DNA from: Patescibacteria group bacterium | Lineage (GTDB): Bacteria; Patescibacteriota; Patescibacteriia; GWA2-46-9 | Direction: 5' to 3' | NCBI GenBank assembly: GCA_041675205.1 | Contig: JBAYUF010000002.1 | Coordinates: 68,568-132,567, forward strand | Length of the DNA: 64,000 nt | In this document: piece by piece, positions 1 through 64,000 of the stretch | Layout: the number at the start of each line of letters is the position of its first letter | Numbering within the stretch: position 1 is the first letter of the stretch | Translations under genes and position numbers: made by a program | The notes under the pieces: generated by a model | Database searches by the model: none | Told to the model about the DNA's origin: nothing | Seen by the model: only the letters and a program-made list of their open reading frames with translations

Positions 1-294
1 ACGCCCGTGGTTCTCCATGGCTCGAGCCTCTGGACTAAGGGGCTGGATGGAGTGGAGATCGAAATGCCATCAGCTCATGGTGAAGGGTATTTTCAATCCC
101 AGGGTCCTGTTGTTGTCACGGCAACCTACGGCAGCTATGAAGGTGTCATAACCTATCCGGCTAGTCCGAACGGCTGTCCGGTCGCAGGCATCTGCGACGA
201 GACGGGACGGATCATGGGCATGATGCCGCACCCCGAACGTGGTTGTGAGGCAGCATGGCAAATCTACCGCAACGGCATCGAAGCCGTGCGGTAA
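1..294 (+). CDS. C-terminal fragment of a class I glutamine amidotransferase, PurQ/FGAM-synthase-like (5' end outside window)
   Basis: Translation ends ...HGEGYF...GMMPHPER..., the conserved C-terminal GATase signature of PurQ. The ORF runs off the window start. Confidence 0.5.
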   Translation, partial: TPVVLHGSSLWTKGLDGVEIEMPSAHGEGYFQSQGPVVVTATYGSYEGVITYPASPNGCPVAGICDETGRIMGMMPHPERGCEAAWQIYRNGIEAVR

Positions 295-322
295 AGGAGG
301 TCAGAAGAAACAATGGAGGGAA

Positions 323-355
323 AACGGCGTAGCCTAACAGCAGCGCCGTTTTTCC
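323..355 (+). terminator. hairpin plus short T-run after the purQ-like gene
   Basis: AACGGCG-13 nt loop-CGCCGTT followed by TTTCC. Confidence 0.4.
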
Positions 356-522
356 ATTTGTGTAATATTTTCAAATCACAGTGAGTGTTTCTCGAGTACT
401 GTAATCTGGCTTTGCCGGTTACAGCACGGAGAGAAACAAGAACGACCTTTGCTGAGGGAAGGATATATTAACAGGAAACCGGACGGTTTCCTTTAAAGTA
501 GTGAAGCGCTAGCGTAACGGTG

Positions 523-2049
523 TTATTCCCACTCCGTCGTAGCGGGTGGTTTTGAGGTTATATCGTAGAGGACGCGAGTAACGCCTCTCACTTCATTTGT
601 AATGCGCCAGGAAAGGCGTGCCATAAAGTCGTGGGGAAGTTGTGCCCAGTCCGCGGTCATAATGTCGGACGAGGTAATGATGCGAACAACTATTGGGTAA
701 GCGTAGCGGCGTTCGTCACCGGTGACCCCAACTGTTTTTTGGCTGAGTACTTGGGCAAAGTAGTGATAAAATTCGTCTTCACGCTTCACCCGATGAATTT
801 CTTCTCGCACGATTAAGTCAGCATCACGAACGATACGTAGTTTTTCCGGCGTTACTTCGCCGGCAATGCGAATGGCCAGACCCGGGCCAGGAAACGGTTG
901 TCGCCAAACGAGCGCCTTGGGTAGTCCAAGTGCTTCACCCAGTTCACGGACCTCATCTTTATAAAGGTCGCGAAGCGGTTCAAGTAGTTTCCACTTCAAT
1001 CCTTTCGGTAGCCCACCGACATTGTGATGAGATTTAATAACGCGCGCCGTTTTTCCACTACTCGCTGCAGCGGATTCAATAACGTCTGATTGAATAGTTC
1101 CTTGGGCTAAGAAGGTGGGACGGGGGTGAACAGATTTTACTGCACGGTCGAAGGCGCGGATAAACTCGCGCCCAATAATTTTTCTTTTCTTTTCGCCAAA
1201 CGTAACGCCCTTTAGGCCACGGAGAAATGGTTGCTCTGCATTGACGTAGCGAACACGGCAACCGAGTTGTGACAGAATGGCGCGCACTTCACTTGGTTCA
1301 TTTTTACGCATTAGGCCATGATTCACGAATACGGCCGTGAGCTGTTTCCCTATGGCTCGGCTCACCAGTGCGGCCGTCACCGTGGAGTCGACCCCACCAG
1401 AAACAGCCGCAACAACCGCATTCTGGCCGACAGTATTTTGGATGGCGGTGATTTTTTGGGTAATTAAGTCAGCAACATTCCATGTCTTTTTGCATTTAGC
1501 AATCGTGAAGAGAAAATTTTTCAAAATAGCGTTACCGTACTGCGTGTGCTCAACTTCGATATGAAACTGAATGCCGTAAAGTTTTTCTTTCTCATTGGCG
1601 ATGACCGCATCAGGAGAGTTCGCCGTTTGCGCAATGTGTCGGAATCCTTTTGGTAGTTTCGTAACAATGTCTCCATGAGACATCCAAACGCGATTTTTCT
1701 TTGGCAGCCCCTTCAAAAGCGGCGACGACACCGTGGCGTCGAGCAGCGCCGGGCCGTACTCACCACGTTTCCCCCGTTCCACACTGCCACCAAGCTGGTG
1801 CGTCATCAGTTGCATGCCGTAGCACACGCCGAGTAGGGGAATTCCTAAAGTAAAAAGTTTCTGACTGCAACTTGGGGCACCAGTTGTATACACGGAACTT
1901 GGCCCCCCAGATAAAATAATAGCCTCAGCGTTTTTAATCTGACCAAGCGGAGCAGTGAAGGGAATAAGTGTTGCCTCTACGCCAAGGGCGCGAACACGCC
2001 GACCTATGAGGTGAGAGTATTGTGAGCCAAAATCTATAATGTAGACCAT
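523..2049 (-). CDS. guaA: GMP synthase (glutamine-hydrolysing)
   Basis: 508 aa. N-terminal GATase followed by the ATP-PPase motif SGGVDSTV and the GMP-synthase C-terminus ...TTEWE. Confidence 0.9.
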   Translation of the reverse strand: MVYIIDFGSQYSHLIGRRVRALGVEATLIPFTAPLGQIKNAEAIILSGGPSSVYTTGAPSCSQKLFTLGIPLLGVCYGMQLMTHQLGGSVERGKRGEYGPALLDATVSSPLLKGLPKKNRVWMSHGDIVTKLPKGFRHIAQTANSPDAVIANEKEKLYGIQFHIEVEHTQYGNAILKNFLFTIAKCKKTWNVADLITQKITAIQNTVGQNAVVAAVSGGVDSTVTAALVSRAIGKQLTAVFVNHGLMRKNEPSEVRAILSQLGCRVRYVNAEQPFLRGLKGVTFGEKKRKIIGREFIRAFDRAVKSVHPRPTFLAQGTIQSDVIESAAASSGKTARVIKSHHNVGGLPKGLKWKLLEPLRDLYKDEVRELGEALGLPKALVWRQPFPGPGLAIRIAGEVTPEKLRIVRDADLIVREEIHRVKREDEFYHYFAQVLSQKTVGVTGDERRYAYPIVVRIITSSDIMTADWAQLPHDFMARLSWRITNEVRGVTRVLYDITSKPPATTEWE

Positions 2050-2051
2050 GC

Positions 2052-3059
2052 TTACTGGCGTTTCGGTATAAAGGTAGCCGCGAAGGCGTTGGCGATGAAC
2101 GAGGTTACTTCGGATTCTGAAAAAATAGCATGATGCAATAAGTAGTTGAGTTCGGCGGCCAGATTTGTTTCATACATTTCCGGCCCATCAGTATTGATAG
2201 TCAATTTTACCCCGGCTTGGTGCAGTGTTTGATAGGCGCGGCGTTGCTCATTGAGGGTTTTAAATACACCAACTCGCATATTAGAAGTTGGACATACCTC
2301 TAAAGTGATGCCAGCTTCTTTGATGAGCCCCATCAGTTTTTTGTCTCGATAGGCATTGACCCCATGACCTATGCGTGACGGCGCTATTTTCTTAATGACG
2401 AGTTCAAGCTCTTTTAATGATCCCTCTTCACCAGTATGGATAGTAACGCCGAGCCCTTTTGCTTTGGCAGCACAGAACAGATCAACGTACTGCGCCATTT
2501 TAAATGCGGCTAGTTGTGGACCGGCAACGTCAATACCGATGACGCCGCGATGTTGATACTTGAGAGCTTTTTCGTAAATGATTTCGTTTTGTCGGTAGGT
2601 AAATTCTCGGTCAAGCATCAAAATGATGCCAGCGCGCACATCTGGATATTCGAGCATAGCGCGTTCCAGGCCACGAATAGAGGCATGGATAATATAGTCT
2701 AGGTCTCGTTCTCCGTTCCGATTGCGTTTCATCGGGTTGAAGCGAATCTCATGGAGTACGATATTGTGTGAGCGGTACGCACCACCGATAGTCTGGTGTA
2801 CGGCGGGTTCCATTGCCACTGGTGACGATTGAATGAGCTCGGTCCAGTGGTACTTCGCTCGATCGATTTCTTTGAAACTTTTGTAGTTTCGTTTTACCGT
2901 AACCATGTCTTCAAACTCCCAGTAGTTTTTCGTAGGGAGACGAATACCTTGATCGTGTGCGAGCGTCCACAATACAGCCGCATCGGCCGCGCCACCAACG
3001 TGTGTGTGAAGTTCAGCGAGGGGTAATTTTGCAAAGGGCGACGGTTTTTTTTCTGTCAT
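2052..3059 (-). CDS. add: adenosine/adenine deaminase family metal-dependent hydrolase
   Basis: 335 aa. HTHVGG metal-binding start and an INTDGPE motif typical of the adenosine deaminase fold. Lies between guaB and guaA. Confidence 0.65.
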   Translation of the reverse strand: MTEKKPSPFAKLPLAELHTHVGGAADAAVLWTLAHDQGIRLPTKNYWEFEDMVTVKRNYKSFKEIDRAKYHWTELIQSSPVAMEPAVHQTIGGAYRSHNIVLHEIRFNPMKRNRNGERDLDYIIHASIRGLERAMLEYPDVRAGIILMLDREFTYRQNEIIYEKALKYQHRGVIGIDVAGPQLAAFKMAQYVDLFCAAKAKGLGVTIHTGEEGSLKELELVIKKIAPSRIGHGVNAYRDKKLMGLIKEAGITLEVCPTSNMRVGVFKTLNEQRRAYQTLHQAGVKLTINTDGPEMYETNLAAELNYLLHHAIFSESEVTSFIANAFAATFIPKRQ

Positions 3060-3061
3060 AG

Positions 3062-4123
3062 TTAGTTATAATTGGGAGCTTGTTTTTCTATCTGAATAGT
3101 ATGCGGGTGGCTTTCGGCTCTGCCGGCTGGGGTAATGCGAATGAAATGTTTACTGCACTGCATCAGTTGAGGGATTGTGGAGACTCCAACATAGCCCATG
3201 CCAGCCTTTAGTCCACCGATGAGTTGATACACCGTGTCGGCGAGAGGGCCTTTATACGGAACAATACCCTCGACACCTTCAGGTACGTATTTTTTCATTC
3301 CTTTTTGGCCATAGCGGTCAGAGCTCTCACCAATCTGCATGGCGCCTAATGAACCCATGCCGCGATACCGTTTAACTTTCTTGCCGTTCAGTAAGGTTGT
3401 ATCCCCTGGGGCTTCGTCAGTTCCTGCAAATAATGAGCCAAGCATCACTGCCGCCGCGCCGCCAGCAATAGCTTTGACTATGTCTCCCGAATAACGAATG
3501 CCACCGTCAGCAATAACCGTAATTCGATTTCCTTTGACGGCTTCTGCCACCAGTATAATGGCCGTTAGTTGTGGTACGCCGACGCCGGCAACAACACGCG
3601 TCGTGCAGATAGCGCCCGGGCCGACGCCAACCTTGAGTGCATCAACGTACGGCGCAAAAGCACGGGCAGCCGCGGCCGTTGCTATGTTGCCTACAATCAA
3701 GTTAGCGTGCACTTTTTTTCGCAGCGTTTTTACATCCTTAAGGATACTTGGTTTGTGCACGTGGGCGGAATCAACGACGATTGCGTCGATGCCCACCGCG
3801 TCTAGCGCCAACGCTCGCTCACTATCGTGTGGTCCAATTGCTGCGGCAACAAGACATCCGGCTTTTTTGACGGTTCGCACCATGGCGACCTGTTCTGGAA
3901 TCGTACAATTACGATGCAACACCCCGAGACCCCCCAATCGCGCAATGGCAATGGCCATGTTGGCGCCCGTTACGGTGTCCATGGCGGCTGAAAGCAAAGG
4001 AATAGAGAGCTGAATATTTGGTGTGAGTTTGGTCGTAGTAATGGCGGTGCTGGGCGAGACCTCAGACAATTGAGGCACCAGCAGAACGTCATCAAAGGTG
4101 AGACCAAGCGGCAGTGTTTTCAT
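3062..4123 (-). CDS. guaB: IMP dehydrogenase lacking the CBS/Bateman subdomain
   Basis: N-terminus [11 protein letters not shown]...SAAMDTVT...VKK runs directly into the catalytic barrel ([11 protein letters not shown] ... [19 protein letters not shown]). 353 aa, so no room for CBS pairs. Confidence 0.8.
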
Positions 4124-4137
4124 GGGCCAAGTATAAA

Positions 4138-4169
4138 CGAAAACCGACTGTTCGCACAGTCGGTTTTCG
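4138..4169 (-). terminator. rho-independent terminator downstream of the PA14 protein gene, immediately upstream of guaB
   Basis: CGAAAACCGACTG-TTCGCA-CAGTCGGTTTTCG. The minus-strand reading is followed by TTTAT. Confidence 0.65.
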
Positions 4170-4180
4170 TTCGTGGGCTG

Positions 4181-5422
4181 TTATCCTATTGGTGGTCCTT
4201 CAAGGTAGGTACCGAGATGCTCATTCGATATCGTCAGCACCTCTGGCCATTTGTAACCAAGACCCGTGAAAACATCGCCTGATAAAAATAGTCGACGTTT
4301 ATTGTCTTGCAATAAATAGACAGCCGGTGCGTTTGCTGTTTTTACAACCCTAGCGGTGGGGTAAGAAGTAATATCGATTGTATCAACCACGAGCACATTG
4401 CCCCAGTAGTTATTTGGGTACGACACGAGCGCGGTTGGCGAAGGAAGCGCAATCTTTAGCCACTGTCTGTTTGGCCGTGTCGAGAGAAAATAAACAGTCG
4501 CATCCTCGGGCGTTCGAAGTAGTCGCGCGTCTGGATACTTGTTGAGCTCGGCGCGAGAAATGGTGCGGATAGTATTGTAGTCGTACCCATAGTTAGTGAA
4601 TGATGTTGGGCTTGTTATGTAGTGACGGAATCCATTGGCGTAGAGAGCGTAGACGTCCGGGCTGTTTGCAGTTTTGACGAGCCCCACTGCAGGCGTGTAC
4701 TCACCCGTGCTCGCCCCAAGGACTCGGCCAGGTGTAGTCGTTGGCTTGTCGTTTGATGGCGCAGGGGTAGAAGTAGACAACGCCTCAAGGCCGTACGAGC
4801 GTGCATCGGTGATTGTACAACTAGCTGGTAGTGGGTAGTAATGAAGCGCGCTTCCGGTAACAGTAAAGGAATACTGCGAGCCAGGTGTATGCCGTTCAGT
4901 AAAATAACTGTTTAGTTCATGGACACCTTTGGTCAAGGTAATCTTTTTAACGCCGCTCTTTGCAAATTTTGCGTCACCGAGATCCAGCACCATAGTGTCG
5001 TCAATGCGTAACCAGGAATCGTTGTTTGAGGTAACGCGAAATTCATACTCTCCGGTTGCGGATACCACGAACGCACTACGCCAATGAACAGCGAAGTGGT
5101 ACGGGTCGCCCAGTTTCCCGGTGTCAACCGGAAAGAATTTAGCGCCGAAATTAATAGTTTGGTCTACACGGTCGAAGACACGATATTCTGGGTTGTACCA
5201 GTAGTTATCATCCGCCACCTCTGGAATATAATTTTCAATGTCGTCTTCTACGCCAATGTCATCTTCCGCCAGGTTGTAGTATTGGCCATAGAAGCCACGT
5301 TCAAAAACAACCATATTACGGTCACACGTTGCTGCGGCTGCCGTCTCTAGAGAAGTGAAGGCAGCAGTAGGCACGAGCAGGGCTGCGACAAAAAAAGAAA
5401 TTGTTTTGCGCGATATTTTCAT
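4181..5422 (-). CDS. secreted PA14-like domain protein with C-terminal tandem ~60-aa repeats
   Basis: Likely start MKISRK (inner Met of the ORF), giving signal peptide MKISRKTISFFVAALLVPTAAFTS. The middle region FAVHWRSAFVVSATGEYEFRVTSNNDSWLRIDDTMVLDLG fits the PA14 pattern. Two C-terminal repeats share VKTAN.P.VY.L...N..R..I.S...F...GY.W. Confidence 0.5.
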   Translation of the reverse strand: MKISRKTISFFVAALLVPTAAFTSLETAAAATCDRNMVVFERGFYGQYYNLAEDDIGVEDDIENYIPEVADDNYWYNPEYRVFDRVDQTINFGAKFFPVDTGKLGDPYHFAVHWRSAFVVSATGEYEFRVTSNNDSWLRIDDTMVLDLGDAKFAKSGVKKITLTKGVHELNSYFTERHTPGSQYSFTVTGSALHYYPLPASCTITDARSYGLEALSTSTPAPSNDKPTTTPGRVLGASTGEYTPAVGLVKTANSPDVYALYANGFRHYITSPTSFTNYGYDYNTIRTISRAELNKYPDARLLRTPEDATVYFLSTRPNRQWLKIALPSPTALVSYPNNYWGNVLVVDTIDITSYPTARVVKTANAPAVYLLQDNKRRLFLSGDVFTGLGYKWPEVLTISNEHLGTYLEGPPIG

Positions 5423-5494
5423 GATCTTATTACACTCACCAAAAAATAGTGAATTGAATAAGCTAGCACGTTTTGGTTGAATTGTCAAGGCTAA

Positions 5495-5953
5495 CTACTT
5501 ACTGGGCTTAGTTTTCCTTGGTAAAAGTTTGAAATAGTTCTTCAAAGCTGCTGCTCCTTCTTTGTGAAATAAAGCCGACGACGGTAGCACATCTTTTTTT
5601 GGATTCAGCCACTGGTAGCGGGCGTGTTCACTAGAGAGGACGATGTCGCCCTTGCGGTACGTTGCTTCGTACACCACAAGGAAAATATGTTTTTCTGGAT
5701 TCGAGAAATGACGTCGGAAATGAAATATCGGCTGGCCGATTGTATAGCGAACTTTTGTTCCAAGCTCTTCTTTTAACTCTCTTTTTAACACTGTCAGTAG
5801 TGGTGTTGTATGTTCTGTTGCGTCAATGCGACCGCCTGGGATATCAAGGTATCCTTCTGGTGTATAGACAAAGAGGTATGAGTTACCGCGCCGCAGTAAT
5901 ATTTTCAGTCCCACGTTATATGTGGCGTGGGTATGTTTATGACTAGATTTCAT
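5495..5953 (-). CDS. NUDIX hydrolase
   Basis: NUDIX box GGRIDATEHTTPLLTVLKRELKEELG. Confidence 0.7.
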   Translation of the reverse strand: MKSSHKHTHATYNVGLKILLRRGNSYLFVYTPEGYLDIPGGRIDATEHTTPLLTVLKRELKEELGTKVRYTIGQPIFHFRRHFSNPEKHIFLVVYEATYRKGDIVLSSEHARYQWLNPKKDVLPSSALFHKEGAAALKNYFKLLPRKTKPSK

Positions 5954-6003
5954 AGTGGCGTTTATTGGGGTAGTACCTTTTTTTCGGCAAATTCTCTTTC
6001 AAA

Positions 6004-6723
6004 TTAAAAACCGTAAGAAGGCGCCCAGCCAGTATCGGCCAAATCGGGCTTTAGTTCCATAAGAGTACCATCCACTGCATTTATTTTTGCCGCTATCGTA
6101 CACCGAATGTCTGTTGGGTCCCACGCCCCTTCGTTACATTTTGCGATTGGATGTTTCAACCCCGAATCTCTAAAAATAACCCACCAATAAGGGGATGTAA
6201 AAGTTACTAGATAATTTTTTTGGTCGTTTGGATTAAATTCTGGATGTTTCTCTAGCCAGTATGCGACCCACTCATTTTTCTTTGCATAGTCGAGGGCCTG
6301 TGCTTGTGAACTTGCAAGGCTCGTTTGTTTATTTACTAACTGAATAGTGAACTCACGTAGTTCTGTATTGAATGTTTCGTATGCTGCAAGGTAATTATCT
6401 GCGGTGACATTGGCATCAAATGCAAAAATTTCATCAAGGCTATTAGCCGAAATATAAAATAGAGCAACACCATTCTTAGTTTTTTCTTTTCCAAACGTTG
6501 GCTGCGGCGTTGGATCTTCAGGAATTCCTACGGCCAAACCACCAAGTTCAATTACCGCATTGCTTACTGGTTGGTTAGTTGATGCGTCTAGCACCGAAAC
6601 TAATATTTTGACCTTGCCCGTTTCATTGAGTTGAGACTTTGTATAAAGAAATCCACCAACAGCGACGATGGCAACAATTACTCCTATCAAAATAATATTT
6701 GTAAATCCTTTTTGATTGTTCAT
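6004..6723 (-). CDS. membrane-anchored hypothetical protein
   Basis: N-terminal TM helix NIILIGVIVAIVAVGGFLY. The rest is probably extracytoplasmic. No recognised motif. Confidence 0.4.
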   Translation of the reverse strand: MNNQKGFTNIILIGVIVAIVAVGGFLYTKSQLNETGKVKILVSVLDASTNQPVSNAVIELGGLAVGIPEDPTPQPTFGKEKTKNGVALFYISANSLDEIFAFDANVTADNYLAAYETFNTELREFTIQLVNKQTSLASSQAQALDYAKKNEWVAYWLEKHPEFNPNDQKNYLVTFTSPYWWVIFRDSGLKHPIAKCNEGAWDPTDIRCTIAAKINAVDGTLMELKPDLADTGWAPSYGF

Positions 6724-6947
6724 GTGCGTCTATTTTAGACAGTAATCAATTTTCTATTTTGTGACTAAAATTGTTTTAAAAATTAAACTATGGCAGAAAG
6801 ACATTATTCAAAACACCTGGCTCGCCACGCCGCCGCTGACCACCTGCGCCATCCAGCCGCCGTAGCCTTTGGCTACTTTGGCGGAGGTGGCAGGCTTCGG
6901 ACGGTCAAGAACTATGGCTGGCTCGCCAGCCGAAGCTTTTTCGAAGG

Positions 6948-7024
6948 TTGGTGCTCCCGGCAGGAATCGAACCTGCAACCTTGTGGGTAGAAACCACACG
7001 CTCTATCCAATTGAGCTACAGGAG
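6948..7024 (-). tRNA. tRNA-Arg (anticodon TCT), CCA encoded
   Basis: Reverse complement folds as a cloverleaf: acceptor GCTCCTG/CGGGAGC, D-arm GCTC..GAGC, anticodon stem TGTGG/CCACA with loop TTTCTAC, T-arm GCAGG-TTCGATT-CCTGC, then A-CCA. Confidence 0.8.
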
Positions 7025-7102
7025 CACGTGAGGGGAGTATAGAGGGGACCCTTGTTGAAAATCAATCCTTCCCATTCCTGAAGCGACTGCTATAGTGCAT
7101 TT

Positions 7103-7813
7103 ATGATTTTTACTTTTTTGACTGCCACGATTTCTGTAATCTTCTTTTTTGGCGTCTTAAGATTGCAACGAAGGAAAGATCAGATAACAGAAGGAAAGTC
7201 AGCTTATCAAGTTTACCAAAGTTTTTTTGCCAGTTTTACAGCCTACTTCGCCATACTTGCATTTGCTAATGTCTTACCTATCAGCCCAATCACGGCGCAG
7301 GTGGCATTCTACTTAGCTCTCTACGTTTTTCTTTTTATCGGTCTTGGTTTTTGTCTCCTTTTTACAATTCGAGTGTCTGGCCGGCCAGCGCTGGCGAACA
7401 TTGTTTTTGGTGTTGCCTCTGGTCTTGGCGTCACCATGTTTCTTTACAGAATGGCTCACTTGCCATTACCGCAGCTCAGTTCAACAAGTCTGTTTTTCTT
7501 CTATCGCAACCCAAGCTATACGGGCGGCGAGATTTTTATAATAAGTTTGGGAATCGTTTTCACAGCTGGTTTGTTTGCGGTGCAATTTTTTCGAACGAGC
7601 ATAAACGCAACTGCTGCACCGGTTCGACGTCGAAGTATTTTTATGGCGCTTGGTGCTGTGGTGGCTGCAATTGATGGTGTCAGCTACTTTGCTAGCCATT
7701 TGCTTTCGCAAACTGTTGTGCCGTATGCAGCCACTGCGGGTTTAGTGCCAGCAGTCGTTGGTTTTTTTCTTATGACCTATCCGTTATTATTTCGCCACAA
7801 AGAGGAGCTATAA
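7103..7813 (+). CDS. polytopic integral membrane protein, unknown function
   Basis: 236 aa with about 7 hydrophobic segments. Confidence 0.4.
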   Translation: MIFTFLTATISVIFFFGVLRLQRRKDQITEGKSAYQVYQSFFASFTAYFAILAFANVLPISPITAQVAFYLALYVFLFIGLGFCLLFTIRVSGRPALANIVFGVASGLGVTMFLYRMAHLPLPQLSSTSLFFFYRNPSYTGGEIFIISLGIVFTAGLFAVQFFRTSINATAAPVRRRSIFMALGAVVAAIDGVSYFASHLLSQTVVPYAATAGLVPAVVGFFLMTYPLLFRHKEEL

Positions 7814-7835
7814 AACCAGTTGTGAATGGATGTGA

Positions 7836-8798
7836 TTATTTTTTATTGTGAAATGCTTCGTGCACCCGGCGCAGTTCGCTATCTGTAAGATGGGTGTAAA
7901 TTTGCGTCGTCGTAATTGATGCGTGACCAAGCAGACTCTGCACCGAACGCACATCCGCGCCGTTTATGAGTAGGTCGGTGGCAAAAGAATGACGAAGGGT
8001 ATGCGGTGTCACCTGTTTCATAATACCGGCGACGCGGGCATATTTTTGAAGAAGCCGTTCAATGGAGCGGGGCGTTAGCGGCGCACCGCCTTCTTTTTTT
8101 GCCCGATCGTTTTGAATTTTGCCAGCACGGTCGTGTCGGACAAATAGATAGGGTGAAACATCGTGCCGTTCGGCCAGGTACGACTTTACATACGCCCGTG
8201 CGTCTGGCGACAAAAAAACAACACGAATTTTTGAACCTTTTCCTCGCACACTGAGTTCCGTTAGGGAACCATTGGTTGGTTCACGGGTGCTCACCTGCTC
8301 TCGTTTAAGGTTTGTCAACTCAGAGACACGTAGACCGGTCGAAAAAAGAACGGTCAGCATAGCAGCATCACGCAGTAGGGTCAGTTTTGGCTGCGGTACT
8401 CGTCCTGGCGCAGCGAGTAAGCGCTGTAGTTCTTCGCCGGTCAGAAATGAAATACTGCGGTCAGGCATTTTCATGAGTTCAATCTTTTCTGGTGCCAAGC
8501 TGGCCACATCTCGTTTGGCTAAATATTTTAGCAACGTGCGCAGCGCAATGAGGTGATAGTTTTGCGTGTTCTTTTTAAGTGCTTCGCCGTGAGTATCAGT
8601 AAAGCGATTGAGCCAGAGTCGGTATTGGCGAATATGTTCTGGTGTAATGCGGTTCGTGTTTGTGACACTGTGTTCCTCTGACCAGTCAGCGAAACGATTG
8701 AGGTAGAAGCGGTAATTGCGAATAGTCGCCGCGCTGCGGTTTTTTTCAATCTCCAGGTATTCCAAAAAATCTTGAATGTAGTCTTTGAGATTTGCCAT
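7836..8798 (-). CDS. xerC: site-specific tyrosine recombinase XerC/XerD family
   Basis: C-terminal catalytic motifs HTLRHSFAT...LLGHASITTTQIYTHL. Start taken at MANLKDY (inner Met). Confidence 0.85.
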   Translation of the reverse strand: MANLKDYIQDFLEYLEIEKNRSAATIRNYRFYLNRFADWSEEHSVTNTNRITPEHIRQYRLWLNRFTDTHGEALKKNTQNYHLIALRTLLKYLAKRDVASLAPEKIELMKMPDRSISFLTGEELQRLLAAPGRVPQPKLTLLRDAAMLTVLFSTGLRVSELTNLKREQVSTREPTNGSLTELSVRGKGSKIRVVFLSPDARAYVKSYLAERHDVSPYLFVRHDRAGKIQNDRAKKEGGAPLTPRSIERLLQKYARVAGIMKQVTPHTLRHSFATDLLINGADVRSVQSLLGHASITTTQIYTHLTDSELRRVHEAFHNKK

Positions 8799-8904
8799 AG
8801 TGAATATTGTACGACACGGAAAGGCCATACGCTATATGCTGTAAGGTTTTTGATAGTGGTAGGGTGAGCCAAAAAGCACCCCCTTTTTTAAGTTATTTTA
8901 AAAA

Positions 8905-8948
8905 GAAGAAGAGGCCCGCGTCACCAGTGATATGGTGGGGGCCTTCTT
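8905..8948 (-). terminator. hairpin with U-run downstream (minus strand) of the EamA-like gene
   Basis: GAAGAAGAGGCCC...GGGGCCTTCTTC. The minus strand continues TTTTTAAAATAACTT. Confidence 0.45.
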
Positions 8949-9184
8949 CATGTCGATTCGACCGTTGTCGCCAGAGGAGGCGGCAACAGCACGTCAGTGC
9001 TTCATCGTCCTGTCGAGCAGGAAGTCAAAGCTGGTTGGGGACTGGGCCATGCGGCGGTAGTGGCACGACCGCAACTCGAGCCCGACCCAGATGGCGATAC
9101 AGACGCCGACCCAGGTGGTCAGATGCTGCCTGCGCCTCCTTCGGACGAGGGAATTTCGTTTGTCCATTGTTCCTCCTCCTCGCC

Positions 9185-9640
9185 TTACATTGTCCGCGAG
9201 GTTGCGACTTCTAGGCCCTTGGCGAAAAGGCCGACACTTACCGCCATGGTCAGGTACGCCGCGACCTGCCAGATGTTTGGCAGGGTACCGCCGTCGGCCA
9301 GTTTGATGACGCTGGCGATGATGGGGACGAGCATCAGGATGCCCGTTACCGTGGCTACATCGCCGCCAGTGTTGTAGGCGGCAACGGTAAACCAATCAGC
9401 CCAAAAATAGGCTATTCCCATCGCACCCGCGATGTACAGGTTGCCGCCCTGCGGCCAAATGATCGGCGTTCCCGTCGACCATTTGTAGGCCAAAATGGCC
9501 AGGACTACGGGCAGCATCGCTATGTAAAAGCAAAGCAGCACGGCAGTCGGGGTGAGCTCTTTGAGCCGCATCTCGATGACGGCACTCTGCGTGCCGTAAA
9601 GCACAGCGCCGATGAGGGCGTACAGCGTTGCCTTGTTCAT
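9185..9640 (-). CDS. small 4-TM membrane protein, EamA/DMT-like
   Basis: 151 aa with four hydrophobic helices. Sits in a high-GC patch. Confidence 0.4.
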   Translation of the reverse strand: MNKATLYALIGAVLYGTQSAVIEMRLKELTPTAVLLCFYIAMLPVVLAILAYKWSTGTPIIWPQGGNLYIAGAMGIAYFWADWFTVAAYNTGGDVATVTGILMLVPIIASVIKLADGGTLPNIWQVAAYLTMAVSVGLFAKGLEVATSRTM

Positions 9641-9800
9641 GGGTGTTCCTCCGGATCGATTTTCAGTGAGCCTTCTGTGTTGGCAACCGCTATTTATGGG
9701 GTAGAGCCAAATCTCTCACAGGATGTGAGCGACCGAGTAAAGTAGCGGGTTTTGAGATAAAAGTCAAACCTATTGATTTCCTGATTTCATTAGCAATAGA

Positions 9801-9829
9801 TTGACAACCCCAGCAATATTGCCTATACT
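9801..9829 (+). promoter_or_regulatory. sigma70-type promoter for rpsO
   Basis: TTGACA, 17-nt spacer, TATACT, about 115 nt upstream of the rpsO start. Confidence 0.6.
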
Positions 9830-9944
9830 GGTCTCTCGCGTACGTTTTTATATATGAGAGGACGCGCTCCCGCACGGGCGCTCGGTGTATTGGGTACGGT
9901 CTTACCCTGCACTTGGCAAACCGACGATTAAACGAACAGAGCCT

Positions 9945-10337
9945 ATGCTCGACAAGAAAGCGAAAGACCGAATTATTAAAAAGTTTCGTACCCATGAGTC
10001 TGATACGGGCTCGAGTCAGGTGCAGATTGCAATACTGACGTCAGAGATTAAAGACCTGACGGATCACTTGAAGACGCACCGTAAAGATCACTCGTCTCGT
10101 CGAGGCCTATTAAAAAAAGTGGGAGAGCGTCGTCGATTATTGCGTTACCTTGAACATGAGGATCCGCAAGCTTTCGAGCAGCTCGTGAAGCAACTAAAAC
10201 TTAAAATTGCCAAGCGCTACGATCAAAAGACTATCGAGGCAGCTGAAGCAGCGCACGACGCTGAAGTAGAAGCCGAGGCAGAAGCTGAGGCTGAAGCCGA
10301 AGCAATGGCAAAAGATGCTGACGACGAAATAGACTAG
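9945..10337 (+). CDS. rpsO: ribosomal protein S15 with C-terminal acidic EA-repeat extension
   Basis: Core S15 (FRTHESDTGS ... HSSRRGLLKKVGERRRLLRYL) plus a roughly 40-aa tail ending AEVEAEAEAEAEAEAMAKDADDEID. Start taken at MLDKK. Confidence 0.85.
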   Translation: MLDKKAKDRIIKKFRTHESDTGSSQVQIAILTSEIKDLTDHLKTHRKDHSSRRGLLKKVGERRRLLRYLEHEDPQAFEQLVKQLKLKIAKRYDQKTIEAAEAAHDAEVEAEAEAEAEAEAMAKDADDEID

Positions 10338-10343
10338 ACATAG

Positions 10344-10895
10344 ATGATTAAACATAGTGAGCAGCGGGTTGGCGTCTTAGTAGACGTCGCCAACATGTAT
10401 CATTCAGCGAAAAATTTGTTTGGTAGCCGGTTGAACTTCAAGGCAATGTTAGACGCCGCGGTGGGTGGGCGACGCTTGACGCGTGCCATTGCCTACGCGA
10501 TTAAGTCTGATTCAGAAGAAGAGGTTTCTTTTTTTGAAGCTTTGGACAAATCGGGATTCGAAGTGAAAACGAAAGATCTGCAGATTTTTTCTAGCGGCGC
10601 TAAGAAAGCTGACTGGGATGTTGGTATCGCTATTGATGCGGTGACGTTGGCGTCGAAAGTTGATGTCATCGTTCTCGTTACTGGTGACGGAGATTTCATT
10701 CCGCTCGTTGAGTATCTACAGATGCGAGGGCTACTGGTTGAAGCCATTGGTTTCGGCGAAACGACATCGGGCGGCCTAAAAGCTGCGGTGGACGATTATA
10801 TAGATTTGTCGAGCGATAAACGGCAGTACCTCATGCGCTCGCGGTTAGCCATGAAAGCAAAAACAGATAGCAAAACAAAAACGGAGACGCCGTAA
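10344..10895 (+). CDS. NYN/LabA-like domain protein, putative ribonuclease
   Basis: VGVLVDVANMYHS ... VIVLVTGDGDFIPLVEYLQMRGLLVEAIGF matches the DUF88/NYN pattern. Located between rpsO and pnp. Confidence 0.65.
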   Translation: MIKHSEQRVGVLVDVANMYHSAKNLFGSRLNFKAMLDAAVGGRRLTRAIAYAIKSDSEEEVSFFEALDKSGFEVKTKDLQIFSSGAKKADWDVGIAIDAVTLASKVDVIVLVTGDGDFIPLVEYLQMRGLLVEAIGFGETTSGGLKAAVDDYIDLSSDKRQYLMRSRLAMKAKTDSKTKTETP

Positions 10896-11012
10896 TTTTA
10901 TTTATTACCGCACTGCGTATCATGAGCAGGTGGTAGCTACGCTAGTTTTCCGAAATAGTTCGGGCAACTCGTGTACCTACCACACGAATGACGCACAGTT
11001 GCGGATGAAAGA

Positions 11013-13214
11013 ATGTCTATGCAAGAAGCAGCAGTCGGCGCGACAATACGCCGCGAAGTAACCTGGGGCGGAAGAACGCTTCAGATTGAGTTTGGTAAAT
11101 TGGCGAAGCAGGCAACAGCCTCAGCCACGGTTCGCTATGGCGAGACCGTTGTGCTCGCCACAGTAGTGATGAGTCCAGACGTTCGTGAAGGAATGGAATA
11201 TTTTCCACTCACTGTCGAGTACGAAGAACGGTTTTACGCCGCAGGTAAAATTAAAGGGTCACGCTTCATTAAACGAGAAGGCCGACCATCAGACGAAGCG
11301 ACGTTAACAGCTCGTTTAGTTGACCGTTCAATTCGGCCGCTGTTTGACGACCGCATGCGAAACGACATCCAAGTCGTGGTGACGGTGCTTTCTTTTGATG
11401 GAGAGAACGACCCGAGTATTCCTGCATTAGTTGGTTCTTCGTTAGTACTCGCGCTTTCACCCATTCCTTGGGCTGGTCCCTTAGCAGGCATTCGTGTTGG
11501 TCGGGTGAATGGGCAGTGGATTGCAAATCCAACGATTAAAGAATTAGAAGAGAGCGACGTTGACCTCGTCGTTGCTGGAACACGCGACCGCGTGACAATG
11601 ATTGAGGCTGGCGCCAAGGAAATTACCGAAGATGATTTTTTTGCCGGTATCAATTTTGGTCAAGCACAACTGCTTCCAGCCCTAGAGTTGATAAACGAAC
11701 TAACTGCAAGTCATGCGGTTGAAAAGATTGACGTTGCCGCGTTGCTGGCTGATGAGGCGGTTTTGGAGCCAGAACTTGCCGAACGAGTACGCACCTGGAG
11801 CAGGGCGGAGATTCGTAGCCGATTCTTTAGCGACAAAACAGCAACGAAACGAAATCGTAAAGAAGTACTCGCTACTATAAAGGATGAACTGGAGGCGCAG
11901 CTCGTGACGGATCAAATTGGCAAAGAGCGTCGGGCTGTTGCCAAAGCGTTATTCTACGAAATTGTCGAAGAAGAAATTACCCGAGCGGCTATTGAGGATA
12001 AGCGTCGAGTCGATGGGCGCGCGCTCGACGAGATTCGACCGCTTTCCGTCGAGGTTGGACTACTACCACGCACACACGGTTCAGGTTTGTTCAATCGCGG
12101 TGAGACGCAAGTACTTTCAGTGGTAACGCTTGGTTCACCGGGTGACGAACAGATACTCGATACGATGTCGCTTAACACAAAGAAGCGTTATCTTCACTTC
12201 TATAACTTCCCACCGTTCTCGGTTGGCGAGGCTGGACGAATGTCAGGACCAAAGCGTCGTGAAATTGGTCATGGTGCACTGGCTGAGAAAGCACTCATTC
12301 CAGTACTTCCAACAAAAGAAATATTCCCGTACACGACGTTAGTCGTCTCGGAAGTTTTGGGTTCCAATGGTTCCTCATCGATGGGTTCAGTGTGTGGTTC
12401 GACGTTGGCGTTAATGGATGCCGGCGTACCACTCACCGCACCAGTGGCTGGGGTGGCTATGGGTCTTGCCTCAGACGAGGCTGGTCGCTATGTCATTTTG
12501 ACTGACCTGCAAGATTTAGAAGATGGAAAAGGCGGCATGGATTTTAAAGTGGCAGGATCAAAAAATGGAATCACTGCCGTGCAGATGGATACAAAGACAA
12601 ACGGACTGACAAGCGCAATGATTGAAGAGACGTTGACCGCCGCACGCATTGGCAGAATGAAGATACTCGATGTCATGACGAACGTCATCGCGGCGCCTCG
12701 AAGCGAAATGTCGGCGCATGCCCCGCGCATCATTACTGTTAAAATTAATCCGGAACGCATTCGCGACCTTATTGGTCCCGGCGGAAAGATGATTAATGAA
12801 ATTATCGACAAGACGGGCGTCACCATTGATGTTGAGCAAGACGGCACGGTCTTTATCGCTTCCCCAAATGCCGACGGCCTAGAGCAGGCGGTAACGTGGG
12901 TAAAGAATTTAACGCGAGATGTTGTGGCTGGGGAATTCTATGAAGGGAAAGTAACGCGACTCATGGACTTCGGTGCCTTCGTAGAAATCCTTCCAAAGAA
13001 GGAAGGGCTAGTGCACATTTCAGAGATGGCGCCGTACCGAGTAAATAAAGTTGAAGACATTCTTTCGGTTGGGAAAGACGTGCGGGTTAAGGTCATTGAA
13101 ATTGATGAGCTTGGCCGCACTAATCTTTCGTTGAAGCAAGCGAATCCGCCAGAGTGGTTTCCACCAGCGCCAGCAGGGAGCGACGCACCGCGTGACAAAC
13201 GTCGCGATAGTTAA
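11013..13214 (+). CDS. pnp: polyribonucleotide nucleotidyltransferase
   Basis: 733 aa: two RNase PH domains, then a KH domain (IGPGGKMINEI), then a C-terminal S1 domain. Confidence 0.9.
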   Translation: MSMQEAAVGATIRREVTWGGRTLQIEFGKLAKQATASATVRYGETVVLATVVMSPDVREGMEYFPLTVEYEERFYAAGKIKGSRFIKREGRPSDEATLTARLVDRSIRPLFDDRMRNDIQVVVTVLSFDGENDPSIPALVGSSLVLALSPIPWAGPLAGIRVGRVNGQWIANPTIKELEESDVDLVVAGTRDRVTMIEAGAKEITEDDFFAGINFGQAQLLPALELINELTASHAVEKIDVAALLADEAVLEPELAERVRTWSRAEIRSRFFSDKTATKRNRKEVLATIKDELEAQLVTDQIGKERRAVAKALFYEIVEEEITRAAIEDKRRVDGRALDEIRPLSVEVGLLPRTHGSGLFNRGETQVLSVVTLGSPGDEQILDTMSLNTKKRYLHFYNFPPFSVGEAGRMSGPKRREIGHGALAEKALIPVLPTKEIFPYTTLVVSEVLGSNGSSSMGSVCGSTLALMDAGVPLTAPVAGVAMGLASDEAGRYVILTDLQDLEDGKGGMDFKVAGSKNGITAVQMDTKTNGLTSAMIEETLTAARIGRMKILDVMTNVIAAPRSEMSAHAPRIITVKINPERIRDLIGPGGKMINEIIDKTGVTIDVEQDGTVFIASPNADGLEQAVTWVKNLTRDVVAGEFYEGKVTRLMDFGAFVEILPKKEGLVHISEMAPYRVNKVEDILSVGKDVRVKVIEIDELGRTNLSLKQANPPEWFPPAPAGSDAPRDKRRDS

Positions 13215-13240
13215 TTAGAGAAGGTAGCGTGAACAAAAAG

Positions 13241-13267
13241 CCACCCTCCCCATAGCGGGGAGGGTGG
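13241..13267 (+). terminator. GC-rich hairpin after pnp
   Basis: CCACCCTCCCC-ATAGC-GGGGAGGGTGG. The U-tract is weak (TGTGG). Confidence 0.5.
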
Positions 13268-13779
13268 TGTGGATAAGGTTGGGTATAACTTGGGATTCAT
13301 TTGCGACTAACTATTCCTCATCAGGCCAAACAATAGTATTTTGTTCGTAAAAGTAAGGTTGTTTTGTCGGCTGTTTCATGCTATACTATGTTCAGTTCAT
13401 TAAAAGAATAAACAAAGAGCAAAGGAGCTGTGGTCCGAATATTGTTTCGGTACACTGCTCCCCCTACTACACCGAAAAGGTGCGATACAAACACCCGTCT
13501 GCGCACCTGAACCAACAAAAATAAAAAGCCCTCAATCAATGAGGAAAAGGTGATCACTCGTGTTCGCAATGTCGACCGAGTTACACCACTAAGGTCGGTA
13601 GCGGGGTGCTCTTACGTTTATGACGGGGAAACGCCTTCGGGTTATTAGCCAAAAATTTTCACTACTGCCACCGGCGGTTATGAAATGGGCTACGAACCCG
13701 CGAGAGGCGCATCACGCCACATTATTACATAGGGCGCTCGATGCGCCTCTTCACATTTCCGGATGATTTTAGCTTCCTG

Positions 13780-13808
13780 TTGCTCTCTTGCAAGCAGTGC
13801 CGTATACT
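13780..13808 (+). promoter_or_regulatory. candidate promoter for the DksA-like gene
   Basis: TTGCTC, 17-nt spacer, TATACT. Confidence 0.4.
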
Positions 13809-13841
13809 CTCGTTTGCCCGTGTGGGCATTTCATATTTTTT

Positions 13842-14207
13842 ATGGACAGTACGACTACAGAGCCAATTCGCCAGAAGCTGCTCGACAAAGAGGCCACGTT
13901 AAAGAAGGAGCTTCTAGACGTTGCTGATAAAGGTGTTGGTGGAAAGTACGAGGCAAATTTTCCTGATTACGGAAACGATGAAGACGAAAATAGCGCTGAG
14001 GTCGCTACCTTCACAGATAATCTTTCGGTTGAGCATGAGTTGACGAGTACACTTCGTGACATTCGTTCTGCGCTCCTCCGTCTAGACGACGGCACCTATG
14101 GTGTTTGCAAATATTGCGGGAAGCAGATTGATGAGAAACGACTCTTGGCACGACCGTGGTCAAGTTCATGTATAAGCTGCAAGGAAGAAATTAAGAGTCG
14201 AATGTAA
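13842..14207 (+). CDS. DksA/TraR-family C4 zinc-finger protein
   Basis: C-terminal CKYCGKQIDEKRLLARPWSSSCISC. Start taken at MDSTTTEP. Confidence 0.65.
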   Translation: MDSTTTEPIRQKLLDKEATLKKELLDVADKGVGGKYEANFPDYGNDEDENSAEVATFTDNLSVEHELTSTLRDIRSALLRLDDGTYGVCKYCGKQIDEKRLLARPWSSSCISCKEEIKSRM

Positions 14208-14220
14208 GTAGGAAAAAAGT

Positions 14221-14688
14221 GTGTTGACGCTGCTTGCTGTTATTGCCTTAACTGTTATTGACCGCGTCATTAAAACGTTTGCTTTCGACGCCGCAACGCC
14301 GCAGCCGATTATCGGCGCGGCGTTGTCGTTTCATCCGGCCGTGAATCCACTTGGTCCGTTTGGGATACCAATGACGAATAGTTGGGTGCTGGCTCTTGGC
14401 GGTATTGCCATCGGCATGTTTAGTATTGTGGTGCTTCATGGTACTGCGCGACCGTATCGTTTTGGCGCAGTGCTCGTGCTCATTGGTGGCGCTTCAAACC
14501 TGCTCGATCGTTTTCGTTATGGGTATGTTATTGATACGTTTCGTTTTTCACCCGGTCTAATTTTTAATACGGCGGACCTGTACATTGTGTTTGGGGTTTT
14601 CATTATCGTGGGGATGTATATTCGTGAGTGGAGAAATGAGCACCTATATGGCAGCACGAGTGTTCTCAGCAGCGACCGTCGGTCTTGA
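14221..14688 (+). CDS. lspA: lipoprotein signal peptidase II
   Basis: IGGASNLLDRFRYGYVIDTF ... IFNTADLYIVFG. GTG start. Confidence 0.8.
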   Translation: MLTLLAVIALTVIDRVIKTFAFDAATPQPIIGAALSFHPAVNPLGPFGIPMTNSWVLALGGIAIGMFSIVVLHGTARPYRFGAVLVLIGGASNLLDRFRYGYVIDTFRFSPGLIFNTADLYIVFGVFIIVGMYIREWRNEHLYGSTSVLSSDRRS

Positions 14689-16165
14689 TGCGGTAACCGT
14701 TGCCGTTGAGGCAGACGTCGGTCGCTCGTTACCGAGCGTCCTCATTGTTGGACTACCAGACACAGCGGTACAAGAGGCTCGAGAACGGGTGCGGTCTGCG
14801 GTGAAGCACAGCGGACTTCCCTTCCCCACAACTCGGGTGACTGTTAATCTGGCGCCGGGTGGCGTAAAGAAAGAAGGGCCACTCTATGACCTACCTATTG
14901 CGCTTGCCATATTGCTCGCGAGCGGCGTGGTTACGCCACAGCGGCCAATCGACAAGGTTATGTTTTTGGGTGAGTTGGCGTTAGACGGAACACTTCGTCC
15001 AGTGCGGGGCGTGCTGACGGCGGCGCTCCGGGCCAGAGCCGACGGGTTCACTGCAATTATTGTGCCTGTGCAGAATGGACCAGAAGCGGCGCTAGTAAAA
15101 GGGTTAACCGTATTTGGGGCGCCGTCACTTGCGGCCGTACTGTCGCACTGTTTATTAGAGCAGGAGCTACCTCGAGCGGTGGCTACGCAAATACCTGATA
15201 CGTACACAGAACCAGATGATGACTTTCAAAAAATTGTTGGGCAGCAGTTTGCTAAGCGGGCCTTGGAAATTGCCGCGGCTGGTGGTCATAATATTCGCTT
15301 GATTGGTCCACCGGGGGCTGGAAAGACGTTACTAGCGAAAGCCTTGGCCAGCATCCTGCCTCCTTTAACAGAAGACGAAGTGCTTGAGGTAACGAATATT
15401 TACTCGGTCAGTGGATTACTCGAAACTGCCTGCGTGAGAGAACGGCCGTTTCGTAATCCCCACCACACGGCTTCGCCCGTTGCCTTGGTGGGTGGCGGCA
15501 GCCCGGCGAAACCTGGAGAAGTATCTCTTTCGCATCGAGGCGTTCTTTTTTTAGATGAATTTCCAGAATTTCCAAGAAGCGTTCTTGAAACACTTCGACA
15601 GCCGTTGGAAGACGGTCGCATTGTTGTGGCTCGTGCTGCTGGCACGGTTGTCTTTCCGGCTCGATTTGTTTTGGTCACCGCAGAGAATCCATGCCCTTGC
15701 GGCTATGCGACTGATTCGGAGCGCCGGTGTACGTGCTCATCAGCCGTGCTCAATAAATACCGACAGCGCCTGTCCGGTCCACTTATTGATAGAATTGATT
15801 TACATGTTCACGTGCCGCGAGTTCCAATTGTTGCTCTACAAACGGATGGTCGGATAGCCGAGTCGTCGTTTACAGTTCGAGAGCGAGTGCGCGAGGCACG
15901 TGTTTTACAAGAAGCCCGTCGGGTAGAGACAAACGCTTTAACGAATGCGGAACTATCAAGCGATCAAATTCGTCAGCATGGTAAATTAACGGCGGCCGCG
16001 GAGCAGTTGCTGGGTGTGGCAGCGGAACGGTTAGGCTTTTCGGCTCGTAGCTTTTATAGGGTTATGAAAGTTAGTCGCACTATCGCTGACTTGGCAAAGT
16101 CTGCAACTGTCGAAGAGGCGCATATTGCTGAAGCATTGCAGTACCGTGGCGAAGAAGCCGCTTAG
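14636..16165 (+). CDS. comM: YifB/ComM family Mg-chelatase-like AAA+ ATPase
   Basis: N-terminal Lon-like domain, Walker A GPPGAGKT, and ChlI-like C-terminus. Start taken at MSTYMAARV. Overlaps the lspA 3' end. Confidence 0.8.
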   Translation: MSTYMAARVFSAATVGLDAVTVAVEADVGRSLPSVLIVGLPDTAVQEARERVRSAVKHSGLPFPTTRVTVNLAPGGVKKEGPLYDLPIALAILLASGVVTPQRPIDKVMFLGELALDGTLRPVRGVLTAALRARADGFTAIIVPVQNGPEAALVKGLTVFGAPSLAAVLSHCLLEQELPRAVATQIPDTYTEPDDDFQKIVGQQFAKRALEIAAAGGHNIRLIGPPGAGKTLLAKALASILPPLTEDEVLEVTNIYSVSGLLETACVRERPFRNPHHTASPVALVGGGSPAKPGEVSLSHRGVLFLDEFPEFPRSVLETLRQPLEDGRIVVARAAGTVVFPARFVLVTAENPCPCGYATDSERRCTCSSAVLNKYRQRLSGPLIDRIDLHVHVPRVPIVALQTDGRIAESSFTVRERVREARVLQEARRVETNALTNAELSSDQIRQHGKLTAAAEQLLGVAAERLGFSARSFYRVMKVSRTIADLAKSATVEEAHIAEALQYRGEEAA

Positions 16166-16213
16166 CGAACGCAGCGACCGTGGTATACTTTTAGACAATC
16201 AAACACTTTCTCA

Positions 16214-18385
16214 ATGGCAAAACGAACCCGTCGACAGGAACGTCGACACACAACAAGAGGCCCCTTACTATCTGCTGAAACAGCGGCTAATTTGTGGCTA
16301 CTCGTACTTCTGGCGGTGGCTGGGGTGAGTGTCCTGGCGCTCCTTGGTATCGCCGGTCCATTTGGTATGTTTTGGCAGCGGACGCTAGCCATACTGTTTG
16401 GTTGGACGGCTTGGTTGTTCCCCGCATTTTTATTGGTACTCATCGCCCTTCGCATTCGACCGTTCCATGGTCGGCGGTCGAGTGTAGTACTTTTTGGGGT
16501 GGGCCTTTTTATCCTTTCGTTCGCTGGACTGGTTGATACGTTGATTCCCCTTGATCCAGCGCTTCGGGCAACCGTGGCTGGTGAGGGTGGTGGGTATATT
16601 GGTCTTTTTTTACGTTCGCCGCTCGAAACCATTTTAGGTGCGTGGGGTGCTATTTTTGTTCTCTTGGTTCTTCTTTCCGCTGCGGTCGTTATTACCCTTG
16701 AAATTACGTTGGCCCATATCGCAGAATCATTTGGTGCAGGCATGTCCGCGATAGTCGATTTTTTTGCTGGTGTGCTGCGAGGTTTCCGTCGGCCAATACC
16801 CACAACAACAGTAGCGACCACTGAACGGACACCGTCATTTACGACAGCCGTCGTGAGTCATCCAGAGGAGCCAGACGAAGACCAAGTGAAGGAGGCGGCC
16901 GAAGCTGTTCTGCCTGGGCTGACAGCGACTCGTCGGCCGTATAAAGCTATCCCGATTGATTTACCACTAGACCTCTTGAAGCCAAGTTCTGGGAAGCCAA
17001 CCAGCGGCGACATCAATGCGAATCGGGATATTATTAAGCAGACACTGGGTAGTTTTGGCATTGCAGTTGAAATGGGTGAAATTAGTGTTGGGCCAACGGT
17101 CACGCAGTACACACTGAAGCCTGATCAGGGCGTGAAATTGGCCGCTATCACAACGCTCTCTAACGATTTATCCCTCGCGCTGGCGGCTCATCCTATTCGT
17201 ATTGAGGCGCCAATTCCAGGTCGGTCGTTAGTCGGCATTGAGGTCCCAAACAAAGCAGTGGCTCGCGTGCAATTACGAGAAGTCTTAGAGGGTGAGGGTT
17301 TCCAAAAGCGAACATCGAATCTTGCCTTGGCCCTTGGTAAGGATGTCAGCGGCGCTGCGTGGGTGGCTGACCTAGAACGAATGCCGCACCTCTTGGTGGC
17401 TGGTTCCACTGGCTCTGGAAAGTCAGTCGCGTTAAATGGGATTATTGTTTCGCTTCTGTATCAAAATAATCCAACAGATTTAAAATTTATTTTGGTTGAC
17501 CCGAAGCGAGTTGAGTTCGCGGTCTACCAGCACATGCCGCACTTATTGACGCCGATTATTACCGAATTGCCAGCCACAGTGAATGCTCTGAAGTGGTTGC
17601 TTGGTGAAATGGATCGACGGTTCACCGTGCTGGCAGCAGCGAGTCATCGCAATATTCAGTCGTACAATTTAAAAGAGAAAGAACGGATGCCGTATATTGT
17701 CGTCATCATAGACGAATTGGCAGATATCATGACTGCCGCTGCTTCAGAGGTGGAGTCAGCTATCATTCGGCTTTCACAAATGTCGCGGGCGGTGGGTATT
17801 CATCTTATTTTAGCAACGCAACGTCCGTCCGTTGACGTTATCACTGGACTCATCAAGGCGAACATTATCGCCCGCATCGCTTTCTCGGTTGCGTCCATAA
17901 CGGACTCTCGCACTATTCTTGACATGGCCGGCGCCGAAAAATTATTGGGTCGGGGAGATCTACTCTACGTTTCTGCTGAGGTGACAAAACCAAAACGATT
18001 GCAAGGTGCGTATTTGGCCGATGAAGAAATTGCCGATGTTGTGCGGTTCTTGAAAAACAACGCCACGCCGGAATATGTTGACGAGGTGGTAACGAAGCCG
18101 AGCGCCGGTGGCGGGGCATTTGATGGTGAACCAGATGACCCACTCTATCGTGAGGCTGAGTCGCTGGTGCTCACCACTCGTAAAGCTTCGGCCTCATACC
18201 TGCAGCGTCGGTTGAAAGTTGGATACGCCCGAGCGGCACGACTAATCGATATGATGGAAGCGCAAGGTGTGGTTGGGCCGGGGGATGGGGCGAAGCCTCG
18301 GGATGTGTTGCTGGCGGCTGAGGGAGATGATACTGTGGAGGATAGTATTGAAGAATCTACTGTTGATAATGACTACGACCAGTAG
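16214..18385 (+). CDS. ftsK: DNA translocase FtsK
   Basis: N-terminal TM helices, motor domain with GSTGSGKS, and a gamma winged-helix domain (YLQRRLKVGYARAARLIDMME). Confidence 0.85.
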   Translation: MAKRTRRQERRHTTRGPLLSAETAANLWLLVLLAVAGVSVLALLGIAGPFGMFWQRTLAILFGWTAWLFPAFLLVLIALRIRPFHGRRSSVVLFGVGLFILSFAGLVDTLIPLDPALRATVAGEGGGYIGLFLRSPLETILGAWGAIFVLLVLLSAAVVITLEITLAHIAESFGAGMSAIVDFFAGVLRGFRRPIPTTTVATTERTPSFTTAVVSHPEEPDEDQVKEAAEAVLPGLTATRRPYKAIPIDLPLDLLKPSSGKPTSGDINANRDIIKQTLGSFGIAVEMGEISVGPTVTQYTLKPDQGVKLAAITTLSNDLSLALAAHPIRIEAPIPGRSLVGIEVPNKAVARVQLREVLEGEGFQKRTSNLALALGKDVSGAAWVADLERMPHLLVAGSTGSGKSVALNGIIVSLLYQNNPTDLKFILVDPKRVEFAVYQHMPHLLTPIITELPATVNALKWLLGEMDRRFTVLAAASHRNIQSYNLKEKERMPYIVVIIDELADIMTAAASEVESAIIRLSQMSRAVGIHLILATQRPSVDVITGLIKANIIARIAFSVASITDSRTILDMAGAEKLLGRGDLLYVSAEVTKPKRLQGAYLADEEIADVVRFLKNNATPEYVDEVVTKPSAGGGAFDGEPDDPLYREAESLVLTTRKASASYLQRRLKVGYARAARLIDMMEAQGVVGPGDGAKPRDVLLAAEGDDTVEDSIEESTVDNDYDQ

Positions 18386-19124
18386 TGTCATGCCTCGTAT
18401 TGTAAGCTCGACGGGTACACCAGCGGTGTTCCGTCGGGTTGTTATTGCGGACGAAATTTCCATTGGCGGAACACTCAGAGCTGCTCGTGAAGCGTTGGGA
18501 TTCAGCATTGCCGAATGCTCCAGAGCAATTGTTGTTCCAGAGCGGTATCTTAAAGCTATCGAAGCCGAAGATTTTGAAGCCCTACCGGGCCTAGTGTATG
18601 AGAAGCACTTTATTACCCGCTATGCACAGTTACTCCACGTAACGGTTGAAACAACGGTGCTTGGTTGGGAAGAGCTTCGGGAAGAAGTGCCAACCAGAGA
18701 CCAACAGTTTGCTCAGCGAGTAGGCTGGAAAGACCTCATGAGCGGCCCAACCTTCTGGAGGCGAATCGGAGCCAGTACTGGTGCCTTGGCCTTGGTGCTT
18801 TACCTGGGAGCGCAACTCGTTACTATGGCGGCGCCACCGAAGCTGGCTATTATTGAGCCAACCGCGGGGGCCATTGTGACGACGGAAAATTTAATTATTG
18901 CCGGTAACGTTACTCAGGGCGCGCGGATTTCCATTAATGGGCAATCAATTATCGCTTCGCCAGACGGTCTTTTTACTGTTCCCGTTCGCCTAGGCCCAGG
19001 GCCAAACAGTATTCGCATTGTGGCTGAGAAGCGGTATGGCCGGCCGGCGATATTAGAGCGACAGGTGTACTACGCGGCGTCGAAAGAAGCCGCTGCAATT
19101 CCAAGCGAAAAGAATTCATTATAA
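18369..19124 (+). CDS. RodZ-like HTH membrane protein
   Basis: XRE-type HTH ([19 protein letters not shown]), one TM segment, and a C-terminal beta-rich domain. The start is uncertain; the ORF overlaps the ftsK 3' end. Confidence 0.5.
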
Positions 19125-19126
19125 TT

Positions 19127-20182
19127 ATGGCAAAAGCAAAACATACAAGTGGCGGGGACCATCGGGATAAAGCAGCCGCATCGGCGATTGCGCAGATCCA
19201 AGAGCGCTTTGGGGCGGGTTCAATTATGCGCTTCGGTGAAGCACAAACTATGGATATCGATGCAGTTTCAACTGGCTGTTTGTCGCTCGACTTGGCGCTC
19301 GGCGTTGGTGGTGTACCTCGGGGCCGCATCATTGAAATTTATGGTCCAGAAGCATCTGGTAAAACTACGTTGGCGCAACACATTGTGGCCGAGGTGCAAA
19401 AGGCTGGCGGTACCGCTGCCTTTATTGACGCTGAACACGCCTTGTCGCCGGAGTACGCCAAAAAAATTGGCGTGGACGTCGACAAGCTTTTTATTTCGCA
19501 GCCAGACAACGGCGAGCAAGCATTGGAAATTTTAGAAACACTTGTTCGTTCCAATGGTGTCGATGTTGTTGTTGTTGACTCGGTGGCGGCGTTAGTGCCA
19601 CGGGCAGAAATTGAGGGCGAAATGGGGGATTCTCACATGGGACTGCAGGCTCGGCTGATGAGCCAGGCACTCAGAAAACTGGCAGGTATAGTTTCAAAGA
19701 CGCAGACCGTCGTTATTTTCATCAACCAGATTCGAATGAAGATTGGTGTCTTTTTTGGTAATCCAGAAACGACCACCGGAGGCACGGCCCTGAAGTTTTA
19801 CTCGTCAGTGCGGATTGAAGTTCGCCGAGCGGCGCAGATTAAATCTGGAGAGAAGAATGTGGGAAACAGGGTAAAGGTGAAGATTGTGAAAAATAAAGTA
19901 GCCCCACCATTTCAGACCACCGAGTTTGATATTATGTATAACGAAGGCATTTCTGTGGCTGGGGACCTTATCGATACGGGGCTACTTTATGGTGCCGTTG
20001 AAAAAAATGGGAACAGTTACAGTGTGGGCGAAGAAAAGTTGGGTGTGGGTAGGGAGACCGCGCGGCAGTATCTGCGAGAGCACAAAGACACGATGAAGCG
20101 CATCCGGGAGATTGTTATGAAAAAAGTTGCGGAAGATAGGTTGGCCCAGAAACCATTGCCAGCGCCAGACAGCGAAGAATAA
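19127..20182 (+). CDS. recA: recombinase RecA
   Basis: Canonical RecA sequence ([11 protein letters not shown] ... [14 protein letters not shown]). Confidence 0.95.
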
Positions 20183-20203
20183 ATTTGTTAGCAAAACGAA
20201 CTC

Positions 20204-20243
20204 GACCCCGGCACCATGATTCTCATAGCGCCGGGGTCGACTT
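20204..20243. terminator. GC hairpin between the convergent recA and M15 peptidase genes
   Basis: CGACCCCGGC-17 nt-GCCGGGGTCG. Weak U-tract on the minus side. Confidence 0.4.
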
Positions 20244-20271
20244 GTAGTTACGCCGTCCTCCGAGGTGCGTT

Positions 20272-21576
20272 CTACTTGATGCCCATCTCCTTTGCTAGGC
20301 GATGGGCAACTTCGTTGCTCCACACGGCCATGGGCTGGCCGGTGGTTCGGTCGCGAACGTCGGCGAGCAGTGCGTGGCAGGTATTGCCACTACCGGGCAG
20401 TTCGGCCACCTGATTGCCCCCGTACCAGTTAGGGACGTTGAAGTGCCACGGCTCACCGAGATCGGTGTTGAGGCTGAAGTAGCTGCAGCCCACGCTACGC
20501 ATAGCGTGGAACAGCAGTCGCCGTTCCTCTTGCGCCTCAGTAAACACACCATCGTTCACCGTGGTGATGCCGAGATGGCGCAGGTATGTACGCAGGATGG
20601 GGTCCTGCGCAACTTCCTCGGCATAGACGGCGGTGTTGATGCCATCCATGTCGAAGTAGTTGATGACCGCCGGCGAGACAGCGACATCGGGTCGCGGGAC
20701 GTAGTCGAACGGTACGCCCAGGTTGACGTATTTCCCGGTCGTCGTGTTCCGCATCCAGACATCCACGGCTCCACCGTTGCCGTGCGCGGTAATAGCACTT
20801 TCCTCGATCTTGAGCGAACCTTCTCCCATATTCGCCTTGAAGGTGAGGAAGAGCTCGGTGGCCTTATAGACGGTGATGTCGAGAGAGACAGCCGCCTTGG
20901 CGAGTTCTTCACCTTGGCCGCTCTGCACCAGTCTGCTGATTGCCTCGATGAGGGCGTCGTCTTGGCGCAGACCGCAGTACGACCCGACGTCGTCGGCCTT
21001 GAGCCCGACTTCGAGCTCTTCAGCGATTGTCAGATCTTCGGGATTGAGGCCTCGTGACCTGATGATCTGTCCGCGCAGGTAGCGCCAGAGCGCCGCCTGC
21101 ACCCACCAGGGTCGCCAACCATCGACGACCACCAACTGGCGGTTGTGGTCGATGAGCAGCTGGTCTACTTCGAGTAGTGCTCCGAGTACTGGTATTCGTA
21201 CGAAGATCGTGGCAGGCCCACCGAGGCCGCGCCCGTAGTACTCGCACAGGCCGTTGACCTTGCCGACGTTGTAAATCGGCAAGGTGGCGACATCGACAAT
21301 CGGAACCAGCGGATCCGGATTTTCGACGTCGAGAGGTGAGATCGCCACCCCTCGATAACCGGTATCGTCACCATCGAGTCGAAGCTGCCCTGCTTCGCCT
21401 TTGAGCCATGCCACGCGCTGCCGGATGATCGGTTCATTTCTGTATTTCAAGTTCCGTGCTCCTGTTGCTGTTTGCACCTTGCTGGTGCGAGTTTGTGGTT
21501 TCGTAATGCTACATCCGGGCACCGTTGCACCCATCGTAAATGCAGCAGTTGCTTTAAGGAATGTTCTACGCCTCAC
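20272..21576 (-). CDS. Tat-signal secreted LAS/M15-family zinc metallopeptidase (VanX/VanY-like)
   Basis: N-terminus RRRTFLKATAAF is a twin-arginine signal. HGNGGAVD (H-x6-D) and EPWHF (E-x-x-H) match LAS/M15 zinc sites. GTG start. GC is about 60%. Confidence 0.55.
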   Translation of the reverse strand: MRRRTFLKATAAFTMGATVPGCSITKPQTRTSKVQTATGARNLKYRNEPIIRQRVAWLKGEAGQLRLDGDDTGYRGVAISPLDVENPDPLVPIVDVATLPIYNVGKVNGLCEYYGRGLGGPATIFVRIPVLGALLEVDQLLIDHNRQLVVVDGWRPWWVQAALWRYLRGQIIRSRGLNPEDLTIAEELEVGLKADDVGSYCGLRQDDALIEAISRLVQSGQGEELAKAAVSLDITVYKATELFLTFKANMGEGSLKIEESAITAHGNGGAVDVWMRNTTTGKYVNLGVPFDYVPRPDVAVSPAVINYFDMDGINTAVYAEEVAQDPILRTYLRHLGITTVNDGVFTEAQEERRLLFHAMRSVGCSYFSLNTDLGEPWHFNVPNWYGGNQVAELPGSGNTCHALLADVRDRTTGQPMAVWSNEVAHRLAKEMGIK

Positions 21577-21627
21577 TTCTTCTTACCGTACCTCCCTATG
21601 AAATTTTCAATGTCCAAGTAACGAGCG

Positions 21628-21656
21628 AGAATATCATTATTTTTTAAATTTGTCAA
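21628..21656 (-). promoter_or_regulatory. candidate sigma70 promoter for the M15 peptidase gene
   Basis: Minus strand reads TTGACA, 17-nt spacer, TATTCT. Confidence 0.45.
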
Positions 21657-22143
21657 TCATCAACTTTTAAAAGGGAGGCCGCCAGGTTTGAACCAAAGCG
21701 GCCTTGTGAGCAGGGCGAACCTGACTCTAGGTGCCGGAGGTTAATCCGGCTTCATGTTTCAAATTTTTTCCCCAACCGGAGGCTTAGGGGCAAAGCCTGA
21801 CCTGGCTAGGAAGCAGGTCCCTGATGAAGTCAGCATTTTTCTCCGTGCCACGGGGGAAAAAACTGACGTTCACCCGTCCATTCTCATGGACGGACGTGAC
21901 CGACCCTCTTCTGCCGGGGTCGATACCCGGAATCTCAACCGCGAGTACTCTCGCGTTTTGTTGGAGGCCAGCCTCTTCCACCTCACCACCACCATTTCTC
22001 GTTGCCTTCATGTCCGTATCCCTGTACTGCGGAGCTAGGTGTTGTAGGGCAAGCTGCTCCGCCTGCTTGCGACTACGAGGTTGCTCTTATCATATTGGTT
22101 GTCAACCAAAGTGGTCATTGCGACGTGGTCGCAATGTTTAAAA

Positions 22144-22292
22144 AGTCAGTAGTCCCACAGCAGCGGGGCAACAAGAGAGTCAGTAGTCCCACAGCAGCGG
22201 GGCAACAAGAGAGTCAGTAGTCCCACAGCAGCGGGACAACAAGAGAGTCAGTAGTCCCACAGCAGTGGGGCAACAAGAGAGTCAGTAGTCCC
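22144..22292. repeat. 34-bp perfect-to-near-perfect tandem repeat, 4.4 copies
   Basis: Unit AGTCAGTAGTCCCACAGCAGCGGGGCAACAAGAG x4 (two copies carry single substitutions) plus a 13-nt partial copy. No spacers. Preceded by the inverted repeat CATTGCGAC-GTG-GTCGCAATG. Confidence 0.9.
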
Positions 22293-22569
22293 GAAATGTA
22301 TACAACTCTCTAGCTCATTGATATAATATAGGCACTGGACTGGTGTGGTAGCAACATAAGTGGGTGCGTCGCAGGAATTCTTCCCGCCACACATACATCA
22401 ACTGCGACAACGCCGTTGTCACACTACCCATTTCAGATCAGAAGCCCCGCGCCAGAGACCAAAAATCTGGCGCGGGACCAACTTCATAAAACTTTTTATA
22501 TGTGTTGCGGCCCGCCTTCTCTTGCGAAAAGGCGGGCCGCGGTCGAAAAAGAGGATGGGGTACGGATCC

Positions 22570-22980
22570 TCAGCGCTGACAGTGTGCCAGACTGAATTTG
22601 ATCCGTTCGGCGTCCAGATTTGTGAACGTTGCCGTTCCTCGCGTGCTCTTCACCACGACAGGAACGGTGACGAGGTGTCGCGGCCGCCCGAGCCCTTGCT
22701 CATACGCCGCAACCTCCAGATTGCGCCAGTCGATCTCCTGGCCGTTGGTCGGCAGCAGGATCACCGTCAGTTGCGCATCTCTCCTCGAAACGCGAACACC
22801 GCTGTGGCTGCCAGTCTTTGCCACGAATCCGATGTCGCCTTCAAATATAAAGGAACACAGCAGATCGTTCGTGCTACGAACGACCCGGCGTCTCCATTCT
22901 GCTGCAGTCTCCGGCTCAGTTACCGCGGCAGCCATCGGCTTGCGGTCCCGCTTTCCGTCACGAACAGGAATTCCTTTCAA
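22570..22980 (-). CDS. hypothetical protein, TTG start, high GC
   Basis: GGAGGG ribosome-binding site 6 nt before TTG. 136 aa with an RRRVVR motif; no confident family assignment. Confidence 0.4.
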   Translation of the reverse strand: MKGIPVRDGKRDRKPMAAAVTEPETAAEWRRRVVRSTNDLLCSFIFEGDIGFVAKTGSHSGVRVSRRDAQLTVILLPTNGQEIDWRNLEVAAYEQGLGRPRHLVTVPVVVKSTRGTATFTNLDAERIKFSLAHCQR

Positions 22981-23062
22981 GATGTACCCTCCGGTTGTGT
23001 AGTTGACCCACGTTCAGGGTCGGCCAGATTTAACCACGTAGTAGGAATGGCGTCAATTAAAA

Positions 23063-23088
23063 AACACAGCCCCCAATTGGGGGCTGTG
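23063..23088 (-). terminator. rho-independent terminator for efp
   Basis: ACACAGCCCCC-AATT-GGGGGCTGTGT followed on the minus strand by TTTTTTAATT. Confidence 0.8.
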
Positions 23089-23109
23089 TTTTTGTTGTCT
23101 TTTTTACTA

Positions 23110-23679
23110 CTACACCCGTTCTACGTATTCTTCCCGTTCGGTATTCACCCGAATGGTGTCACCTTCTTTGATAAACAAAGGAACATTTAGGGTAGCGCCG
23201 GTTTCTAGCTTCGCGGCTTTCAAAACGTTGCCTTGGGCGGTGTCACCACGGGCACCTGGTTCAGTTTCCAAAACCTTTAACTCAACCTTCTTCGGTAACT
23301 CAATGTTAATGGGTTTGTCGTTGTAGTACAGGACGTCGAGAATCTCGCCGTCTTTCAAAAAACTAATTTTAGTGCCAAGTACCGAAGCCGACAGAGAAAA
23401 TTGCTCAAAGGTATCGCCATCCATGAATTGCAATTGGTCACCCTCTCGGTAGAGGTAGCTCACTTTGCGCCGAACTAAGTCAGCTGTTTCTACTCGGTCG
23501 CCAGGCTTAAAGCTAATTTCCAAAACCTTGCCAGTAATGAGGTGGCGCATCTTCGTTTGCATGACAGGCTTCCGTTGTTGCATACGAACAAAGTTTGCCT
23601 CAAGCACAATGAACGGTTCGCCATCGTAATTAATGACGAGGCCAACCTTGATGTCGTTTAAAGTGGAGATCATCCCCAT
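23110..23679 (-). CDS. efp: elongation factor P
   Basis: 189 aa matching EF-P along its full length (KPGKG-like loop region). Confidence 0.9.
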   Translation of the reverse strand: MGMISTLNDIKVGLVINYDGEPFIVLEANFVRMQQRKPVMQTKMRHLITGKVLEISFKPGDRVETADLVRRKVSYLYREGDQLQFMDGDTFEQFSLSASVLGTKISFLKDGEILDVLYYNDKPINIELPKKVELKVLETEPGARGDTAQGNVLKAAKLETGATLNVPLFIKEGDTIRVNTEREEYVERV

Positions 23680-23688
23680 ACTGCCTGA

Positions 23689-23934
23689 CTACTGTTGGTT
23701 CACAAACGGTAGCAACGCCATTACTCTTGCCCGCTTTATAGCAGTGGCGAGCTTTCGTTGATGCGTGGCGCAGACACCACTCTTTCGCCGAGGAACGATT
23801 TTTGCGTATGACGATGTGTATCGCTGCAGAATCACGGTTTCTTTGTAGTCGATGTCGTTGATGCCGTTAACGCAGAAGTGACAGTAGCGACTTTTTGGCG
23901 CAATGGCCGAGGTGTGTGAAGTTGGTTTGCTCAT
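23689..23934 (-). CDS. rpsR: ribosomal protein S18
   Basis: CHFC...DIDYKETVILQRY...KRARVMALLPF. Confidence 0.85.
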   Translation of the reverse strand: MSKPTSHTSAIAPKSRYCHFCVNGINDIDYKETVILQRYTSSYAKIVPRRKSGVCATHQRKLATAIKRARVMALLPFVNQQ

Positions 23935-23936
23935 AA

Positions 23937-24386
23937 TTAGAATGGAATGTTTTCAAGTTGAATTTCGTCTTCGATCGGTTCTGGCTGAACGCCTTCATTG
24001 CCGTTACTCTGCGGTGAGTTGCTGGTAGTGGGGCGGAAGGGCATTTCTCCACTAGCTTTGTCGAGCATGATAAAGTTTTCTGCCACAATCTCCGTTCGAT
24101 TCTTTTTTGCGCCGTCTTGCGCCTCCCACTCGCGAGTCTGCAGCCGGCCTTCGATGTAGATTTTGCGGCCCTTGCCAAGGAAACGGCCGGCGATTTCTGC
24201 CAATTTACCCCAGACGACGATGTTGTGATATTCGGTGCGCTCCTGTTTCTCACCGGCTGGCGTTGTCCAGCTCCGATTGGTAGCAACACTAAAGGTCGCG
24301 ACGTTTTGACCTTGTGGTGTTGCTCGTACCTCTGGGTCGCGGGTTAGGTTCCCAATGAGGAGAACCTTATTTAGACTCATTGCCAT
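23937..24386 (-). CDS. ssb: single-stranded DNA-binding protein
   Basis: OB-fold (NKVLLIGNLTRDPE...) and acidic C-terminal tail ...IEDEIQLENIPF. Confidence 0.9.
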   Translation of the reverse strand: MAMSLNKVLLIGNLTRDPEVRATPQGQNVATFSVATNRSWTTPAGEKQERTEYHNIVVWGKLAEIAGRFLGKGRKIYIEGRLQTREWEAQDGAKKNRTEIVAENFIMLDKASGEMPFRPTTSNSPQSNGNEGVQPEPIEDEIQLENIPF

Positions 24387-24406
24387 AAAAGAAATCTAGC
24401 TGTTTT

Positions 24407-24877
24407 TTACGCTAACGGAGCTTCGTCGACAATCCTCGATAATTTTTCATCGAGCTCTTCGGCGCTCATGGCTGGGGTAGCACTCTCAGCGGCCGCTTCT
24501 TCGGCCACGCCAGCGGCGACAGCGCGCTGTTGTCGACGAGCAGCCAATCGGGTGCGTAGTGCTTGCTCTCGCTCAATCGTTGCGGCACTCTTTACCGGTT
24601 TCTCAACAATGAGGTGGCGCAATATGTCTTGCGTCAAGCGGAATGTTTCGTTCAACTTCGCCACGGCACTTGGTTCGGCACTGAACTCAACCAATCGATA
24701 ATACGCGTAGCGCTCGTGCTTAATAGGGTACGCCAAGCGACGTTTTTCGAGATTGACCTCGTGCGAAACTTCACAGCCGTTTACTTGCAGCTGTTCTGTT
24801 ACTTTTGCGATGACTGGAGGAACACCATCGTCGCCAGTGCTGCCGGCGACCATGTAGAGCAGTTCGTATCGTTTCAT
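24407..24877 (-). CDS. rpsF: ribosomal protein S6 with C-terminal extension
   Basis: MKRYELLYMV... core S6 sequence. rpsF-ssb-rpsR gene order. Confidence 0.85.
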   Translation of the reverse strand: MKRYELLYMVAGSTGDDGVPPVIAKVTEQLQVNGCEVSHEVNLEKRRLAYPIKHERYAYYRLVEFSAEPSAVAKLNETFRLTQDILRHLIVEKPVKSAATIEREQALRTRLAARRQQRAVAAGVAEEAAAESATPAMSAEELDEKLSRIVDEAPLA

Positions 24878-25085
24878 TCTATTGGGTTAAAAAAAATAAG
24901 AGCGGCCCGTATGGCACCGCCCTCGCCACCACATTGGTGCGAAGTGCTTTGCCGGTTCCCAGGCCCTGTGCGTGGGATGTCTCGGACGAGTCGCCGAGAC
25001 ACAAAAGGCATATAATTTATACTTGCCCACCCTATCACGCTTGTACCTGGTGCGCAAGTATAGAGAACATGTAATACTAGGCCGT

Positions 25086-26303
25086 ATGGCTAAATATGTC
25101 GTTATTTTTGGGCGCGAACCGGCGCTCGCTTTCGCTGAGTTGACTCGGCTTTTTGCCCGTGGCGACGCCACTACCGGCACGGCACAGTTGCTCGGTTCAG
25201 TTGCGGTTGTCTCGGGACTAGAGGCAAGTGCGGCGGTTCGTTTACCAGAACTATTGGGCGGAACGGTAAAAGTTGCGGAAGTACTAGGGCAGATTACGAA
25301 CATCCCCAAAGCTCATGACGTCAGCCCCTGGCTAGACATTTTACTACCACAGGTAACACGCTTGCGACCTGCAACCTTCGGCATTAGCTACTACACAGCG
25401 ACAGGCCAAGCGCCAGGTGCTCAGGCAGTAGAAAAAATTGGCTTGTCGATAAAACGGCATTTAAAAACGCTCGGCGTTTCAGGTGTGCGCTGGGTCAATG
25501 GTCGTGGTCAGCCACTAACCTCCGTGCAAGTTACGGGAAACAAGTTAACGCAAGATAAAAACGCGGAGTTTATCGTTGTCATTGGTGATGAAGTTGCTTA
25601 CATCGCTCGCACGGTAGCCGTTCAACCTTATGAAGCATGGGGTAAGCGAGACTATGGTCGACCACGACGGAACGCTCGGGCCGGCATGCTACCACCAAAG
25701 TTAGCCCGGGCAATGGTTAATCTGCTGGGTATGCCTATGCGCGGCACACTCCTTGATCCGTTTTGCGGTTCGGGAACTGTTCTCATGGAAGCGCTACTGG
25801 CTGGTTGGCAAAATGTTGTAGGAACTGATATCGCCAAATTGGCAGTGACTGACAGCGCGGCCAATATTGATTGGTTGCGAGAACACACGCCAGTTAGTGG
25901 TGAGGTAAAACTTTTTACAATACCCGTACCAGACCTAGCGACCGTTGTCCCTTCGGAGAGCGTGCAGGGAATCGTTACTGAAGTTGCCTTGGGCCCACCG
26001 TGCGCCGCACGGCCAAATGAAAAAAGCGTTGCGGCTATGAAAGAACCCTTGCTGCCGCTGTATAGTAAAGCGCTCGAATCGTTTGCTGCAGTTTTAATTC
26101 CTGGTGGTCGAGCAGTCATCGCCTTCCCGGTGTGGGAAACAGACGAGGGCAGTGCAATTGGTGTCATTGCTGATTTAGTACTTGATATGGCTATGTTCCG
26201 AGTAATCCCGTTTCCTGATGGCGCGCAAACAAGCATTTATCGTAGACCCGGGCAGGCAGTTGGCCGTGAAATCATTGTTCTCGAGAAGCCCGTAAACAAT
26301 TGA
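25086..26303 (+). CDS. SAM-dependent RNA methyltransferase (UPF0020/THUMP-type)
   Basis: LLDPFCGSGTVLMEA. Start taken at MAKYVV. Confidence 0.55.
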   Translation: MAKYVVIFGREPALAFAELTRLFARGDATTGTAQLLGSVAVVSGLEASAAVRLPELLGGTVKVAEVLGQITNIPKAHDVSPWLDILLPQVTRLRPATFGISYYTATGQAPGAQAVEKIGLSIKRHLKTLGVSGVRWVNGRGQPLTSVQVTGNKLTQDKNAEFIVVIGDEVAYIARTVAVQPYEAWGKRDYGRPRRNARAGMLPPKLARAMVNLLGMPMRGTLLDPFCGSGTVLMEALLAGWQNVVGTDIAKLAVTDSAANIDWLREHTPVSGEVKLFTIPVPDLATVVPSESVQGIVTEVALGPPCAARPNEKSVAAMKEPLLPLYSKALESFAAVLIPGGRAVIAFPVWETDEGSAIGVIADLVLDMAMFRVIPFPDGAQTSIYRRPGQAVGREIIVLEKPVNN

Positions 26304-26372
26304 GAGCACGGTAGTTTCCTGCTATTCTTAAGGAGTGACGGAACAAACCAAAATAGGAAAGGAGGTGAGGAT

Positions 26373-26615
26373 ATGAAAAATCTTCACATGTTAACTTTCC
26401 TTCTTCTCGTTGTTGGCGGCCTTAACTGGCTTTTGCAGGGTCTTTTTGGTTGGGAAATTGGTTCACTCTTTGGTGGTATGGATATGGTTATTTCAAGAGT
26501 GATTTACATCTTGGTTGGTTTGTCTGCTATTTACGAAATAGGTACCCATAAGTCGACTTGCAAGATGTGTGGTATGAAAACCCCATCAGGAATGCCCACC
26601 GGTTCAATGTCGTAA
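26373..26615 (+). CDS. DUF378-family small membrane protein
   Basis: LLVVGGLNWLLQG...ISRVIYILVGLSAIYE. AGGAGGTGAGG ribosome-binding site. Confidence 0.55.
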   Translation: MKNLHMLTFLLLVVGGLNWLLQGLFGWEIGSLFGGMDMVISRVIYILVGLSAIYEIGTHKSTCKMCGMKTPSGMPTGSMS

Positions 26616-26663
26616 TACGGTTTTTGCATATTCCCCTAAGATAAAAAAGGGGAGTATGCTGGT

Positions 26664-26693
26664 ATGTTTCCATGTACTAGTACATGGAAACAT
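26664..26693. promoter_or_regulatory. perfect 30-bp palindrome carrying the TGTACTAGTACA (TrpR-operator-like) core
   Basis: ATGTTTCCATGTACTAGTACATGGAAACAT. Lies between the convergent DUF378 and ychF genes. Confidence 0.5.
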
Positions 26694-26715
26694 AGTATGT
26701 AACAACTGTTTGGTG

Positions 26716-27771
26716 CTAGGTGCTGAAACGAAAGTGGCAGACATCACCATCAGCCAGGGTATATGTTTTTCCTTCGAGCCGGAGTAGCCCCAGTTCCTTT
26801 GCTCGTACTTCGCCACCTGTTTTAACCAATTCTTGCCACGGAATAACTTCAGCAGCAATGAAGCCGTGTTCGAAATCGGTATGAATAACACCAGCCGCTT
26901 GTGGTGCCTTGGTGCCTTCGTGAATCGTCCACGCTCGAGTTTCTGTGGGGCCGCTCGTGAAGAACGTAATCAAGTGTAGTAATTCATAGGCTCCGGAAAT
27001 AAGCCGATCAAGACCGGAGCGCTCTAAGCCGAGGTCAGTGAGATACGCCTTGGCTTCGTCGGGTGCTAGTTCGGCTAGCTCAGATTCAATTTTTGCAGAA
27101 ATACGTATTGCGCCATTCGTCCCTATGCTGGCGGCATTTTCTTCGCTGACATTCTCGACAATTAAAAGTGGTTTTCGGGTGAGTAAATTTATAGACTGCA
27201 AAATCACAGCTTCATCTTCGGTTGTTTCAACGTCACGTACATGGTTAACAGTATTCAGTGCTTCGGCTAATCGACGGCAGAGGGCAAGTTCGGTGGCTGC
27301 ACGTGCATCCCCACTGTTCGCTCGACCCTCGGTGGCGGCGATGCGACGCGTGACCGTATCGAGGTCTGCCATGGCGAGCTCCAGCCCGATAGTAATTCGA
27401 TCACGTTCAGGATCTGGTGTGCCGTCAACGTGAATGATGTTTGGGTCAACAAAATCTCGAACCACTTCTACTATAGCGTCCACTTCACGAATGTGTGCCA
27501 AGAATTTATTACCGAGGCCCTCGCCTTTGTGCGCGCCAGCCACTAGCCCCGCAATATCAACAAATTCAATCGCCGTTGGAATAATTTTTACCGATTTTGA
27601 AACAACAGCCAGGGCTTCAAGTCGCTCATCGGGCACAGCCACCACGCCCACGTTCGGCTCAATGGTGGCAAAGGGATAATTTTCAATAACGACCTGTTTT
27701 TTTGTAAGCGCCTTAAAGAGCGTCGATTTCCCGACGTTTGGTAGACCAACGATGCCAACTTGAAGTGCCAT
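26716..27771 (-). CDS. ychF: ribosome-binding ATPase YchF
   Basis: [14 protein letters not shown]. Start taken at MALQVGIV. Confidence 0.9.
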
Positions 27772-27860
27772 AGAATAGGTAGTGTTGCGCACTATACCCG
27801 GTTTCGTGTAGATTTGCCAGCAAGCTTGGGTACATTCAAAGATACTCATGAGGAGGAATC

Positions 27861-28793
27861 GTGAAGAAAGCAAGAGTTACGGTTGGTTTCTCGTGTGCTC
27901 TCGAGGTCGTTTGCCGCGGCATCGAGACTGGCGCCGCGGGCAGCAAATTGAACGGTGTCATTGAGCTCGAGCTTGGTGGTACTTCATTCAACGTTGCGGT
28001 CGCCTTGAGTCAGGCTGGTTTTTCACCACACTTGGTGGCGACCATTGGCGGACACGACGAGTTCGCGCCTATCGTGCGGCAGAAGCTGAAGGCGACAGGC
28101 ATCGAAGCAAGTTTGTTTCCGGTTCGTAAACGGACACCGGTTTCACTCCTGCTTCCAGAGAAGAAGTGGCTCCTGACCGATCGTCGTGGCATGGACCGGC
28201 CGTTACGAGCAGCAGAACTTGAGGAGCTTCATCGGCATGCGGCCCCGACCCGTGTCGTGACCGGACTGCTGCCTGATGCAGATGAGGTCAAAATCGCACG
28301 AGCATTATTCCGGCATCAAACGCCGGATCGTCGGCTCAACATTCTCAACCCGCGTGCGTCGCTCGTTGTCAGTGACCTCTTCGACCTCTTGTTGCCGCAG
28401 ATCAACTGGCTGGTGTTGAACAGGGAGGAATCCGAATTCTTCTTCGGGCTCGGCAGTCGAGTGGATCAGTTCTTGCACCGCCACAATACGGTGCTCGTGG
28501 TGACGAGAGATACGGAGGGGGCACAAGTACTCACGGGCGGCGCTCGATATCGAATTCCGGCGTATCCGGACATTGCGGTGGTGCAGGAGACGGGCGCCGG
28601 TGACTGCTTCCTCGGCTACTTTCTCGCTTCCTACCTGCAGAAGATGCCCTGGCAGATGTGTCTGAAGCGAGCCGTGGTAGCAGCGGGACTCAAGGTAAGC
28701 AGGCCGGGTTCGGCGTCAGCGCCAGAACGACATGAGGTCGATGTTTGTGTGGCTGGTTGGCACGAGGAGGTCGCCGTCGACTCAGTCACCTGA
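27861..28793 (+). CDS. PfkB-family carbohydrate/nucleoside kinase
   Basis: C-terminal GAGDCFLGYF motif. Confidence 0.65.
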   Translation: MKKARVTVGFSCALEVVCRGIETGAAGSKLNGVIELELGGTSFNVAVALSQAGFSPHLVATIGGHDEFAPIVRQKLKATGIEASLFPVRKRTPVSLLLPEKKWLLTDRRGMDRPLRAAELEELHRHAAPTRVVTGLLPDADEVKIARALFRHQTPDRRLNILNPRASLVVSDLFDLLLPQINWLVLNREESEFFFGLGSRVDQFLHRHNTVLVVTRDTEGAQVLTGGARYRIPAYPDIAVVQETGAGDCFLGYFLASYLQKMPWQMCLKRAVVAAGLKVSRPGSASAPERHEVDVCVAGWHEEVAVDSVT

Positions 28794-28864
28794 AGAAAAT
28801 TTAAAGAGGAGGGAAGCAATGCGGGGGACAAACTTGTCCCCCGCGCTTCACATTTCTCTTAATA

Positions 28865-29401
28865 TTGTTCAGACTGAGGATTATGCAAACAAATGTGCCC
28901 CACATTATTCTTGATATTGAAACCACGGGTTTCCGGTGGGATGGCGGCGATGAAATCGTTGAGCTCGCTGGCGAGCGATTAGTGGGCGGTGTTGTCGTCG
29001 ACACATTTCATTCGTACATGACGCCGTTTCGTCCTGTGCCGCTTGACGCCAGTAGAATTCACGGCCTCACGACCGATTTTTTGCGCGAACAAGGGGTGCC
29101 TCCACGAGTTGCACTGCAACAGTTTGCTGACTTCATTGGAAACGGTATTTGGGTGGGGCATAATGTGCGTCGGTTTGATTATCCGTTTGTGGCCTATGCC
29201 TTTGAAGAATACGGCGTTACCTATGCGAAACATCCTACAATTGTCGACACACTAGAACTTGCTCGGCAACATTTAAAACTCCCAAATTACCGGCTGGGGT
29301 CGGTCGCAATGCATTTCGGCATTAATAGCGATGGTGCTCACCGGGCAGGTCGAGATGTTGAGATAACGAGGGAGGTCTTTTTAAAACTAAGCCTTCATTG
29401 A
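28865..29401 (+). CDS. DnaQ-like 3'-5' exonuclease (DEDDh)
   Basis: ILDIETTGF ... HNVRRFDYPF ... HRAGRD. Confidence 0.7.
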   Translation: MFRLRIMQTNVPHIILDIETTGFRWDGGDEIVELAGERLVGGVVVDTFHSYMTPFRPVPLDASRIHGLTTDFLREQGVPPRVALQQFADFIGNGIWVGHNVRRFDYPFVAYAFEEYGVTYAKHPTIVDTLELARQHLKLPNYRLGSVAMHFGINSDGAHRAGRDVEITREVFLKLSLH

Positions 29402-29467
29402 CAGCTATTGTTCTCGCGCTTAGGCTGTGAGCGAGCTCCAAGACTACAGAGTTCAAGGAGGTATCGA

Positions 29468-30001
29468 ATGCACAATGAGGATCTTGCGTTACCCGACCCG
29501 GTTCTACCGGTACAATTTTTCAGCCGCAGCGCCCTAAAGGAGTTACCTTCGGGCGAGCACCGTTTATTCATTGCGGTGCTGAGAGATGCAATTCAGTGCG
29601 TCCAGAAGCATGCCTACGCCCGGGATCGAAAGCGGCAGGGGCTGTACCAGGATGCATACGGCTGGCTGCTGTCGGACGACTCGGCATGGCCCCTCAGCTT
29701 CGTGAATGTATGCGATGTTTTGCAAATGAATCCGGACTACATCCGGAAGGGTTTGCGGAACTGGACATCTCGTGGCGGGACGAAACGGAAGGAGGCGCAT
29801 TCTGTCGCAGCGACACAACCAAGGGCTGTTGACCCGGCAAGGTGCGATCGCTGTCAGCGGCGGTCAAAACCCCCCAGGGGCGGTCGGCTCTGCCTTTCCT
29901 GCCAGTCGAGTTACTACTCGTACCAGCAGAAACACGGGAAGATGCCCGTAGGTGAATTCATCAGAAATCTCGCCTATCGAGCGCGTCGGCAGCAGGATTG
30001 A
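29468..30001 (+). CDS. hypothetical protein with C-terminal CxxC...CxxC zinc ribbon, high GC
   Basis: CDRCQRR...CLSCQ. Start taken at MHNEDL, 7 nt after an AAGGAGG site. Confidence 0.4.
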   Translation: MHNEDLALPDPVLPVQFFSRSALKELPSGEHRLFIAVLRDAIQCVQKHAYARDRKRQGLYQDAYGWLLSDDSAWPLSFVNVCDVLQMNPDYIRKGLRNWTSRGGTKRKEAHSVAATQPRAVDPARCDRCQRRSKPPRGGRLCLSCQSSYYSYQQKHGKMPVGEFIRNLAYRARRQQD

Positions 30002-30017
30002 CGAGCGAGAAGCAGCA

Positions 30018-30050
30018 GCCCGCCGCGAGAAAACAAATCTCGCGGCGGGC
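30018..30050 (+). terminator. 13-bp perfect hairpin after the Cys-rich gene (no U-tract)
   Basis: GCCCGCCGCGAGA-AAACAAA-TCTCGCGGCGGGC. Confidence 0.4.
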
Positions 30051-30061
30051 GCTCAGCATTA

Positions 30062-30070
30062 TGCTACAAT
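30062..30070 (+). promoter_or_regulatory. extended -10 (TGCTACAAT) promoter for recQ, with only ~3 nt between the predicted transcription start and the ATG
   Basis: TGnTACAAT motif ends 9 nt before the recQ ATG. Confidence 0.45.
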
Positions 30071-30079
30071 GCCGCCACT

Positions 30080-31774
30080 ATGGAGATGCAGGTAAAGAAA
30101 ATTTTGTCTGAGCAATTTGGCTACAGCGAATTCCGACAAGGGCAAGAAGCAGCTGTATCGGCTGTGTTGGCTCAGCGTGATGCGCTGGTTGTGATGCCGA
30201 CCGGTGCCGGTAAATCACTCTGCTATCAATTGCCGGCGTTGGCACTGCCCGGCCTTACGATTGTTGTTTCCCCGCTCATTGCCCTTATGCAGGACCAAGT
30301 GAGCGTTCTTGTAGCGCGCAACATTCCAGCGACGTTTATAAATAGTACGCTGTCGACAAATGAATCTGTTGCAAGGCTTGCTGCGGCACGCTCGGGAGAA
30401 ATAAAGTTACTCTATGTGGCTCCAGAACGATTTTACGACCAGGCATTCATGCGGGGCTTACAGGAGGTAACGGTTAGTCTGTTTGCCGTCGACGAGGCGC
30501 ACTGCATCTCTGAATGGGGTCACGATTTTCGACCAAGCTATCTTCGGTTGAAAGATGTTTTACAAACACTTCATCGTCCGCCTGTCTTGGCGCTGACCGC
30601 CACCGCCACGCCGGACGTTCGTCGTGACATAATTGCGTCGCTAGATCTTAAAGATCCGGCGGTGATTGTAACTGGGTTTGACCGACCCAATGTAACGTAC
30701 GGGGCAATTCGAGCCACCCCAACAGAAAAAATAGAACATGCAGTCAGGCTCGTTCGAGAAATTTCTGGGCCGGCGATTATTTATGCGGGCACCCGTGACG
30801 CGGTTGATACCATGCGAGAGGTGTTAGCGGTGAACGACATTTCCGTTACGGCGTATCATGCGGGTATAGACAAGGCCGACCGAGAGGTCTCGCAACAGCA
30901 GTTCATGGAAGGGAAAACTCGAGTGATGGTAGCAACGAATGCTTTTGGGCTTGGCATTGATAAGCCAGACGTACGACTGATTGTGCACATGGATTTGCCG
31001 GGTACACTGGAAGCGTACTATCAAGAAGCTGGCAGAGCTGGGAGAGACGGTAAGCCAAGTTACGCAGTATTATTGCATCATCCGTCTGATAGGTATCTAC
31101 GAGAGTTCTTTCTTGAAGGAGAGAATCCATCGCCAGCTTTTATTCGAGCAGTCTACGGGTCTTTGGTTCGACAGATTGGGGATGTGATTAAAACGACGTA
31201 CGCAGAGATCCTGGCCGCGACTGGAATGAAGGCTCCGGAAATGGCAGTCAGCACTGCCCTAAAGGCACTTGAACACGCCGGCTATATAGAGCGTCCGCGT
31301 GAGTCTGCTTCCGCGGCGGGCGTGCAGCTTCTGCAACCACTAGCCGAAGTTGATGCTGCCATTAATCGTCGAGCGCGGGTGCAACGAGCCGTTTGGGAGG
31401 CACTGCGAGATCGGTATGGTAAAGCACTCGAAGTAGGCGTTCGATTTTCACCTGAAGAGATTGTTCGCAGTGCGGATTTCAGCCGAGAAGGGTTAAGTCG
31501 GTCACTGAAGGCGCTCACTGAGCGGGGGCTCTTGGCGTATGCTCCGCCATATCGGGGGCAGGAGATTAAAATTTTAAATCGAGTCATGCCAGAGGCACTT
31601 GCCTTACGGTGGGAGCTCCTACGCGAGAAACGCCGGCATGATGAGCAGAAACTTAATCTCATGGAAGGCTACGCTCACGCTGTTGCTTGTCGGCGAGCAT
31701 TCATTCTGCGCTACCTTGGTGACACCGTGGCTAACGAACGGTGTTTCGGGTGCGATAATTGCGGCGCTCGTTAG
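30080..31774 (+). CDS. recQ: ATP-dependent DNA helicase RecQ
   Basis: FGYSEFRQGQ...MPTGAGKSLCYQLPAL ... DEAHCISEWGHDFR and C-terminal RQC cysteines. Confidence 0.85.
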   Translation: MEMQVKKILSEQFGYSEFRQGQEAAVSAVLAQRDALVVMPTGAGKSLCYQLPALALPGLTIVVSPLIALMQDQVSVLVARNIPATFINSTLSTNESVARLAAARSGEIKLLYVAPERFYDQAFMRGLQEVTVSLFAVDEAHCISEWGHDFRPSYLRLKDVLQTLHRPPVLALTATATPDVRRDIIASLDLKDPAVIVTGFDRPNVTYGAIRATPTEKIEHAVRLVREISGPAIIYAGTRDAVDTMREVLAVNDISVTAYHAGIDKADREVSQQQFMEGKTRVMVATNAFGLGIDKPDVRLIVHMDLPGTLEAYYQEAGRAGRDGKPSYAVLLHHPSDRYLREFFLEGENPSPAFIRAVYGSLVRQIGDVIKTTYAEILAATGMKAPEMAVSTALKALEHAGYIERPRESASAAGVQLLQPLAEVDAAINRRARVQRAVWEALRDRYGKALEVGVRFSPEEIVRSADFSREGLSRSLKALTERGLLAYAPPYRGQEIKILNRVMPEALALRWELLREKRRHDEQKLNLMEGYAHAVACRRAFILRYLGDTVANERCFGCDNCGAR

Positions 31775-31775
31775 T

Positions 31776-32675
31776 ATGCATATTCTGAATGGAAAAATAA
31801 TTGCGGCTGCTATGGATAGTGCCATGCGCGAGCAGGTGGCAGCATTGCCTTTTGCGCCAACCCTGCACTGCATACTCGTTGGTAGCGACCCGGCGTCAGT
31901 GTTGTACTTGCGTCGCAAGGGCGAGGCGGCCGACCGCCTTGGTATCCAATTCGCGCTTCATCACTTACCCGCCACCGTCAGTGCAGCAGTAGTGGCTGAC
32001 ACCATAGCCAGCCTCAACAAAGAACCAGGTGGTTTGATATTGCAGTTGCCTCTACCTTTAGCGCTCAGACCCAGCACCGATGCATTAGTTACCGCCATTG
32101 ACCCACAGCATGACGCTGATGGATTAACAGATGCAAATCGTCAACGGGTTTTACGCGCCGAACCGGACGCCTTTCTTCCGGCGCCCGTTGGGGCGGCCAT
32201 CGCACTTTTGCAAACCGTCGACGGCATAGTGCCAGTTGCCACACTCCTTCCTTTTTCAAGCAACTACCGGCCGTTTTGGGTTCCGGTGCGTTTTGTAAAT
32301 AAGTCAGCCGTGGTGGTATCAAACGGTGATTTCTTTGGCTCAACTTTGTGCTCGGTATTAACCCAGGCTGGAATGCACGCTCGGGTTATTCGTAGCGACG
32401 CGAAAGACTTAGCTGAAATTTTAGCAGGTGCGGCTGTGGTAGTTACGGCTGTTGGTAATCCTCAATTTTTGCGAGGAAGCCAGTTTGCACTTGGCAGCAC
32501 CATTATAGATGTTGGAACAACCTTAGTTGACGGAAAAACGATTGGGGATGTCTTGTGGGACGAAACATTGCAGTCGGTCGGTGCTGCGACACCAGTGCCT
32601 GGCGGTGTAGGTCCTGTAACGGTAGCTATGCTGTACGCAAACTTAATTCGATTGTGCAGAGCACAACGTTCCTAG
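31776..32675 (+). CDS. folD: bifunctional methylene-THF dehydrogenase/cyclohydrolase
   Basis: ILVGSDPASVLY ... LPLP ... TPVPGGVGPVTVAML. Start taken at MHILNGK. Confidence 0.85.
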   Translation: MHILNGKIIAAAMDSAMREQVAALPFAPTLHCILVGSDPASVLYLRRKGEAADRLGIQFALHHLPATVSAAVVADTIASLNKEPGGLILQLPLPLALRPSTDALVTAIDPQHDADGLTDANRQRVLRAEPDAFLPAPVGAAIALLQTVDGIVPVATLLPFSSNYRPFWVPVRFVNKSAVVVSNGDFFGSTLCSVLTQAGMHARVIRSDAKDLAEILAGAAVVVTAVGNPQFLRGSQFALGSTIIDVGTTLVDGKTIGDVLWDETLQSVGAATPVPGGVGPVTVAMLYANLIRLCRAQRS

Positions 32676-33958
32676 AGCTCTGGATATAGAGGGTGAAGTG
32701 TTGTTAGTTCTGCAACTGTACGTTTTACTTTTTCACGCACTGCTTCGTCTGTTGGACGACGTAGGATGTTTGCGATGCATTCGCCGACTCGCTGCATATC
32801 TTTTTCGGTGAATCCTCGTGAGGTGAGAGCCGGCGTGCCGAGGCGGATACCTGAGGGGTCAAGTGGTTTCCGTGTATCAAACGGAATCATATTTTTGTTA
32901 ACCGTAATGCCGACACTGTCCAGCGCTTCTTCTGCTTCTTTTCCGGTGAGACCAACTGGGGTAACGTCGATTAAAAGCAGATGGTTGTCAGTGCCACCCG
33001 TAACAAGACGGACGCCGGCCGTAGTGATGGTTTCTGCTAAGGCTGCGGCATTCTTTACGATTTGTCGGCCGTATGTTTTGAAATCGTCAGTGGCCGCTTC
33101 GGCGAGCGCTACGGCGATAGCCGCCGTTTGATGATTGTGCGGCCCACCTTGGAGTCCTGGGATAATAGCGCTGTCTACAAGCGTATCGAGCGTCTTTGTT
33201 TTTGCACGTTCATAGTGTTCAGCCAGACGGTCGGTGAGACGAGGCACCAGAATTATTGCTCCGCGTGGCCCACGCAATGTTTTGTGCGTGGTCGTCATTA
33301 CGAGGTCTGCATAGGGCACGGGAGAATCATGAACGCCGGCAATAATGAGACCTGTAATGTGGGATATGTCGGCGAGCAAATAGGCGTTTACTTCGTCGGC
33401 TATGGCTTTGAATGCGGCAAAGTCAATTTTCCGTGGGTAGGCGGTGGCGCCACACACAATGAGCTTTGGTCGTTCACGCTTGGCGATAGCACGAATTGCA
33501 TCGTAGTCGAGGAGTTCTGTTTCCTTGTTCACCCCGTAGCTGACGCTCTTATAGTAACGACCAGAGAAATTGAGGCCGTAGCCGTGCGTGAGGTGACCAC
33601 CGTGGCCAAGTTCCATACCAAGCACGGTGTCGCCGGGATTGAGTAAGGCAAAAAAACATGCCTGGTTAGCTGGTGAGCCGGAATACGGTTGCACGTTGGC
33701 ATGCGCTACACCGAATAACTCTTTTGCCCGACTGCGTGCCAGTTCCTCTATTTCGTCGATTATGCTGTTGCCGCCATAGTAACGACGACCAGGATACCCT
33801 TCGGAGTACTTGTTGGTGAGCACAGAGCCGAGTGCTTCGATTACGGCTAAAGAGGTAAAATTTTCAGACGGAATCATTTCTAAACCATGCTGCTGTCTGG
33901 CCAGTTCTGCTGCTATGAGCCCAGCAATGATTGGGTCTTTAGATTTAAGATGTTGCAT
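32672..33958 (-). CDS. glyA: serine hydroxymethyltransferase
   Basis: PSENFTS...TNKYSEGYPGRRYYGG and the PLP lysine region TTTHKTLRGPRG. Start taken at MQHLKSKDP. Confidence 0.9.
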   Translation of the reverse strand: MQHLKSKDPIIAGLIAAELARQQHGLEMIPSENFTSLAVIEALGSVLTNKYSEGYPGRRYYGGNSIIDEIEELARSRAKELFGVAHANVQPYSGSPANQACFFALLNPGDTVLGMELGHGGHLTHGYGLNFSGRYYKSVSYGVNKETELLDYDAIRAIAKRERPKLIVCGATAYPRKIDFAAFKAIADEVNAYLLADISHITGLIIAGVHDSPVPYADLVMTTTHKTLRGPRGAIILVPRLTDRLAEHYERAKTKTLDTLVDSAIIPGLQGGPHNHQTAAIAVALAEAATDDFKTYGRQIVKNAAALAETITTAGVRLVTGGTDNHLLLIDVTPVGLTGKEAEEALDSVGITVNKNMIPFDTRKPLDPSGIRLGTPALTSRGFTEKDMQRVGECIANILRRPTDEAVREKVKRTVAELTTLHPLYPEL

Positions 33959-34039
33959 AGATTTAGGAATCGTATGCTCTGTAATGTGGGATGTCAAAGT
34001 GGATTGCCATCACTAATTTCACGTGCTAGCGTTCGGGAT

Positions 34040-34843
34040 ATGGAAAGCATTGCAAGCAGAATTGAACATTCCTGGCAGGTGGCGATTGGCGCTGCTAAAG
34101 CGGCTGGGGAATATATCGCACAGCACCCGCTGGAAGGTGGTGGCGTTCGATTTAAAGATGAGGCGGGGCTTAATGCTGTTACTGAAATTGACGAGGCAGC
34201 CGAGCGGATTATTCTCGACACAGTGCAAAAAACATTTCCCGAAGATAGCATCTTTTCAGAAGAGTCCGGAGATGTTGCCACTGGGTCACTATGGAAGTGG
34301 GTAATTGATCCCTTAGATGGAACCACAAATTTCACCCATAACTTAGCACATTCTAATGTTTCTATAGCGCTTCTCTACGACGGTAAGCCAGTGGTAGGGG
34401 TGGTGTTCAATCCGTTTACTAATGAATTGTTCAGCGCGTACGGGACAACGCAGTCAACGGTGAATGGGGTGCAACTGCAACCATCAATATGCGCCGTGGC
34501 GAGTAAAGCCATAATTACCCTGGGACGCAGCAGTGAAGGTAAGGCAAAAATTCGTCACGCTGCACTCTACGGGTACTTGCATCCCTTAGTGCGAACCACG
34601 AGAGTGCTTGGTGCGTCAGCAATTGACCTTTGTATGGTAGCTGCGGGTAGGATTGACGGCGCAGTATGGAATGATATGCGGCACTATGATGTTGCCGCCG
34701 CCGCTTTTATTGCACAGAACGCCGGCCTTATCGTTACTGATTTTTCTGGCTCCCCATTTAACTGGGCAGTCCCGCTGAGTGATCTCCTCATAGCTCCGGT
34801 ACAATTACACGCCAACCTAGTGAACCTCCTTAAGAATAGTTAG
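34040..34843 (+). CDS. inositol-monophosphatase family protein
   Basis: WVIDPLDGTTNF. Confidence 0.7.
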   Translation: MESIASRIEHSWQVAIGAAKAAGEYIAQHPLEGGGVRFKDEAGLNAVTEIDEAAERIILDTVQKTFPEDSIFSEESGDVATGSLWKWVIDPLDGTTNFTHNLAHSNVSIALLYDGKPVVGVVFNPFTNELFSAYGTTQSTVNGVQLQPSICAVASKAIITLGRSSEGKAKIRHAALYGYLHPLVRTTRVLGASAIDLCMVAAGRIDGAVWNDMRHYDVAAAAFIAQNAGLIVTDFSGSPFNWAVPLSDLLIAPVQLHANLVNLLKNS

Positions 34844-34881
34844 TTGCTGAGTCAGGACGGAACGGCTACACTGCCGATACT

Positions 34882-35658
34882 ATGGTGTCTATTGTAGAGA
34901 AAAAACTGATTGTTTTTGATTTGGATGGTACATTGGCTGAAAGTAAGGCTATTATGGACAGTGAAATGTCCGGCCTTCTGGTGCGCCTTCTCAGGCAACG
35001 ACTCATCGCGGTTATCGGCGGTGGAGCATTCTACAAATTTGAAGAGCAATTCATACATTCGTTTCAGTGCCCAGACGAACTGAAATCGCGCTTACTATTG
35101 TTCCCAACGTGTGCGGCGCGAAGTTATCGGTTCGAAGCAGGAGCGTGGAAAGAATTGTATGCTGATATGATTCCCGAACCTGATAGGCAGAGAATTCGGC
35201 ACGCATTCGACAGCGTTTTTATGGAGGTTGGTTATTCGCACCCAGAGAAAACGTATGGTGAAATTATTGAAGACCGTGGTACGCAGGTAACATTCTCCGC
35301 TCTTGGCCAACAGGCTCCAGTGGCGGAGAAAAAACTATGGCGAGTAACGAAAGATTGGCGGCCGCTTATACAAGCAGCACTTATGGCTCGGTTGCCAGAG
35401 TTTGAGGTTCGGTTGGGGGGTGAGACGTCAATCGATGTTACAAAAAAAGGGGTGGACAAGGCATACGGCATTAAACAAATAGAACAGCAGACCGGCACTG
35501 CTATTAAGGAAATGGTTTTCATTGGTGACGCTCTTTTTGAGGGGGGGAATGACTATCCAGTGAAGGCAATTGGCGTTGATTGTTTGGCAGTAGCTGGGCC
35601 GTCGGACACGAAACAAATTTTACGGGAGTGGCTTTTTATTCTTGAATCAACTACATAA
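34882..35658 (+). CDS. HAD-IIB hydrolase, eukaryotic-type phosphomannomutase-like
   Basis: IVFDLDGTLAES ... FIGDALFEGGNDY. Confidence 0.55.
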   Translation: MVSIVEKKLIVFDLDGTLAESKAIMDSEMSGLLVRLLRQRLIAVIGGGAFYKFEEQFIHSFQCPDELKSRLLLFPTCAARSYRFEAGAWKELYADMIPEPDRQRIRHAFDSVFMEVGYSHPEKTYGEIIEDRGTQVTFSALGQQAPVAEKKLWRVTKDWRPLIQAALMARLPEFEVRLGGETSIDVTKKGVDKAYGIKQIEQQTGTAIKEMVFIGDALFEGGNDYPVKAIGVDCLAVAGPSDTKQILREWLFILESTT

Positions 35659-35660
35659 GT

Positions 35661-36422
35661 ATGGCTTTACCAACACCACCAACAGTTGAACAGACGTATT
35701 ACGTTATTTTGCCGCTCCTACGCCGTGTGGGGCAACTCCTTCTTTCTCGGCAGCGAGAACTGGTTGGTTTGTCCGACAAGCAGCGCCATGTAAAGGCACA
35801 GGAAATTGAAACAGAAATTCGTTCGTTTTTGTCGACGACACTGCATCAACTTTTTCCAGCTCATTCGGTGCATGGTGAAACAGGCAGCACGAACGCGCCC
35901 TGGCAGTGGGTGATAAACGCGTTTGATGGTGGTCGTTACTTTTTTCGTGGACTACCACTCTTTACGACATCCTTAGCGCTTCGAGAGAAGGGCGAAGTTG
36001 TGCTTGGTGTCGTGCTTGAACCAGCAACGGGGAATGTCTTCTCGGCTCGTAAGGGTGAAGGCGCCAGTCTTAGCGGCCGCCCACTAGCAGTTTCTGAACA
36101 AAAAGAGTTGGCTGGTGCTGTGGCGTACGTTACGAATGATAAACCAGCCGCTACGGCATTAACGGGGGCTGGCGCAGTTCACGTTGATTTAGATTGCCTC
36201 TCCTTGGGGCTTTGCTACGTCGCAGCTGGTGCGTACGACATTGTTGTTGCGCCTACGGACAGTGTCAGCTTGTTTAAGAGTGCAGCTGCTCTCCTCGTGG
36301 CTCGTGAGGCTGGTGCATTGCTAACTGACAAAGCCGGCGTGCCACTTGGTAGTTCAAAACAAACAAGCATCCTCGTAACAACAAAACATTTGCAAAAGAA
36401 AACAGTTACTATCCTGGCGTAG
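35661..36422 (+). CDS. second inositol-monophosphatase-family protein, divergent
   Basis: WQWVINAFDGGRYF aligns to the IMPase WVIDPIDGTxNF motif. Confidence 0.5.
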   Translation: MALPTPPTVEQTYYVILPLLRRVGQLLLSRQRELVGLSDKQRHVKAQEIETEIRSFLSTTLHQLFPAHSVHGETGSTNAPWQWVINAFDGGRYFFRGLPLFTTSLALREKGEVVLGVVLEPATGNVFSARKGEGASLSGRPLAVSEQKELAGAVAYVTNDKPAATALTGAGAVHVDLDCLSLGLCYVAAGAYDIVVAPTDSVSLFKSAAALLVAREAGALLTDKAGVPLGSSKQTSILVTTKHLQKKTVTILA

Positions 36423-36427
36423 CTGCT

Positions 36428-37210
36428 ATGGTTGGTTTTTTTGATTCTGGTGCAGGAGGCCTAACGGTATTAAAAGCCGTTCGTGCCCGGCTACCCTCGC
36501 TTGATGTCGTGTACCTGGGGGACACAGCTCGTGCGTTGTATGGTAATCAGCATCCCGAAGCAATTCAGCGCTACACTCGAGAAGCGGCGGCTTTTTTGGT
36601 CGCGCAGGGTGCAACGATTATTGTCATTGCTTGTAATACTGCCTCTGCTGTTGCTGCTGAGGTGTTGCGTGCTGAGTTAACTATGCCGGTGTTTGATGTT
36701 TCAGATGCCTCTGTGGCCGAAGCTTTGCGCGTTAGTAAAGCAAATCGCATCGGCGTCATTGGTACTCGCACAACAATTGCTAGCAAAAGTCATGAGAACC
36801 TTTTACGGGCGGCCTGCCCGGAGGCGACTATCTTTACGCAGCCAACGCCACTCCTCGCACCACTCGTGGAAGAACGGGCGTGGCGATATCCGGAGGCAAT
36901 GCGTATTTTACGGCGGTACTTAAAGCCACTTAAAGAGCGACACATCGACACCCTCATTTTGGGGTGTACGCACTACCCAATGATTGCGCCACAGATACAG
37001 CGCATAATGGGCAAGCGGGTAAAATTAGTGAGTTCGGCAGACGCAATGGCAAACAAATTAGCACAGTACCTTGCCGACAATCCAAATAGTGAATCCTCCG
37101 GCACAGGAATCATGAAACTATTTGCCACCGGAGACACGGCCCATTTTACAGATACCGCCAGATGGTGGTTGGGTGAATCGGTGCGAGTTGAAAAAGCAGT
37201 GCTTAATTAG
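36428..37210 (+). CDS. murI: glutamate racemase
   Basis: GFFDSGAGGLTVL ... IACNTAS ... GCTHYP. Confidence 0.85.
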   Translation: MVGFFDSGAGGLTVLKAVRARLPSLDVVYLGDTARALYGNQHPEAIQRYTREAAAFLVAQGATIIVIACNTASAVAAEVLRAELTMPVFDVSDASVAEALRVSKANRIGVIGTRTTIASKSHENLLRAACPEATIFTQPTPLLAPLVEERAWRYPEAMRILRRYLKPLKERHIDTLILGCTHYPMIAPQIQRIMGKRVKLVSSADAMANKLAQYLADNPNSESSGTGIMKLFATGDTAHFTDTARWWLGESVRVEKAVLN

Positions 37211-37211
37211 T

Positions 37212-38582
37212 ATGGAGTGGGCAGGAAAACGAGTTGCTGTAATTGGTTTTGGTCGTGAGGGGCAAGCAGCAGTTCGCTATCTACTTTTGAAAAATGCTGT
37301 TGTAACAGTTTGTGACGCGCGAGAAATTGTAGCGCAGGAGGCGGCAGCGCAAGAGTTAAAAGAACGAATTACATGGCAGCTTGGGCCGGAGTATCTCGCT
37401 GGATTAAGCAGTTTTGATTGTATAATGCGAAGCCCTGGGGTGCGCATTATGCCAGAGATAAAAGTCGCGGTGGCAGCTGGCGTAAAGCTCACCAGCCCAA
37501 CGGCTGAATTTTTTGAGATGTGTCCAGCAAAGATTATTGGTGTTACTGGAACAAAAGGAAAAGGCACGACAGCGTCGCTAATCGCTGAAATAATAAAAGC
37601 TTCTGGTCGTACGGTGCACCTCGTGGGGAATATTGGCGCGCCCGCCATTGCGGCACTGGCTACTATCAAGGCTGACGACTTCGTGGTCTATGAACTTTCA
37701 AGTTTTCAATTGCAAGACCTTTCCGTTTCACCAACCATAGCTGTTGTTTTGGGTATTACCGCTGAACATCAGGATTATCATAGTTCAATGGCGGAATATG
37801 TTGCGGCTAAAGCAAACATTCTTCGCCATCAGCATGAGAACGATATTGCTATTATCACTGTCGACTACACTGCAAATGAAGCATTAGCAGGCAATGTACA
37901 TGGGAAACTCGTTCCCATTAGCACAAAACGAGTGCTTGAATACGGTGTCGGCATTAGTGAAGACTCGATCATCTCCACGCTTGAAGGAGAGCAAACACTA
38001 GTGTTGCCGATTACCAATGTGCGTTTGCCTGGCAGATTTAATTTAGAAAATGTTATTGCTGCTGTAGCAGCTGGACTTGCTTTAGGAATTCCCGAAGCGG
38101 TTATCGCTGAAGCGGTCGCAAATTTCCATGGTTTGCCGCATCGGCTTGAGCATGTTCGAGATGTCGCCGGAGTAAGTTATTGGAATAACTCATTCGCCAC
38201 AACGCCAGAAGCCACCATTGCTGCTGTGCAATCATTCACTGCCCCCATTGTGCTAATGCTCGGCGGGAGCGATAAAAAACTTTCGTATGATGAACTTGCT
38301 ACTGTTATTGCCAGCTCAACCGTACATACAATCGTCGGCATTGGTCAGAGCGCTGTAACACTCTACACGGCAATTGAAGCTGCAAGTGTTCGACAAGGGA
38401 AAACCCCACCGAAGTATGTCTCAGGCGGGGAAACCATGGCGACTATGGTAGCTGCTGCGAAAGCGTGTGCTACCTCGGGTACGATTGTTCTGCTGTCACC
38501 AGCGGCCGCTAGTTTTGATAAGTTTTCAAACGCCTCTGAACGGGGGGACGCCTTTAGAACTGTCGTGCAAGCGCTCTCGTAG
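37212..38582 (+). CDS. murD: UDP-N-acetylmuramoylalanine--D-glutamate ligase
   Basis: GVTGTKGKGTT. Start taken at MEWAGKR. Confidence 0.85.
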   Translation: MEWAGKRVAVIGFGREGQAAVRYLLLKNAVVTVCDAREIVAQEAAAQELKERITWQLGPEYLAGLSSFDCIMRSPGVRIMPEIKVAVAAGVKLTSPTAEFFEMCPAKIIGVTGTKGKGTTASLIAEIIKASGRTVHLVGNIGAPAIAALATIKADDFVVYELSSFQLQDLSVSPTIAVVLGITAEHQDYHSSMAEYVAAKANILRHQHENDIAIITVDYTANEALAGNVHGKLVPISTKRVLEYGVGISEDSIISTLEGEQTLVLPITNVRLPGRFNLENVIAAVAAGLALGIPEAVIAEAVANFHGLPHRLEHVRDVAGVSYWNNSFATTPEATIAAVQSFTAPIVLMLGGSDKKLSYDELATVIASSTVHTIVGIGQSAVTLYTAIEAASVRQGKTPPKYVSGGETMATMVAAAKACATSGTIVLLSPAAASFDKFSNASERGDAFRTVVQALS

Positions 38583-38589
38583 TGTCGCT

Positions 38590-39879
38590 TTAACCACGCT
38601 TGGCAAGTGCCTCCTCTAGGCGTTTTAGGGCAACGATAAACGCAGCCGTGCGCATGCTTGTTTTATATGATTCTTTCGCTTTCCAAACAGCAGCAAACGA
38701 GTCGCGCATAATCGGCTTTAATTTTTCTCTAACCTGCTTTGCTGTCCACCGGATACCTTGTTTATTTTGCAGCCATTCGAAATAGGAAACCGTGACCCCG
38801 CCGGCATTGGCCAAAATATCTGGCACGACGAGAACGCCACGTTTGAGCAGTTTACTATCCGCTTCTGGGGTAGTTGGGCCGTTTGCTACTTCGAGAATGA
38901 TTCGTGCCTTGATACGACCGGCATTTTTCTTGGTAATCTGATTTTCGAGCGCGGCTGGAATAAGGATATCGCAGGGTGCTTCGAGTAGTTTTTCGTTCGT
39001 TACGCCTTTGTAATTTTTACCATCGCACACCGATCCAACGCAGTACATCGAACCTATCATACCGCGGTCTTTTTTTGTGGCCATCACGTTTTTGGGGTCC
39101 ATGCCTTTGCCGCGGACGTCGAGTATGCCACCAGTAGAATCACTTAGACCAATGATGCGGTAGCCGGCTTTGTGAGCAAGCGTTGCCATATGAAAGCCAG
39201 CGTTCCCAAAACCTTGAATGATAACGCTGGTTTTTTTGGGGTTCAGTTTTAATTTTTTCGCGACATCTTCTAGCACCATGTAGGCGCCGTCCGCTGTGGC
39301 TGTATCGCGACCGAGCGAGCCACCCTCAGAAATTGGCTTACCGGTAACAACACCCGGTTCCGCGCGGCCGACAATGTGCCGATATTCGTCGGCAATCCAT
39401 GCCATAATCTGCGGGTTTGTATTTACGTCTGGTGCTGGCACGTCTCGTTCTGGGCCGAAGACATCTTTCATCATTCGAGTGAACGATCGTGTTAGCCGTT
39501 CCAATTCTCCGCTAGAAAGTTTTTTGGGGTTAACAGTGATACCACCTTTGCCGCCACCCATTGGTATACCCACGACGGCGCACTTCATGGTCATCCAAAG
39601 GGCAAGCGCCTTCACCTCGTTCTGGTCGACGTTTGAATGATAGCGTAAGCCGCCTTTGTAGGGGCCGCGGACGTTGGAGTGTTGCACTCGGTAACCGGTA
39701 AACAGTTTTTTTTGTCCGTCATCCATTACTACTGGAACGGTAACTTCAATGACTCGCTCTGGTTTACTTAATGTATCGAGCACTGCCGGCGGCGTGTTAG
39801 CAATTTTGCCAGCCTGTTGCAGCTGGGTTAGGGCATTCTGAAAAGCATTCATGGAGTTATCAACGACTTGGTAGCCCAA
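38590..39879 (-). CDS. gdhA: Glu/Leu/Phe/Val dehydrogenase (glutamate dehydrogenase)
   Basis: KGGLRYH ... GGGKGG ... GFGNAG. Confidence 0.85.
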   Translation of the reverse strand: MGYQVVDNSMNAFQNALTQLQQAGKIANTPPAVLDTLSKPERVIEVTVPVVMDDGQKKLFTGYRVQHSNVRGPYKGGLRYHSNVDQNEVKALALWMTMKCAVVGIPMGGGKGGITVNPKKLSSGELERLTRSFTRMMKDVFGPERDVPAPDVNTNPQIMAWIADEYRHIVGRAEPGVVTGKPISEGGSLGRDTATADGAYMVLEDVAKKLKLNPKKTSVIIQGFGNAGFHMATLAHKAGYRIIGLSDSTGGILDVRGKGMDPKNVMATKKDRGMIGSMYCVGSVCDGKNYKGVTNEKLLEAPCDILIPAALENQITKKNAGRIKARIILEVANGPTTPEADSKLLKRGVLVVPDILANAGGVTVSYFEWLQNKQGIRWTAKQVREKLKPIMRDSFAAVWKAKESYKTSMRTAAFIVALKRLEEALAKRG

Positions 39880-40855
39880 TGGCCTGGCGCACTTTTTTCA
39901 TAGTATGCAACGCAATTTTTTCAGCATTTTTTGAGCCATTGCGAAGTGTCGTAAGCATTGCTCTTGGCCGGCTACGCAGATGCAGGAACTTTTTTTGAAA
40001 GTCTTCGAGCCCGACGCAGATGTCGTTCGCTAGTGTTTCCTTTAGCTCACTGTAGCGAATAGTTCCGGATTGCTGTTTTGCCCGAAATTCAGCGGCCACT
40101 TTTGGCGTGCTGAAAGCATCAAGCAGAAGGAATAGGTTGGCTACCCCAGCCGCCACTTCGTTTTTGTCTCCCGTGCCACTGTCTGTGACTGCTCGGGCGA
40201 TTTTTTTCTTAATGATTGCTGGTTCGTCGTCCAGAAAAAGGCAACCGGTCGGTTCGGACTTACTCATTTTACGGTTCGGATCAGTTAGGCTCATTAGCCG
40301 TGGTACGCTTGTGTAAAGTGGCATCGGTACGGTGAACACTGCGCCGTAGCGAGTGTTGAATTTTTTGGCCACGGTGCGCGTCAGTTCGAGGTGCTGCGTC
40401 TGGTCGTCTCCAACCGGGACGAGGTTGCCATTGTAGAGAAGAATATCGGCGGCCATCAAGGTGGGATAGGTGAACAGGCCGACGTTGGCGTTGCCTGGTT
40501 GCCGGGCGCTTTTATCTTTATACTGCGTCATCCGTTCTAGCTCACCCATGGGCGTTACCGTGTTCAGAATCCAAGCTAACTCGGCGTGGGCGGGAACGAA
40601 CGACTGCAAGAACAAGGTGCACTTTTTCGGATTCAACCCAGCAGCCAGGTAACTTGCAATGATATCTATGATTTCGGCTGTTTTTTCTTTTGTATTGTAG
40701 CTTTCTGTCAAAGCGTGCAAGTCAGCCACCATAAAGAGGCAGTCGTGATCTGTTTGGAGCGTAACAAAGTTTTTGAGTGCGCCAAGATAGTTACCGACGT
40801 GTAGTCGGCCAGTGGGCTGAATACCAGATAAGACCCGTGAGCGAATGGTAGCCAT
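39860..40855 (-). CDS. trpS: tryptophanyl-tRNA synthetase
   Basis: GIQPTGRLHVGNYLGA (HIGH region) and KMSKS. Confidence 0.9.
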   Translation of the reverse strand: MATIRSRVLSGIQPTGRLHVGNYLGALKNFVTLQTDHDCLFMVADLHALTESYNTKEKTAEIIDIIASYLAAGLNPKKCTLFLQSFVPAHAELAWILNTVTPMGELERMTQYKDKSARQPGNANVGLFTYPTLMAADILLYNGNLVPVGDDQTQHLELTRTVAKKFNTRYGAVFTVPMPLYTSVPRLMSLTDPNRKMSKSEPTGCLFLDDEPAIIKKKIARAVTDSGTGDKNEVAAGVANLFLLLDAFSTPKVAAEFRAKQQSGTIRYSELKETLANDICVGLEDFQKKFLHLRSRPRAMLTTLRNGSKNAEKIALHTMKKVRQAIGLPSR

Positions 40856-40868
40856 AGATGGCAGCAGC

Positions 40869-42362
40869 TTACACCTTCTTGAATAACCCGAACAGTTGCC
40901 GTGAACGATTTAATTCAAGCTTAATGCGTTCTCTGGCCGTTCTTGTTTTAACGAATTGCAGCCAGTCTGGTGACGGGCGAGCTCGCTTTTTGTCGATGAC
41001 AATATCAACCATATCACCAGACTTAAGTGGCGTTGAAAGGGGCATCAGCTTGTTATTAATACGCGCCGCGACACAGTGGTTACCAATGTCTGAGTGAATG
41101 TGATAGGCAAAGTCTACGGGTGTGGCTTGATCGGGGAGTGCAATGACGTCTCCGCCGGGAGTGAAGACAAAAATATTTTCAGGGAAGACATCAATTTTTA
41201 AGTGCTCGAGATACTCGGTGGTGTCGCGAATTTCTTTCTGCAATTTTACGAGCTCTGTTACCCATGCGTACCGTGGGCTGTTCATTTTTATGCCTTCCTT
41301 AGGCTTACCTTGTTCGGTGTAGTACCAGTGTGCGGCTGGGCCGTAGTGTGATTCTTCATCCATGGCTTTGGTGCGAATTTGGAATTCAACGATTTCGCCA
41401 GGGCCAACGAACACGGTCGTGTGCAGCGATTGATAACCGTTTGGCTTCGGTTGGGCGATGTAGTCTTTAATACGGCCACGGAGCGGCTTCCAGAGTTGGT
41501 GAATGATGCCAAGGACGGCGTAACATTCGGTAACGTTTTCAACAATCACGCGTACGGCTACGAGGTCATAAATTTTTGAGATATCACGGTCGTGGCGCAG
41601 CAGTTTTTTATAAAGACTGTACAGAAACTTGGCACGCCCTTCGATGTCGAGCACCGTGATAGTTTGGTTTTCATCAAGTTTATCGCGCAGTAGTGCCATT
41701 ACTTTTGCCAAGTTCTTTTCTTTACTTGGCGAGGTTGTGGCCATGAGCTGCGATACCCAGGCGTACGATTCTTGGTCGGTGTATTTGAACGACAGGTCTT
41801 CTAGTTGACCTTTAATTTCCCACATGCCGAGGCGATGCGCGATGGGGGCGAATATTTCCATACTTTCGAGCGCAATGCGCTGGCGTTTTTCTGGCGCTAA
41901 GGCGTCGAGCGTTTCCAGGTTGTGCAATCGGTCCGCGAATTTAATGAGAACGACCCGAACGTCTTTTGAAATGGCTAAAAACATTTTTCGCAGGTTTTCC
42001 ACGTAACGCTCCATGCCTCGGTACTTGAGCGTGCCGAGTTTTGTGATGCCTTCCACCAGCGCCGCCACATCAACGCCAAAATTTTCTCGAATGTCTGGCA
42101 CGGTGTATGAGGTATCTTCAGGAACATCGTGCAACAATCCGGCGATAACCGTGTTCAAATCGACTCGCATGGTGGAGAGCTTGTTCGCAACTGCCAAGGC
42201 GTGCGTGATGTAGGGTTCGCCGTTGGTGCGCTTTTGGCCCTGATGTGCCTGGTCGGCAAATTCATAAGCCAGACGAACCATATCAAGATCAGCTCCGGGA
42301 AATTGTGCTGCGAGTCGTTTGAGAAGTTGCGTGAGTACTTGGGGCTCCTTTGGCTTCTCCAT
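40869..42362 (-). CDS. short RelA/SpoT-family (p)ppGpp synthetase/hydrolase (HD + synthetase + TGS; no ACT domain)
   Basis: HD motif (LLHDVPED), synthetase domain, C-terminal TGS. Start taken at MEKPKEP. Confidence 0.8.
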   Translation of the reverse strand: MEKPKEPQVLTQLLKRLAAQFPGADLDMVRLAYEFADQAHQGQKRTNGEPYITHALAVANKLSTMRVDLNTVIAGLLHDVPEDTSYTVPDIRENFGVDVAALVEGITKLGTLKYRGMERYVENLRKMFLAISKDVRVVLIKFADRLHNLETLDALAPEKRQRIALESMEIFAPIAHRLGMWEIKGQLEDLSFKYTDQESYAWVSQLMATTSPSKEKNLAKVMALLRDKLDENQTITVLDIEGRAKFLYSLYKKLLRHDRDISKIYDLVAVRVIVENVTECYAVLGIIHQLWKPLRGRIKDYIAQPKPNGYQSLHTTVFVGPGEIVEFQIRTKAMDEESHYGPAAHWYYTEQGKPKEGIKMNSPRYAWVTELVKLQKEIRDTTEYLEHLKIDVFPENIFVFTPGGDVIALPDQATPVDFAYHIHSDIGNHCVAARINNKLMPLSTPLKSGDMVDIVIDKKRARPSPDWLQFVKTRTARERIKLELNRSRQLFGLFKKV

Positions 42363-42373
42363 AAAGGTTATTT

Positions 42374-44590
42374 CTACGTTTCCGATTGCATGCCGATATA
42401 GCCGCAACCCTTCATAGAGCAGCGTACCGCGCCTTTGGCTGCGAAGACAAGCAGTGAGCCGCAGGTTGGGCATTTCTCGCCGGTTGGTTTAGACCATAGC
42501 GCAAATGAGCAGGCCGGGTAGGTGTTGCAGGCAAAAAAGTTTCGCCCACGCTTCGAGCGTTTTTCAACGAGGTCACCCTTACCGCAGCCAGGACATGGTA
42601 CCCCGGTGGATTTCACGATTGGTTTAATTTTTTTGCATTCTGGATAGCCGGTGCAACCAAGGAAGGTACCAAATCGCCCACGTTTAACGGCCATGGGCTT
42701 GCCACATAATTCACATGGTTCTGCCGCAAATGTTTCTGCTGCCACCGCTTCGTCGCTCCCCGCTAGCGGCTTTGTGGTGCGACATTCCGGGTATCCGGTG
42801 CAGGCCAGGAACCGACCAAAGCGACCGAACTTTACCACCATCGGTTTACCGCAGGTGGCGCAGACTTGGTCACTGGCTTCTTGGGTTATGCTCTCTTTAC
42901 TGATTTCAGCATCTTTTACTATAAGGTGCTCTTTGAATGGGGTGTAGAAAGCACGCAGCACGGGCACGAGCTGTTTTTCACCCTCAGCAATTTCATCGAG
43001 CTCGCGTTCCAGCGTGGCGGTGAACTCAAAGTCAATGATTTCTGGGAAGTGTTCAACTAAAAGGTCATTTACCAATTCAGCGAGTTCGGTGGGATACAGC
43101 CGTCGTTCTTTTTTTTCAACGTAACCGCGGTCTGTAATGGTGCTAATGGTTGGGGCGTAGGTTGATGGTCGGCCGATGCCATGTTCTTCAAGCGATTTAA
43201 TGAGCGTAGCGTCTGAGAAGCGAGCGGGGGGTTCGGTGAAGTGTTGCGTGCCGCCAACTTTTTGTAGCATTGCCGTTGCTCCAACAGTAACGTCCGGCAA
43301 GTCGACGTCGTTTGCATCGTTATAGTAGACCTTGCGCCAACCATCAAAAGAAAGAACTGAGCCACTCGCACGGAGTGTATAGTCGGGAGCTTGCACGGTC
43401 GCCACGTCAATTGTGGTAGTGCGAACAATTGCCTCCGGCATTTGCGAAGCTATGGCCCGTCGCCAGATGAGTTCGTAGAGCTTCTTTTGTTTCGGGTCGA
43501 GGTACTCTGCCACTGACTCTGGAGTGCGAAGCGCGCTTGATGGGCGAATGGCTTCGTGTGCCTCTTGGGCGTTTTTGGAACGTGATTTAAATCGACGCGG
43601 CTCTGTTGCGTACTCTTTGCCGTAGGTTTCCAGAAGGTACGTCTGTGCTTCAGTTAAAAATTTCTCTGACAGGTTCATTGAATCGGTTCTCATATACGTA
43701 ATGAGACCGACGGCACCTTCGTCACCAATGGTTACCCCCTCGTACAGTTGCTGCGCCACCATCATGGTTTGCTTCGGACTCATATTGAGGCGACGGCTAG
43801 CCTCTTGCTGCAGAATAGATGTGGTGAAAGGCGGGGGTGGTGTTTTCTTCGCTTCGCGGCCGTTTACGTCCGCAATTTTGTAGCTGGCTTTTTCAAGATC
43901 AGCGACAATTGCATCGGCCGCCGATATTCCGGGTAGGGCAAATTTATCGAGCCGCTCACCATTACGGGTGAACAGTGCGGCAGTTATAGTGCCAGTGGGT
44001 ACGGTAAAGTCAGCTTCAATCGTCCAGTACTCTTCAGCATTGAAGGCTCGTATTTCTCGTTCTCGTTCCACAACCATTCGTACGGCGACCGATTGTACAC
44101 GACCGGCTGAGAGACCTCGATAAATTTTTCGCCATAGAAATGGAGAGAGTTCGTAGCCAACTAATCTGTCGAGCATTCGTCGCGCCTGTTGGGAGTCGAC
44201 CATTCGCTCGTCAATGGTGCGTGGGTGCTCAAGCGCTTCAGCAATCGCTTCGTCAGTAATTTCATGAAAAGCGATACGTTGTGAGTTTTCGTTGGTGAGG
44301 CCAAGTGCTTCTTTGAGGTGCCAGGCAATAGCTTCCCCTTCACGGTCTTCATCAGTTGCCAGAATGACCATGTCAGCCTTTTTGGCCTTGAGCTTTAAAG
44401 CAGTCAGATTTTTCTTCGCTTTCAAAGGCACGACGTACTGCGGTGCGAAATCGTTCTCTATATCGATACCCATTTTCGACTTCGGCAAGTCGCGGATGTG
44501 GCCATAGGAAGACATGACAGAAAATTTCTTGCCAAGGAACTTCTGAATGGTTTTGGCTTTTGTTGGCGATTCAACGATGACGAGTTTCAT
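42374..44590 (-). CDS. topA: DNA topoisomerase I
   Basis: TOPRIM plus active-site Tyr region, with multiple C-terminal C4 zinc ribbons. Confidence 0.9.
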   Translation of the reverse strand: MKLVIVESPTKAKTIQKFLGKKFSVMSSYGHIRDLPKSKMGIDIENDFAPQYVVPLKAKKNLTALKLKAKKADMVILATDEDREGEAIAWHLKEALGLTNENSQRIAFHEITDEAIAEALEHPRTIDERMVDSQQARRMLDRLVGYELSPFLWRKIYRGLSAGRVQSVAVRMVVEREREIRAFNAEEYWTIEADFTVPTGTITAALFTRNGERLDKFALPGISAADAIVADLEKASYKIADVNGREAKKTPPPPFTTSILQQEASRRLNMSPKQTMMVAQQLYEGVTIGDEGAVGLITYMRTDSMNLSEKFLTEAQTYLLETYGKEYATEPRRFKSRSKNAQEAHEAIRPSSALRTPESVAEYLDPKQKKLYELIWRRAIASQMPEAIVRTTTIDVATVQAPDYTLRASGSVLSFDGWRKVYYNDANDVDLPDVTVGATAMLQKVGGTQHFTEPPARFSDATLIKSLEEHGIGRPSTYAPTISTITDRGYVEKKERRLYPTELAELVNDLLVEHFPEIIDFEFTATLERELDEIAEGEKQLVPVLRAFYTPFKEHLIVKDAEISKESITQEASDQVCATCGKPMVVKFGRFGRFLACTGYPECRTTKPLAGSDEAVAAETFAAEPCELCGKPMAVKRGRFGTFLGCTGYPECKKIKPIVKSTGVPCPGCGKGDLVEKRSKRGRNFFACNTYPACSFALWSKPTGEKCPTCGSLLVFAAKGAVRCSMKGCGYIGMQSET

Positions 44591-44731
44591 AATAGGCAGA
44601 AGCGTACTCGAGGGTTCTGTAGGGTGTCAACCTTAGTGGTCATTTCGATAACATCAGAATGTTTAAAAAGCCAGTAGGCCCGTTACCTTAATTAACATTC
44701 AAAATTTTTTGAATGTATTGAATATTGGGTA

Positions 44732-44761
44732 TCCCGCCATTTTAGGCGGGACATCTTTTTT
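44732..44761 (+). terminator. plus-strand terminator-like hairpin with T6, in the intergenic region between two minus-strand genes
   Basis: TCCCGCC-ATTTTA-GGCGGGA then CATCTTTTTT. Flanked by palindromes CATTCAAAATTTTTTGAATG and CATTCCTG-TTTAG-CAGGAATG. Confidence 0.45.
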
Positions 44762-44883
44762 CATTCCTGTTTAGCAGGAATGCATAGATTATTAGTAGTG
44801 CCGCTAGCAAGCGGCGCAGCAGCGGGGCAACACTTCGACTCGCTCCGCTCGCTCAGTGTAAATAGTTTAATTTGTTTGGATTC

Positions 44884-45981
44884 TTACAATTTTATATATC
44901 GTTTCCCGCCCACATCTCGCACGAGGCCAGAAAGCTCAAGCGAGAGGAGTTCAGTGGCGAGTATTGTTGTTGATAATGAACATCGTGCCGCTAGGTCATC
45001 GAAGTATATTGGTTCGTGGGAAAGTGCCGCCATTATGTTTGTCGCGGTTGCGCTCAGTTGTTGATTGAGTTTTTTTGTTGGCGCTACTCTCGGTTCTAAC
45101 CCTAATGCAACGAAAACGTCTTGCGCGCCAGTAATCACGTGCGCTCCGTCGTGTAGTAGCGCGTTGCAGCCGGCGGCGTTTTCTTCGGTGATGCGCCCAG
45201 GGATGGCTAAAATTTCACGGTTATAGTCGAGAGCCAAACGAGCGGTGATGAGGGCACCGCTTTTCAGTGGTGCTTCGATGACCAATGTTCCAAGGCTTAG
45301 ACCGGCTATGATGCGATTGCGTTCCGGGAAATGATGTTGACTCGGCCCAACGCCGGGTGGGTACTCGCTCATAAGGAGGCCACCGGATTCGACAATTTTC
45401 GTTGCCAGTTGACGATGTTCTGGTGGGTAGATATCTGATTCTGCAATGGAACTACCGAGCACAGCAATAGTTCGGCCGCCAACTTCAAGTGTCGCCTCAT
45501 GCACGATTGCGTCTATGCCACGCGCCAGACCGCTCACCGTTGTTAGCTCATTTTTTGCCAGCGCTTGCGTTAGATGAAGCGCGGCTACCTTTCCGTACTC
45601 AGTCATTTTACGTGTTCCGACTATTGCGATTGTCGGTTCGACAGGTTTGTTCAGGGGGAGTACACCACGGTAAAAAAATAGGTGTGGTGCGTCGGGTATT
45701 TCTTTTAGGAGTGCGGGGTAGGTACTATCTGTCTTGATGACAAATTCTATGTTTTCGCGACGCAGTTTCTCTTGTGTTGTTGTAGAATCGTTGGTTGTAC
45801 GATAGGTAAAAAATTTCTCAATTGTTTCATGCTCAAAGTTCAGGCCGCGCAATGTTTCACGCGATGCACGCCAAGCTGCTTCACCGCTCGGCAGATACCT
45901 GGCCAGCTTTCTTATTTGTATAGGCGCCAAAACGAAGCTGAGTGCCAGCCAAAAATCTCTATCTTGCGTTTCAGTGGCCAT
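44884..45981 (-). CDS. dprA: DNA-processing protein DprA
   Basis: Rossmann-like DprA core (GLARGIDAIVHEA...IAVLGSS). Confidence 0.85.
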   Translation of the reverse strand: MATETQDRDFWLALSFVLAPIQIRKLARYLPSGEAAWRASRETLRGLNFEHETIEKFFTYRTTNDSTTTQEKLRRENIEFVIKTDSTYPALLKEIPDAPHLFFYRGVLPLNKPVEPTIAIVGTRKMTEYGKVAALHLTQALAKNELTTVSGLARGIDAIVHEATLEVGGRTIAVLGSSIAESDIYPPEHRQLATKIVESGGLLMSEYPPGVGPSQHHFPERNRIIAGLSLGTLVIEAPLKSGALITARLALDYNREILAIPGRITEENAAGCNALLHDGAHVITGAQDVFVALGLEPRVAPTKKLNQQLSATATNIMAALSHEPIYFDDLAARCSLSTTILATELLSLELSGLVRDVGGKRYIKL

Positions 45982-46000
45982 TTCTTAATACTATAAGGGT

Positions 46001-46234
46001 ATGTCTTGCATTAAGTGCGGAACACATCTTCATCCAGACGAACATGGTGATTGCCGTGAGTGCGGTGCTGCGTACGACGAGGTAAATAAAGAGGTTCGGA
46101 TTTCAGGACAGCGGCAAGGAGAGACGGAAGGCAGCGGAGGTGCGCAAGAGGAAGCATTGCGAGAAGAGGATAGTAGTGAGAAACAGCTTAATTTTTTTGG
46201 TAGAGAAAATAGACGAAGTCGACGAGCGGCGTAG
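46001..46234 (+). CDS. small zinc-ribbon protein
   Basis: CIKCGTHL...CRECG, followed by a charged tail. Confidence 0.35.
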   Translation: MSCIKCGTHLHPDEHGDCRECGAAYDEVNKEVRISGQRQGETEGSGGAQEEALREEDSSEKQLNFFGRENRRSRRAA

Positions 46235-46257
46235 CCTTTATGTAAAAATTTTAGCAC

Positions 46258-46288
46258 GGCTGCTTCCTTGACAGGAAGCCTTTTTCTT
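46258..46288 (+). terminator. rho-independent terminator
   Basis: GGCTGCTTCC-TTGACA-GGAAGCC then TTTTTCTT. Confidence 0.7.
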
Positions 46289-46299
46289 GTTAAGGTGCC

Positions 46300-46516
46300 G
46301 CGTCGAGTACGGGTAGTAATGCGCTACTGCACTCGAAATGAAATAACATTTCCGGGGTTCTTATCTGGGAGCGACGAACGAACCACTACCCCTCCTAAGT
46401 GGGACAAGTAGTCAGCGAGTAGTGTGGTTAAGGTAACTACCAAACACCCCACTCGCTCCCAGGTAAGAGGTTCGGAAAATAAACAGCACCGACGTACGTC
46501 GGTGCTGTTTTGTTGT
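46300..46516 (+). ncRNA. candidate small structured RNA with its own terminator
   Basis: Nested long-range pairings CTGGGAGCGA...CACTCGCTCCCAG and AACCACTAC...GTAGTGTGGTT. Ends in the perfect hairpin CAGCACCGACG-TA-CGTCGGTGCTG plus TTTTGTTGTTT. No ORF longer than 60 aa. Confidence 0.35.
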
Positions 46517-46978
46517 TTGAGTTATTTTTTCTTGCACTTAAGGCTCGCTTTTTAGATAAGATTTTTATTACTCTTTTGCTTGCTTAAAAGAATAGAGACC
46601 AGTCCGCCGTAGGCCGATCCGCCTTTGGCGGAAAAATGGCACCCTCGCTTCGGCAGCTACGCGGTTTCTCGCAAAAGTTGCAGCACAGCCATAAACTTCC
46701 CTTCGCACACGCTCAGGGTCGAACAGTATGGCTGTTTCTCGCTGCAACTTTTCCTTAACCGCTGGGCTGCCTTTGCTATGGGGTTCGTGGGAGTCATATA
46801 AAAACTTTTTGAAAAGGGAGCGCCGCGGGTACGCTCCAGGTCGGTTGACCGGAAAACGTACCCGCGGCGGGTGCCATGTCAGGGTTGGATTCCCTGTTGA
46901 CACGAGTCAGCGATGCTGACGTTGTTGAAGAAATTCAGATGTGCGAAGCGACTGGAAGCCGCCCCGCTTGGTTCGGGT

Positions 46979-47446
46979 TCAGGCCTTCTTGTGGCTGTGG
47001 CCGCCTTTGTCGAGGATGCTGGCGGCTTCGTAGTTGTGCGAGTTGTTGTCGGTGCCGACCTTGGTGTCGATTCCGATGGATCCCTCCTTGTTGCGCACGA
47101 GCGCCGGGGAAATCGTCTTCTCGGTCTTCAGGATCGCGTTGGCGGTGCCGGTGCCGACCTTGGTGCTGGTCGAAAGCGCGGTGCCCTCCATGGCGTCAGC
47201 GATGTCGGCACGATGAGCCGTCAGCGCAATCGCAGGATCGTCGGCGGCGATGGCCGAGGTGAGGGCCGGCATCGTGGTCGTCTTGCCGGTGCCGTTCGGA
47301 ATGATGGCCGTGCCGGTGTTCCCGACGTCGACGGGAGCGGCGGCGATGGCCTGCAGAGCGGGGTTGCCAGCCGTAGCAGCCGGCGGCGACGAATACACCA
47401 GGAGTGCGGCGAGGAGGGCGAACCCTCCGTAACGGATCAACTTCAT
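46979..47446 (-). CDS. secreted Ala/Thr/Gly-rich low-complexity protein, high GC
   Basis: AAGGAG ribosome-binding site. Signal peptide MKLIRYGGFALLAALLVYSSPPAATA. Confidence 0.45.
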   Translation of the reverse strand: MKLIRYGGFALLAALLVYSSPPAATAGNPALQAIAAAPVDVGNTGTAIIPNGTGKTTTMPALTSAIAADDPAIALTAHRADIADAMEGTALSTSTKVGTGTANAILKTEKTISPALVRNKEGSIGIDTKVGTDNNSHNYEAASILDKGGHSHKKA

Positions 47447-47721
47447 GATGGAACTCCTTCTATTGTCTTCCGATTGTCATTGAACGTTTCGCCTTCAAGC
47501 TAGTTTCTCGAGGGAATCCCGAGCCTATATCTAGTATCTTGAGTGGCATCCCAAGTCTAGCTTCTTTTCTTGAAGACTTCCCGAATGGGCAACGATATAA
47601 TATAATTTTTTCCTTTTTTGTCAACAAATTTTCCGCAGTTTTAAATATCTAGGATTGACCTTTTGCCCTTCTTTTGCTTTACTATGCGGTCGCTTCAACC
47701 GTAGAATTTGTTTGCGACTAC

Positions 47722-47754
47722 TGACGAAACGTCGGTACATCAACCAAGGAGGGC
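47722..47754 (+). promoter_or_regulatory. conserved 5' element, copy 1 (hairpin GACG-AAA-CGTC + GGTACATCAACCAAGGAGG)
   Basis: Shares about 28 nt, with identical spacing to the start codon, with copy 2 at 47911-47940. Confidence 0.5.
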
Positions 47755-47758
47755 TATC

Positions 47759-47887
47759 GTGAACCGTCGCCGTGCACTCATACTCGTTCTTTTCGTCGCC
47801 GGGGTCGTGGCTCTTTTCGACAGCTACTCTGGCGCGTTCAAGGTTAACGCGGCAGGAAACTGCCGCGGGTATTCACTCAGCCGTTAG
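47759..47887 (+). CDS. candidate 42-aa secreted/membrane peptide (GTG start)
   Basis: AAGGAGG ribosome-binding site. VNRRRALILVLFVAGVVALF... Below the 60-aa cutoff of the ORF track. Confidence 0.3.
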   Translation: MNRRRALILVLFVAGVVALFDSYSGAFKVNAAGNCRGYSLSR

Positions 47888-47910
47888 GAGGTTTTTCGTT
47901 TCAACCCAAC

Positions 47911-47940
47911 CGACGGAACGTCGGTAGACAACTTAGGAGG
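47911..47940 (+). promoter_or_regulatory. conserved 5' element, copy 2 (hairpin CGACG-GAA-CGTCG + GTAGACAACTTAGGAGG)
   Basis: See copy 1. Confidence 0.5.
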
Positions 47941-47947
47941 AAGTCCA

Positions 47948-48397
47948 ATGAACGTTCGTTCCATTTTTGCCCTGGCTCTTACGGCGGTTGGTGTGATCGC
48001 CATCCTCCACAGTGACGCCGGAAAGTGGGCAGCGCCCGCGAAGCCGGTCGTTGCTGAAGCGGACTGCCCGGGCAGCACCCATGCTGTTCGGCACCACCAC
48101 CGCGAGGCCGAGGAGTACATCCTCGGCGGCGACGTTGTTCGGGCCATTCACGAGATCCAGCTGGCTTCGTTGTTCTCGTGTGACGTCAGCCCTGGCATCA
48201 GACACCTTCAGGTGCTGGCCTGGAACAGCCTCGCTCAGGCTCATTTCCAGCAGGGAGCTTGGCCGGACAATGGTCATGCACAGCAGGCGCTCGAGGAGAT
48301 TCGGCATGCGCAGCGACTTCTTACGATGGTGGCCGACCACGAATCTTCGTGGCCCCATTCGATGATCATCGACCACGAATCTTCGTTGCCACATTAG
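47948..48397 (+). CDS. secreted His-rich protein, high GC
   Basis: Signal peptide MNVRSIFALALTAVGVIAILHS. HAVRHHH and a repeated DHESS(W/L)PH C-terminus. Confidence 0.45.
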   Translation: MNVRSIFALALTAVGVIAILHSDAGKWAAPAKPVVAEADCPGSTHAVRHHHREAEEYILGGDVVRAIHEIQLASLFSCDVSPGIRHLQVLAWNSLAQAHFQQGAWPDNGHAQQALEEIRHAQRLLTMVADHESSWPHSMIIDHESSLPH

Positions 48398-48567
48398 CCC
48401 GTGCCCACCGGCCGCTCTCAATCTCGAGGGCGGCCGATACTTCTTTATATAAACTATTGACTTTGTGGCAGTTTTCAGCTAAATTATCGTGTTCGATTCC
48501 GGCTCGCACTCTAACAATAACTGCAGACAACCGCTCTGACATACGTTCAGGGCAAAGGAGACGCTAG

Positions 48568-49680
48568 ATGCGTCAGTTCTTCGTTCGTTTCCTTGGCGCC
48601 ATCTTGGCGTCCATCACCATGACCCTCGCTCCTGCGCCGGCTTCGGCTGGAGCGGGGAGTCAGATCGCATTGCTGTCCGAGTTTTGCCTCTACCCCGATT
48701 GCGGGGCGAGGCTTGCCTACACCTCTCATGAGTGGGGGTGGGCCAATCCGGCCACCCTCACCGAAACATTCGATCTCGGCCTCGACGACTGGGCGTCGGT
48801 CGGTGGTGCCTACTTCTACGGAAGCACCATCTACTCCGGTACGATCACCGCTGGCTTCAAGCCGGTGGTCGTGCAGCTCAACTACGTCAACGCCGCTGTT
48901 GACGGTGAGCTGCCCTCGAGCGACCTCGACCTTGCGTTCGAAACGTCACGCTGGCGGCTGTCGTTGGCGTGGGACCTGGCGTCCGTCGGCATCGATGGCT
49001 TGTCCATCGGCGTCATCGGCGTCCTGCCTGGAAGCGAGAATAAGGTTGGGATTTCAACCGAGATTCCTGACTTCGGCGACCTCGACCTCGTGAAGGCTCA
49101 CGAGGAACCCGGTTGGGACTTTACTCTCGGGATGCTCTACGAGATGGGCGAGCGCGATTGGCTGCGTTTTGGTGCGACGTTGAACGTCGCATCTTACGAC
49201 AGCAGCGTTGACGCGCTCGACCTCGACAGCGGTGAGGTCTACCGGACCAACTCCACGTCGAACCTCTGGTTCGGCCGGCTGGGTGCGACGGTACATCCGT
49301 TCGTGCCCATGGGCCTTGCCAGTGGTGAGTCCTCGTGGGACGAGTGGCTGCGCAAGGTGGAGATTTCAGCCGACCTTCGTGTCGTGAATATTTCCATCTC
49401 GGGCGAAGATACCATTCGCCCGATCGACGCCTTCTTCGGCGTCGATGTTCCCTTGCTCCCGAGGCATTGGAACCCGCTGGCGAAGTATGTTGAACTCGTC
49501 GGTGTCAGTGGCGTCGGGACCGATGGTAGCTGGGGCGCAGGCCTCGGCATCTACGGTCAAGGGCCGCTTCGGTGGCTGACCTGCGACACTATGTACTCTT
49601 CCCAGCCCGGGGGTGACCTCGGGAAGGATTTCACGCTGAGCGGCATCGGCTGCACAGCATCAATGCCGCTGCCTTTCTAG
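48568..49680 (+). CDS. secreted OMP-like beta-barrel candidate ending in Phe
   Basis: Signal peptide ...LAPAPASA. Alternating Gly/aromatic pattern. C-terminus ...ASMPLPF. Own TTGACT-17-TAAATT promoter. Confidence 0.4.
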   Translation: MRQFFVRFLGAILASITMTLAPAPASAGAGSQIALLSEFCLYPDCGARLAYTSHEWGWANPATLTETFDLGLDDWASVGGAYFYGSTIYSGTITAGFKPVVVQLNYVNAAVDGELPSSDLDLAFETSRWRLSLAWDLASVGIDGLSIGVIGVLPGSENKVGISTEIPDFGDLDLVKAHEEPGWDFTLGMLYEMGERDWLRFGATLNVASYDSSVDALDLDSGEVYRTNSTSNLWFGRLGATVHPFVPMGLASGESSWDEWLRKVEISADLRVVNISISGEDTIRPIDAFFGVDVPLLPRHWNPLAKYVELVGVSGVGTDGSWGAGLGIYGQGPLRWLTCDTMYSSQPGGDLGKDFTLSGIGCTASMPLPF

Positions 49681-49716
49681 GAGGACTGGCAGCGCCCATT
49701 TCGTTTGGAGGGAAAG

Positions 49717-49748
49717 GGGCTTCGTGAACACACGAAGCTCTTTTTCTA
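49717..49748 (+). terminator. rho-independent terminator after the OMP-like gene
   Basis: GGGGCTTCGTG-AACA-CACGAAGCTC then TTTTTCTATT. Confidence 0.75.
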
Positions 49749-49777
49749 TTGAAAAGTTCAGGAAAATGTGCTATAAT
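49749..49777 (+). promoter_or_regulatory. consensus sigma70 promoter giving a (near-)leaderless decarboxylase mRNA
   Basis: TTGAAA, 17-nt spacer, TATAAT. The ATG lies 6 nt after the -10. Confidence 0.6.
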
Positions 49778-49782
49778 TCACT

Positions 49783-50976
49783 ATGAAATTTACAATTTCG
49801 CCTGTTTATATGGCAAAAACAAAAGAGCTTGGACTGGCGCCACTCATAGCAAAAAGCGAAACGCGGGAAACACCCGCGTTCTGGTTCAGTAAGCGGCAAG
49901 TGGCGGCGAACTATCAACGGTTCCGCCGCGGTCTGCCAAACGTGAAGATTTTTTTCACATTAAAATCAAATGCCGTTCCGGCTGTGGTGCACGTTTTAGT
50001 TCAAGAGGGTGCTCATTTTGACGTGGCGTCACTGGGTGAAATTCGACTTCTCAGAAAATTAAAGGTAAGCCCAGAGCGGATGTTTTTTACGACGCCAGTA
50101 AAAATTCCGGCGGAGATTCGGGCAGCGTACCGCATTGGCGTCCGCCATTTTGTGGCAGATTCGATGATGGAAATTTCGAAGTTGGCTCGCTACGCACCAG
50201 GCAGCAATGTCTTCATTCGATTCCGCACCAGCAACAAAGGTAGTCAGTGGCCGTTGTCGCGACGATTTGGTGCTGAGACGTCACAAGTGTTGGGGTTGCT
50301 GCAATTTACTGTAGAGCAACGGTTGGTACCATATGGCTTGGCATTTCATGTTGGGTCGCAATGTTCAAACGTACAGAACTGGCAACAGGGTATACGCCGA
50401 GCGGCAGCTCTGGTGAATACGTTCAAACAGAAAAGTGGCTACGACCTCAAGGTTATTGATATTGGTGGTGGTTTCCCTGTGTGCTACACGAAAGATGTGC
50501 CATCGCTTGAGACAATTTTCAGTGCCATTCAGCAAAGTGTGAAACGGTATTTGCCTGGTTTAGAAATTTGGGCAGAGCCGGGACGAGCAATGGTGGCTGA
50601 CACTGGTTTCGCGGTGACGACGGTCATTGGTCGTACTAAGCGAGGGCGGGACAATTGGTTATTCTGTGACCTCGGTGCGTTCAACGGGCTACTAGAATTA
50701 ATTGAGCCAAGTTCGCGAGGGTTTGCGTATGAAATTTATGCACCAGTGAATAAGGTGAATGGGAGTGCCAAGCGAGTGAGTAACGGTAACGGCAAGAAAA
50801 AAATGTTTACTCTCACCGGCCCATCGTGTGATGGTGATGACATTATTATAGAGCACGTAAACCTAGCCGATATTGGTGTGGGGGACAGAATCTACCTTTT
50901 GAAAACAGGCGCGTATAGCATTATGTATGCCTCGAAATTTTGCGGAAATAAGCAGCCCAAGGTGCACGTTGTGTAG
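49783..50976 (+). CDS. fold-type III PLP decarboxylase (Orn/DAP/Arg decarboxylase family)
   Basis: FFTLKSN (PLP-Lys region), HVGSQ, GGGFP, GPSCDGDD. Confidence 0.7.
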   Translation: MKFTISPVYMAKTKELGLAPLIAKSETRETPAFWFSKRQVAANYQRFRRGLPNVKIFFTLKSNAVPAVVHVLVQEGAHFDVASLGEIRLLRKLKVSPERMFFTTPVKIPAEIRAAYRIGVRHFVADSMMEISKLARYAPGSNVFIRFRTSNKGSQWPLSRRFGAETSQVLGLLQFTVEQRLVPYGLAFHVGSQCSNVQNWQQGIRRAAALVNTFKQKSGYDLKVIDIGGGFPVCYTKDVPSLETIFSAIQQSVKRYLPGLEIWAEPGRAMVADTGFAVTTVIGRTKRGRDNWLFCDLGAFNGLLELIEPSSRGFAYEIYAPVNKVNGSAKRVSNGNGKKKMFTLTGPSCDGDDIIIEHVNLADIGVGDRIYLLKTGAYSIMYASKFCGNKQPKVHVV

Positions 50977-51083
50977 GCTGCGTTGACAGCGCTCACAAAA
51001 AGGACTATGGTAAGCAGCCGTTTTTGAAACACGGCAATTCACAACAAAGACCCCGTGCGAGCGCATTGGGAGGAGGTAGACAG

Positions 51084-51698
51084 ATGGCAGAGCATGAAGC
51101 GGTTCAGCCTTTCATCGCCGATTCGTTGGAGGAGCTGACCGCAGTGCGGCTGCTCCTCTACGAAATCGGCACCGACGAAATGCATTGGCCGGAGGAGGAG
51201 GTGATACCAATCCTTCGTTGGCCGCAACAGATCTTGGTCGGCGTTCGGGCTGCGGGTGAACTCGTGGCAGCGGGGCAGATTCTCGTTGCCCCGCGACCGT
51301 TCCCGGTCGAATCGTTCGAGCCGGGCTGTATCACCCACAGTGCCCGACCGGTCGAGGTGAGCCTCGTTGGTATCGAGCGTGCGTACCGCCGGAAAGCCCA
51401 GGACGGCGCAATGGCGGTGCTCGACGCTTTGGTGAAGGCAATTTACTGGGGTTGCCACAGCGTCGGATTTACCGACATCTGGGCGCTGTATGAACCCACC
51501 CGGATTTTGATTTTCGACCAAATTGCCGGCATTCCGGTGGTGGTCGAAACCGTCGGGCAGCACTACTGGTGCAGCCGCGAAGTGCACACACCGGACTGCC
51601 CGCTCACGTACGGGTGTCGGATGAACCGGCTTCGCGGCGAGGCCAACTGGCTGGCCTCACGGCCGGAGTTCTACGCTTACGTCATGGCGGGGATGTAG
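51084..51698 (+). CDS. hypothetical protein, high GC (possible acyltransferase-like fold)
   Basis: GGAGGAGG ribosome-binding site. Start taken at MAEHEAV. IERAYRRKAQDGAMAVLDALV weakly resembles a GNAT motif A. Confidence 0.3.
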   Translation: MAEHEAVQPFIADSLEELTAVRLLLYEIGTDEMHWPEEEVIPILRWPQQILVGVRAAGELVAAGQILVAPRPFPVESFEPGCITHSARPVEVSLVGIERAYRRKAQDGAMAVLDALVKAIYWGCHSVGFTDIWALYEPTRILIFDQIAGIPVVVETVGQHYWCSREVHTPDCPLTYGCRMNRLRGEANWLASRPEFYAYVMAGM

Positions 51699-51756
51699 GC
51701 GAGGAGAAGTGTGATAAACTGGTGGGGAGGTTGCGAAGAATACGCGACCTCCCCAC

Positions 51757-53427
51757 TTGACGATTATGAACGTGTACTTCATTGCCACTCTTGTTCTTAT
51801 CGTGCTCGAAACACTCATCGGGCTCATTGTTTATTTGCACGATTCGAAGCAGCGTACGAATCGTCTGTTTCTCTCATTAACACTCGCAATCGTATTGTGG
51901 ACAGTCGCAAACTATTTAGCTGATGTTTTCAGTTCTCACTTTTGGGCCGAGACAGCATATCTTGGAGCGCTCCTGATTTTTTATACATTGTTCCTTTTTG
52001 TTGAGGCTTTTCCTCAGCCAACGGGCATTATCTCAAAAGGAGTTCAGTTAGTGTTACTTGCCCTCACTGCATTACTCGGCGTCATTATTTACCTTCCCCA
52101 GGGATTCATCGTGGCAGCGGTGATTCCGCGCAGTGGCGGCATTGATGTACAAACCGGTGTCTTATTCCCAATTTTAGCCTCCTACTTCATTACCTTATTT
52201 TCTGTCGTTTGCATTTTTCTTTTTCAAAAGCTTAGACATAGCGAGAGCTTAGAGCGAATTCAGTTGCAGTACCTCACGTTTGGTCTGTTGGCCGGACTTA
52301 TTATTGGTATCGGTGGAAATTTAATTATTCCGCTCGTCAGTGGTGATTTTTTATCGAGTCGGTATGGTCCATGGGGGGTTATTATTTTTTTACTCCTCAC
52401 CACGTTCGCCATTGTTCGTTACAACTTACTTAATATTACAGTAATTGCGACGGAGGTATTTGTTGTACTCTTGTTGCTCATCTTGCTTGGGCAGGTATTC
52501 TTGGCCGATGGCGATATTCAGCTTGCTGGAAACATTACCGTACTGGTGCTGGCGTCAGTACTCGCCTACTTCCTTATTCGAAGTATGCTTCGGGAAGTGA
52601 AGCAGCGGCAAATACTTACCAGGCTAACGACACAGCTCGAAGATGCTAACCAGCAATTGAAAGTGCTTGACGAAGCGAAGTCAGAATTTGTTTCTATCGC
52701 GTCGCACCAATTGCGCACACCACTCACGGTTATTAAGGGATACGTTTCAATGCTTTCTGAGGGCTCGTTTGGCAAAATTCCGAATAAGCAAGAAGATCCA
52801 ATCAGAAAAATTTATGAATCAGCCAATCGGCTGATTGAACTGGTTGAAAATTTACTGTCTATTTCTCGCATTGAATCGGGTCGCATGAAGTACAATATGG
52901 CACCAACCAAGCTTGAAGAACTAGCAGCTTCCGCCACAGAGGAATTGCAGACGGCAGCCGGCAACAAGAAATTGAAGTTGGTGTTCGAGCAACCAAGAGA
53001 AGCGTTACCAGTGTTACCACTTGATGGTGAGAAGTTGCGTCAGGTGATGATGAACTTAATAGATAATGCGGTGAAGTACACACCGAAAGGGTCGGTTACC
53101 GTACGGGTTGAAGTGGTTCGCAACAAACGACCGCCGTACATTGCTGTGCCAAGCATCATGTTTTCCGTAACAGACACCGGTGCAGGACTTGCCCCAGAAG
53201 ATCAGAAACGTTTGTTTCAGAAGTTTAACCGAGCGGATGGCAATAACCTCAATACCCGTGGCACTGGCCTTGGCCTCTACGTCGGAAGAATGATGGTTGA
53301 AGCACACCACGGTGTTATTTGGGTGACGAGCCCAGGCGTGAACAAGGGCAGCACCTTCGCTTTTGCCGTGCCGCTTCCTAGTGTGACGGATGAAGCCATC
53401 CTTGCCTTGAAGGATATGGTTCGCTAG
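51757..53427 (+). CDS. sensor histidine kinase with N-terminal polytopic membrane domain
   Basis: H-box ASHQLRTPLTVIKGY. HATPase region with TGAGL and G-box GTGLGL. Confidence 0.8.
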   Translation: MTIMNVYFIATLVLIVLETLIGLIVYLHDSKQRTNRLFLSLTLAIVLWTVANYLADVFSSHFWAETAYLGALLIFYTLFLFVEAFPQPTGIISKGVQLVLLALTALLGVIIYLPQGFIVAAVIPRSGGIDVQTGVLFPILASYFITLFSVVCIFLFQKLRHSESLERIQLQYLTFGLLAGLIIGIGGNLIIPLVSGDFLSSRYGPWGVIIFLLLTTFAIVRYNLLNITVIATEVFVVLLLLILLGQVFLADGDIQLAGNITVLVLASVLAYFLIRSMLREVKQRQILTRLTTQLEDANQQLKVLDEAKSEFVSIASHQLRTPLTVIKGYVSMLSEGSFGKIPNKQEDPIRKIYESANRLIELVENLLSISRIESGRMKYNMAPTKLEELAASATEELQTAAGNKKLKLVFEQPREALPVLPLDGEKLRQVMMNLIDNAVKYTPKGSVTVRVEVVRNKRPPYIAVPSIMFSVTDTGAGLAPEDQKRLFQKFNRADGNNLNTRGTGLGLYVGRMMVEAHHGVIWVTSPGVNKGSTFAFAVPLPSVTDEAILALKDMVR

Positions 53428-53432
53428 GCTTA

Positions 53433-54218
53433 GTGCAGACAACTATGGCAGAGGCAAAGAAAAAAGTGCTTATCATTGAAGACGAGGCATTCCTCGCCGA
53501 GATGTACCACACGAAGTTTAAAGAGTTGGGGTACCAGGTTTTTGTTGCACCTGACGGCAAGCAGGGAATTGCGGTGATGCATAAAGAAAAACCGGATCTC
53601 ACTTTGCTCGATATCATCATGCCAGACCTCGATGGCTATGAGGTTTTAAAAGTAGTGCGGCAGGATGCAGACTTGAAAGACTTGTTGATTGTCGTCCTTT
53701 CGAACCTGGGACAAGACGAAGAGATTACAAAAGGCATGCAGCTCGGTGCCGACGACTACTTGGTAAAGTCTGACCTTACGCCGAGTCAATTGGTAGAGAA
53801 AATTGAAACGGTATTGGCTCGTGGCCGCACAGCGAGTGCTGCGGTGCAGCAAGTGCGGGTGCTCCTCATTGAAGATACGCGGGACATTGTTGAATTGTAT
53901 CGTCATCGATTTGAGAAAGAAGGATTTATTTGTACCGTGGCGGAAAATGGTGCCTGGGGAGTGAAGACTGCTCAGACCCAACCATTTGATCTCATACTTC
54001 TCGACATAGCTATGCCAGCCATGAACGGGCTTGAAGCACTGGCCACGTTGCGAGCCACGCCGAAACTGGAGAAGACGCCAATCATTGTTTTTTCGAACAC
54101 TGTCGAATCAGATGAGTTGAGTGATGTAAAAAAAGCCGGGGCAACGGAAGTGTTTCTAAAAGCGCGAGTAACCCCAACGCAGATTGTGAACAAGATTCGT
54201 GAACTAATCGCTCGATAG
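53433..54218 (+). CDS. response regulator with two tandem receiver domains and no output domain
   Basis: Two REC units: LLDIIMPDLDG ... VVLSN and LLDIAMPAMNG ... IVFSN. Confidence 0.75.
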   Translation: MQTTMAEAKKKVLIIEDEAFLAEMYHTKFKELGYQVFVAPDGKQGIAVMHKEKPDLTLLDIIMPDLDGYEVLKVVRQDADLKDLLIVVLSNLGQDEEITKGMQLGADDYLVKSDLTPSQLVEKIETVLARGRTASAAVQQVRVLLIEDTRDIVELYRHRFEKEGFICTVAENGAWGVKTAQTQPFDLILLDIAMPAMNGLEALATLRATPKLEKTPIIVFSNTVESDELSDVKKAGATEVFLKARVTPTQIVNKIRELIAR

Positions 54219-54259
54219 GAAACAACATTGACCAGCGATATTGTAAGGGCTAAGATTCG

Positions 54260-54283
54260 CGCATCGTTTTGATGCGTTTTTTG
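54260..54283 (+). terminator. rho-independent terminator after the HK/RR pair
   Basis: CGCATC-GTTTT-GATGCG followed by TTTTTTG. Confidence 0.75.
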
Positions 54284-54313
54284 TTTTGAGCCATCGGAAG
54301 GAGGGTAGAGGTC

Positions 54314-54616
54314 ATGGAAAGAACCTTAGAAAGTATTGGGGTTGAGATCGACGAGATCGATGCCTTGTTCGTGCGTCTGCTCGCCTTACGATTTCGGTTG
54401 GCACTTGAAGCCGGCGAGATCAAGCGTGCTGCTGGATTGCCAATTGTGCGTCCGGCCGTGGAGCAGGCGAGGATTGCAGCAGTGACGAAGTTGGCAGAGG
54501 CGCAGGGGCTGCCGGATGATTTCGTTCGGGAGCTGATGGAGAAGATCGTTTTTCGTTGTCGGACGGCACAAAAACTACCACCACCTACGCGAACAGGGTG
54601 GGCCGCCTGCAGCTAA
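54314..54616 (+). CDS. AroQ-class chorismate mutase
   Basis: IDEIDALFVRLLALRFRLALEAGEIK. Confidence 0.55.
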   Translation: MERTLESIGVEIDEIDALFVRLLALRFRLALEAGEIKRAAGLPIVRPAVEQARIAAVTKLAEAQGLPDDFVRELMEKIVFRCRTAQKLPPPTRTGWAACS

Positions 54617-54627
54617 GATGTTCGACG

Positions 54628-54660
54628 GCGAGGGGGCTGATCGAAATCAACCCCCTCGCG
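54628..54660 (+). terminator. hairpin terminator after the chorismate mutase gene
   Basis: GCGAGGGGG-14 nt-CCCCCTCGC. A T-run follows 12 nt later. Confidence 0.5.
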
Positions 54661-54662
54661 CC

Positions 54663-54705
54663 TTGCTAGATTTTTTATTGTTAAATACAATGTACTAGTA
54701 CATTG
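54663..54705 (+). promoter_or_regulatory. promoter (TTGCTA-17-TACAAT) overlapped by the 18-bp perfect palindrome CAATGTACTAGTACATTG (TrpR-type operator)
   Basis: Palindrome at 54688-54705 overlaps the -10 and the predicted transcription start of the trpR-like gene. Confidence 0.55.
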
Positions 54706-54755
54706 ATATGGGGAACGTAACAAAAAAGTACATTAGTGAAGTTGAGGAAGTAGTT

Positions 54756-55001
54756 ATGCGCGCGGCGCGGTCGCCGGAGTTGCTGCATGAGTTTTTGCGT
54801 GACGTATTAACCCCAGCCGAACTTGATGAAGTGGCCTTGCGTTGGCAGATTGTAAAGCGTCTGGCGGCTGGTGCGTCGCACCGCGACATTGCCGAAGAGC
54901 TTGGTGTGGGGGTGGCTACCATTGCTCGGGGTGCCAGAGAATTAACAAACCCGACCGGCGGTTTTTGGCGCCTGCTGCAACGACCGACCGAACGTTCTTG
55001 A
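54756..55001 (+). CDS. trpR: TrpR/YerC-family repressor
   Basis: VLTPAELDEVALRWQIVKRLAAGASHRDIAEELGVGVATIARGARELT aligns to the TrpR HTH (...ELGAGIATITRGSN...). Start taken at MRAARS, which has a GAGGAAG ribosome-binding site; the alternative start is 54708. Confidence 0.7.
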   Translation: MRAARSPELLHEFLRDVLTPAELDEVALRWQIVKRLAAGASHRDIAEELGVGVATIARGARELTNPTGGFWRLLQRPTERS

Positions 55002-55029
55002 CACCACATCTCTTTCTGCTATAGTTCAC

Positions 55030-55041
55030 TGTACTAGTACA
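55030..55041 (+). promoter_or_regulatory. second TGTACTAGTACA operator, upstream of the trp leader
   Basis: Exact 12-bp core within the imperfect palindrome CACTGTACTAGTACACTG. Confidence 0.55.
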
Positions 55042-55058
55042 CTGAAACAAAGAAAAGT

Positions 55059-55127
55059 ATGATTTCTATACACATTGAAGCAAACGCTCGTTGGTGGTCC
55101 GTTCTCTATCTCAGAGGGCGAGCCTAG
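55059..55127 (+). CDS. trpL: trp leader peptide, 22 aa, with tandem Trp codons
   Basis: ATG ATT TCT ATA CAC ATT GAA GCA AAC GCT CGT TGG TGG TCC ... TAG translates to MISIHIEANARWWSVLYLRGRA. Confidence 0.5.
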   Translation: MISIHIEANARWWSVLYLRGRA

Positions 55128-55150
55128 ATTGTTATTGTTAATAATAGTTT

Positions 55151-55180
55151 TGGCCCGCTCTCTGGAGCGGGCGTTTTGTT
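55151..55180 (+). terminator. trp attenuator terminator
   Basis: GCCCGCTC-TCTGG-GAGCGGGC then GTTTTGTTTT, about 70 nt upstream of trpE. GAGGGCGAGCC (55113-55123) could form the alternative antiterminator pairing. Confidence 0.6.
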
Positions 55181-55251
55181 TTGGGTAGCGAGCCGGAATG
55201 AACCTTTGACAACAAAAACCTTTTGAAAAGAAAAGGAATAGGGAGAACGAC

Positions 55252-56823
55252 ATGAAAAACGGTGAAGCACTGAATCGTGAAATGGGTGAGGGGATGGAAA
55301 GCTGTTGGAATGGAGCATGGCGTGTGATTGATGATTACGCGGCGAATGTGCTCGATGATTTCCAGCGCATGGCTGCTGTGGGTGGTAGGCACCTGGTGCC
55401 GGTCGTTATTGGGTTGCCAAGTGACAACGTAACACCGGTAGCGGTGTATCAATCCGTCCGTCGAGCCACCACCCCAACAGTATTTCTTGAAAGTGTGCCG
55501 CAGGGGCAGCACTTGGGGGATTACACCATCGTTGGTTGTCGGATGAGCGCCCGTTTCACCGTGCGAGGTGAACGGTCGGCATTGAAACCACGGCTGGGTC
55601 GGGTGGAAATTGCCGAGGGAATGGCTCTCGAGCATCTGGAAGCGTTTTTGCAGTCAACAACACCACTGCAGCAACCTGGTCGAGCACCATTTCTTGGTGG
55701 TGCAATCGGCTACGTTGGTTTTGAGGGTGTATGCCTCATTGAACCAACGGTGTCACGGCACAGCGTGAACAAACTGGATTGGCCAGAGATTGATCTCGTC
55801 GCGTTCGACGAAGTAATCGTCTTTGACCATGCCCGTCAGCTTGTTTACCTCGTCGCTTTGGCTGAGTTCAACGGCAGCGAAAATGTAGCGGCGGCGCATC
55901 GGGATGCGTACGAACGTGCCGGTCGACTGATCCGTCATCTGCAAAAACCAATCGAGCCGCTCACCAAGCTGACCGGCGTGGATGGTAAGATTTCGAGCAA
56001 CATGACTCGGGACGTCTACGAGCGGATGATCGAAACCGGGAAACGGTATATCACCAGCGGTGATGTATTTCAGATAGTGCTGTCGCAGCGGTTCAGTGTT
56101 GGTTTTTCTGGTGATTCATTCGACTTCTACCGACACCTGCGTCGTATGAATCCATCACCGTATATGTTTCACCTTGAGCTTAGCGACGGGCGAGTGCTTA
56201 CTGGTGCGTCGCCCGAGGTTATGGTGAAAGTCAGTGGTGATGTCGTGCACATTCGACCAATTGCTGGAACCAGACGGCGGAGCATCGATGCGGTGGAAGA
56301 CGAGCGCCTGCGGCAGGAGCTGGCGGCAGATCCAAAGGAGCGGGCCGAGCACAGCATGTTGGTTGATTTGGCGCGAAATGATGTTGGCCGAGTGACAGTG
56401 ACGGGGAGTGTAGTCGTCAGCGGAGTGATGCGGGTAGAGAAATACAGCACGGTGCAGCATCTGGTGAGCGACGTGAGCGGACGACTGCACGAAGCTATTA
56501 CTCCGTTTCGGGCGTTTCTCACCTGCTTGCCGGCTGGTACGCTCTCCGGTGCGCCTAAGATTCGCGCCTGTCAATTGCTGGTTGAACTTGAGCCGTGTGC
56601 TCGTGGGCCATATGGCGGCGCTGTTGGTTGGTTCACCTCATACGGTCTTGATACGGGCATAGCGATTCGAACGGCGTGGGTAGATTCCGGAACTATGTAC
56701 TGGCAAGCAGGGGGAGGCGTAGTTGCCGACTCAACACCTGCCGGTGAGTACGAGGAGTCGCTAACGAAAGCAAGATCAATTGGCAACGTGCTCAAGCATG
56801 CAACGGGAGGTACTGGACGATGA
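55252..56823 (+). CDS. trpE: anthranilate synthase component I
   Basis: 523 aa chorismate-binding enzyme (LSQRF ... GAPK ... GGAVG). Confidence 0.9.
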   Translation: MKNGEALNREMGEGMESCWNGAWRVIDDYAANVLDDFQRMAAVGGRHLVPVVIGLPSDNVTPVAVYQSVRRATTPTVFLESVPQGQHLGDYTIVGCRMSARFTVRGERSALKPRLGRVEIAEGMALEHLEAFLQSTTPLQQPGRAPFLGGAIGYVGFEGVCLIEPTVSRHSVNKLDWPEIDLVAFDEVIVFDHARQLVYLVALAEFNGSENVAAAHRDAYERAGRLIRHLQKPIEPLTKLTGVDGKISSNMTRDVYERMIETGKRYITSGDVFQIVLSQRFSVGFSGDSFDFYRHLRRMNPSPYMFHLELSDGRVLTGASPEVMVKVSGDVVHIRPIAGTRRRSIDAVEDERLRQELAADPKERAEHSMLVDLARNDVGRVTVTGSVVVSGVMRVEKYSTVQHLVSDVSGRLHEAITPFRAFLTCLPAGTLSGAPKIRACQLLVELEPCARGPYGGAVGWFTSYGLDTGIAIRTAWVDSGTMYWQAGGGVVADSTPAGEYEESLTKARSIGNVLKHATGGTGR

Positions 56824-57404
56824 GTGAGTCTCCACGGGTACTGCTTCTTGATCACTTCGACTCCTTCACCTACAACCTGGTGCAACTGTTGGCAGTAGCC
56901 GGGGCAAGTGTTCGCGTCGTGCGGACAAATGAGGTGATGTCGACAGATGGCTTCACGCATCTTGTCCTGTCCCCCGGCCCAGGGCATCCGGATGACGTGC
57001 GGCCGTTCAAGACTGCACTGGACCGCTGGGCCGATGTTGTGCCGATACTCGGTGTCTGTCTTGGCTGCCAAGCCATTGGCTCCTGGGCGGGTGTTCCTGT
57101 TGTGCCAGCCGGGCGACTGATGCACGGCAAAACCTCTGAGGTTCGGGTGACGGTAACAGACGACGCTTTGTTCGTGGGAGTACCATCGTCGTTTACCGCC
57201 ATGCGGTATCACTCGTTGGTGCTGGACAGTGGAGCGGCTGCGCAAAGTAAGGCACTGACCGTAACAGCGCGAAGTGATGACGGTCAGGTTATGGCCGTAA
57301 CGCTCACTGGCCCGCGCAATGTATACGGGGTGCAGTTTCATCCGGAGTCATACTTCAGCGAAGAGGGTGAACAGCTGGTAAGCAATTTTCTGAAGACGCG
57401 ATAA
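56820..57404 (+). CDS. trpG: anthranilate synthase component II (glutamine amidotransferase)
   Basis: LGVCLGCQ and HPES motifs. Overlaps the trpE stop by 4 nt. Confidence 0.85.
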   Translation: MSESPRVLLLDHFDSFTYNLVQLLAVAGASVRVVRTNEVMSTDGFTHLVLSPGPGHPDDVRPFKTALDRWADVVPILGVCLGCQAIGSWAGVPVVPAGRLMHGKTSEVRVTVTDDALFVGVPSSFTAMRYHSLVLDSGAAAQSKALTVTARSDDGQVMAVTLTGPRNVYGVQFHPESYFSEEGEQLVSNFLKTR

Positions 57405-57518
57405 GGAGGCGCGTCAGCAATTGATTCGAGAGGCCGCAGACTAGTATGTTTGCGGCCTTTCTTCACGTTCTCTGTAGTTGCATCGGTAAGAAGCCTGTGC
57501 TTTAATGCCACTACTCTT

Positions 57519-57593
57519 GCGGGAGTAGTTCAGTGGTAGAACGTCTCGTTGCCAACGAGAAGGTCGCGGGTTCGACTCCCGTCTCCCGCTCCA
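57519..57593 (+). tRNA. tRNA-Gly (anticodon GCC), CCA encoded
   Basis: GCGGGAG acceptor stem, GTTCAGTGGTAGAAC D-arm, anticodon loop TTGCCAA, T-arm GCGGGTTCGACTCCCGT, then TCCA. Confidence 0.9.
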
Positions 57594-57709
57594 GCTTTCG
57601 CTAAAGCTTCAGCTGGCTTACGCCAATACCAGTTTGAAGGTTCATCGAAACGTGGATGCAAAAATAAAAGGAAAGCTGCGCGCCGTAGCCGCAGCGAAGG
57701 CGGGCTTAT

Positions 57710-57952
57710 ATGTTTTACGTATATTTACTTCGAAGCGTTAAATCACCCTCCCAACATTATGTTGGTTTTTCTAAAGACTTAAAACAAAGAATAGAGGATC
57801 ACAATTCAGGAAAATCTAGGCATACGTCAAAATTTAAACCATGGAAACTCAGTGTGTATTTTGCTTTTGAAAATACAAAAACAGCAAAAAATTTTGAGTA
57901 CTATCTAAAAACGGGGTCGGGAAGAGCTTTTCTTAGAAAACATTTTTTATAG
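57710..57952 (+). CDS. stand-alone GIY-YIG nuclease-domain protein
   Basis: FYVYLLRS...YVGFSKDLKQRIEDHN. AT-rich DNA immediately 3' of tRNA-Gly. Confidence 0.55.
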   Translation: MFYVYLLRSVKSPSQHYVGFSKDLKQRIEDHNSGKSRHTSKFKPWKLSVYFAFENTKTAKNFEYYLKTGSGRAFLRKHFL

Positions 57953-58070
57953 CAAATACACTTGCATTGCAAAGAAGTGTCTTGGTCATTTTGACAAGGA
58001 CGCTTCTTTGTTTGTCGGGTTACCGTATCAAGGCTCCAGACAGTACATCAGTGTATACTGAGCTAACACT

Positions 58071-60047
58071 ATGAAATTCAAATTCCACTCCAAATTTAAA
58101 CCCACCGGTGATCAGCCAGAAGCTATTCGGCAACTTTCGACATGGCTCAAAGCCGGCAATACGCACCAGACACTACTCGGCGTTACTGGTTCAGGAAAAA
58201 CGTACACCATGGCCAAAGTCATTGAAGCCATGCAGCAGCCGACGCTTATTATCTCACCCAACAAGACGCTTGCCGCGCAGCTCTATGGTGAATTCAAACA
58301 GTTCTTTCCAGAGAACGCGGTTCACTACTTTGTTTCGTACTACGATTACTATCAACCTGAGGCGTATATTCCACAGTCCGATACGTATATTGCTAAAGAG
58401 TCGATGATAAACGACGAAATAGATCGGCTGCGACACGCCGCGACTCAGTCGTTATTAACGAGGTCAGACGTTATTATTGTTGCCTCGGTTTCGTGTATCT
58501 ATGGCTTAGGTTCACCAGAGAATTACCAGTCGCAGCGGGTGCCGATTTTAGTGGGTGACACATTGGGGCGGCAGGCATTTCTTAAGTCGCTGGTGCAGCT
58601 GCAGTATCAGCGGAACGATATCGATTTTCATCGCGGTACGTTTCGGGTGCGGGGGGAGATAGTCGAAGTGCATCCAGTTAGCGGCGAGGATGTTTTACGT
58701 TTCGAGTGGTATGGGTCAAAACTTGAGTCGATTACCTTGCTGCCGAATATGCTTGAGAAACGAGCGGGCGAGGCACGGAAAGCCGTGTCGCTCTCGACCG
58801 TCGACATTTATCCGGCCAAACATTTCGTAACGCCAGTGGATGGTCAAAAAGATGCGATAGCTGCAATTCGTGAGGAGTTAACTGTTCGACTGCAGGACCT
58901 ACGAGCCAACGAAAAATTGCTTGAAGCGCAGCGACTGGAAGAACGAACAAATTATGACTTAGAGCTTTTGGAGACAACTGGTTATTGTAATGGTGTTGAG
59001 AATTACTCACGTCATTTTGATGGTCGCCGCCCGGGTGAACCACCCTTTACCCTGCTTGATTATTTTGGGTTCTCAGCCCGGCAGCATAAGCTCCCAGGGT
59101 TTCTCACTTGTCTGGACGAGAGCCACATTGGTGTACCGCAAATTCGAGGTATGTATGCTGGCGACAGGTCGCGAAAACAAATGCTGATCGATTATGGCTG
59201 GCGTTTGCCGTCAGCGTTTGATAACCGACCATTAAACTTTCCAGAATTTTCAGAGCGAGTAGGTCAGCTCGTTTATGTTTCTGCAACACCAAATGAATAT
59301 GAGCTGCAACTTTCCGGCGCCCCTCACGGTTTCCGGGATGTTGCTAAACGTACGGCGTACAGCGTAAAGCGTACGGCTTCTATCCACGTGGCTGAGCAGC
59401 TGATTCGCCCAACCGGCATTCCAGACCCGAATATAGATGTTCGAAAAACTGAAGGTCAGCTGGATGATTTAGAGCGGGAGATTACGACACGTGTCGCAAG
59501 GGGTGAGCGAACACTCGTGACCACCCTGACGAAACGTCTCGCTGAAGACCTCACGGAATACTTGGCAGAGCGGCATATTCGGGTTCAGTATTTGCATGCG
59601 GACGTTGAAACACTGGAACGTATTGAGATACTCAAAGATTTGCGAGCTGGTCGCTACGACGTCATCGTTGGTATTAACTTACTTCGTGAAGGTTTAGATT
59701 TGCCGGAAGTGTCGCTCGTGGCAATACTCGACGCCGACAAAGAAGGGTTTTTGCGAAATGAAACAACGCTCATTCAAACCATGGGTCGAGCGGCGCGGCA
59801 CCCTGACGGGGCAGTAATTATGTACGCTGACAAAATTACTGGTTCTATGCGGCGGGCCATTGATGAGGTTATTCGCCGCCGCGCCATTCAGTTGGCCTAT
59901 AACAAGAAAAATCATATTACGCCCCGGGCAACGTTGCGAGATAATTTTGATTTGGTTACTTCGGCAAGTAGTGTGGATATAATGGACGAAGCACACGGTA
60001 CTACGCGAGCAACCAGGGGTGGTCGTCTGAAAAAGCCGCGGAAGTAA
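58071..60047 (+). CDS. uvrB: excinuclease ABC subunit B
   Basis: GVTGSGKT and the helicase motifs, with a UvrB C-terminal domain. Confidence 0.95.
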
Positions 60048-60189
60048 TCATAGAGCAACTGCCGGTGAGTTTTGTTAGCACGGGCATACGATAATTGACT
60101 TCGCGTGCAACCACGTGCTATTTTTGTTTTAGAAGCTCGCTGAAGCTCATCATTAGTATGAGAGCCGCGAGCTCCTTTCATTTTTTGAA

Positions 60190-60654
60190 ATGGAGGCAGG
60201 AAAAAAAGAGGGGGAATTTCGCTGTCAAAAATGCAGCCGCCTACTTGCGAAGGGGGAGCTGTATTCGGCGTCGCTGGCTATTAAGTGCGGGCGTTGCGGG
60301 TCAGTTAATTCCATTCTAGAAGCTATTGCAGATATGGTGATTATTACTGACATTGATGGAGTCATTCATTTTGCAAACGGGCAGGTGGAAGCCATGACTG
60401 GCTATACAATAGAAGAAGTCATTGGTCAGCGCCCATCCTTATGGGGTGGTCAGATGGACATTCAATTTTATAAAAATCTCTGGCTTGAAGTTAAAATTCA
60501 TAAACGCCCTATTGCCGTTTGGGTGATAAATCGTCGTAAAGACGGCACTCAGTATACGGCGGCGCTCCGTATTTCACCTGTACTAGATTCATCGGGCACC
60601 CTTAAATTTTTTGTCGGCATGGAGTCTCTTGTGCGGCCGACTATCACAATATAA
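60190..60654 (+). CDS. N-terminal zinc-ribbon + PAS domain protein
   Basis: CQKCSRL...CGRCGS followed by the PAS core ITDIDGVIHFANGQVEAMTGYTIEEVIGQ. Confidence 0.55.
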   Translation: MEAGKKEGEFRCQKCSRLLAKGELYSASLAIKCGRCGSVNSILEAIADMVIITDIDGVIHFANGQVEAMTGYTIEEVIGQRPSLWGGQMDIQFYKNLWLEVKIHKRPIAVWVINRRKDGTQYTAALRISPVLDSSGTLKFFVGMESLVRPTITI

Positions 60655-60658
60655 CTAT

Positions 60659-61156
60659 ATGCAGGCTCCTCAAGGACATCCAGCAGAAGAAGATCGCTTA
60701 GTTGCTCTGGAGCGATTGGGATTACTTAATACACCACAAGAAGCTCGTTTTGATGAGTTAACAAAGCGAGCTATGGCGCGTTTCGGTGTTCGTATGGCGG
60801 CGGTAACACTGATTGATCGTAAGCGCGAATGGTACAAGTCGTGCTGCGGCGATATTTGTCCGCCGGATCGCGAAGGGGCACGGAGTGTCTCCTTCTGTGG
60901 CCACGCCTTATTGGCAAACTATGTTTTTGTTGTGGCGGATACATTATTGGACCCCCGGTTCGCCGATAATCCTATGGTGGTGAACGCTCCATTCATTCGG
61001 TTTTACGCCGGCGTTGCTTTGCGTGAGCGTTCAAGTAATTTACCTGTTGGCGTTTTTTGTATCAAAGACACCAAGCCTCGAGAAATGACCGCGCAAGATA
61101 TTAGCGACCTCTTAGATTTTGCCAAAATTGCAGAGAGGGAGTTGCAGGTGAAGTAA
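60659..61156 (+). CDS. stand-alone GAF-domain protein
   Basis: EEDRLVALERLGLLNTPQEARFDELTKRA... Start taken at MQAPQG. Confidence 0.55.
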   Translation: MQAPQGHPAEEDRLVALERLGLLNTPQEARFDELTKRAMARFGVRMAAVTLIDRKREWYKSCCGDICPPDREGARSVSFCGHALLANYVFVVADTLLDPRFADNPMVVNAPFIRFYAGVALRERSSNLPVGVFCIKDTKPREMTAQDISDLLDFAKIAERELQVK

Positions 61157-61282
61157 GAAATAATTTGTTCATTTTCTTGCTTGCCCAAGATTCGATAGCA
61201 AAGAAAAGTTCGTCTGAGGCGGATCCGCCTCTGGGTGTAGGTCTGTTAAGGGGTTCTTTCCGTAAGCGCACTCCTCGAGATT

Positions 61283-61331
61283 CGGGGCACTGGAACCAAA
61301 AATTCCAGTGCCCCGAGCTCAGAACTTTTTT
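61283..61331 (+). terminator. rho-independent terminator between the GAF gene and convergent uvrC
   Basis: CGGGGCACTGGAA-CCAAAAA-TTCCAGTGCCCCG then AGCTCAGAACTTTTTT. Confidence 0.7.
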
Positions 61332-61365
61332 GAAACTTGAAGCTGGTTAAAATATTGGCAGATAA

Positions 61366-62682
61366 TTATCTCTGCAACAATTTTTTCCTTCTGAGGAGTG
61401 TATGGTAGCTCTTGCAGAAACGGTGGGCTTCGTCGCGAACGCGCTGAACGAGATGTAGTGCCGGAGAGGTACGTAGTAAGACCATGGCCGACACTTGGTT
61501 CGGTATAAAAATTTCTTCATAACGCTTGGCGAGCGAAATAAGCGGAACGGTTAAATGCAATTCGCGCCACACCTCAAGCGCGGCACTCAGTTGCGGTCGT
61601 CCTCCATCCACAATTACTAAGTCAGGCATTAGCCAGGGTTCTTTTGTACCACCTGGTCTGTGCTCAAAGCGTCGGCGAAATGTTTCCTTAAGGCTCGCAA
61701 CATCATTTGAGCCAATGACCGTTCTAATCTTAAATTTTTTGTATTCACGCTTATCAGCATTGCCATCTGTGAAAACGACCATTGATGAGGTAGTCAACGT
61801 GCCTGAGACGTGTGAAATATCATAACCTTCAATGCGGTGCGGTGGCTTTGCGAGCCCCAATACACGCCCCAGCTCAATAACATCGCCTTCAGCTTTTTCT
61901 TCATATCGTAGGATGTGCGTCATAACAATGACCTTTTCAAGCCATTGCAGTTGCTGGTCGATGCGCTGAAGACGAAAGCGTGACTCGTCATCTGTTTTTT
62001 TGGCTACCTGTCTTCGCTCTCTTTTTAAAGCGGAAACCACCAACCGTTTCTTCCCTTCAAAAAAAAGTTTAATTCGCCGAATACTTTTTCGGTATTCGAC
62101 AGCTGAGATTCGTCCACTGCATACACCTGGACAAAGCCCTAAGTGAGAGTCTAAGCAACCACGTCTACTATTTGGCACGCCCTCCTTCGCTGAAGCTTTG
62201 AAGGGCACGCACTTGGTTCGGTACGGAAAGAGTTTTCGAATGACCCGTAGTGCTTCTTTTACGGCTCGCGCATCAGTAAACGGGCCGAAGTATGTGCCGT
62301 CACTGCCAATTTTTCTCGTCGGCAGTATACGTGGGTATTCCTCGTCAGTGATAACGACAGAAAGAAATGTTTTATCGTCCCGTAGCAGTACGTTGTATGG
62401 CGGCCGGAGTTTTTTTATGTAGTGAGCTTCGAGGAGTAACGCCTCGATTTCAGAATCCGTTTCCTCATAGGTAATCGATGTGGCGTCAGCTAAAAGCTTT
62501 TGTTTGGCAGGTGAGTGGTTGCTGCTCAAGTGGAAATAAGACGAAACACGATTTTTTAGATTACTGGCTTTGCCAACATAAAGAACCCGGCGAGCGCGTT
62601 TATAGAAGTACACGCCGGGAGCAGTAGGAAGGTTTTTTGGTGCGGCTTTCATCTGTCCTAGTCTACTTTGCTGGCTGCTCAT
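61366..62682 (-). CDS. uvrC: excinuclease ABC subunit C, short form without the C-terminal (HhH)2
   Basis: GIY-YIG (GVYFYK...LYVGKA), UvrB-interaction and Cys motifs (CPGVCSG), and RNase H-like domain ending ...RDEAHRF... Confidence 0.75.
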   Translation of the reverse strand: MSSQQSRLGQMKAAPKNLPTAPGVYFYKRARRVLYVGKASNLKNRVSSYFHLSSNHSPAKQKLLADATSITYEETDSEIEALLLEAHYIKKLRPPYNVLLRDDKTFLSVVITDEEYPRILPTRKIGSDGTYFGPFTDARAVKEALRVIRKLFPYRTKCVPFKASAKEGVPNSRRGCLDSHLGLCPGVCSGRISAVEYRKSIRRIKLFFEGKKRLVVSALKRERRQVAKKTDDESRFRLQRIDQQLQWLEKVIVMTHILRYEEKAEGDVIELGRVLGLAKPPHRIEGYDISHVSGTLTTSSMVVFTDGNADKREYKKFKIRTVIGSNDVASLKETFRRRFEHRPGGTKEPWLMPDLVIVDGGRPQLSAALEVWRELHLTVPLISLAKRYEEIFIPNQVSAMVLLRTSPALHLVQRVRDEAHRFCKSYHTLLRRKKLLQR

Positions 62683-62738
62683 TGTGCAATGTGAGAAATG
62701 GACAAGTCTACACTCCGACGATACTATGGCAGAGACCT

Positions 62739-64000
62739 ATGCAAGACAAGCAAAAAAATTCAAAACCACAGCCAGTGAATCCACTTGCTGCTTTCGAAGA
62801 GGAGACACTTGCCTTTTGGCAGCAAGAAGACCTTTTTGCCCGGTCGGTTCGTGAGCGGCCAGAAGACAAACCCTTCGTTTTTTACGACGGCCCACCATAT
62901 GCAACTGGTGTGCCGCATATTGGCACGCTCTTAGCGCAAACGCAGAAAGATGTAGTGCCGCGCTACAAAACAATGCGTGGGTATCGCGTGACTCGGCGGT
63001 TCGGTTGGGATTGTCATGGTCTGCCAATTGAAGTGATGGTTGAGAAGTCGTTAGGATTAAACAGTCGAAAAGATATTGAAGCCATCGGTATTGAGCAGTT
63101 TAACACTGCGTGCCGCGAGACAGTTTTAAAGTACGTTGACGTTTGGCGGAGCGTCGTTACACGGATTGGTCGCTGGGTTGATTTTGATAATGACTACAAA
63201 ACGATGGATCTCGACTTTATGGAGTCGGGTATTTGGGTGTTTAAACAGCTATATGACAAGGGGCTTGTTTACGAGGCCTACAGAAGTTCACTGTATTGTA
63301 CGCGTTGCGAGACGCCACTCTCTAAAATGGAAAGCGGCGGGGAAAATTATCACGATGCGGTTGACCCGTCGGTCTATGTGGGATTTAAGGTGCACGGTGA
63401 AATTGATACGTACTTACTGGCTTGGACAACAACGCCGTGGACCCTTTCAGCAAATACTGCTTTGGCCGTGAACGCAAAAACCACGTATGTGAAGGCACGT
63501 TTGAAGACAGAAAAAGCACCATGGGCTGGCCGAGTGGTAATCCTTGCTAAGGATAGACTATCAGTGCTTGCGGATGAGCCGTATGAGGTGCTGGCCGAGG
63601 TGGCGGGAGATGCGTTAGTCGGTATGCGTTATGCGCCTGTTCAGCAATTTATTGCTCCCGACAATACTGACAAGGCATACCGAGTACTGCATCAAGATTT
63701 TGTGTCGCTCGACGACGGCACTGGTATCGTTCACATCGCACCGGCCTTTGGCGAGAATGATTTCTTGGCGCATCAAAACGACGACGTGCCACTTATTCTG
63801 ACGATTGGGGATGATGGCCGGTATCTCCCAGAGGTGAAGCCATATGCCGGTCGGCACGTTAAGGAGGCAGATTCAGATATTGTGGTTGATCTCACGAATG
63901 CCGGCGCTGTCTTTAAGTCGGACAGTATTACGCACAGTTACCCTTTTTGCTGGCGGTGCAAAGAGCCGCTCATTTATAAGGTGCAAGATTCTGTGTTTGT
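62739..64000 (+). CDS. ileS: isoleucyl-tRNA synthetase, 5' portion (continues past window)
   Basis: PPYATGVPHIGT (HIGH region) and the CP1-editing start. Confidence 0.9.
   Translation, partial: MQDKQKNSKPQPVNPLAAFEEETLAFWQQEDLFARSVRERPEDKPFVFYDGPPYATGVPHIGTLLAQTQKDVVPRYKTMRGYRVTRRFGWDCHGLPIEVMVEKSLGLNSRKDIEAIGIEQFNTACRETVLKYVDVWRSVVTRIGRWVDFDNDYKTMDLDFMESGIWVFKQLYDKGLVYEAYRSSLYCTRCETPLSKMESGGENYHDAVDPSVYVGFKVHGEIDTYLLAWTTTPWTLSANTALAVNAKTTYVKARLKTEKAPWAGRVVILAKDRLSVLADEPYEVLAEVAGDALVGMRYAPVQQFIAPDNTDKAYRVLHQDFVSLDDGTGIVHIAPAFGENDFLAHQNDDVPLILTIGDDGRYLPEVKPYAGRHVKEADSDIVVDLTNAGAVFKSDSITHSYPFCWRCKEPLIYKVQDSVF

Follow-up and report, generated by a model that had tools for sequence, protein, structure and literature searches.

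A LabA-like NYN gene, predicted to encode an endoribonuclease, between rpsO and pnp in Patescibacteria

Background

The genes for ribosomal protein S15 (rpsO) and polynucleotide phosphorylase (PNPase, pnp) form a well described pair. In the E. coli operon model only the antisense sraG lies between them, and a long stem-loop in the pnp leader controls PNPase synthesis (PMC5029454). The GU/GC motif of the S15 binding site has been described as well (PMC4684408).

Small NYN-domain proteins are known from quite different settings. VPA0982 of Vibrio parahaemolyticus (PDB 2QIP; NYN.COG1432/PF01936) is a single-domain protein of 165 aa that entered the database through structural genomics, and has no known function and no known link to rpsO or pnp. 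In Vibrio these two genes are presumably adjacent, as in E. coli. Rae1/YacP of Bacillus subtilis (PF05991 NYN_YacP), a small NYN-group endoribonuclease encoded among translation genes, works with the ribosome. The NYN.COG1432 group is listed as a whole as "function unknown", with one to five active-site residues kept (Matelska et al. 2017, PMC5499597). Divalent-metal-dependent cleavage has been shown experimentally only for two proteins, which cut single-stranded RNA (ssRNA) without sequence specificity, MARF1 and the B. fragilis NYN protein (PMC6217404; Chi & White 2024). Alanine substitutions at the four conserved aspartates of MARF1 abolish cleavage of ssRNA (PMC6217404); the B. fragilis enzyme is a Mn2+-dependent, non-specific ssRNA nuclease, and its D13A mutant is inactive (Chi & White 2024). 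Residues D14, D92 and D115 of VPA0982 correspond to D13, D118 and D143 of the B. fragilis protein and to D358, D426 and D452 of human MARF1 (Chi & White 2024).

Here we describe a NYN gene found in a 64,000-nt stretch of a Patescibacteria genome (lineage GWA2-46-9), referred to as the window. It encodes 183 aa and lies between rpsO and pnp, an arrangement that a preliminary description had called plausible but undescribed; our literature search likewise found no paper describing a NYN gene in this position. From sequence comparisons, we consider the chances about even that the gene encodes an active, stand-alone LabA-like NYN endoribonuclease and has become fixed in the rpsO-pnp operon of Parcubacteria and ABY1-type Patescibacteria, where it is inherited vertically.

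The rpsO-NYN-pnp locus

The three genes lie on the plus strand in the order rpsO (9945-10337, 130 aa), NYN (10344-10895) and pnp (11013-13214, 733 aa). The open reading frames and the Pfam and TIGR models agree on their identities, as the preliminary description had them. S15 matches Pfam Ribosomal_S15 (E 3e-31, aa 7-86) and TIGR00952 (118.4 bits against a cutoff of 63.65, aa 4-87), its 42-aa tail lying outside the model; the pnp product, with two RNase PH domains, KH and S1, scores 899 bits against the TIGR03591 cutoff of 525. Thus rpsO and pnp are not adjacent in the window, being separated by a 552-nt gene, and the same is true of 64 of 80 relatives.

The block has a single strong promoter-like site, of sigma-70 type, TTGACA-17-TATACT (9801-9829, plus strand), which matches the consensus at 11 of 12 positions. 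The near-consensus promoter reported earlier therefore exists, but it is located 5' of rpsO and not directly 5' of the NYN gene. TTGACA/TATACT-like boxes are also visible 5' of rpsO in relatives. A second plus-strand site at 9949 (9/12) falls within rpsO, and the intergenic regions contain no further good promoter-like site and no terminator-like site on the plus strand. Unlike the E. coli operon, the window has neither the rpsO terminator t1 nor the separate pnp promoter P2. The close spacing and the single promoter fit co-transcription of the three genes, and since only 6 nt separate the rpsO stop from the NYN start, S15 and NYN translation are probably coupled. Paceibacteria-type relatives have an rpsO-NYN spacer of 85-330 nt that opens with a terminator-like hairpin; in these the NYN gene may share a transcript with pnp or have one of its own. 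A GC-rich 12-bp palindromic hairpin just 3' of pnp (13241-13267, strand not assigned), followed by a T-run on the minus strand only, is the likely end of the transcription unit. An unclassified structured RNA of ~370 nt was also seen downstream of pnp.

Conservation of the gene order

At least 593 species genomes encode a relative of the NYN protein. The best 80 of these, all Patescibacteria, were compared. rpsO lies directly 5' of the NYN gene on the same strand in 78 of the 80 (77 by tblastn, plus L062, whose rpsO is N-masked), and pnp lies directly 3' in 64; the homologues are 52-80% identical and come from many candidate phyla. Six more close relatives show the same order, xerC/D, rpsO NYN pnp ... 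zf-DksA/TraR lspA yifB. The synteny proposed as a check in the preliminary description is thus found in relatives, but its word "inserted" does not hold for an arrangement common to the whole clade. Judged by this gene order, the NYN gene is an old, clade-wide operon member and not a local insertion.

Linkage to rpsO is at least as tight as linkage to pnp. Among 76 loci with enough sequence, pnp has left about 12, each with at least 2.2 kb of downstream sequence, and rpsO-NYN has stayed; in seven of these, three of them Pfam-confirmed, the genes that normally follow pnp come soon after the NYN gene. Because the pnp linkage is not obligatory, a PNPase-dependent role is not proven, and because rpsO-pnp adjacency is itself ancient, a gene between the two could be retained partly by operon inertia. 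The protein matches S15 in its degree of conservation: across 63 loci the median identity to the window proteins is 60.2% for NYN, 60.5% for S15 and 51.2% for PNPase, NYN exceeding PNPase in 62 of the 63.

These data bear on the most probable alternative, a role for the NYN protein in maturing ribosomes or rRNA instead of in decay, in which it would be made in stoichiometry with S15 and would trim or check 16S precursors or nascent 30S subunits. The logic would be analogous to that of the PIN-domain protein Nob1 of archaea and eukaryotes or of the ribosome-associated Rae1/YacP. The tight rpsO link (6 nt in the window, median 15 nt in lineages whose S15 bears a tail), its persistence where pnp has left the locus, and a conservation equal to that of a ribosomal protein all point this way. 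So do the NYN C-terminal tails, which are nearly always net basic across relatives, as in many RNA- or ribosome-binding proteins. The exceptional loci also have translation or rRNA neighbours: a tRNA and rpsD (L080), a TlyA-like S4+FtsJ methyltransferase and SpoU (L091), and nusA/tyrS (L088). tRNA and rRNA maturation genes have been noted near bacterial NYN genes (PMC5499597). On the other hand, a distant homologue (L087, 47% identity) abuts or overlaps pnp with no rpsO nearby, and nothing ties the protein to a specific rRNA site. It also has no sequence kinship to Nob1 or YacP, Pfam returning PF01936 only and no PF05991; Rae1/YacP, from another Pfam family and another operon context, serves as a functional analogy. 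A dedicated maturation role is a tentative and rather unlikely reading, and it does not exclude a role in decay. PNPase, for its part, is also active in rRNA quality control.

Fold and active site of the NYN protein

The window protein matches PF01936 over nearly the entire profile (aa 8-155 against positions 1-144 of 145; E 4.6e-34, 118.5 bits against a gathering cutoff of 24.2). Its sole sequence relative in the PDB is 2QIP (profile E 2.6e-35), to which it is 33% identical; VPA0982 is similarly a single domain, although the proteins of the candidate phyla radiation (CPR) form a much more tightly conserved clade. The archaeal TIGR00288 proteins are of similar length and show weak full-length similarity (E 9.7e-08, aa 4-159 against profile 20-159), but the window protein falls outside this family, scoring 32 bits where the cutoff is 178.45.

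In an AlphaFold2 model (pLDDT 86, pTM 0.80) strands alternate with helices, giving a PIN-like alpha/beta/alpha fold whose beta-sheet is parallel, like that of 2QIP; the last 20 aa, which are basic, are modelled poorly. Foldseek places 2QIP first (TM 0.80/0.90), and the MARF1 NYN structures 5YAA and 6FDL also match (TM about 0.6/0.73), at fold level only, with 16-18% identity. The PIN-like RNase fold predicted earlier is borne out by this model.

The active-site motifs are present: D14, with DxxN, closes beta-1, D92 opens helix 3, and an S/T-x-D motif (T113-G-D115 in the window protein) follows beta-4. In the HMM alignment D14, D92 and D115 coincide with the identically numbered residues of VPA0982, and it is through VPA0982 that the match to the B. 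fragilis aspartates runs. Conservation of the catalytic aspartates, another check proposed at the outset, is complete: D14, N17, D90, D92, D98, D115 and D117 are invariant in 81 of 81 NYN sequences, and S/T113 is kept in 77. Neither of the sequence findings named there as counting against the idea, loss of these acidic residues and absence from relatives, was borne out. No residue invariant among the 81 corresponds to the second acidic position of MARF1 (D215, end of beta-2).

By sequence and model, then, the 183-aa reading frame encodes a true NYN/LabA-like protein of the PIN fold, its catalytic aspartates conserved. Since the fold and the aspartate constellation are shared with the B. fragilis and MARF1 enzymes, the same mechanism can be predicted, that of a metal-dependent endoribonuclease. 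There are differences from both. MARF1 needs its LOTUS domains for substrate, whereas the CPR protein has just a short basic tail; the B. fragilis gene belongs to a type III CRISPR locus and the CPR gene to a housekeeping operon.

Could the protein instead be a regulatory, non-catalytic LabA-like protein that binds RNA or another partner without cutting? Cyanobacterial LabA is known from a regulatory phenotype alone, its COG1432 group carries no assigned function (PMC5499597), and of the four acidic positions of MARF1 one lacks a conserved equivalent here. Yet the core aspartates shared by 2QIP, the B. fragilis protein and MARF1, the asparagine of DxxN and the S/T-x-D motif are invariant or nearly so in 81 sequences from several classes, a pattern expected of an enzyme and not of a degenerate binding module, and we regard a non-catalytic protein as improbable.

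A mobile, toxin or defence-type nuclease that happened to land between rpsO and pnp is highly improbable. PADLOC gives a domain-level match to PDLC01154, "LabA-like protein, NYN family nuclease" (E 1.2e-14), the opposite strand encodes a tyrosine recombinase (7836-8828) at a distance of ~1.1 kb upstream, and NYN proteins occur in type III CRISPR loci (Chi & White 2024). The PADLOC match is partial, however (104 positions, aa 57-160 against 197-300 of a 310-position profile), the neighbours are housekeeping genes with no defence genes nearby, and relatives share the gene order, the XerC/D-like recombinase included; the gene has the same position in 78 of 80 species from many candidate phyla, at the identities given above.

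RNA elements of the transcript

The NYN-pnp spacer (10895-11014, plus strand) folds as one long imperfect hairpin of 47 bp that reaches from the stop codon of the NYN gene into the AUG of pnp, whose first two bases it includes. Its minimum free energy is -49.2 kcal/mol (z -4.4), and none of 200 shuffles was as stable. In 44 related loci the spacers have a median z of -5.7, with z below -2 in 39; compared with pnp coding controls the medians are -5.25 and -0.03 (p 1.6e-16). In 43 of the 44 loci, positions -14 to -4 relative to the inferred start of pnp are base-paired, and the hairpin is predicted to occlude the translation-initiation region of pnp. By analogy to the E. coli pnp leader, a long stem-loop cleaved by RNase III, we infer a processing or translational-control element for pnp. 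It differs from the E. coli element in taking in the pnp start codon. The hairpin, being double-stranded, is an unlikely substrate for a single-strand-specific NYN enzyme.

The rpsO leader (9871-9929, plus strand) contains a covarying helix, found in nine close relatives, that is closed by tandem G9884.U9913 and G9885-C9912 pairs below a variable apical hairpin. The GU/GC tandem is invariant in all nine and has the same orientation as the S15 site in helix 22 of 16S rRNA. Across these relatives 90.9% of cells are paired against 79.7% in shuffles, a value reached by none of 500, and pairing drops to 29-42% when the partner is slid; six of the 11 pairs show compensatory changes, in nine sequences only. 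The single-sequence fold has a z of only -0.4, a covariance model (R1) matches just the same nine loci, and no three-way-junction mimic was identified in the nine relatives. Nor does the leader match Rfam, including any S15 family, and it is not the E. coli pseudoknot. It is a candidate S15-binding autoregulatory element, and rpsO may be autoregulated here, as in E. coli, through a GU/GC-containing leader (PMC4684408).

The acidic tail of S15

S15 consists of a core (aa 1-88) and an acidic extension of 42 aa (aa 89-130, 10209-10334) with 38% D+E and 33% A, in agreement with the (EA)n extension of about 40 aa described before. The (EA)n part is encoded by an imperfect 6/12-nt tandem repeat (10268-10304, plus strand), in which Tandem Repeats Finder counts 3.1 copies at period 12 and 5.8 at period 6. 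Structure prediction makes the tail helical over aa 94-125, with low confidence (pLDDT 55-69). The lengths of S15 fall into two classes, 86-90 aa in 43 of 75 proteins and 104-135 aa in the other 32. The tails of relatives have a median of 37% D+E and net charges of -1 to -15, and since (EA)3 or longer is absent from all 32, the (EA)n form is, by this comparison, unique to the window genome among the S15s compared.

That the acidic tail docks the basic NYN tail on the ribosome, as adjacency of the genes, the opposite charges and the shorter rpsO-NYN gaps of tailed lineages (median 15 against 91 nt) might suggest, is scarcely credible, because the 43 loci whose S15 has no tail still keep the NYN gene and tail charges do not correlate (Spearman rho -0.005, p 0.96), tail lengths doing so weakly and negatively (rho -0.25, p 0.03). 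The acidic tail characterises a single lineage and is unconnected with the NYN gene.

Proposed mechanism

The reading we favour, that of an active endoribonuclease in an inherited operon, suggests the following scheme. A single promoter would produce a transcript beginning with the leader that bears the S15-type GU/GC helix. rpsO would be translated first and, in coupled fashion, the NYN gene 6 nt on; pnp would come last, its ribosome-binding region hidden by the hairpin filling the spacer. The NYN protein would cut ssRNA with Mg2+ or Mn2+, like MARF1 and the B. fragilis enzyme, in housekeeping RNA processing or decay. Its internal cuts would generate 3' ends for PNPase, and one mRNA would thus, we infer, encode a two-enzyme module. 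A stronger version, in which NYN is the main decay-initiating or processing endoribonuclease of Parcubacteria-type CPR and forms with PNPase a minimal two-component "degradosome" on the autoregulated mRNA of S15, is unlikely, though worth stating for its consequences.

Compared with E. coli, rpsO lies 5' of pnp on one strand and a long stem-loop occupies the pnp leader, but a whole extra putative RNase gene stands between rpsO and that leader. A very distant lineage has retained the classical architecture, the structured leader of pnp and possibly an S15-binding leader of rpsO, while making room for the extra gene.

Significance

How the candidate phyla radiation processes and degrades its RNA has hardly been studied, and our literature search found no paper on the subject. 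A NYN nuclease as conserved as a ribosomal protein, encoded between S15 and PNPase, is a concrete candidate for a core RNase of these bacteria, and, judging from its sequence, probably a housekeeping enzyme that cuts RNA and has so far escaped notice. At least 78 species-level lineages carry it at the S15 locus, which gives the large COG1432 family its first housekeeping context. The protein is small and soluble-looking, with clear active-site mutants, and is amenable to biochemistry though its hosts are uncultured. If the "degradosome" version were true, one operon would couple RNA turnover to ribosome synthesis in these tiny cells, and the NYN proteins would constitute a family of housekeeping RNases that has so far gone unrecognised in bacteria.

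Organization of the predicted rpsO-NYN-pnp operon

The ORF list and the sequence of the window place three co-oriented genes on the forward strand: rpsO (9945-10337; 130 aa), the NYN gene (10344-10895; 183 aa), and pnp (11013-13214; 733 aa). Ribosomal protein S15 matches Pfam S15 (E 3e-31 over residues 7-86) and TIGR00952 (118 bits against a cutoff of 64), the NYN protein matches PF01936 (118.5 bits against a cutoff of 24), and PNPase matches TIGR03591 (899 bits). ORFs and curated models bear out the preliminary description, which had placed the NYN gene between rpsO and pnp. The gap from the rpsO stop to the NYN start is 6 nt. A near-consensus promoter-like site (TTGACA-17-TATACT) lies 5' of rpsO at 9801-9829 (+), and a scan of the forward strand between the three genes found neither a second good promoter-like site nor a terminator-like site. 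The preliminary description had put the NYN gene itself under this promoter; the site exists but lies upstream of rpsO, and the predicted promoter is assigned to the whole rpsO-NYN-pnp block, not to the NYN gene alone.

A paralogue search found no second NYN gene in the window. The sole other nuclease-like gene in the 64 kb encodes a 178-aa RNase_T/DnaQ-family exonuclease (28865-29401, +), and genes for RNase III, Y, J or E/G are absent from this stretch. A 151-aa membrane-like ORF without a Pfam match occupies 9185-9640. In its place, one close relative (L081) carries a divergent second NYN paralogue (2940-3452, -; 170 aa, 26% identity), just 5' of rpsO and on the opposite strand.

Conservation of the arrangement in Patescibacteria

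The best 120 homologues of the NYN protein are 56-87% identical and, with few exceptions, are 165-205 aa long and come from Parcubacteria or Patescibacteria. A scan taking one genome per species found a NYN relative encoded in at least 593 genomes. Its best 80 loci are all from Patescibacteria and represent Uhr-, Buchanan-, Falkow-, Magasanik-, Nomura-, Yonath-, Kaiser-, Wolfe-, Taylor- and Sungbacteria, Paceibacteria, and Minisyncoccia. The synteny analysis covered these best 80 loci together with six more close relatives and five distant homologues, all fetched separately, and the phylogenetic range given for the arrangement is accordingly approximate.

In tblastn searches with the window proteins as queries, a co-oriented S15 gene immediately precedes NYN in 77 of the 80 loci, or 78 counting one (L062) in which rpsO is masked by N, and a co-oriented PNPase gene lies downstream in 64. 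All six closer relatives have the order of the window: a xerC/D-like recombinase gene (-), then rpsO, NYN, pnp, a gap of ~600 nt, zf-DksA/TraR, lspA, and yifB/comM (+). The NYN gene is therefore an old, vertically inherited member of the operon. The synteny check thus came out in favor of the arrangement, and the word "inserted", used in the preliminary description, is wrong for this genome. The conserved block in Uhrbacteria-like relatives extends from 7836-8828 (-) through 16165 (+), including the structured RNA after pnp; its first gene encodes an XerC/D-type tyrosine recombinase and the yifB/comM-like gene an Mg-chelatase ATPase. Because this wider block is conserved, the recombinase gene is regarded as a resident and not as a sign of a mobile element.

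The NYN protein is also highly conserved. Where all three genes are present (63 loci), NYN and S15 have median identities to their window counterparts of 60.2% and 60.5%, respectively, and PNPase one of 51.2%; NYN is better conserved than PNPase in 62 of these loci. When a library clustered at 50% identity was searched, 176 representatives were found at E 1e-30 versus 4174 at E 1e-3, so the CPR clade forms a tight, slowly evolving branch within a family of great size and diversity. By these sequence measures, the CPR clade has the profile of a core housekeeping gene.

Linkage to both rpsO and pnp

Sixteen of the 80 loci lack a downstream pnp; four of these end at a contig edge and 12 have at least 2.2 kb of downstream sequence. 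In seven of the 12, NYN is followed by one hypothetical gene and then by DksA/TraR-type zinc-finger and YifB-like genes, the same genes that lie 3' of pnp in the window (confirmed by Pfam in L038, L063, and L066). Thus, pnp left these loci while rpsO-NYN stayed. The converse also occurs: in L087 (4001-6612), a 47%-identical homologue abuts or overlaps pnp with no rpsO nearby. Since both pnp-less and rpsO-less loci exist, the NYN gene is the hinge of the rpsO-pnp pair, linked to both partners. Still more divergent homologues (41-46% identity) have different neighbors, in several cases with a link to translation or rRNA: nusA-clpP-tyrS (L088), a TlyA-like S4+FtsJ rRNA methyltransferase gene directly before NYN with SpoU nearby (L091, 3117-4579), and a tRNA and rpsD (S4) on either side of NYN (L080, 5001-6207).

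The C-terminal extension of S15

The EA-repeat tail of S15 reported in the preliminary description is real: it is 42 aa long with 38% D+E and 33% A. S15 lengths at 75 loci are bimodal, 86-90 aa in 43 and 104-135 aa in 32, the long forms being Uhr-, Buchanan-, Falkow-, or Magasanikbacteria-like. In the long tails, a common KLKIAKK-type continuation leads into acidic, low-complexity sequence (pooled tail residues 31% E, 14% K; median D+E per tail 37%). The (EA)n run of the window S15 derives from a 6/12-nt tandem repeat, and none of the 32 other long tails has such a run. In a single-sequence AlphaFold2 model the tail is a single long helix, predicted with low confidence (S15 pLDDT 65). Co-evolution of the acidic S15 tail with the basic NYN tail was considered and rejected (charge rho -0.005, p 0.96). 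The S15 tail is independent of the NYN gene, because S15s without a tail keep the NYN gene and neither the length nor the charge of the tail covaries positively with the mostly basic NYN C-terminal tail. The C-terminus of S15 lies near inter-subunit bridge B4, and as speculation the subunit interface could be within reach of a helical, acidic extension.

Predicted RNA elements of the operon

A candidate S15-binding helix lies in the rpsO leader (9871-9929, +) and is common to nine close relatives (the window, L001, L002, and L081-L086, in each case upstream of rpsO). Six of its 11 pairs show compensatory changes, and 90.9% of the alignment cells are paired versus 79.7% in shuffles and 29-42% in slid controls. 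All nine keep the tandem G.U/G-C that closes the helix (G9884.U9913 and G9885-C9912) unchanged. In helix 22 of 16S rRNA, S15 has a GU/GC motif as its secondary recognition site, and the E. coli rpsO mRNA mimics this motif (PMC4684408). Because of this resemblance the element is a plausible S15 autoregulatory leader, a proposal built on nine sequences; given the 6-nt gap, such a leader would gate NYN synthesis too. A home-made covariance model trained on the nine, whose E-values are rough, matched only its training sequences among 87 sources; the leader is clade-restricted or too divergent elsewhere. Its single-sequence fold is unremarkable (z -0.4). Rfam found two tRNAs and nothing else in the window at gathering thresholds, and even at E up to 10 the operon and the region 3' of pnp produced nothing above noise, with no match to an S15 leader family.

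Paceibacteria-type loci (L020, L027, L031, L032, L037, L040, L041, L050, L057, L067, and L069) have rpsO-NYN spacers of 85-330 nt with a terminator-like GC hairpin at the start and a recurrent TTTTTAATA motif that precedes the NYN start by 30-100 nt. The motif may be the promoter or UP element of a separate NYN(-pnp) transcription unit. Hairpin and motif together indicate that transcription architecture differs between lineages.

The whole 117-nt NYN-pnp spacer folds into one imperfect 47-bp hairpin (10895-11014, +; MFE -49.2 kcal/mol, z -4.4), which spans from the NYN stop codon to the first two bases of the pnp AUG. Alignment of nine spacers with MAFFT and RNAalifold gave zero consensus pairs. 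Because they align too poorly, support for structure comes from per-locus fold z-scores with coding controls and not from covariation. The spacers of related loci are unusually structured (median z -5.7; z < -2 in 39 of 44) when compared with same-length windows inside pnp (median z -0.03; p 1.6e-16). In 43 of 44 loci the bases immediately 5' of the inferred pnp start are paired, an approximate count since starts were extrapolated from tblastn. The hairpin resembles the long stem-loop in the leader of E. coli pnp, where RNase III cleavage starts PNPase autoregulation (PMC5029454). It is more likely a target of a double-strand RNase or a translational gate than a substrate of NYN, since proven NYN enzymes prefer single strands.

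The gap between pnp and zf-DksA/TraR (13215-13787) contains a putative structured RNA of about 370 nt (13390-13765, +), also present in L081-L085; the length and sequence of this ~570-nt spacer are conserved in relatives. The RNA comes with a separate promoter-like site, whose TATACT is invariant, and its terminal GC stem leads into a U-run. In the RNAalifold prediction, 69 pairs form nine helices and 32 of the pairs show compensatory changes; 87% of cells are paired versus 41-47% with the partner slid, and none of 500 shuffles pairs as well. Two hairpins and an A-rich linker lie inside a long-range helix. This conserved non-coding region yielded no tmRNA with ARAGORN, and the RNA has no Rfam family and no convincing ORF. 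It would be either an unclassified ncRNA or a long cis-leader.

Active site and proposed function of the NYN protein

Sequence, fold, and active site all place the protein in Pfam NYN/NYN.COG1432. Three other assignments were rejected: TIGR00288 (score below cutoff), the PADLOC defence NYN family (a partial, domain-level match), and NYN_YacP. Mean column identity in an alignment of 18 diverse homologues is 62%, and D14, N17, D90, D92, D98, D115, and D117 are invariant in 81 sequences, 77 of which have S or T at position 113. In the PDB there is a single sequence relative, 2QIP (VPA0982; E 2.6e-35); the window residues D14 (DVxN motif), D92 (DWDVG), and D115 (GDGDF) align with D14, D92, and D115 of VPA0982. 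These correspond to D13, D118, and D143 of B. fragilis NYN and to D358, D426, and D452 of human MARF1 (Chi & White). The B. fragilis enzyme is an Mn2+-dependent, sequence-nonspecific ssRNA nuclease inactivated by D13A (Chi & White). Alanine at four conserved aspartates abolishes ssRNA cleavage by mouse MARF1, in which N181 and S270, equivalent to N17 and T113 of the window protein, are also conserved (PMC6217404). One of the four acidic positions of MARF1, at the end of beta-2, has no invariant equivalent in the 81 sequences. The AlphaFold2 model (pLDDT 86, pTM 0.80) has an alternating beta/alpha pattern and matches 2QIP (TM 0.80/0.90) and then the MARF1 NYN domain (TM about 0.6/0.73). The C-terminal tails are 1-53 aa long, nearly all of them with a net basic charge; a few of the long ones (L033, L067, L070, and P0120) share an acidic terminal "VGSDTDD"-like motif, which might be a short docking motif.

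The proposed check on the catalytic aspartates was passed, D14, D92, and D115 being present in all 81 sequences, and this conservation pattern points to an enzyme. We give about an even chance to the following reading: the NYN protein, translated from one mRNA together with S15 and PNPase, would be a stand-alone endoribonuclease that depends on metal and cuts single strands; it would serve the housekeeping processing or decay of RNA, its internal cuts supplying 3' ends for PNPase. The main rival, possible though on balance unlikely, is an S15-linked role in ribosome or rRNA maturation; it draws on the tighter linkage to rpsO and on the translation-related surroundings of distant homologues. 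Neither role excludes the other. A non-catalytic regulator is improbable beside the invariant aspartates. A mobile or defence nuclease, set against vertical inheritance, and a docking partner of the S15 tail, set against the independence of that tail, can be given hardly any weight.

NYN.COG1432 is listed as "function unknown", with only scattered neighbourhoods such as SpoU and RNase T (Matelska et al. 2017, PMC5499597). Literature searches on NYN with rpsO/pnp, CPR, Parcubacteria, or COG1432 located no description of a NYN gene within rpsO-pnp, in keeping with the earlier claim that the arrangement is undescribed, and a search for RNase inventories in Patescibacteria located none. What is new is a classical rpsO-pnp operon with a third conserved, predicted RNase gene, in a lineage of unexplored RNA metabolism.

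Follow-up and report, generated by a model that had tools for sequence, protein, structure and literature searches.

A 34-bp tandem array in a Patescibacterium genome and the hairpin-bearing element that it shares with the dprA-topA spacer

Patescibacteria have small and compact genomes, and little is known of their non-coding DNA. In the genome studied here an intergenic gap holds a 34-bp unit repeated head-to-tail, preceded by an inverted repeat, and the 16-nt core of the unit occurs again about 22 kb away; a preliminary description, made from the letters of the sequence, likened the array to iterons, to a set of binding sites and to a minisatellite. Which of these likenesses holds, and what the two sites have in common, is the question addressed here. 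We analysed the window, by which we mean the whole 64-kb stretch of DNA that contains both sites, together with 15.5 kb of its flanks (~80 kb of the genome), and refer to the array locus as site 1 and to the recurrence as site 2 (Table 1). The host is a Candidatus Uhrbacteria-like Patescibacterium, its EF-P being 84% identical to that of two Patescibacteria / Candidatus Uhrbacteria MAGs and 76-77% identical to that of two more.

Table 1. Coordinates of the features at site 1 and site 2, numbered from the first letter of the window.
Feature	Position	Strand	Remarks
recA	19127-20182	+	
Tat-signal M15 peptidase gene	20272-21576	-	~60% GC
Promoter-like ATGACC-18-TATGAT	22089-22118	-	9 of 12; points outward from the array, to the ORFan orf75 and the M15 gene; overlaps the block
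Palindrome TTGGTTG-T-CAACCAA	22095-22109		block copy 1
Dispersed 60-nt block, copy 1	22097-22156	+	repeat search, alignment; covariance-model score 92.6 bits
Contents of block copy 1	22116-22136 (palindrome)		palindrome CATTGCGAC-GTG-GTCGCAATG, then TTTAAAAAG, then 13-nt box AGTCAGTAGTCCC
Array and its unit	22144-22292	+	unit: GTAG, stem GTCCCAC / GYGGGGC, loop AGCA, CAACA, linker
Array copy starts	22144, 22178, 22212, 22246; 13-nt partial copy 22280-22292	+	Tandem Repeats Finder (TRF)
Promoter-like TATACA-17-TATAAT with upstream TG	22299-22327	+	10 of 12, best of the region; 7 nt past the array, facing away
Strongly structured gene-free segment	22334-22482	.	fold z = -4.6 (+), -5.1 (-); no Rfam match
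efp, rpsR, ssb, rpsF	beyond the 1.5-kb gap that holds the array	-	
Promoter-like site of topA	-35 TTGACA 44630-44625; -10 TACGCT 44606-44601; ATG 44590	-	-35 is the minus-strand end of the block
Dispersed 60-nt block, copy 2	44622-44681	+	palindromes partly decayed (44620-44634, 44641-44661); alignment, covariance model
Hairpin CATTCAAAA-TT-TTTTGAATG, site 2 only	44696-44715	+	palindrome scan
Terminator-like TCCCGCC-ATTTTA-GGCGGGA, then T run, site 2 only	44732-44761	+	terminator scan
Hairpin CATTCCTG-TTTAG-CAGGAATG, site 2 only	44762-44782	+	palindrome scan
GTAG-tagged 8-bp stem-loop GTGCCGCT-AGCA-AGCGGCGC, then exact core CAGCAGCGGGGCAACA	44795-44832 (core 44817-44832)	+	

The array is real and ordinary in kind. 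With Tandem Repeats Finder a single strong array is found in the window, with a period of 34, 4.4 copies, 97% matches and no indels. Its consensus unit is the one written in the preliminary description, and, as stated there, two substitutions alone distinguish the copies; they are 22236 G>A in copy 3 and 22266 C>T in copy 4. Stop codons fall within the array in all six reading frames, in agreement with the earlier claim that it is non-coding, and the 9-bp inverted repeat in front of it is perfect. The array, placed earlier inside a high-GC patch, has 57% GC against 50.6% for the window, and the high-GC patches proper lie on either side of it, in the M15 gene and at 22400-23000 (58-59%). A further patch of 58-62% GC, at 46900-49700, contains reading frames of 196, 149 and 370 aa with no Pfam match and two short repeats of its own, a 36-nt unit present twice in tandem (48324-48395) and a 32-nt unit present 1.9 times (47500-47559). 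The preliminary description had named an assembly artefact as what could overturn it, and this is contradicted in two ways. The window sequence is part of a 186-kb ENA contig (ERZ27247358 k141_1660735) whose name implies k = 141, far above the longest exact internal repeat of the array region (58 nt), and an independently assembled JGI contig, which differs by one mismatch in 5062 bp, has the same 4.4 copies and both substitutions; the array is therefore not an artefact of assembly. The equal copy number comes from two assemblies of one population (99.98% identical). Being non-coding, head-to-tail and built on a unit of at least 10 bp, the array is a minisatellite in form, as had been proposed, and not a CRISPR, since its units abut without variable spacers and no cas-like domains occur in the window.

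The recurrence of the core had been placed at about 44815, just 3' of dprA, and it is indeed there: the 16-mer is found again exactly, and once, 52 nt past the stop codon of dprA (ORF 44884-45981, minus strand), where 0.10 matches with up to two mismatches would be expected by chance. What the two sites share extends further. A 60-nt block, 78% identical between its copies and in one orientation, precedes each site, and the final 13 nt of the block also open the array unit; this block, the hairpin in the unit and the outward-facing promoter-like sites that flank the array had all been missed. Pairing in the palindromes of the block is retained between the two copies in 90.6% of pair cells, against 20-47% when the partners are slid, and three pairs are altered on both sides; with only two sequences to compare, and 63 of 500 shuffles doing equally well, this retention is suggestive. 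Strings of the form CATT-N(11-15)-AATG occur eight times in the 64 kb, and the four that are good palindromes of 20-21 bp all lie at the two loci (at 22116, 44641, 44696 and 44762), with common closing bases and different inner stems. Duplication of a longer segment that included the 5' end of topA was rejected, because similarity between the sites stops at the block in the direction of the downstream genes (alignment score 12 against 13.9 for shuffles). The window also contains a second family of dispersed long palindromes (...TGTTTCCATGTACTAGTACATGGAAACA..., with core GTACTAGTAC), one member of which lies where a DUF378 gene and ychF converge (26659-26705) and two in the spacer of ~1 kb that precedes an anthranilate synthase gene (54690-54723 and 55016-55062; gene at 55252-56823); these look like operators or terminators.

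The element is restricted to this lineage as far as our searches reached. Neither the block nor the core has a third copy in the ~80 kb of window and flanks. A covariance model of the block run over 1.25 Mb of related loci gave chance-level matches only, the best of which, on a Buchananbacteria contig, scored 16.6 bits with E = 0.04 and is therefore probably due to chance; this match (L008, 7607-7663, minus strand) contains AAGTCAGTAGTC, 12 nt identical to the box that starts the unit, in an AT-rich spacer upstream of efp. The block motif AATGTTTAAAAAGNCAGTAGNCC has no match in 185,579 species genomes, and its sole match on a metagenome contig, in a scan whose incomplete coverage is evident from its returning neither the source of the window nor the JGI contig, was rejected as fortuitous, lying at the 3' end of a ychF gene on a low-GC contig. 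Two scans of viral contigs returned nothing, nor did blastn searches of plasmid and phage sequences with the two intergenic regions. In Rfam 15 nothing reached the gathering threshold at either site, where 21500-23200 and 44500-44950 gave chance-level matches only (E up to 10), and the Rfam matches in the window are two tRNAs; a 96-nt 'tRNA-Asn' called by ARAGORN at 48861-48956 has no Rfam support.

Each unit of the array can form a small hairpin, and a hairpin of the same design stands at site 2. The GTAG tag, the last G of which is predicted to pair, and the AGCA loop are common to both, while the stems differ in sequence and each is complementary within itself. The consensus stem of the unit is weak, with 7 bp that include a G-T pair and an A/C mismatch, and as DNA it folds no better than shuffles (z = -0.6); the stem at site 2 is fully paired. 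Both substitutions in the array stabilise the hairpin, from -9.6 to -10.2 and -13.5 kcal/mol as RNA and from -2.1 to -4.3 and -6.0 kcal/mol as DNA, a gain of at least 0.5 kcal/mol being available to just 12 of the 102 possible single substitutions of the unit. Folded as RNA, either strand of the whole array is far more stable than its shuffles (z = -6.4 and -5.7). The matches to a loose pattern, AG[AT]AG..CC..GG..CAAC, all lie on the plus strand and are confined to the four full units, site 2 and a long hairpin at 22440-22482, against 0.78 expected; the pattern was made after the data were seen. Elsewhere in the window GTAG-tagged hairpins occur at the background level expected by chance.

At site 1 the array lies within 1.5 kb of DNA without conserved genes, between efp and the M15 peptidase gene. 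Two reading frames in this gap, orf75 (75 aa) and orf136 (136 aa), have no homologues among 5.8 billion or 1.8 billion proteins, score weakly in codon usage and lack a DNA-binding signature. Two candidates for relatives of the local frames were rejected, one (P0170), a single weak match, as a repetitive junk protein and the other, a small reading frame in the relative L011, as unrelated to orf75. In the nearest relatives the gap between efp and recA is about 1 kb and contains neither the M15 gene, nor the ORFans, nor an array, and no sequence similarity is detectable in it when the two nearest relatives are compared with each other or with the present genome. This gap is hypervariable in the clade (21577-23109 in the window, 8571-9602 in L004 and 8571-9502 in L011), at 1-3 kb without a conserved reading frame, and Rfam finds no non-coding RNA in it in four relatives. 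Homologues of the M15 peptidase, at up to 60% identity, occur in other genomic contexts, none with the array, and the gene was probably acquired horizontally. The array had been described as upstream of the M15 promoter, which is true in that it lies ~570 bp from the start of the gene and loose in that a better promoter-like site of the gene's own (21656-21628) and an ORFan frame lie between. Five promoter-like sites are found in the region, where 0.9 are expected. Directly downstream of the best of them is the structured segment of Table 1, which has no homologue in the relatives and ends in an 11-bp GC hairpin (22446-22478, -15.3 kcal/mol as DNA) flanked by sequences (AGAAG...CAAC) similar to those in the array unit; the segment is a candidate for a small RNA that has escaped annotation. 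TGCGAC/GTCGCA hexamers, of which the window has 41, cluster around the array, with five at 22068-22408 (340 nt) against ~0.26 expected per 400 nt; two of the five form the palindrome at 22116-22136 and two a predicted stem at 22368/22403.

At site 2 the spacer between dprA and topA is 293 nt long, compared with 54-102 nt in three relatives. Both copies of block plus hairpin are insertions relative to sister genomes, the nearest relatives having neither. In all four genomes, the window and the three relatives, the best promoter-like site stands equally far from the topA ATG, with its -10 ending 10-13 nt upstream, and the TTGACA of the block is likely to serve as the -35 of the topA promoter in the present genome. 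No Shine-Dalgarno sequence is evident before topA in any of the four (44588-44630 in the window; L088, L090 and L092), which together with the closeness of the promoter-like site to the ATG suggests an mRNA with a very short leader or none.

One reading of these observations, which we hold with about even confidence, is that the array is a minisatellite produced by slippage from a low-copy hairpin repeat resembling REPs and BIMEs, and not a set of iterons. Its source would be a dispersed intergenic repeat of ~80 nt, low in copy number, composed of the 60-nt block with its two palindromes and of the short GTAG-tagged stem-loop with AGCA loop and CAACA tail, and present in at least two copies, one in the gap between efp and the M15 gene and one in the dprA-topA spacer. 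The 34-bp unit would be one small hairpin with a 14-nt linker, bracketed by the 13-nt box, and slipped-strand mispairing or unequal recombination between such boxes would most likely have brought it to 4.4 copies, the result being REP-like hairpins clustered head to tail, in form comparable with a REP cluster or BIME. If the array has a role, it would most likely act through its series of hairpins, extruded or transcribed, between the two outward-facing promoter-like sites, as a barrier, an insulator or an element at transcript ends. Both the slippage and any such function are inferred.

Of the alternatives, the one that survives best, though we think it rather unlikely, is that the array is a minisatellite without function, slippage debris in a fast-evolving and gene-poor gap, with the hairpins and the block as leftovers of duplication. 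The absence of detectable similarity in the efp-recA gap among the present genome and its two nearest relatives would fit such debris, as would local reading frames that are ORFans, M15 homologues that lack a homologous array, and the identity of copy number and substitutions in the two assemblies inspected. Debris would not lead one to expect that both substitutions stabilise the hairpin, that the palindromes keep their pairing despite changes of sequence, or that the core is conserved exactly across 22 kb.

A somewhat less probable alternative, unlikely in our judgement, is that the units are binding sites for a regulator, one protein acting on the core or unit to control both flanking outward promoters and topA. 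This is still a live rival because the 16-mer is conserved exactly at both loci, beside a block that is only 78% identical, as a protein-binding site might be, and because the TGCGAC hexamers cluster around the array; the array is also placed between the two divergent promoter-like sites (22118-22089 on the minus strand and 22299-22327 on the plus strand), and the element at site 2 stands upstream of the promoter-like site of topA. Against it, no regulator gene is adjacent, the flanking ORFans being without a DNA-binding signature, and the period of 34 bp is 3.2 helical turns, so that neighbouring sites would lie on different faces of the helix. Two loci are known, site 2 has a single core, ~190 bp from the topA -35, and palindromes that differ in sequence yet keep their pairing fit hairpins better than a fixed protein site.

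A transcribed array working at the RNA level, either within a small RNA or as a 5' leader built of repeated hairpins (sponge or scaffold), is improbable in our estimate. The folding of the array as RNA, the strongly structured neighbour with a strong promoter-like site adjoining it, and an intrinsic terminator on the plus strand of site 2 with no plus-strand gene upstream all speak for this reading, but any tandem repeat that bears a hairpin yields a low fold z-score, the best promoter, on the plus strand, points away from the array, and there is no Rfam match. An equally long shot combines several of the features above: the block with its hairpin would be a mobile mini-element specific to Patescibacteria with an outward -35 of its own, the one used by topA at site 2, and the array would be a switch of variable copy number that determines spacing or strength for the two outward promoters, which would control an unannotated structured RNA (22334-22482) and the Tat-secreted cell-wall peptidase; this would amount to phase variation in an episymbiont.

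The likeness to iterons is superficial. Among the genes of the window, for which the preliminary description had proposed a check for replication and partition functions, Pfam annotation finds housekeeping genes only, with no replication initiator, partition protein, transposase, RAYT or Cas protein; DnaA-box-like sites (TTATCCACA-like) number 8 against 11.5 expected, with none near the array, and the GC skew is positive throughout without a switch. One XerC/D-like tyrosine recombinase is encoded 14 kb from the array (7836-8828), ~800 bp from a tRNA-Arg (TCT) gene (6949-7025) with a reading frame without Pfam match between them, a locus that could be an integration hotspot or simply that of a housekeeping Xer recombinase. 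To our knowledge, dif/Xer, parS, matS, the CRP-S competence box and CtsR, Fur and CodY boxes do not fit in sequence or spacing, nor do TIGR, retron and DGR elements, and these were set aside. Direct repeats beside an inverted repeat do look like iterons, but in a housekeeping stretch of chromosome among ribosomal-protein genes, recA and topA, with no plasmid or phage matches, and given the two assemblies discussed above, we regard an origin of replication, like an artefact, as very improbable.

If the preferred reading of a hairpin repeat is right, with one copy lying over the topA promoter and the other expanded to a minisatellite, the two loci would provide a small example of repeat dynamics in Patescibacteria, and the array could serve as a strain marker. 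The main value of the analysis is that it sets the iteron reading aside and defines the true extent of the shared element; it opens no new question.

Compared with known systems, the array shares with plasmid and chromosomal iterons the direct repeats beside an inverted repeat and an AT-rich stretch, and differs from them in having no initiator gene, DnaA boxes or origin signature, a unit longer than is typical and a period that is not a whole number of helical turns. Like the ends of MITEs and IS elements with an outward-facing -35, a short repeat end here bears TTGACA where topA needs its -35 and is an insertion relative to related genomes; unlike them, it has no definable terminal inverted repeats or target-site duplication, no known transposase and two copies only. 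The near-identical, non-coding, head-to-tail units of more than 10 bp between genes are those of bacterial intergenic minisatellites (VNTR loci), whose defining practical property, polymorphism of copy number, is not seen in two assemblies of one population, and from which the array differs also in a unit visibly derived from a dispersed repeat. As to REPs, Di Nocera et al. 2013 (PMC3733652) give as criteria an imperfect palindrome of 20-40 bp with a GTAG-like tag, a stem of ~5-13 bp and a short loop, and in the GTAG-tagged REPs that they describe most stems are 6-9 bp long, loops have 2-4 nt, and G-T pairs and variants with complementary stems occur; clusters in which a single unit recurs in tandem, along with DNA from its flanks, are a known arrangement. 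High copy number also defines REPs, at tens to hundreds per genome, and is not seen here, since there are two loci only in ~80 kb; for this reason, and because no Y1 (RAYT) transposase is visible among the genes of the window, membership of the REPs is not established. The head-to-tail orientation of all array copies is moreover a rare arrangement, and Patescibacteria lie outside the phyla surveyed in that study. In form, the unit (GTAG, 7-bp stem, AGCA) and the site 2 copy (GTAG, 8-bp stem, AGCA) are nevertheless those of GTAG-tagged REPs and BIMEs (PMC3733652): small, GC-rich intergenic stem-loops with GTAG at one end and a 4-nt loop, which vary by complementary stem changes and G-T pairs, stand downstream of a gene at site 2, and are repeated as single units in tandem at site 1.

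Follow-up and report, generated by a model that had tools for sequence, protein, structure and literature searches.

What is a long perfect palindrome doing in the short gap between the 3' ends of two convergent genes, when its core recurs at the promoters of trpR and trpE? The question is raised by a stretch of 64,000 nucleotides, referred to here as the window, from an uncultured Patescibacteria group bacterium. An earlier note on this DNA had pointed to three copies of the 12-mer TGTACTAGTACA and had considered for the palindromic copy either an extra binding site of a TrpR-family repressor or membership of a short dispersed family of palindromic repeats. How Patescibacteria (CPR) regulate their transcription has been little explored. 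The locus was analysed for its sequence, its conservation and its relation to the tryptophan genes of the same window.

Results

The palindrome and its neighbourhood

The two convergent genes encode a small membrane protein of the DUF378 family (26373-26615, + strand; PF04070, 60 bits) and the ribosome-associated ATPase YchF (26716-27771, - strand; PF06071 and PF01926), and both point with their 3' ends towards the palindrome. The calls of these genes and of the TrpR-family gene in the earlier note agree with the Pfam profiles. The two genes leave a gap of 100 bp, and the palindrome in it starts 47 nt past the DUF378 stop codon and is separated at its other end from the ychF stop codon by 21 nt. 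The sequence ATGTTTCCATGTACTAGTACATGGAAACAT given previously for positions 26664-26693 was confirmed. Its symmetry is indeed perfect, but its length of 30 bp had to be corrected to 32 bp, because one extra base on each side belongs to the palindrome. The repeat finder accordingly returned TATGTTTCCATGTACTAGTACATGGAAACATA at 26663-26694, with two 16-nt arms and a spacer of 0; like the operators described below, this element is given without a strand.

The GC content of the palindrome is 31%, compared with 50.6% for the window. As RNA it folds on either strand into a 14-bp stem with a CUAG loop, and RNA folding at this position is highly stable for either strand (z about -6); the DNA fold was calculated at -12 kcal/mol. 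A neighbouring structure, hairpin 1, is formed by GCATATTCCCCT and AGGGGAGTATGC with a 10-nt loop (26626-26659, + strand). It is stable, lies directly 3' of DUF378 and is not followed by a clear U-tract. The counterpart of hairpin 1 in the sister-species contig L168 (about 464-494) has the same fold and a largely different sequence.

The palindrome is not an assembly artefact or a fold-back, because it is flanked by different genes whose synteny is kept in relatives and because it was met in other assemblies as well: the independent Logan contig L001 extends 29 nt into the palindrome and the megahit contig L168 spans all of it. L001 (SRR6484325) ends within the palindrome, at its positions 3290-3320, which fits the breaking of de Bruijn assemblies at long perfect palindromes. 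In collections of short contigs, such palindromes may thus be missing or cut short in a systematic way.

Copy number and rarity of the motif

Three exact copies of TGTACTAGTACA are present in the 64-kb window (26673, 54691 and 55030). No copy with one mismatch was found there, and the only match with two mismatches, at 23103, is unrelated. The 10-mer GTACTAGTAC occurs in the window three times exactly, never with one mismatch and 23 times with two mismatches. Under a mononucleotide model, 0.0035 copies of the 12-mer are expected in 64 kb. Moreover, of all 4-base palindromes in the window CTAG shows the strongest depletion (89 occurrences against an expectation of 248, ratio 0.36), and the TGTACTAGTACA sites account for three of the five ACTAGT hexamers. 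The earlier estimate that three chance copies are improbable was thus borne out, and since the expectation is so low and CTAG is depleted, chance is even less likely than had been assumed. An abundance of the motif brought about by a CTAG-related bias, which had been named as the finding that would speak against a specific site, is the opposite of what was observed.

The previously suggested count of occurrences was run on 74 kb of the genome, i.e. the window and 10 kb adjoining it (L171), and it returned only the three sites, so that the motif appears to be rare and specific. The 10-mer GTACTAGTAC was not found in 1.10 Mb of sequence from 165 other loci, and a literature search for it retrieved nothing relevant. 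The 22-bp operator consensus derived below had 0 matches among 2.9 million viral contigs, and a viral or mobile origin of the element was rejected for this reason.

The tryptophan cluster and its repressor

The other two copies of the motif belong to the tryptophan cluster (54314-57593), which contains only a chorismate mutase gene (CM_2), trpR, a leader, trpE and trpG and is followed by a tRNA-Gly gene and uvrB. None of trpD, trpC, trpF, trpB and trpA is located near the trpE-trpG cluster in the window. The trpR promoter consists of the -35 element TTGCTA (54663-54668), a 17-nt spacer and the -10 element TACAAT (54686-54691), and the operator TACAATGTACTAGTACATTGAT at 54686-54707 overlaps this -10 element. 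The repressor gene itself, encoding 97 aa, is located at 54708-55001 on the + strand. The promoter of the trp leader and trpE (-35 TTGACA, 54998-55003; 16-nt spacer; -10 TATAGT, 55020-55025) is associated with the operator TTCACTGTACTAGTACACTGAA at 55025-55046, which covers the last base of the -10 element and runs downstream; the 12-mer copy within it (55030) is found four bases past the -10 element. Both copies are thus placed as is typical of repressor sites.

The order behind the latter promoter is a leader peptide, a hairpin with a T-run, trpE and trpG. The leader peptide MISIHIEANARWWSVLYLRGRA (55059-55127, + strand) has 22 codons, among them tandem Trp codons. It is followed by an attenuator-type terminator (55153-55182, + strand), in which the GC-rich hairpin GCCCGCTCTCTGGAGCGGGC precedes the T-run GTTTTGTTTT. 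The regulated genes trpE (55252-56823) and trpG (56820-57404) occupy positions 55252-57404 of the + strand. The leader and the hairpin with its T-run resemble E. coli-style attenuation in a Patescibacteria genome.

The repressor matches the Pfam family PF01371 with 63 bits (cut-off 27). Its best NCBIfam model is TIGR01321 (TrpR), whose equivalog cut-off of 67.25 it misses with 44 bits; the YerC/YecD model reaches 29 bits. In the alignment with E. coli TrpR, the residues T44, R54, R69, A80, T81, R84 and G85 are conserved; in the E. coli protein they make up the co-repressor (tryptophan) pocket and the helix that reads the DNA. Elements with CTAG are established as core sites to which the Trp repressor binds (PMC1166578). 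In E. coli, the sequence of the trp promoter includes AACTAGTAC and reads GAACTAGTTAACTAG...TAC.

A search with the repressor protein recovered two related loci, L163 (TrpR 84% identical) and L164 (74%). In both of them GTACTAGTAC is present exactly at the trpR promoter and at the trp-leader/trpE promoter, and the flanks are divergent. L163 and L164 have no CM_2 gene between the response regulator gene and trpR, and the leader of L163 (675-785) differs in sequence from that of the window, yet it also has the residues WW (...CWWQ...). Because of the promoter positions of the motif, its conservation in L163 and L164, the TrpR residues and the precedent of CTAG, GTACTAGTAC was taken to be the operator core of the TrpR of this lineage.

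No operator-like site was found at trpS of the window (about 39872-40834, - strand). In distant CPR loci with a TrpR (L165-L167, about 52% identical), trpR directly follows a gene for a class-I tRNA synthetase, which seems to be trpS, and GTACTAGTAC is absent. The sequence GTGTACTATTnnACTATGAC, with a GTACTA half-site-like element, is shared upstream of trpR by these loci (about 5000-5022 in L165 and about 395-415 in L166 and L167).

Operator consensus and the fit of the orphan site

The half-site consensus T(-11) T/A(-10) C(-9) m r T G T A C T(-1) was built from 16 half-sites of eight sites: the three sites of the window, including the orphan one, two sites each from L163 and L164 and one from L168. 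The resulting 22-bp consensus TTCNNTGTACTAGTACANNGAA reads TTC-NN-TGTACT:AGTACA-NN-GAA (the colon marks the dyad) and has 18 specified bases. GTACT:AGTAC is found at the dyad in all eight sites (16/16 half-sites). A single CTAG on the dyad is likewise present in 8/8, and the architecture of E. coli with two CTAG boxes 8 bp apart was not encountered among them.

When the window and the adjoining 10 kb were scanned with the consensus, the orphan site (26668-26689) showed 0 mismatches in the 18 specified bases, the trpE operator also 0 and the trpR operator 2, and no other site in the same 74 kb had fewer than six. The three copies have only the operator in common, which does not agree with the suggested dispersed family of palindromic repeats. 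The arm TATGTTTCCATGTACTAG of the orphan palindrome differs by one base from the trpE promoter/operator sequence TATGCTTCCATGTACTAG of L164, and its right arm has TGTACTAGTACAnnGAAACA in common with the trpE operator of the window. An overlap with a promoter was seen at the trpR and trp-leader/trpE sites and not at the orphan site.

Conservation of the orphan site in relatives

The conservation of the orphan site was assessed in a single relative, L168, which was found by a search with the DUF378 protein. Its DUF378 and YchF are 91% and 92% identical to those of the window, the overall nucleotide identity is 82% and third codon positions are 53-74% identical. The convergent arrangement of DUF378 and ychF is kept, and TACGTTTCCATGTACTAGTACATGGAAACGTA is present at the equivalent place. 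Within the palindrome, 30/32 positions are identical, and the block from -13 to +13 (26666-26691) is invariant (26/26). The spacers on its left and right have 25/47 and 11/21 identical positions, i.e. about 53% in the flanking intergenic DNA, and at this rate the probability of at least 30/32 identities is about 6e-7. Purifying selection on the orphan site is clear from this comparison of the window with one sister species.

The two differences in the palindrome form a mirrored pair, T>C at -14 and A>G at +14, and the perfect symmetry in L168 extends to 38 bp, with a stem of 17 bp. Since hairpin 1 in the same gap kept its fold and not its sequence, as would be typical of an RNA element with a structural role only, it is the sequence, beyond mere pairing, that is constrained in the palindrome. 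The mirrored change at +/-14 and the longer palindrome of L168 in turn indicate a constraint on the pairing of the arms (hairpin or cruciform) or templated repair, for which protein binding alone is insufficient. A hairpin or cruciform role may coexist with the binding of TrpR.

In more distant relatives with the same synteny, L169 and L170 (DUF378 about 75% identical), the motif is absent and an ordinary GC-rich terminator hairpin is found at the position of the orphan site; in L170 the hairpin is flanked by A- and T-runs. The locus P0021 (DUF378 78% identical) was not accepted as a further relative because its synteny differs. A scan of species-representative genomes with YchF yielded relatives of at most 73% identity, the closest being Candidatus Uhrbacteria CG10; the motif was downstream of ychF in none of them, and most are without the DUF378 synteny. 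Their distance makes them of little use for judging the site. Metagenome contigs gave a best YchF identity of 66% among the matches listed. In the YchF protein search, full-length proteins with more than 73% and less than 100% identity were missing, which leaves L168 as the sole close relative for the orphan site.

Other signals at the site

The palindrome had been described before as not being a canonical terminator, and the present data are in agreement with this: a U-tract after the stem is absent on both strands and the terminator scan found 0 candidates at the site. Its arms are U-rich at the 5' side and A-rich at the 3' side, which is the reverse of a bidirectional terminator. The real palindromic terminators of this genome (23060-23093, 46481-46510 and 4136-4171) run from an A-rich 5' part through a GC-rich stem to a T-rich 3' part and have 47-53% GC. 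An intrinsic terminator was rejected on the basis of the missing U-tract, the empty scan and the reversed polarity. The first two of these terminators are perfect palindromes without a spacer and the third has 16-nt perfect arms and a 4-nt spacer; all look like bidirectional intrinsic terminators, and because of them, palindromes of the 30-bp class are not unusual as such in this genome.

The promoter scan detected no sigma-70-type promoter at the orphan site on either strand. Inspection by hand revealed -10-like hexamers in the arms and no conserved -35 element. No Rfam family or tRNA was assigned to the site. A replication terminus or dif site was dismissed, as the GC skew is positive throughout the window and has no inflection at 26.6 kb. 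The site was also rejected as a restriction-modification target, because the neighbouring methyltransferase (UPF0020) is syntenic in relatives without the motif.

Two other elements of the window were recorded. A tandem repeat at 22144-22292 is composed of 4.4 copies of the 34-bp unit AGTCAGTAGTCCCACAGCAGCGGGGCAACAAGAG with 97% matches, and its period is not a multiple of three. At 48861-48956, ARAGORN called a 96-nt tRNA-Asn inside an ORF of 370 aa; Rfam gave no support at the gathering threshold, and the call is probably false.

Discussion

We propose, with a probability of roughly 0.6, that the palindrome between DUF378 and ychF is a third, promoter-less (orphan) operator of the TrpR family, which is fully symmetric and perfect in its consensus. 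The extra TrpR-family binding site suggested by the earlier note is well supported at the sequence level, by the match to 18/18 consensus bases and by the identity of 30/32 positions in L168 against 53% nearby. The repressor loaded with tryptophan would bind the orphan palindrome, probably as two dimers side by side covering about 26 bp, if the example of E. coli TrpR on DNA with one central half-site is followed. Each dimer would read one half of GTACT:AGTAC and a weaker outer half-site (GTTTCmr), and the invariant positions -13 to +13 correspond to the span expected for such binding.

As no promoter was detected in the gap, repression of initiation is an unlikely consequence of this binding, and the location of the site past both stop codons suggests a roadblock or a sink as the main possibilities. 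The orphan operator probably acts as a tryptophan-dependent roadblock or as a titration site. In the former case it would function as a roadblock or insulator against polymerases reading through from either convergent gene. In the latter case it would be a high-affinity sink which sequesters the repressor and thereby fixes the threshold at which the autoregulated trpR/trpEG circuit responds. No connection of DUF378 or ychF with tryptophan is known, and the orphan site is without a classical target gene.

A more far-reaching version, which we consider speculative and unlikely to be correct, is that tandem TrpR makes the site a tryptophan-sensing switch on convergent transcription and thereby modulates YchF. 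In the presence of tryptophan, tandem dimers would clamp the palindrome, and either ychF would be insulated from DUF378 read-through or the -10-like hexamers in the arms would be silenced. In its absence the site would open, and antisense or read-through transcription would lower the expression of YchF, an ATPase of translation stress.

The orphan operator has to be weighed against a palindrome that is primarily an RNA or DNA hairpin, serving as a 3'-end stabiliser or unconventional terminator of ychF and/or DUF378 without any role of TrpR. Its operator-like core would then go back to a duplicated piece of a trp promoter or be a coincidence. The position is suitable, 21 nt from the ychF stop and 47 nt from the DUF378 stop, where L169 and L170 have their terminator hairpin, and other perfect palindromes of 30-34 bp in the window occupy the places expected of terminators. 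The stability of the RNA folds on both strands (z about -6) and the sole change in comparison with L168, which is compensatory (U-A to C-G) and accompanied by the longer, 17-bp stem, are also in favour of a structure. However, the palindrome has no U-tract, its polarity is reversed, its GC content is 31% compared with 47-53% in the genuine palindromic terminators and the terminator scan was empty. A structural stem could drift as hairpin 1 did, yet the 26 central base pairs, including the 4-nt loop, are invariant and equal to the operator consensus, and agreement with 18 specified bases by chance has a negligible probability. We therefore regard a hairpin without TrpR as a rather unlikely explanation. 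Part of the same evidence could be accounted for by a non-functional relic, i.e. a duplicated fragment of the trp promoter/operator which became symmetric, and was kept so, by intrastrand template switching and not by selection. Each arm differs very little from the half of the L164 trpE promoter that comprises the -10 element and the operator, and the mirrored substitution and the palindrome lengths of 32 vs 38 bp fit templated conversion of the arms. Template switching equalises the arms but cannot stop their joint drift, and 26 bp are unchanged where the flanks are 53% identical and synonymous sites are near saturation, which makes a relic very improbable.

The -10-like hexamers allow for one or two weak promoters without a -35 element inside the palindrome, which would be repressed by TrpR and, when tryptophan is scarce, would produce antisense transcripts into ychF and/or DUF378. 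TATGTT (TACGTT in L168) is present in each arm at -16 to -11 from the dyad, which is the register of the trpE -10 element in three lineages (TATAGT, TACTAT and TATGCT), and in the window TGG, which resembles the TGn of an extended -10 element, stands before it on the + strand. We nevertheless find such promoters improbable: neither strand has a -35 box and the promoter scan was empty at the site, the TGn is absent in L168 where the hexamer is also weaker (TACGTT), two promoters would face and exclude each other, and no conserved RNA or ORF downstream and no Rfam family were found. It is still far less probable that the site belongs to a dispersed repeat or mobile family (REP or MITE-like), is a recombination site such as dif or serves as a restriction-modification target. 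It is a perfect palindrome with the SpeI-type ACTAGT and has a gene with a methyltransferase domain 360 bp upstream, but its copies have only the 12-22-bp operator in common, with none further in 74 kb, the GC skew is positive across the site and the UPF0020 methyltransferase is encoded by a housekeeping gene that is found in synteny in relatives without the motif.

The window contains a complete two-tier control of tryptophan genes in the style of E. coli, with an autoregulated TrpR and its operators and with a Trp-codon leader followed by a terminator. Different from the E. coli regulon are the operator with a single CTAG, the score of the repressor below the cut-off and the third operator without a promoter. 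If the repressor binds the orphan operator, this could be a natural titration site kept by selection or a conditional roadblock between convergent genes. Should the tryptophan-sensing switch prove true, it would be the first TrpR operator to act as a conditional terminator or insulator and the first TrpR control outside the genes of aromatic amino acids, and it would tie amino-acid status to ribosome-associated regulation in a CPR genome that is reduced and poor in regulators. The orphan site is also an ideal operator for a structural study of tandem TrpR binding.

Comparison with known systems

The palindrome resembles bidirectional intrinsic terminators in its location between two 3' ends, where L169 and L170 have a hairpin, and in its perfect symmetry over about 30 bp. 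It is unlike them in that it has no U-tracts, the A/U polarity is reversed, the GC content is low and the sequence is kept rather than the structure. Parallels are also provided by repressors that act as roadblocks at non-initiating positions, such as PurR in purB and CodY and CcpA. In the trpRBA intergenic region of Chlamydia, the repressor YtgR bound at a non-initiating position terminates read-through transcription (PMC6504234). As in these cases (YtgR, PurR, CodY/CcpA), the orphan operator would be unable to block initiation and able to stop an elongating polymerase. The known roadblocks are located downstream of a promoter and inside the regulated unit, whereas the palindrome is found past the stop codons of a convergent gene pair for which no link to tryptophan is known.

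The tryptophan cluster is similar to the TrpR regulon of E. coli (trpEDCBA, trpR and aroH) in that the repressor gene adjoins the regulated genes and is autoregulated, and repression is combined with a leader peptide containing Trp codons and a terminator as in E. coli trp. Like the E. coli operators (PMC1166578), those described here are dyad-symmetric, contain CTAG with a GTACTAG half-site and overlap the -10/+1 region. The differences are the orphan copy away from promoters, the CPR host and a repressor that scores below the TrpR equivalog level. The E. coli operators have two or more CTAG boxes 8 bp apart (GAACTAGTTAACTAGTAC), whereas a single CTAG is placed on the dyad here, with TTC/GAA at +/-9-11. 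In one E. coli genome (NZ_CP148323.1, 1915954-1916128), which was among the top-ranked matches to the trp promoter, an extra 8-bp operator unit GAACTAGTTAACTAGTTAACTAGTAC gives three CTAG boxes. The trp operator of strain K-12 has two. In the 1993 structure of Lawson and Carey (PDB 1TRR), E. coli TrpR reportedly binds in a tandem 2:1 complex, with two dimers side by side on a central GTACTAGTAC. An arrangement of this type would explain both the operator with a single CTAG and the invariant 26-bp block. The DNA in the tandem crystal is a synthetic oligonucleotide, and in the lineage studied here the same arrangement would be the natural form of the operator.

Follow-up and report, generated by a model that had tools for sequence, protein, structure and literature searches.

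A predicted structured small RNA gene of a family absent from Rfam, located near dprA in Uhrbacteria-like Patescibacteria

In a Patescibacteria genome, the spacer between a small Zn-ribbon open reading frame (ORF) and the convergent gene that follows it contains two adjacent hairpin-rich segments, which raises the question of whether either of them encodes a functional RNA, and of what kind. Segment 1 lies after the Zn-ribbon ORF, which diverges from dprA-topA. Segment 2 lies in the 3′ flank of the convergent gene, which is the first in a GC-rich variable block. The window analyzed here is a 64-kb stretch of DNA. A sequence-only reading of it had described both segments as non-coding and rich in hairpins, and had suggested that segment 1 is an independent, rod-like and possibly 6S-like RNA of about 200 nt. 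The general description is borne out, as the predicted folds of both segments are much more stable than those of dinucleotide shuffles: segment 1 (46283-46520, plus strand) reaches a minimum free energy of -95 kcal/mol (z -6.1), and segment 2 (46590-46910) gives z -7.8 on the plus strand and -8.8 on the minus strand. The flanking genes, both taken from gene calls, are the following:

46001..46234, plus strand: Zn-ribbon ORF of 77 aa with the pattern CxxC...CxxCG, divergent from dprA
46979..47446, minus strand: convergent gene of 155 aa with a signal-peptide-like N-terminus and the Shine-Dalgarno sequence AAGGAG

Segment 1 is kept at the same position in eight distinct Uhrbacteria-like lineages of Patescibacteria. 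Its nucleotide identity at syntenic loci is ~70% (E 1e-14 to 1e-30 by nhmmer and blastn), and DprA at these loci is 47-52% identical; scanning genomes with DprA brought up no close relative, with 41% for the best match. Covariance model R1 scores its eight distinct members at 112-145 bits in the sense orientation versus 28-38 bits in antisense, with segment 1 of the window at 134 bits on the plus strand and 34.5 bits on the minus strand. The core of segment 1 is ~80% identical between lineages while the neighboring housekeeping protein DprA has drifted to ~50%, which implies strong selection. A pattern scan of metagenomes yielded nine loci, comprising five chance matches and four true members, two of which belong to additional lineages. 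The pattern is absent from viral contigs, and R1 gives no hit inside the ±4-6 kb around dprA in Sungiibacteriota, Magasanikbacteria, Falkowbacteria, Kuenenbacteria or L034. Since the range of the family was sampled around dprA loci and by one strict DNA pattern only, it could exceed the Uhrbacteria-like lineages. A literature search with the loop and stem sequences returned nothing relevant.

The boundaries of the gene can be read from its flanks. Segment 1 had been placed directly after another terminator, a placement that finds no support: the hairpin at 46262-46279 is built around the RNA's own -35 box and is not conserved in relatives, and the TTGACA within it is invariant. All eight lineages carry TTGACA, a spacer of exactly 17 nt, a TAnnnT box and then ~7 nt to the conserved start GT/TAAG, and thus the supposed first terminator is better understood as the promoter of the segment 1 RNA. 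By its sequence, this promoter is of the sigma-70 type, though it was missed by a strict sigma-70 consensus scan because its -10 box matches at only 3/6 positions. The hairpin around it may also serve as a terminator of the upstream ORF in the window's genome. At the other end, the perfect terminator that segment 1 had been credited with is real. An intrinsic terminator lies 3′ of the core in 8/8 lineages, with its sequence not conserved and its position ~90 nt further downstream in L013; in the window it may act bidirectionally, as the minus-strand flank is likewise U-rich. The transcript ends are derived from the promoter and terminator positions, with the predicted start at ~46302-46303, and the resulting predicted transcript (~46302 to ~46519) nearly coincides with the interval of 46300-46516 that had been proposed for an independent small RNA of ~200 nt. 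Its features, all on the plus strand, are as follows:

46262..46279: hairpin GCTTCC-TTGACA-GGAAGC followed by CTTTTTCTT, found by a terminator scan and overlapping the -35 box
46268..46296: putative small RNA promoter, with -35 TTGACA at 46268-46273, a 17-nt spacer ending in TGT, and -10 TAAGGT at 46291-46296
46302..46519: predicted small RNA of ~215 nt, composed of a 5′ hairpin, an A/U-rich linker, a three-way-junction core and a terminator
46303..46336: P0, a 5′ hairpin of variable length, UCGAGU...ACUCGA
46347..46479: conserved core of 133 nt, a three-way junction (from R1, RNAalifold and pair counts)
46350-46372 / 46455-46477: P1, a long helix
46373-46375 / 46411-46413: P2a
46376-46378 (GAA) opposite 46407-46410 (AGUA): S-turn-like motif
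46383-46386 / 46399-46402: P2b
46387..46398: apical loop of 12 nt, UACCCCUCCUAA, which caps P2 and includes ACCCCUCCUA at 46388-46397
46421-46429 / 46445-46453: P3
46432-46434 / 46439-46441: P3b
46481..46510: intrinsic terminator, a 13-bp perfect palindromic stem, with a U tract to ~46519

The fold of the core is supported by covariation. RNAalifold independently returns the three-way junction, with compensatory changes in 20/43 pairs. Among the eight sequences, 93.8% of cells are paired, versus 31-48% when the partners are slid, and 23/42 pairs have changed on both sides, versus 2-6 with slid partners. The observed covariation score was matched by 0/500 shuffles. The 5′ hairpin P0 occurs in 7/8 lineages, being missing in L015, and the base of its stem covaries when read from the sequences (UUAAG/CUUAA, UCGAG/CUCGA and UUGAG/CUCAA). 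The second arm of the core contains a conserved internal loop and a GGC-UUCU-GCC hairpin. Beyond the needs of pairing, the helix sequences CUGGGAGCG/CGCUCCCAG and AAGAG.UUCGGA are invariant. The supported fold is a three-way junction, preceded by its own 5′ hairpin, and not the rod that had been envisaged. The two pairs of long-range arms that had been pointed out fare differently. The pair CTGGGAGCGA / TCGCTCCCAG is real, forming the inner part of P1 with support from covariation. The pair AACCACTAC / GTAGTGTGGTT is specific to the window, with 68% of cells paired versus 65% in shuffles and no covariation, and its bases belong to P2b and P3 in the conserved fold.

Comparison to known RNA families does not place the segment 1 RNA. 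Rfam searches of the whole window at the gathering threshold, and of 1.2 kb and 185 nt in E-value mode (E ≤ 10), return only terminator-like or miRNA noise, and ARAGORN detects no tRNA or tmRNA in the region. We conclude that segment 1 (~46302 to ~46519, plus strand) is a self-contained gene for a predicted structured small RNA whose family is absent from Rfam.

What such an RNA may do is suggested by its exposed loop. The sequence ACCCCUCCUA is invariant in 8/8 lineages. In the consensus fold it stays unpaired at the tip of P2, where the apical loop reads (N)ACCCCUCCUA(A), and its CCUCC stretch looks like an anti-Shine-Dalgarno sequence. Most genes of the host genome appear to be without a Shine-Dalgarno sequence: a motif of this kind at the right distance from the start was found for ~4-5/40 long ORFs of the window, an approximate count in which gene starts are those of the longest ORFs. 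By analogy with the C-rich-loop small RNAs of Firmicutes, we tentatively propose that the segment 1 RNA acts in trans, in that its exposed loop would base-pair with strong ribosome-binding sites, (U)AGGAGG(G), present in a minority of genes and would modulate the translation or stability of these targets. The targets would notably be small, variable genes for secreted proteins adjoining the RNA. The S-turn-like motif and the invariance of the helix sequences suggest that a protein partner would bind the RNA as well. Complements of the loop do coincide with the ribosome-binding sites of small genes close to the RNA in the window (47934, ACUUAGGAGG, upstream of the ATG at 47948) and in the relatives L013 (UAGGAGGG), L030 (UAGGAGG) and L018 (AGGAGGGG). 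However, this complementarity is largely inherent, as any strong Shine-Dalgarno sequence pairs with CCUCC by construction, and it extends only 1-4 nt beyond AGGAGG. No homology links the candidate target proteins, whose genes near the RNA have strong Shine-Dalgarno sites, and a conserved target gene was rejected for this reason. The target hypothesis is also post hoc.

The likeness to RNAs of Firmicutes concerns architecture as well as the loop. In Rsa RNAs and RNAIII, which likewise carry a 5′ hairpin together with a 3′ terminator, unpaired UCCC motifs bind the Shine-Dalgarno sequence (PMC2790875). Like RsaE/RoxS, other Rsa RNAs and the RNAIII hairpins, the segment 1 RNA would be a standalone gene with its own promoter, 5′ hairpin (outside L015) and intrinsic terminator, here predicted from sequence, and its most conserved unpaired element is likewise C-rich and complementary to the Shine-Dalgarno sequence (PMC2790875). 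In contrast to these RNAs, segment 1 has one C-rich loop rather than several, and its scaffold is more elaborate and more constrained in sequence, with a three-way junction, the S-turn-like motif and a 21-bp P1. It also lacks sequence or covariance-model similarity to RsaE/RoxS or any Rfam family, its target pairing is a prediction, and its host belongs to another phylum and has a Shine-Dalgarno-poor genome.

A base-pairing small RNA would not need the invariant 9-bp helix segment, the S-turn or the conserved junction, and for these features a protein-bound or structural RNA fits better. Thus, the segment 1 RNA may instead be mainly a protein-binding RNA or ribonucleoprotein (RNP) scaffold, possibly with the Zn-ribbon protein as its partner, whose C-rich loop would contact a protein or the ribosome; on balance, we regard this as somewhat unlikely. 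The invariant helices, the AGUA/GAA motif and the junction all speak for it, as does the genomic setting, in which the small Zn-ribbon ORF is found on the same strand directly upstream of the RNA in 6/6 syntenic lineages with gene calls and its product has a basic tail. However, this protein aligns weakly across lineages, at 29-35% identity with only the residues M, G, C, C, G and E invariant, compared with ~80% for the RNA core. It matches no Pfam family, and in particular no Pfam RNA-binding domain, and the adjacency perhaps reflects mere inherited synteny within one clade. Combining the two ideas, the RNA could represent a class specific to Uhrbacteria-like lineages in which an anti-Shine-Dalgarno sequence is presented on a rigid, protein-bound three-way junction. 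It would then be a global gatekeeper of the minority of mRNAs with a Shine-Dalgarno sequence (e.g., those for variable secreted or surface proteins), with the Zn-ribbon protein as a possible partner and initiation otherwise largely independent of Shine-Dalgarno sequences. This combined reading is speculative and rather improbable.

It is very unlikely that segment 1 is a highly divergent housekeeping RNA (6S, 5S or SRP), in spite of its strong conservation, consensus -35 box and standalone gene. 6S RNA folds as a rod: its 5′ and 3′ ends are joined in a closing stem, beyond which lie a large central bubble and then a terminal stem. Segment 1 resembles 6S RNA (RF00013) in its length of ~200 nt, its strong sigma-70-type promoter, its long imperfect helix and its status as an independent gene. 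However, its 5′ end forms a hairpin of its own and does not pair with the 3′ end, the covariation-supported fold lacks the rod-and-bubble layout, and RF00013 gives no match even at E ≤ 10 on 185 nt, so the 6S-like identity that had been suggested is not upheld. The covariance-model scan likewise returned no match to SRP RNA, RNase P RNA or tmRNA at E ≤ 10 on 185 nt with lax filters, nor did ARAGORN detect a tmRNA, and these identities were rejected. R1 also found nothing around dprA in four other groups of Patescibacteria, which is a further point against a housekeeping RNA.

The resemblance to 5S rRNA is loose and rests on motif order read by eye. 5S rRNA carries loop C in its 5′ arm and a two-stranded loop E in its 3′ arm. 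Shared with segment 1 are a three-way junction of ~100 nt (here inside P1), a terminal closing helix, a C-rich first-arm loop of 12-13 nt (12 nt here) and AGUA-type (loop E / S-turn-like) motifs. In segment 1, however, it is the 5′ arm that holds the S-turn-like AGUA/GAA, and P3 passes directly into P1, leaving the 3′ arm without a partner strand for loop E. Furthermore, the P1 sequence is invariant and not covarying, and the flanks (the GUUAAG start and AAGAG.UUCGGA) are conserved. Global alignment of segment 1 to the 5S sequences of E. coli and B. subtilis gives z 0.5-2.8, which is not significant. No match to RF00001 appears at any threshold, E ≤ 10 included, whereas parcubacterial 5S genes are normally found by this model (PMC9297842), and 5S rRNA was therefore rejected.

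A cis-regulatory leader or riboswitch that controls the downstream gene through the terminator is hardly tenable and already largely refuted by gene orientation. In its favor, the structured domain is directly followed by an intrinsic terminator, and L018 and L024 have a co-directional next gene. Against it, the window and the relatives L013, L015 and L030 all have a next gene that points toward the RNA, and in L018 and L024 the co-directional gene lies ~500 nt away past an unalignable spacer. Moreover, no alternative antiterminator pairing is conserved, and no riboswitch family of Rfam matches.

Segment 2 presents a different case, as it is very stable but lineage-specific. Its features are as follows:

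46603..46909, no strand assigned: segment 2, nested near-perfect inverted repeats, lineage-specific
46603-46632: hairpin
46636-46644 / 46869-46877: closing helix of 9 bp
46652-46771: rod, with helices including 7, 6, 12 and 9 bp
46822-46868: 12-bp hairpin
46821-46833 / 46857-46869: 12/13-bp stem
46880-46896 (CAGGG-TTGGATT-CCCTG) and 46898-46909: small hairpins
46568..46903, minus strand: Arg-rich ORF of 111 aa, spurious

Several elements that the sequence-only reading had pointed out here are present, including the 12-bp stem and the T-arm-like hairpin; the latter does not belong to a tRNA, as neither ARAGORN nor Rfam finds a cloverleaf or the core of a group I intron, and a tRNA with or without such an intron was rejected. 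The ORF of 111 aa had rightly been taken as spurious, since it has no match among 1.84 billion representative proteins and no Pfam family and is called by neither of the two gene callers. The view of segment 2 as a functional RNA finds no such backing. No similarity to it was detected in any relative, an unconserved status that is inseparable from the lack of close relatives, the nearest having a DprA that is 52% identical. Blastn finds no match in phages or plasmids either, and an origin from these was rejected. In addition, segment 2 has no Rfam match and no promoter-like site, and covariation, established for segment 1 across eight lineages, is not found. Its predicted pairs include only 6/105 G-U pairs and have equal free energy on both strands, so neither strand is favored, as the helices are almost all perfect Watson-Crick.

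The downstream spacers of the relatives are mutually unalignable, even those of L018 and L024, whose downstream genes are 81% identical. The fold of the whole spacer in the window has z -6.4 versus -5 to +1 in 16 control windows, and a non-homologous rod of ~150 nt at the same position in L024 is equally extreme (z -8.3). The spacers of the other four relatives are unremarkable (z -2.2 to -3.2). With unalignable spacers and exceptional folds in the window and L024 only, a conserved second RNA downstream of segment 1 was rejected.

Segment 2 does not belong to the RNA family of segment 1. It is most likely a lineage-specific spacer in a hypervariable region, or else 3′ UTR sequence belonging to the 155-aa gene that converges on it. 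That it is functional, whether as a second, fast-evolving structured RNA, as what is left of a MITE-like palindromic mobile element or as a DNA cruciform site, we consider unlikely, even though the extreme whole-spacer fold, the perfect helices of 9, 12, 9 and 12 bp, the comparable rod in L024 and the position beside the variable GC-rich gene block would accord with it. Repeat-copy searches, which covered the 64 kb of the window, found no second copy of either segment, which within this range speaks against a repeat or MITE. ERIC- and Correia-like elements are palindromic intergenic elements, and the rod of segment 2 (~120-130 nt) is similar to them in its near-perfect inverted repeats and its location between convergent genes. 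It differs from them in being single-copy in 64 kb, with no terminal-repeat family or homologs found. A diversity-generating retroelement or retron was also rejected, as no direct repeats of the template/variable type occur nearby and none of the five proteins checked between 46979 and 50976 has a reverse-transcriptase domain; transposase and integrase domains are likewise missing from these five. The absence of homologs in the relatives, phages and plasmids searched and of any strand asymmetry, together with the unremarkable spacers of four relatives, argues in the same direction. Taken as a whole, the explanation that accounts best for the locus, and that we hold to be likely, is a small RNA gene in segment 1, followed by segment 2 as an unconserved spacer or 3′ UTR; the trans-acting loop mechanism proposed for this RNA is by itself less likely than not.

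Segment 2 serves as a caution that a very strong folding z-score is by itself no proof of function. With promoter, terminator and covariation in hand, segment 1 is at minimum a clean candidate for addition to Rfam as a family of its own. CPR/Patescibacteria have tiny genomes and unusual ribosomes, and to our knowledge hardly any regulatory RNA has been reported from them. If the segment 1 RNA controls mRNAs with Shine-Dalgarno sequences or forms an RNP, it would be among the first regulatory RNAs defined in CPR and would also offer a handle on the control of variable secreted-protein genes in these organisms.

The source of the window is a metagenome-assembled genome from the Patescibacteria (CPR). 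Its DprA matches a protein named 'Patescibacteria group bacterium' at 100% identity, and the DprA relatives ranked next share only 47-52% identity, those with names being Candidatus Uhrbacteria. The local gene order is as follows:

42374-44590, minus strand, topA
44884-45981, minus strand, dprA
46001-46234, plus strand, 77-aa Zn-ribbon ORF, divergent from dprA
segments 1 (~46302 to ~46519, plus strand) and 2 (46590-46910), between the Zn-ribbon ORF and the 155-aa gene
46979-47446, minus strand, 155-aa gene, convergent, with a signal-peptide-like N-terminus, first of a GC-richer block

Another assembly (Logan SRR6484325) matches the window at 100% identity across 41161-47713, so a one-off assembly artefact is unlikely to explain this arrangement. 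Two public gene callers differ on the stretch beyond segment 2, one giving a 196-aa Arg/Gly-rich ORF (46913-47503, plus strand) and the other the minus-strand 155-aa ORF (46979-47446), which is preceded by a Shine-Dalgarno sequence and looks like the real gene. The block at 46900-49750 has 55-60% GC (GC-richer over 47-50 kb) compared with ~50% elsewhere in the window, and encodes small proteins with signal-peptide-like N-termini and no Pfam family; the equivalent regions of relatives are likewise variable. Within it, a 36-nt tandem duplication of 83% identity (48324-48395) lies at the 3' terminus of an ORF (47948-48397) and gives a repeated HESSWPH-like peptide.

Other repeats were also observed in the window. 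A 34-nt unit (AGTCAGTAGTCCCACAGCAGCGGGGCAACAAGAG) is repeated five times in tandem over 22110-22313, upstream of an ORF at 22360, and the 60-nt lead-in to this array (22097-22156) has a 78% identical copy between dprA and topA (44622-44681), with TTGACA on the reverse strand just upstream of topA. A palindrome with TGTACTAGTACA at its centre is present in three similarly flanked copies (26659-26705, 54690-54723, and 55016-55062), which may be operator-like sites.

Of the two segments, segment 1 alone is conserved across the syntenic loci, which were reached through DprA homologs and one metagenome pattern scan; nhmmer matches it there with E 1e-14 to 1e-30, at ~70% nucleotide identity. A covariance model of the RNA core (R1), trained on six sequences, finds eight distinct members, whose sense strands score 112-145 bits and whose antisense strands score 28-38 bits. 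At every locus with gene calls, the RNA lies directly 3' of the small Zn-ribbon ORF on the same strand, and two members belong to genomes named Candidatus Uhrbacteria. R1 found no match around dprA in the Sungiibacteriota, Magasanikbacteria, Falkowbacteria, and Kuenenbacteria loci, the last three of which have an altered gene order 5' of dprA. Segment 1 is a candidate new RNA family with good support, limited within the sampled loci to Uhrbacteria-like CPR bacteria.

In the aligned upstream regions, TTGACA is invariant and is separated by exactly 17 nt from a TAnnnT box, which often has TGn before it; a conserved start (GT|TAAG) comes ~7 nt past the box. The predicted promoter in the window is therefore:

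46268-46273, plus strand, -35 box
46291-46296, plus strand, -10 box
~46302, plus strand, transcription start

The hairpin at 46262-46279, which the sequence-only reading took for a first terminator, encloses this -35 box and is not conserved in other lineages. At its 5' end the predicted transcript has a hairpin that varies in length and whose stem covaries at its base, followed by an A/U-rich linker and the core. An intrinsic terminator of unrelated sequence stands 3' of the core in every lineage (46481-46510 in the window). In the relative's locus L013, the terminator is shifted by a ~90-nt insertion (~4400-4520, minus strand) rich in CGTATAGC / GCTATACG repeats.

Segment 1 folds with a z-score of -6.1 against dinucleotide shuffles, and both RNAalifold and a manual structure make the 133-nt core a three-way junction:

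P1, 21 pairs, inner 9 bp invariant
P2a, 3 bp, covarying from GAC/GUC to GGU/ACC, adjoining a GAA/AGUA motif of S-turn (loop E) type
P2b, 4-7 bp, strong covariation, 12-nt capping loop with invariant ACCCCUCCUA
junction strand A.C.AGU, 3' of the P2 arm and before P3
P3, 9 bp, 7 pairs changed on both sides, with a conserved internal loop and a GGC-UUCU-GCC hairpin

Across the eight sequences, 93.8% of cells are paired (31-48% with slid partners) and 23 of the 42 pairs change on both sides (2-6 with slid partners); none of 500 shuffles reached the observed covariation score. A second long-range pairing proposed earlier, AACCACTAC/GTAGTGTGGTT, is particular to the window and unconserved.

Invariant helices, together with the S-turn-like motif, suggest that the RNA has a protein partner, and the main rival to the regulatory function tentatively favoured here is that the RNA would form an RNP with the adjacent Zn-ribbon protein. 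A cis-acting leader is rejected, since in most lineages the gene that follows the RNA is convergent. The order of motifs resembles 5S rRNA by eye, and Parcubacterial 5S genes are normally detectable by RF00001 (PMC9297842); RF00001 was blank even on 185 nt, alignment to two 5S sequences was not significant, and the RNA has no loop E partner strand. The 6S-like rod first suggested proved wrong, given the junction fold and the lack of a covariance-model match. Rfam returned only two tRNAs in the whole window and nothing credible around segments 1 and 2 even at E<=10, and ARAGORN found no match there. A 96-nt tRNA-Asn (48861-48956) that ARAGORN calls inside a 370-aa ORF is a false positive, as Rfam shows neither a tRNA nor an intron at that place even at E<=10.

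Segment 2 also folds strongly (z -7.8 on the plus and -8.8 on the minus strand against dinucleotide shuffles) and contains the 12/13-bp stem and small hairpins described from sequence, an observation that was largely right for both segments. The reading as an independent ~200-nt sRNA is right for segment 1. Segment 2 has nothing similar in any relative, no match among phages or plasmids, no second copy in the 64-kb window, no Rfam match, and no consensus promoter-like site. Even between loci L018 and L024, the spacer 3' of the RNA is unalignable despite a next gene that is 81% identical. The minus-strand Arg-rich 111-aa ORF (46568..46903) has no homolog in 1.84 billion representative proteins. 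The segment 2 helices (9, 7, 6, 12, 9, and 12 bp) are nearly all perfect Watson-Crick pairs; with G-U in only 6 of 105 predicted pairs and equal free energy on both strands, the fold favours neither strand. L024 has, at the same place (~1780-1930), a non-homologous ~150-nt rod built from perfect inverted repeats nested in one another, with an equally extreme fold (z -8.3), and the spacers of the remaining four relatives are unremarkable. We read segment 2 as a lineage-specific palindromic spacer. Transcription of the 155-aa gene probably runs on through it, as that gene's 3' flank, as far as the palindromic, possibly bidirectional terminator. Segment 2 remains an unconserved curiosity that may yet have a function, since the collections searched hold no genome closer than ~50% DprA identity.

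As to the function of the segment 1 RNA, its invariant loop contains CCUCC. Weak Shine-Dalgarno and anti-Shine-Dalgarno usage has been described in some Parcubacteria (PMC9297842), and the window agrees: of 40 long ORFs, only ~4-5 carry a Shine-Dalgarno-like motif suitably spaced from the start (approximate, as starts are those of the longest ORFs), and most have no recognisable one within 25 nt. Strong (U)AGGAGG(G) sites are concentrated in the variable, GC-rich block adjoining the RNA, some of them at the ribosome-binding sites of small genes whose products have signal-peptide-like N-termini, and 6 of the 11 window sites complementary to 7 nt of the loop fall within 46900-49750 (the RNA gene's own antisense strand excluded). 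Comparable sites occur near the RNA in L013, L030, and L018. In mechanism, the closest precedent is a class of small RNAs of Firmicutes in which unpaired UCCC loops bind to Shine-Dalgarno sequences, and which have a 5' hairpin and 3' terminator as here (PMC2790875). Counting against such a role, the candidate targets encode non-homologous proteins, and the complementarity to the loop is for the most part a property of any Shine-Dalgarno sequence. On the strength of the loop, the Shine-Dalgarno survey, the clustered sites, and the Firmicute precedent, the reading tentatively favoured is that the RNA would act in trans as a regulator that pairs with Shine-Dalgarno sequences.
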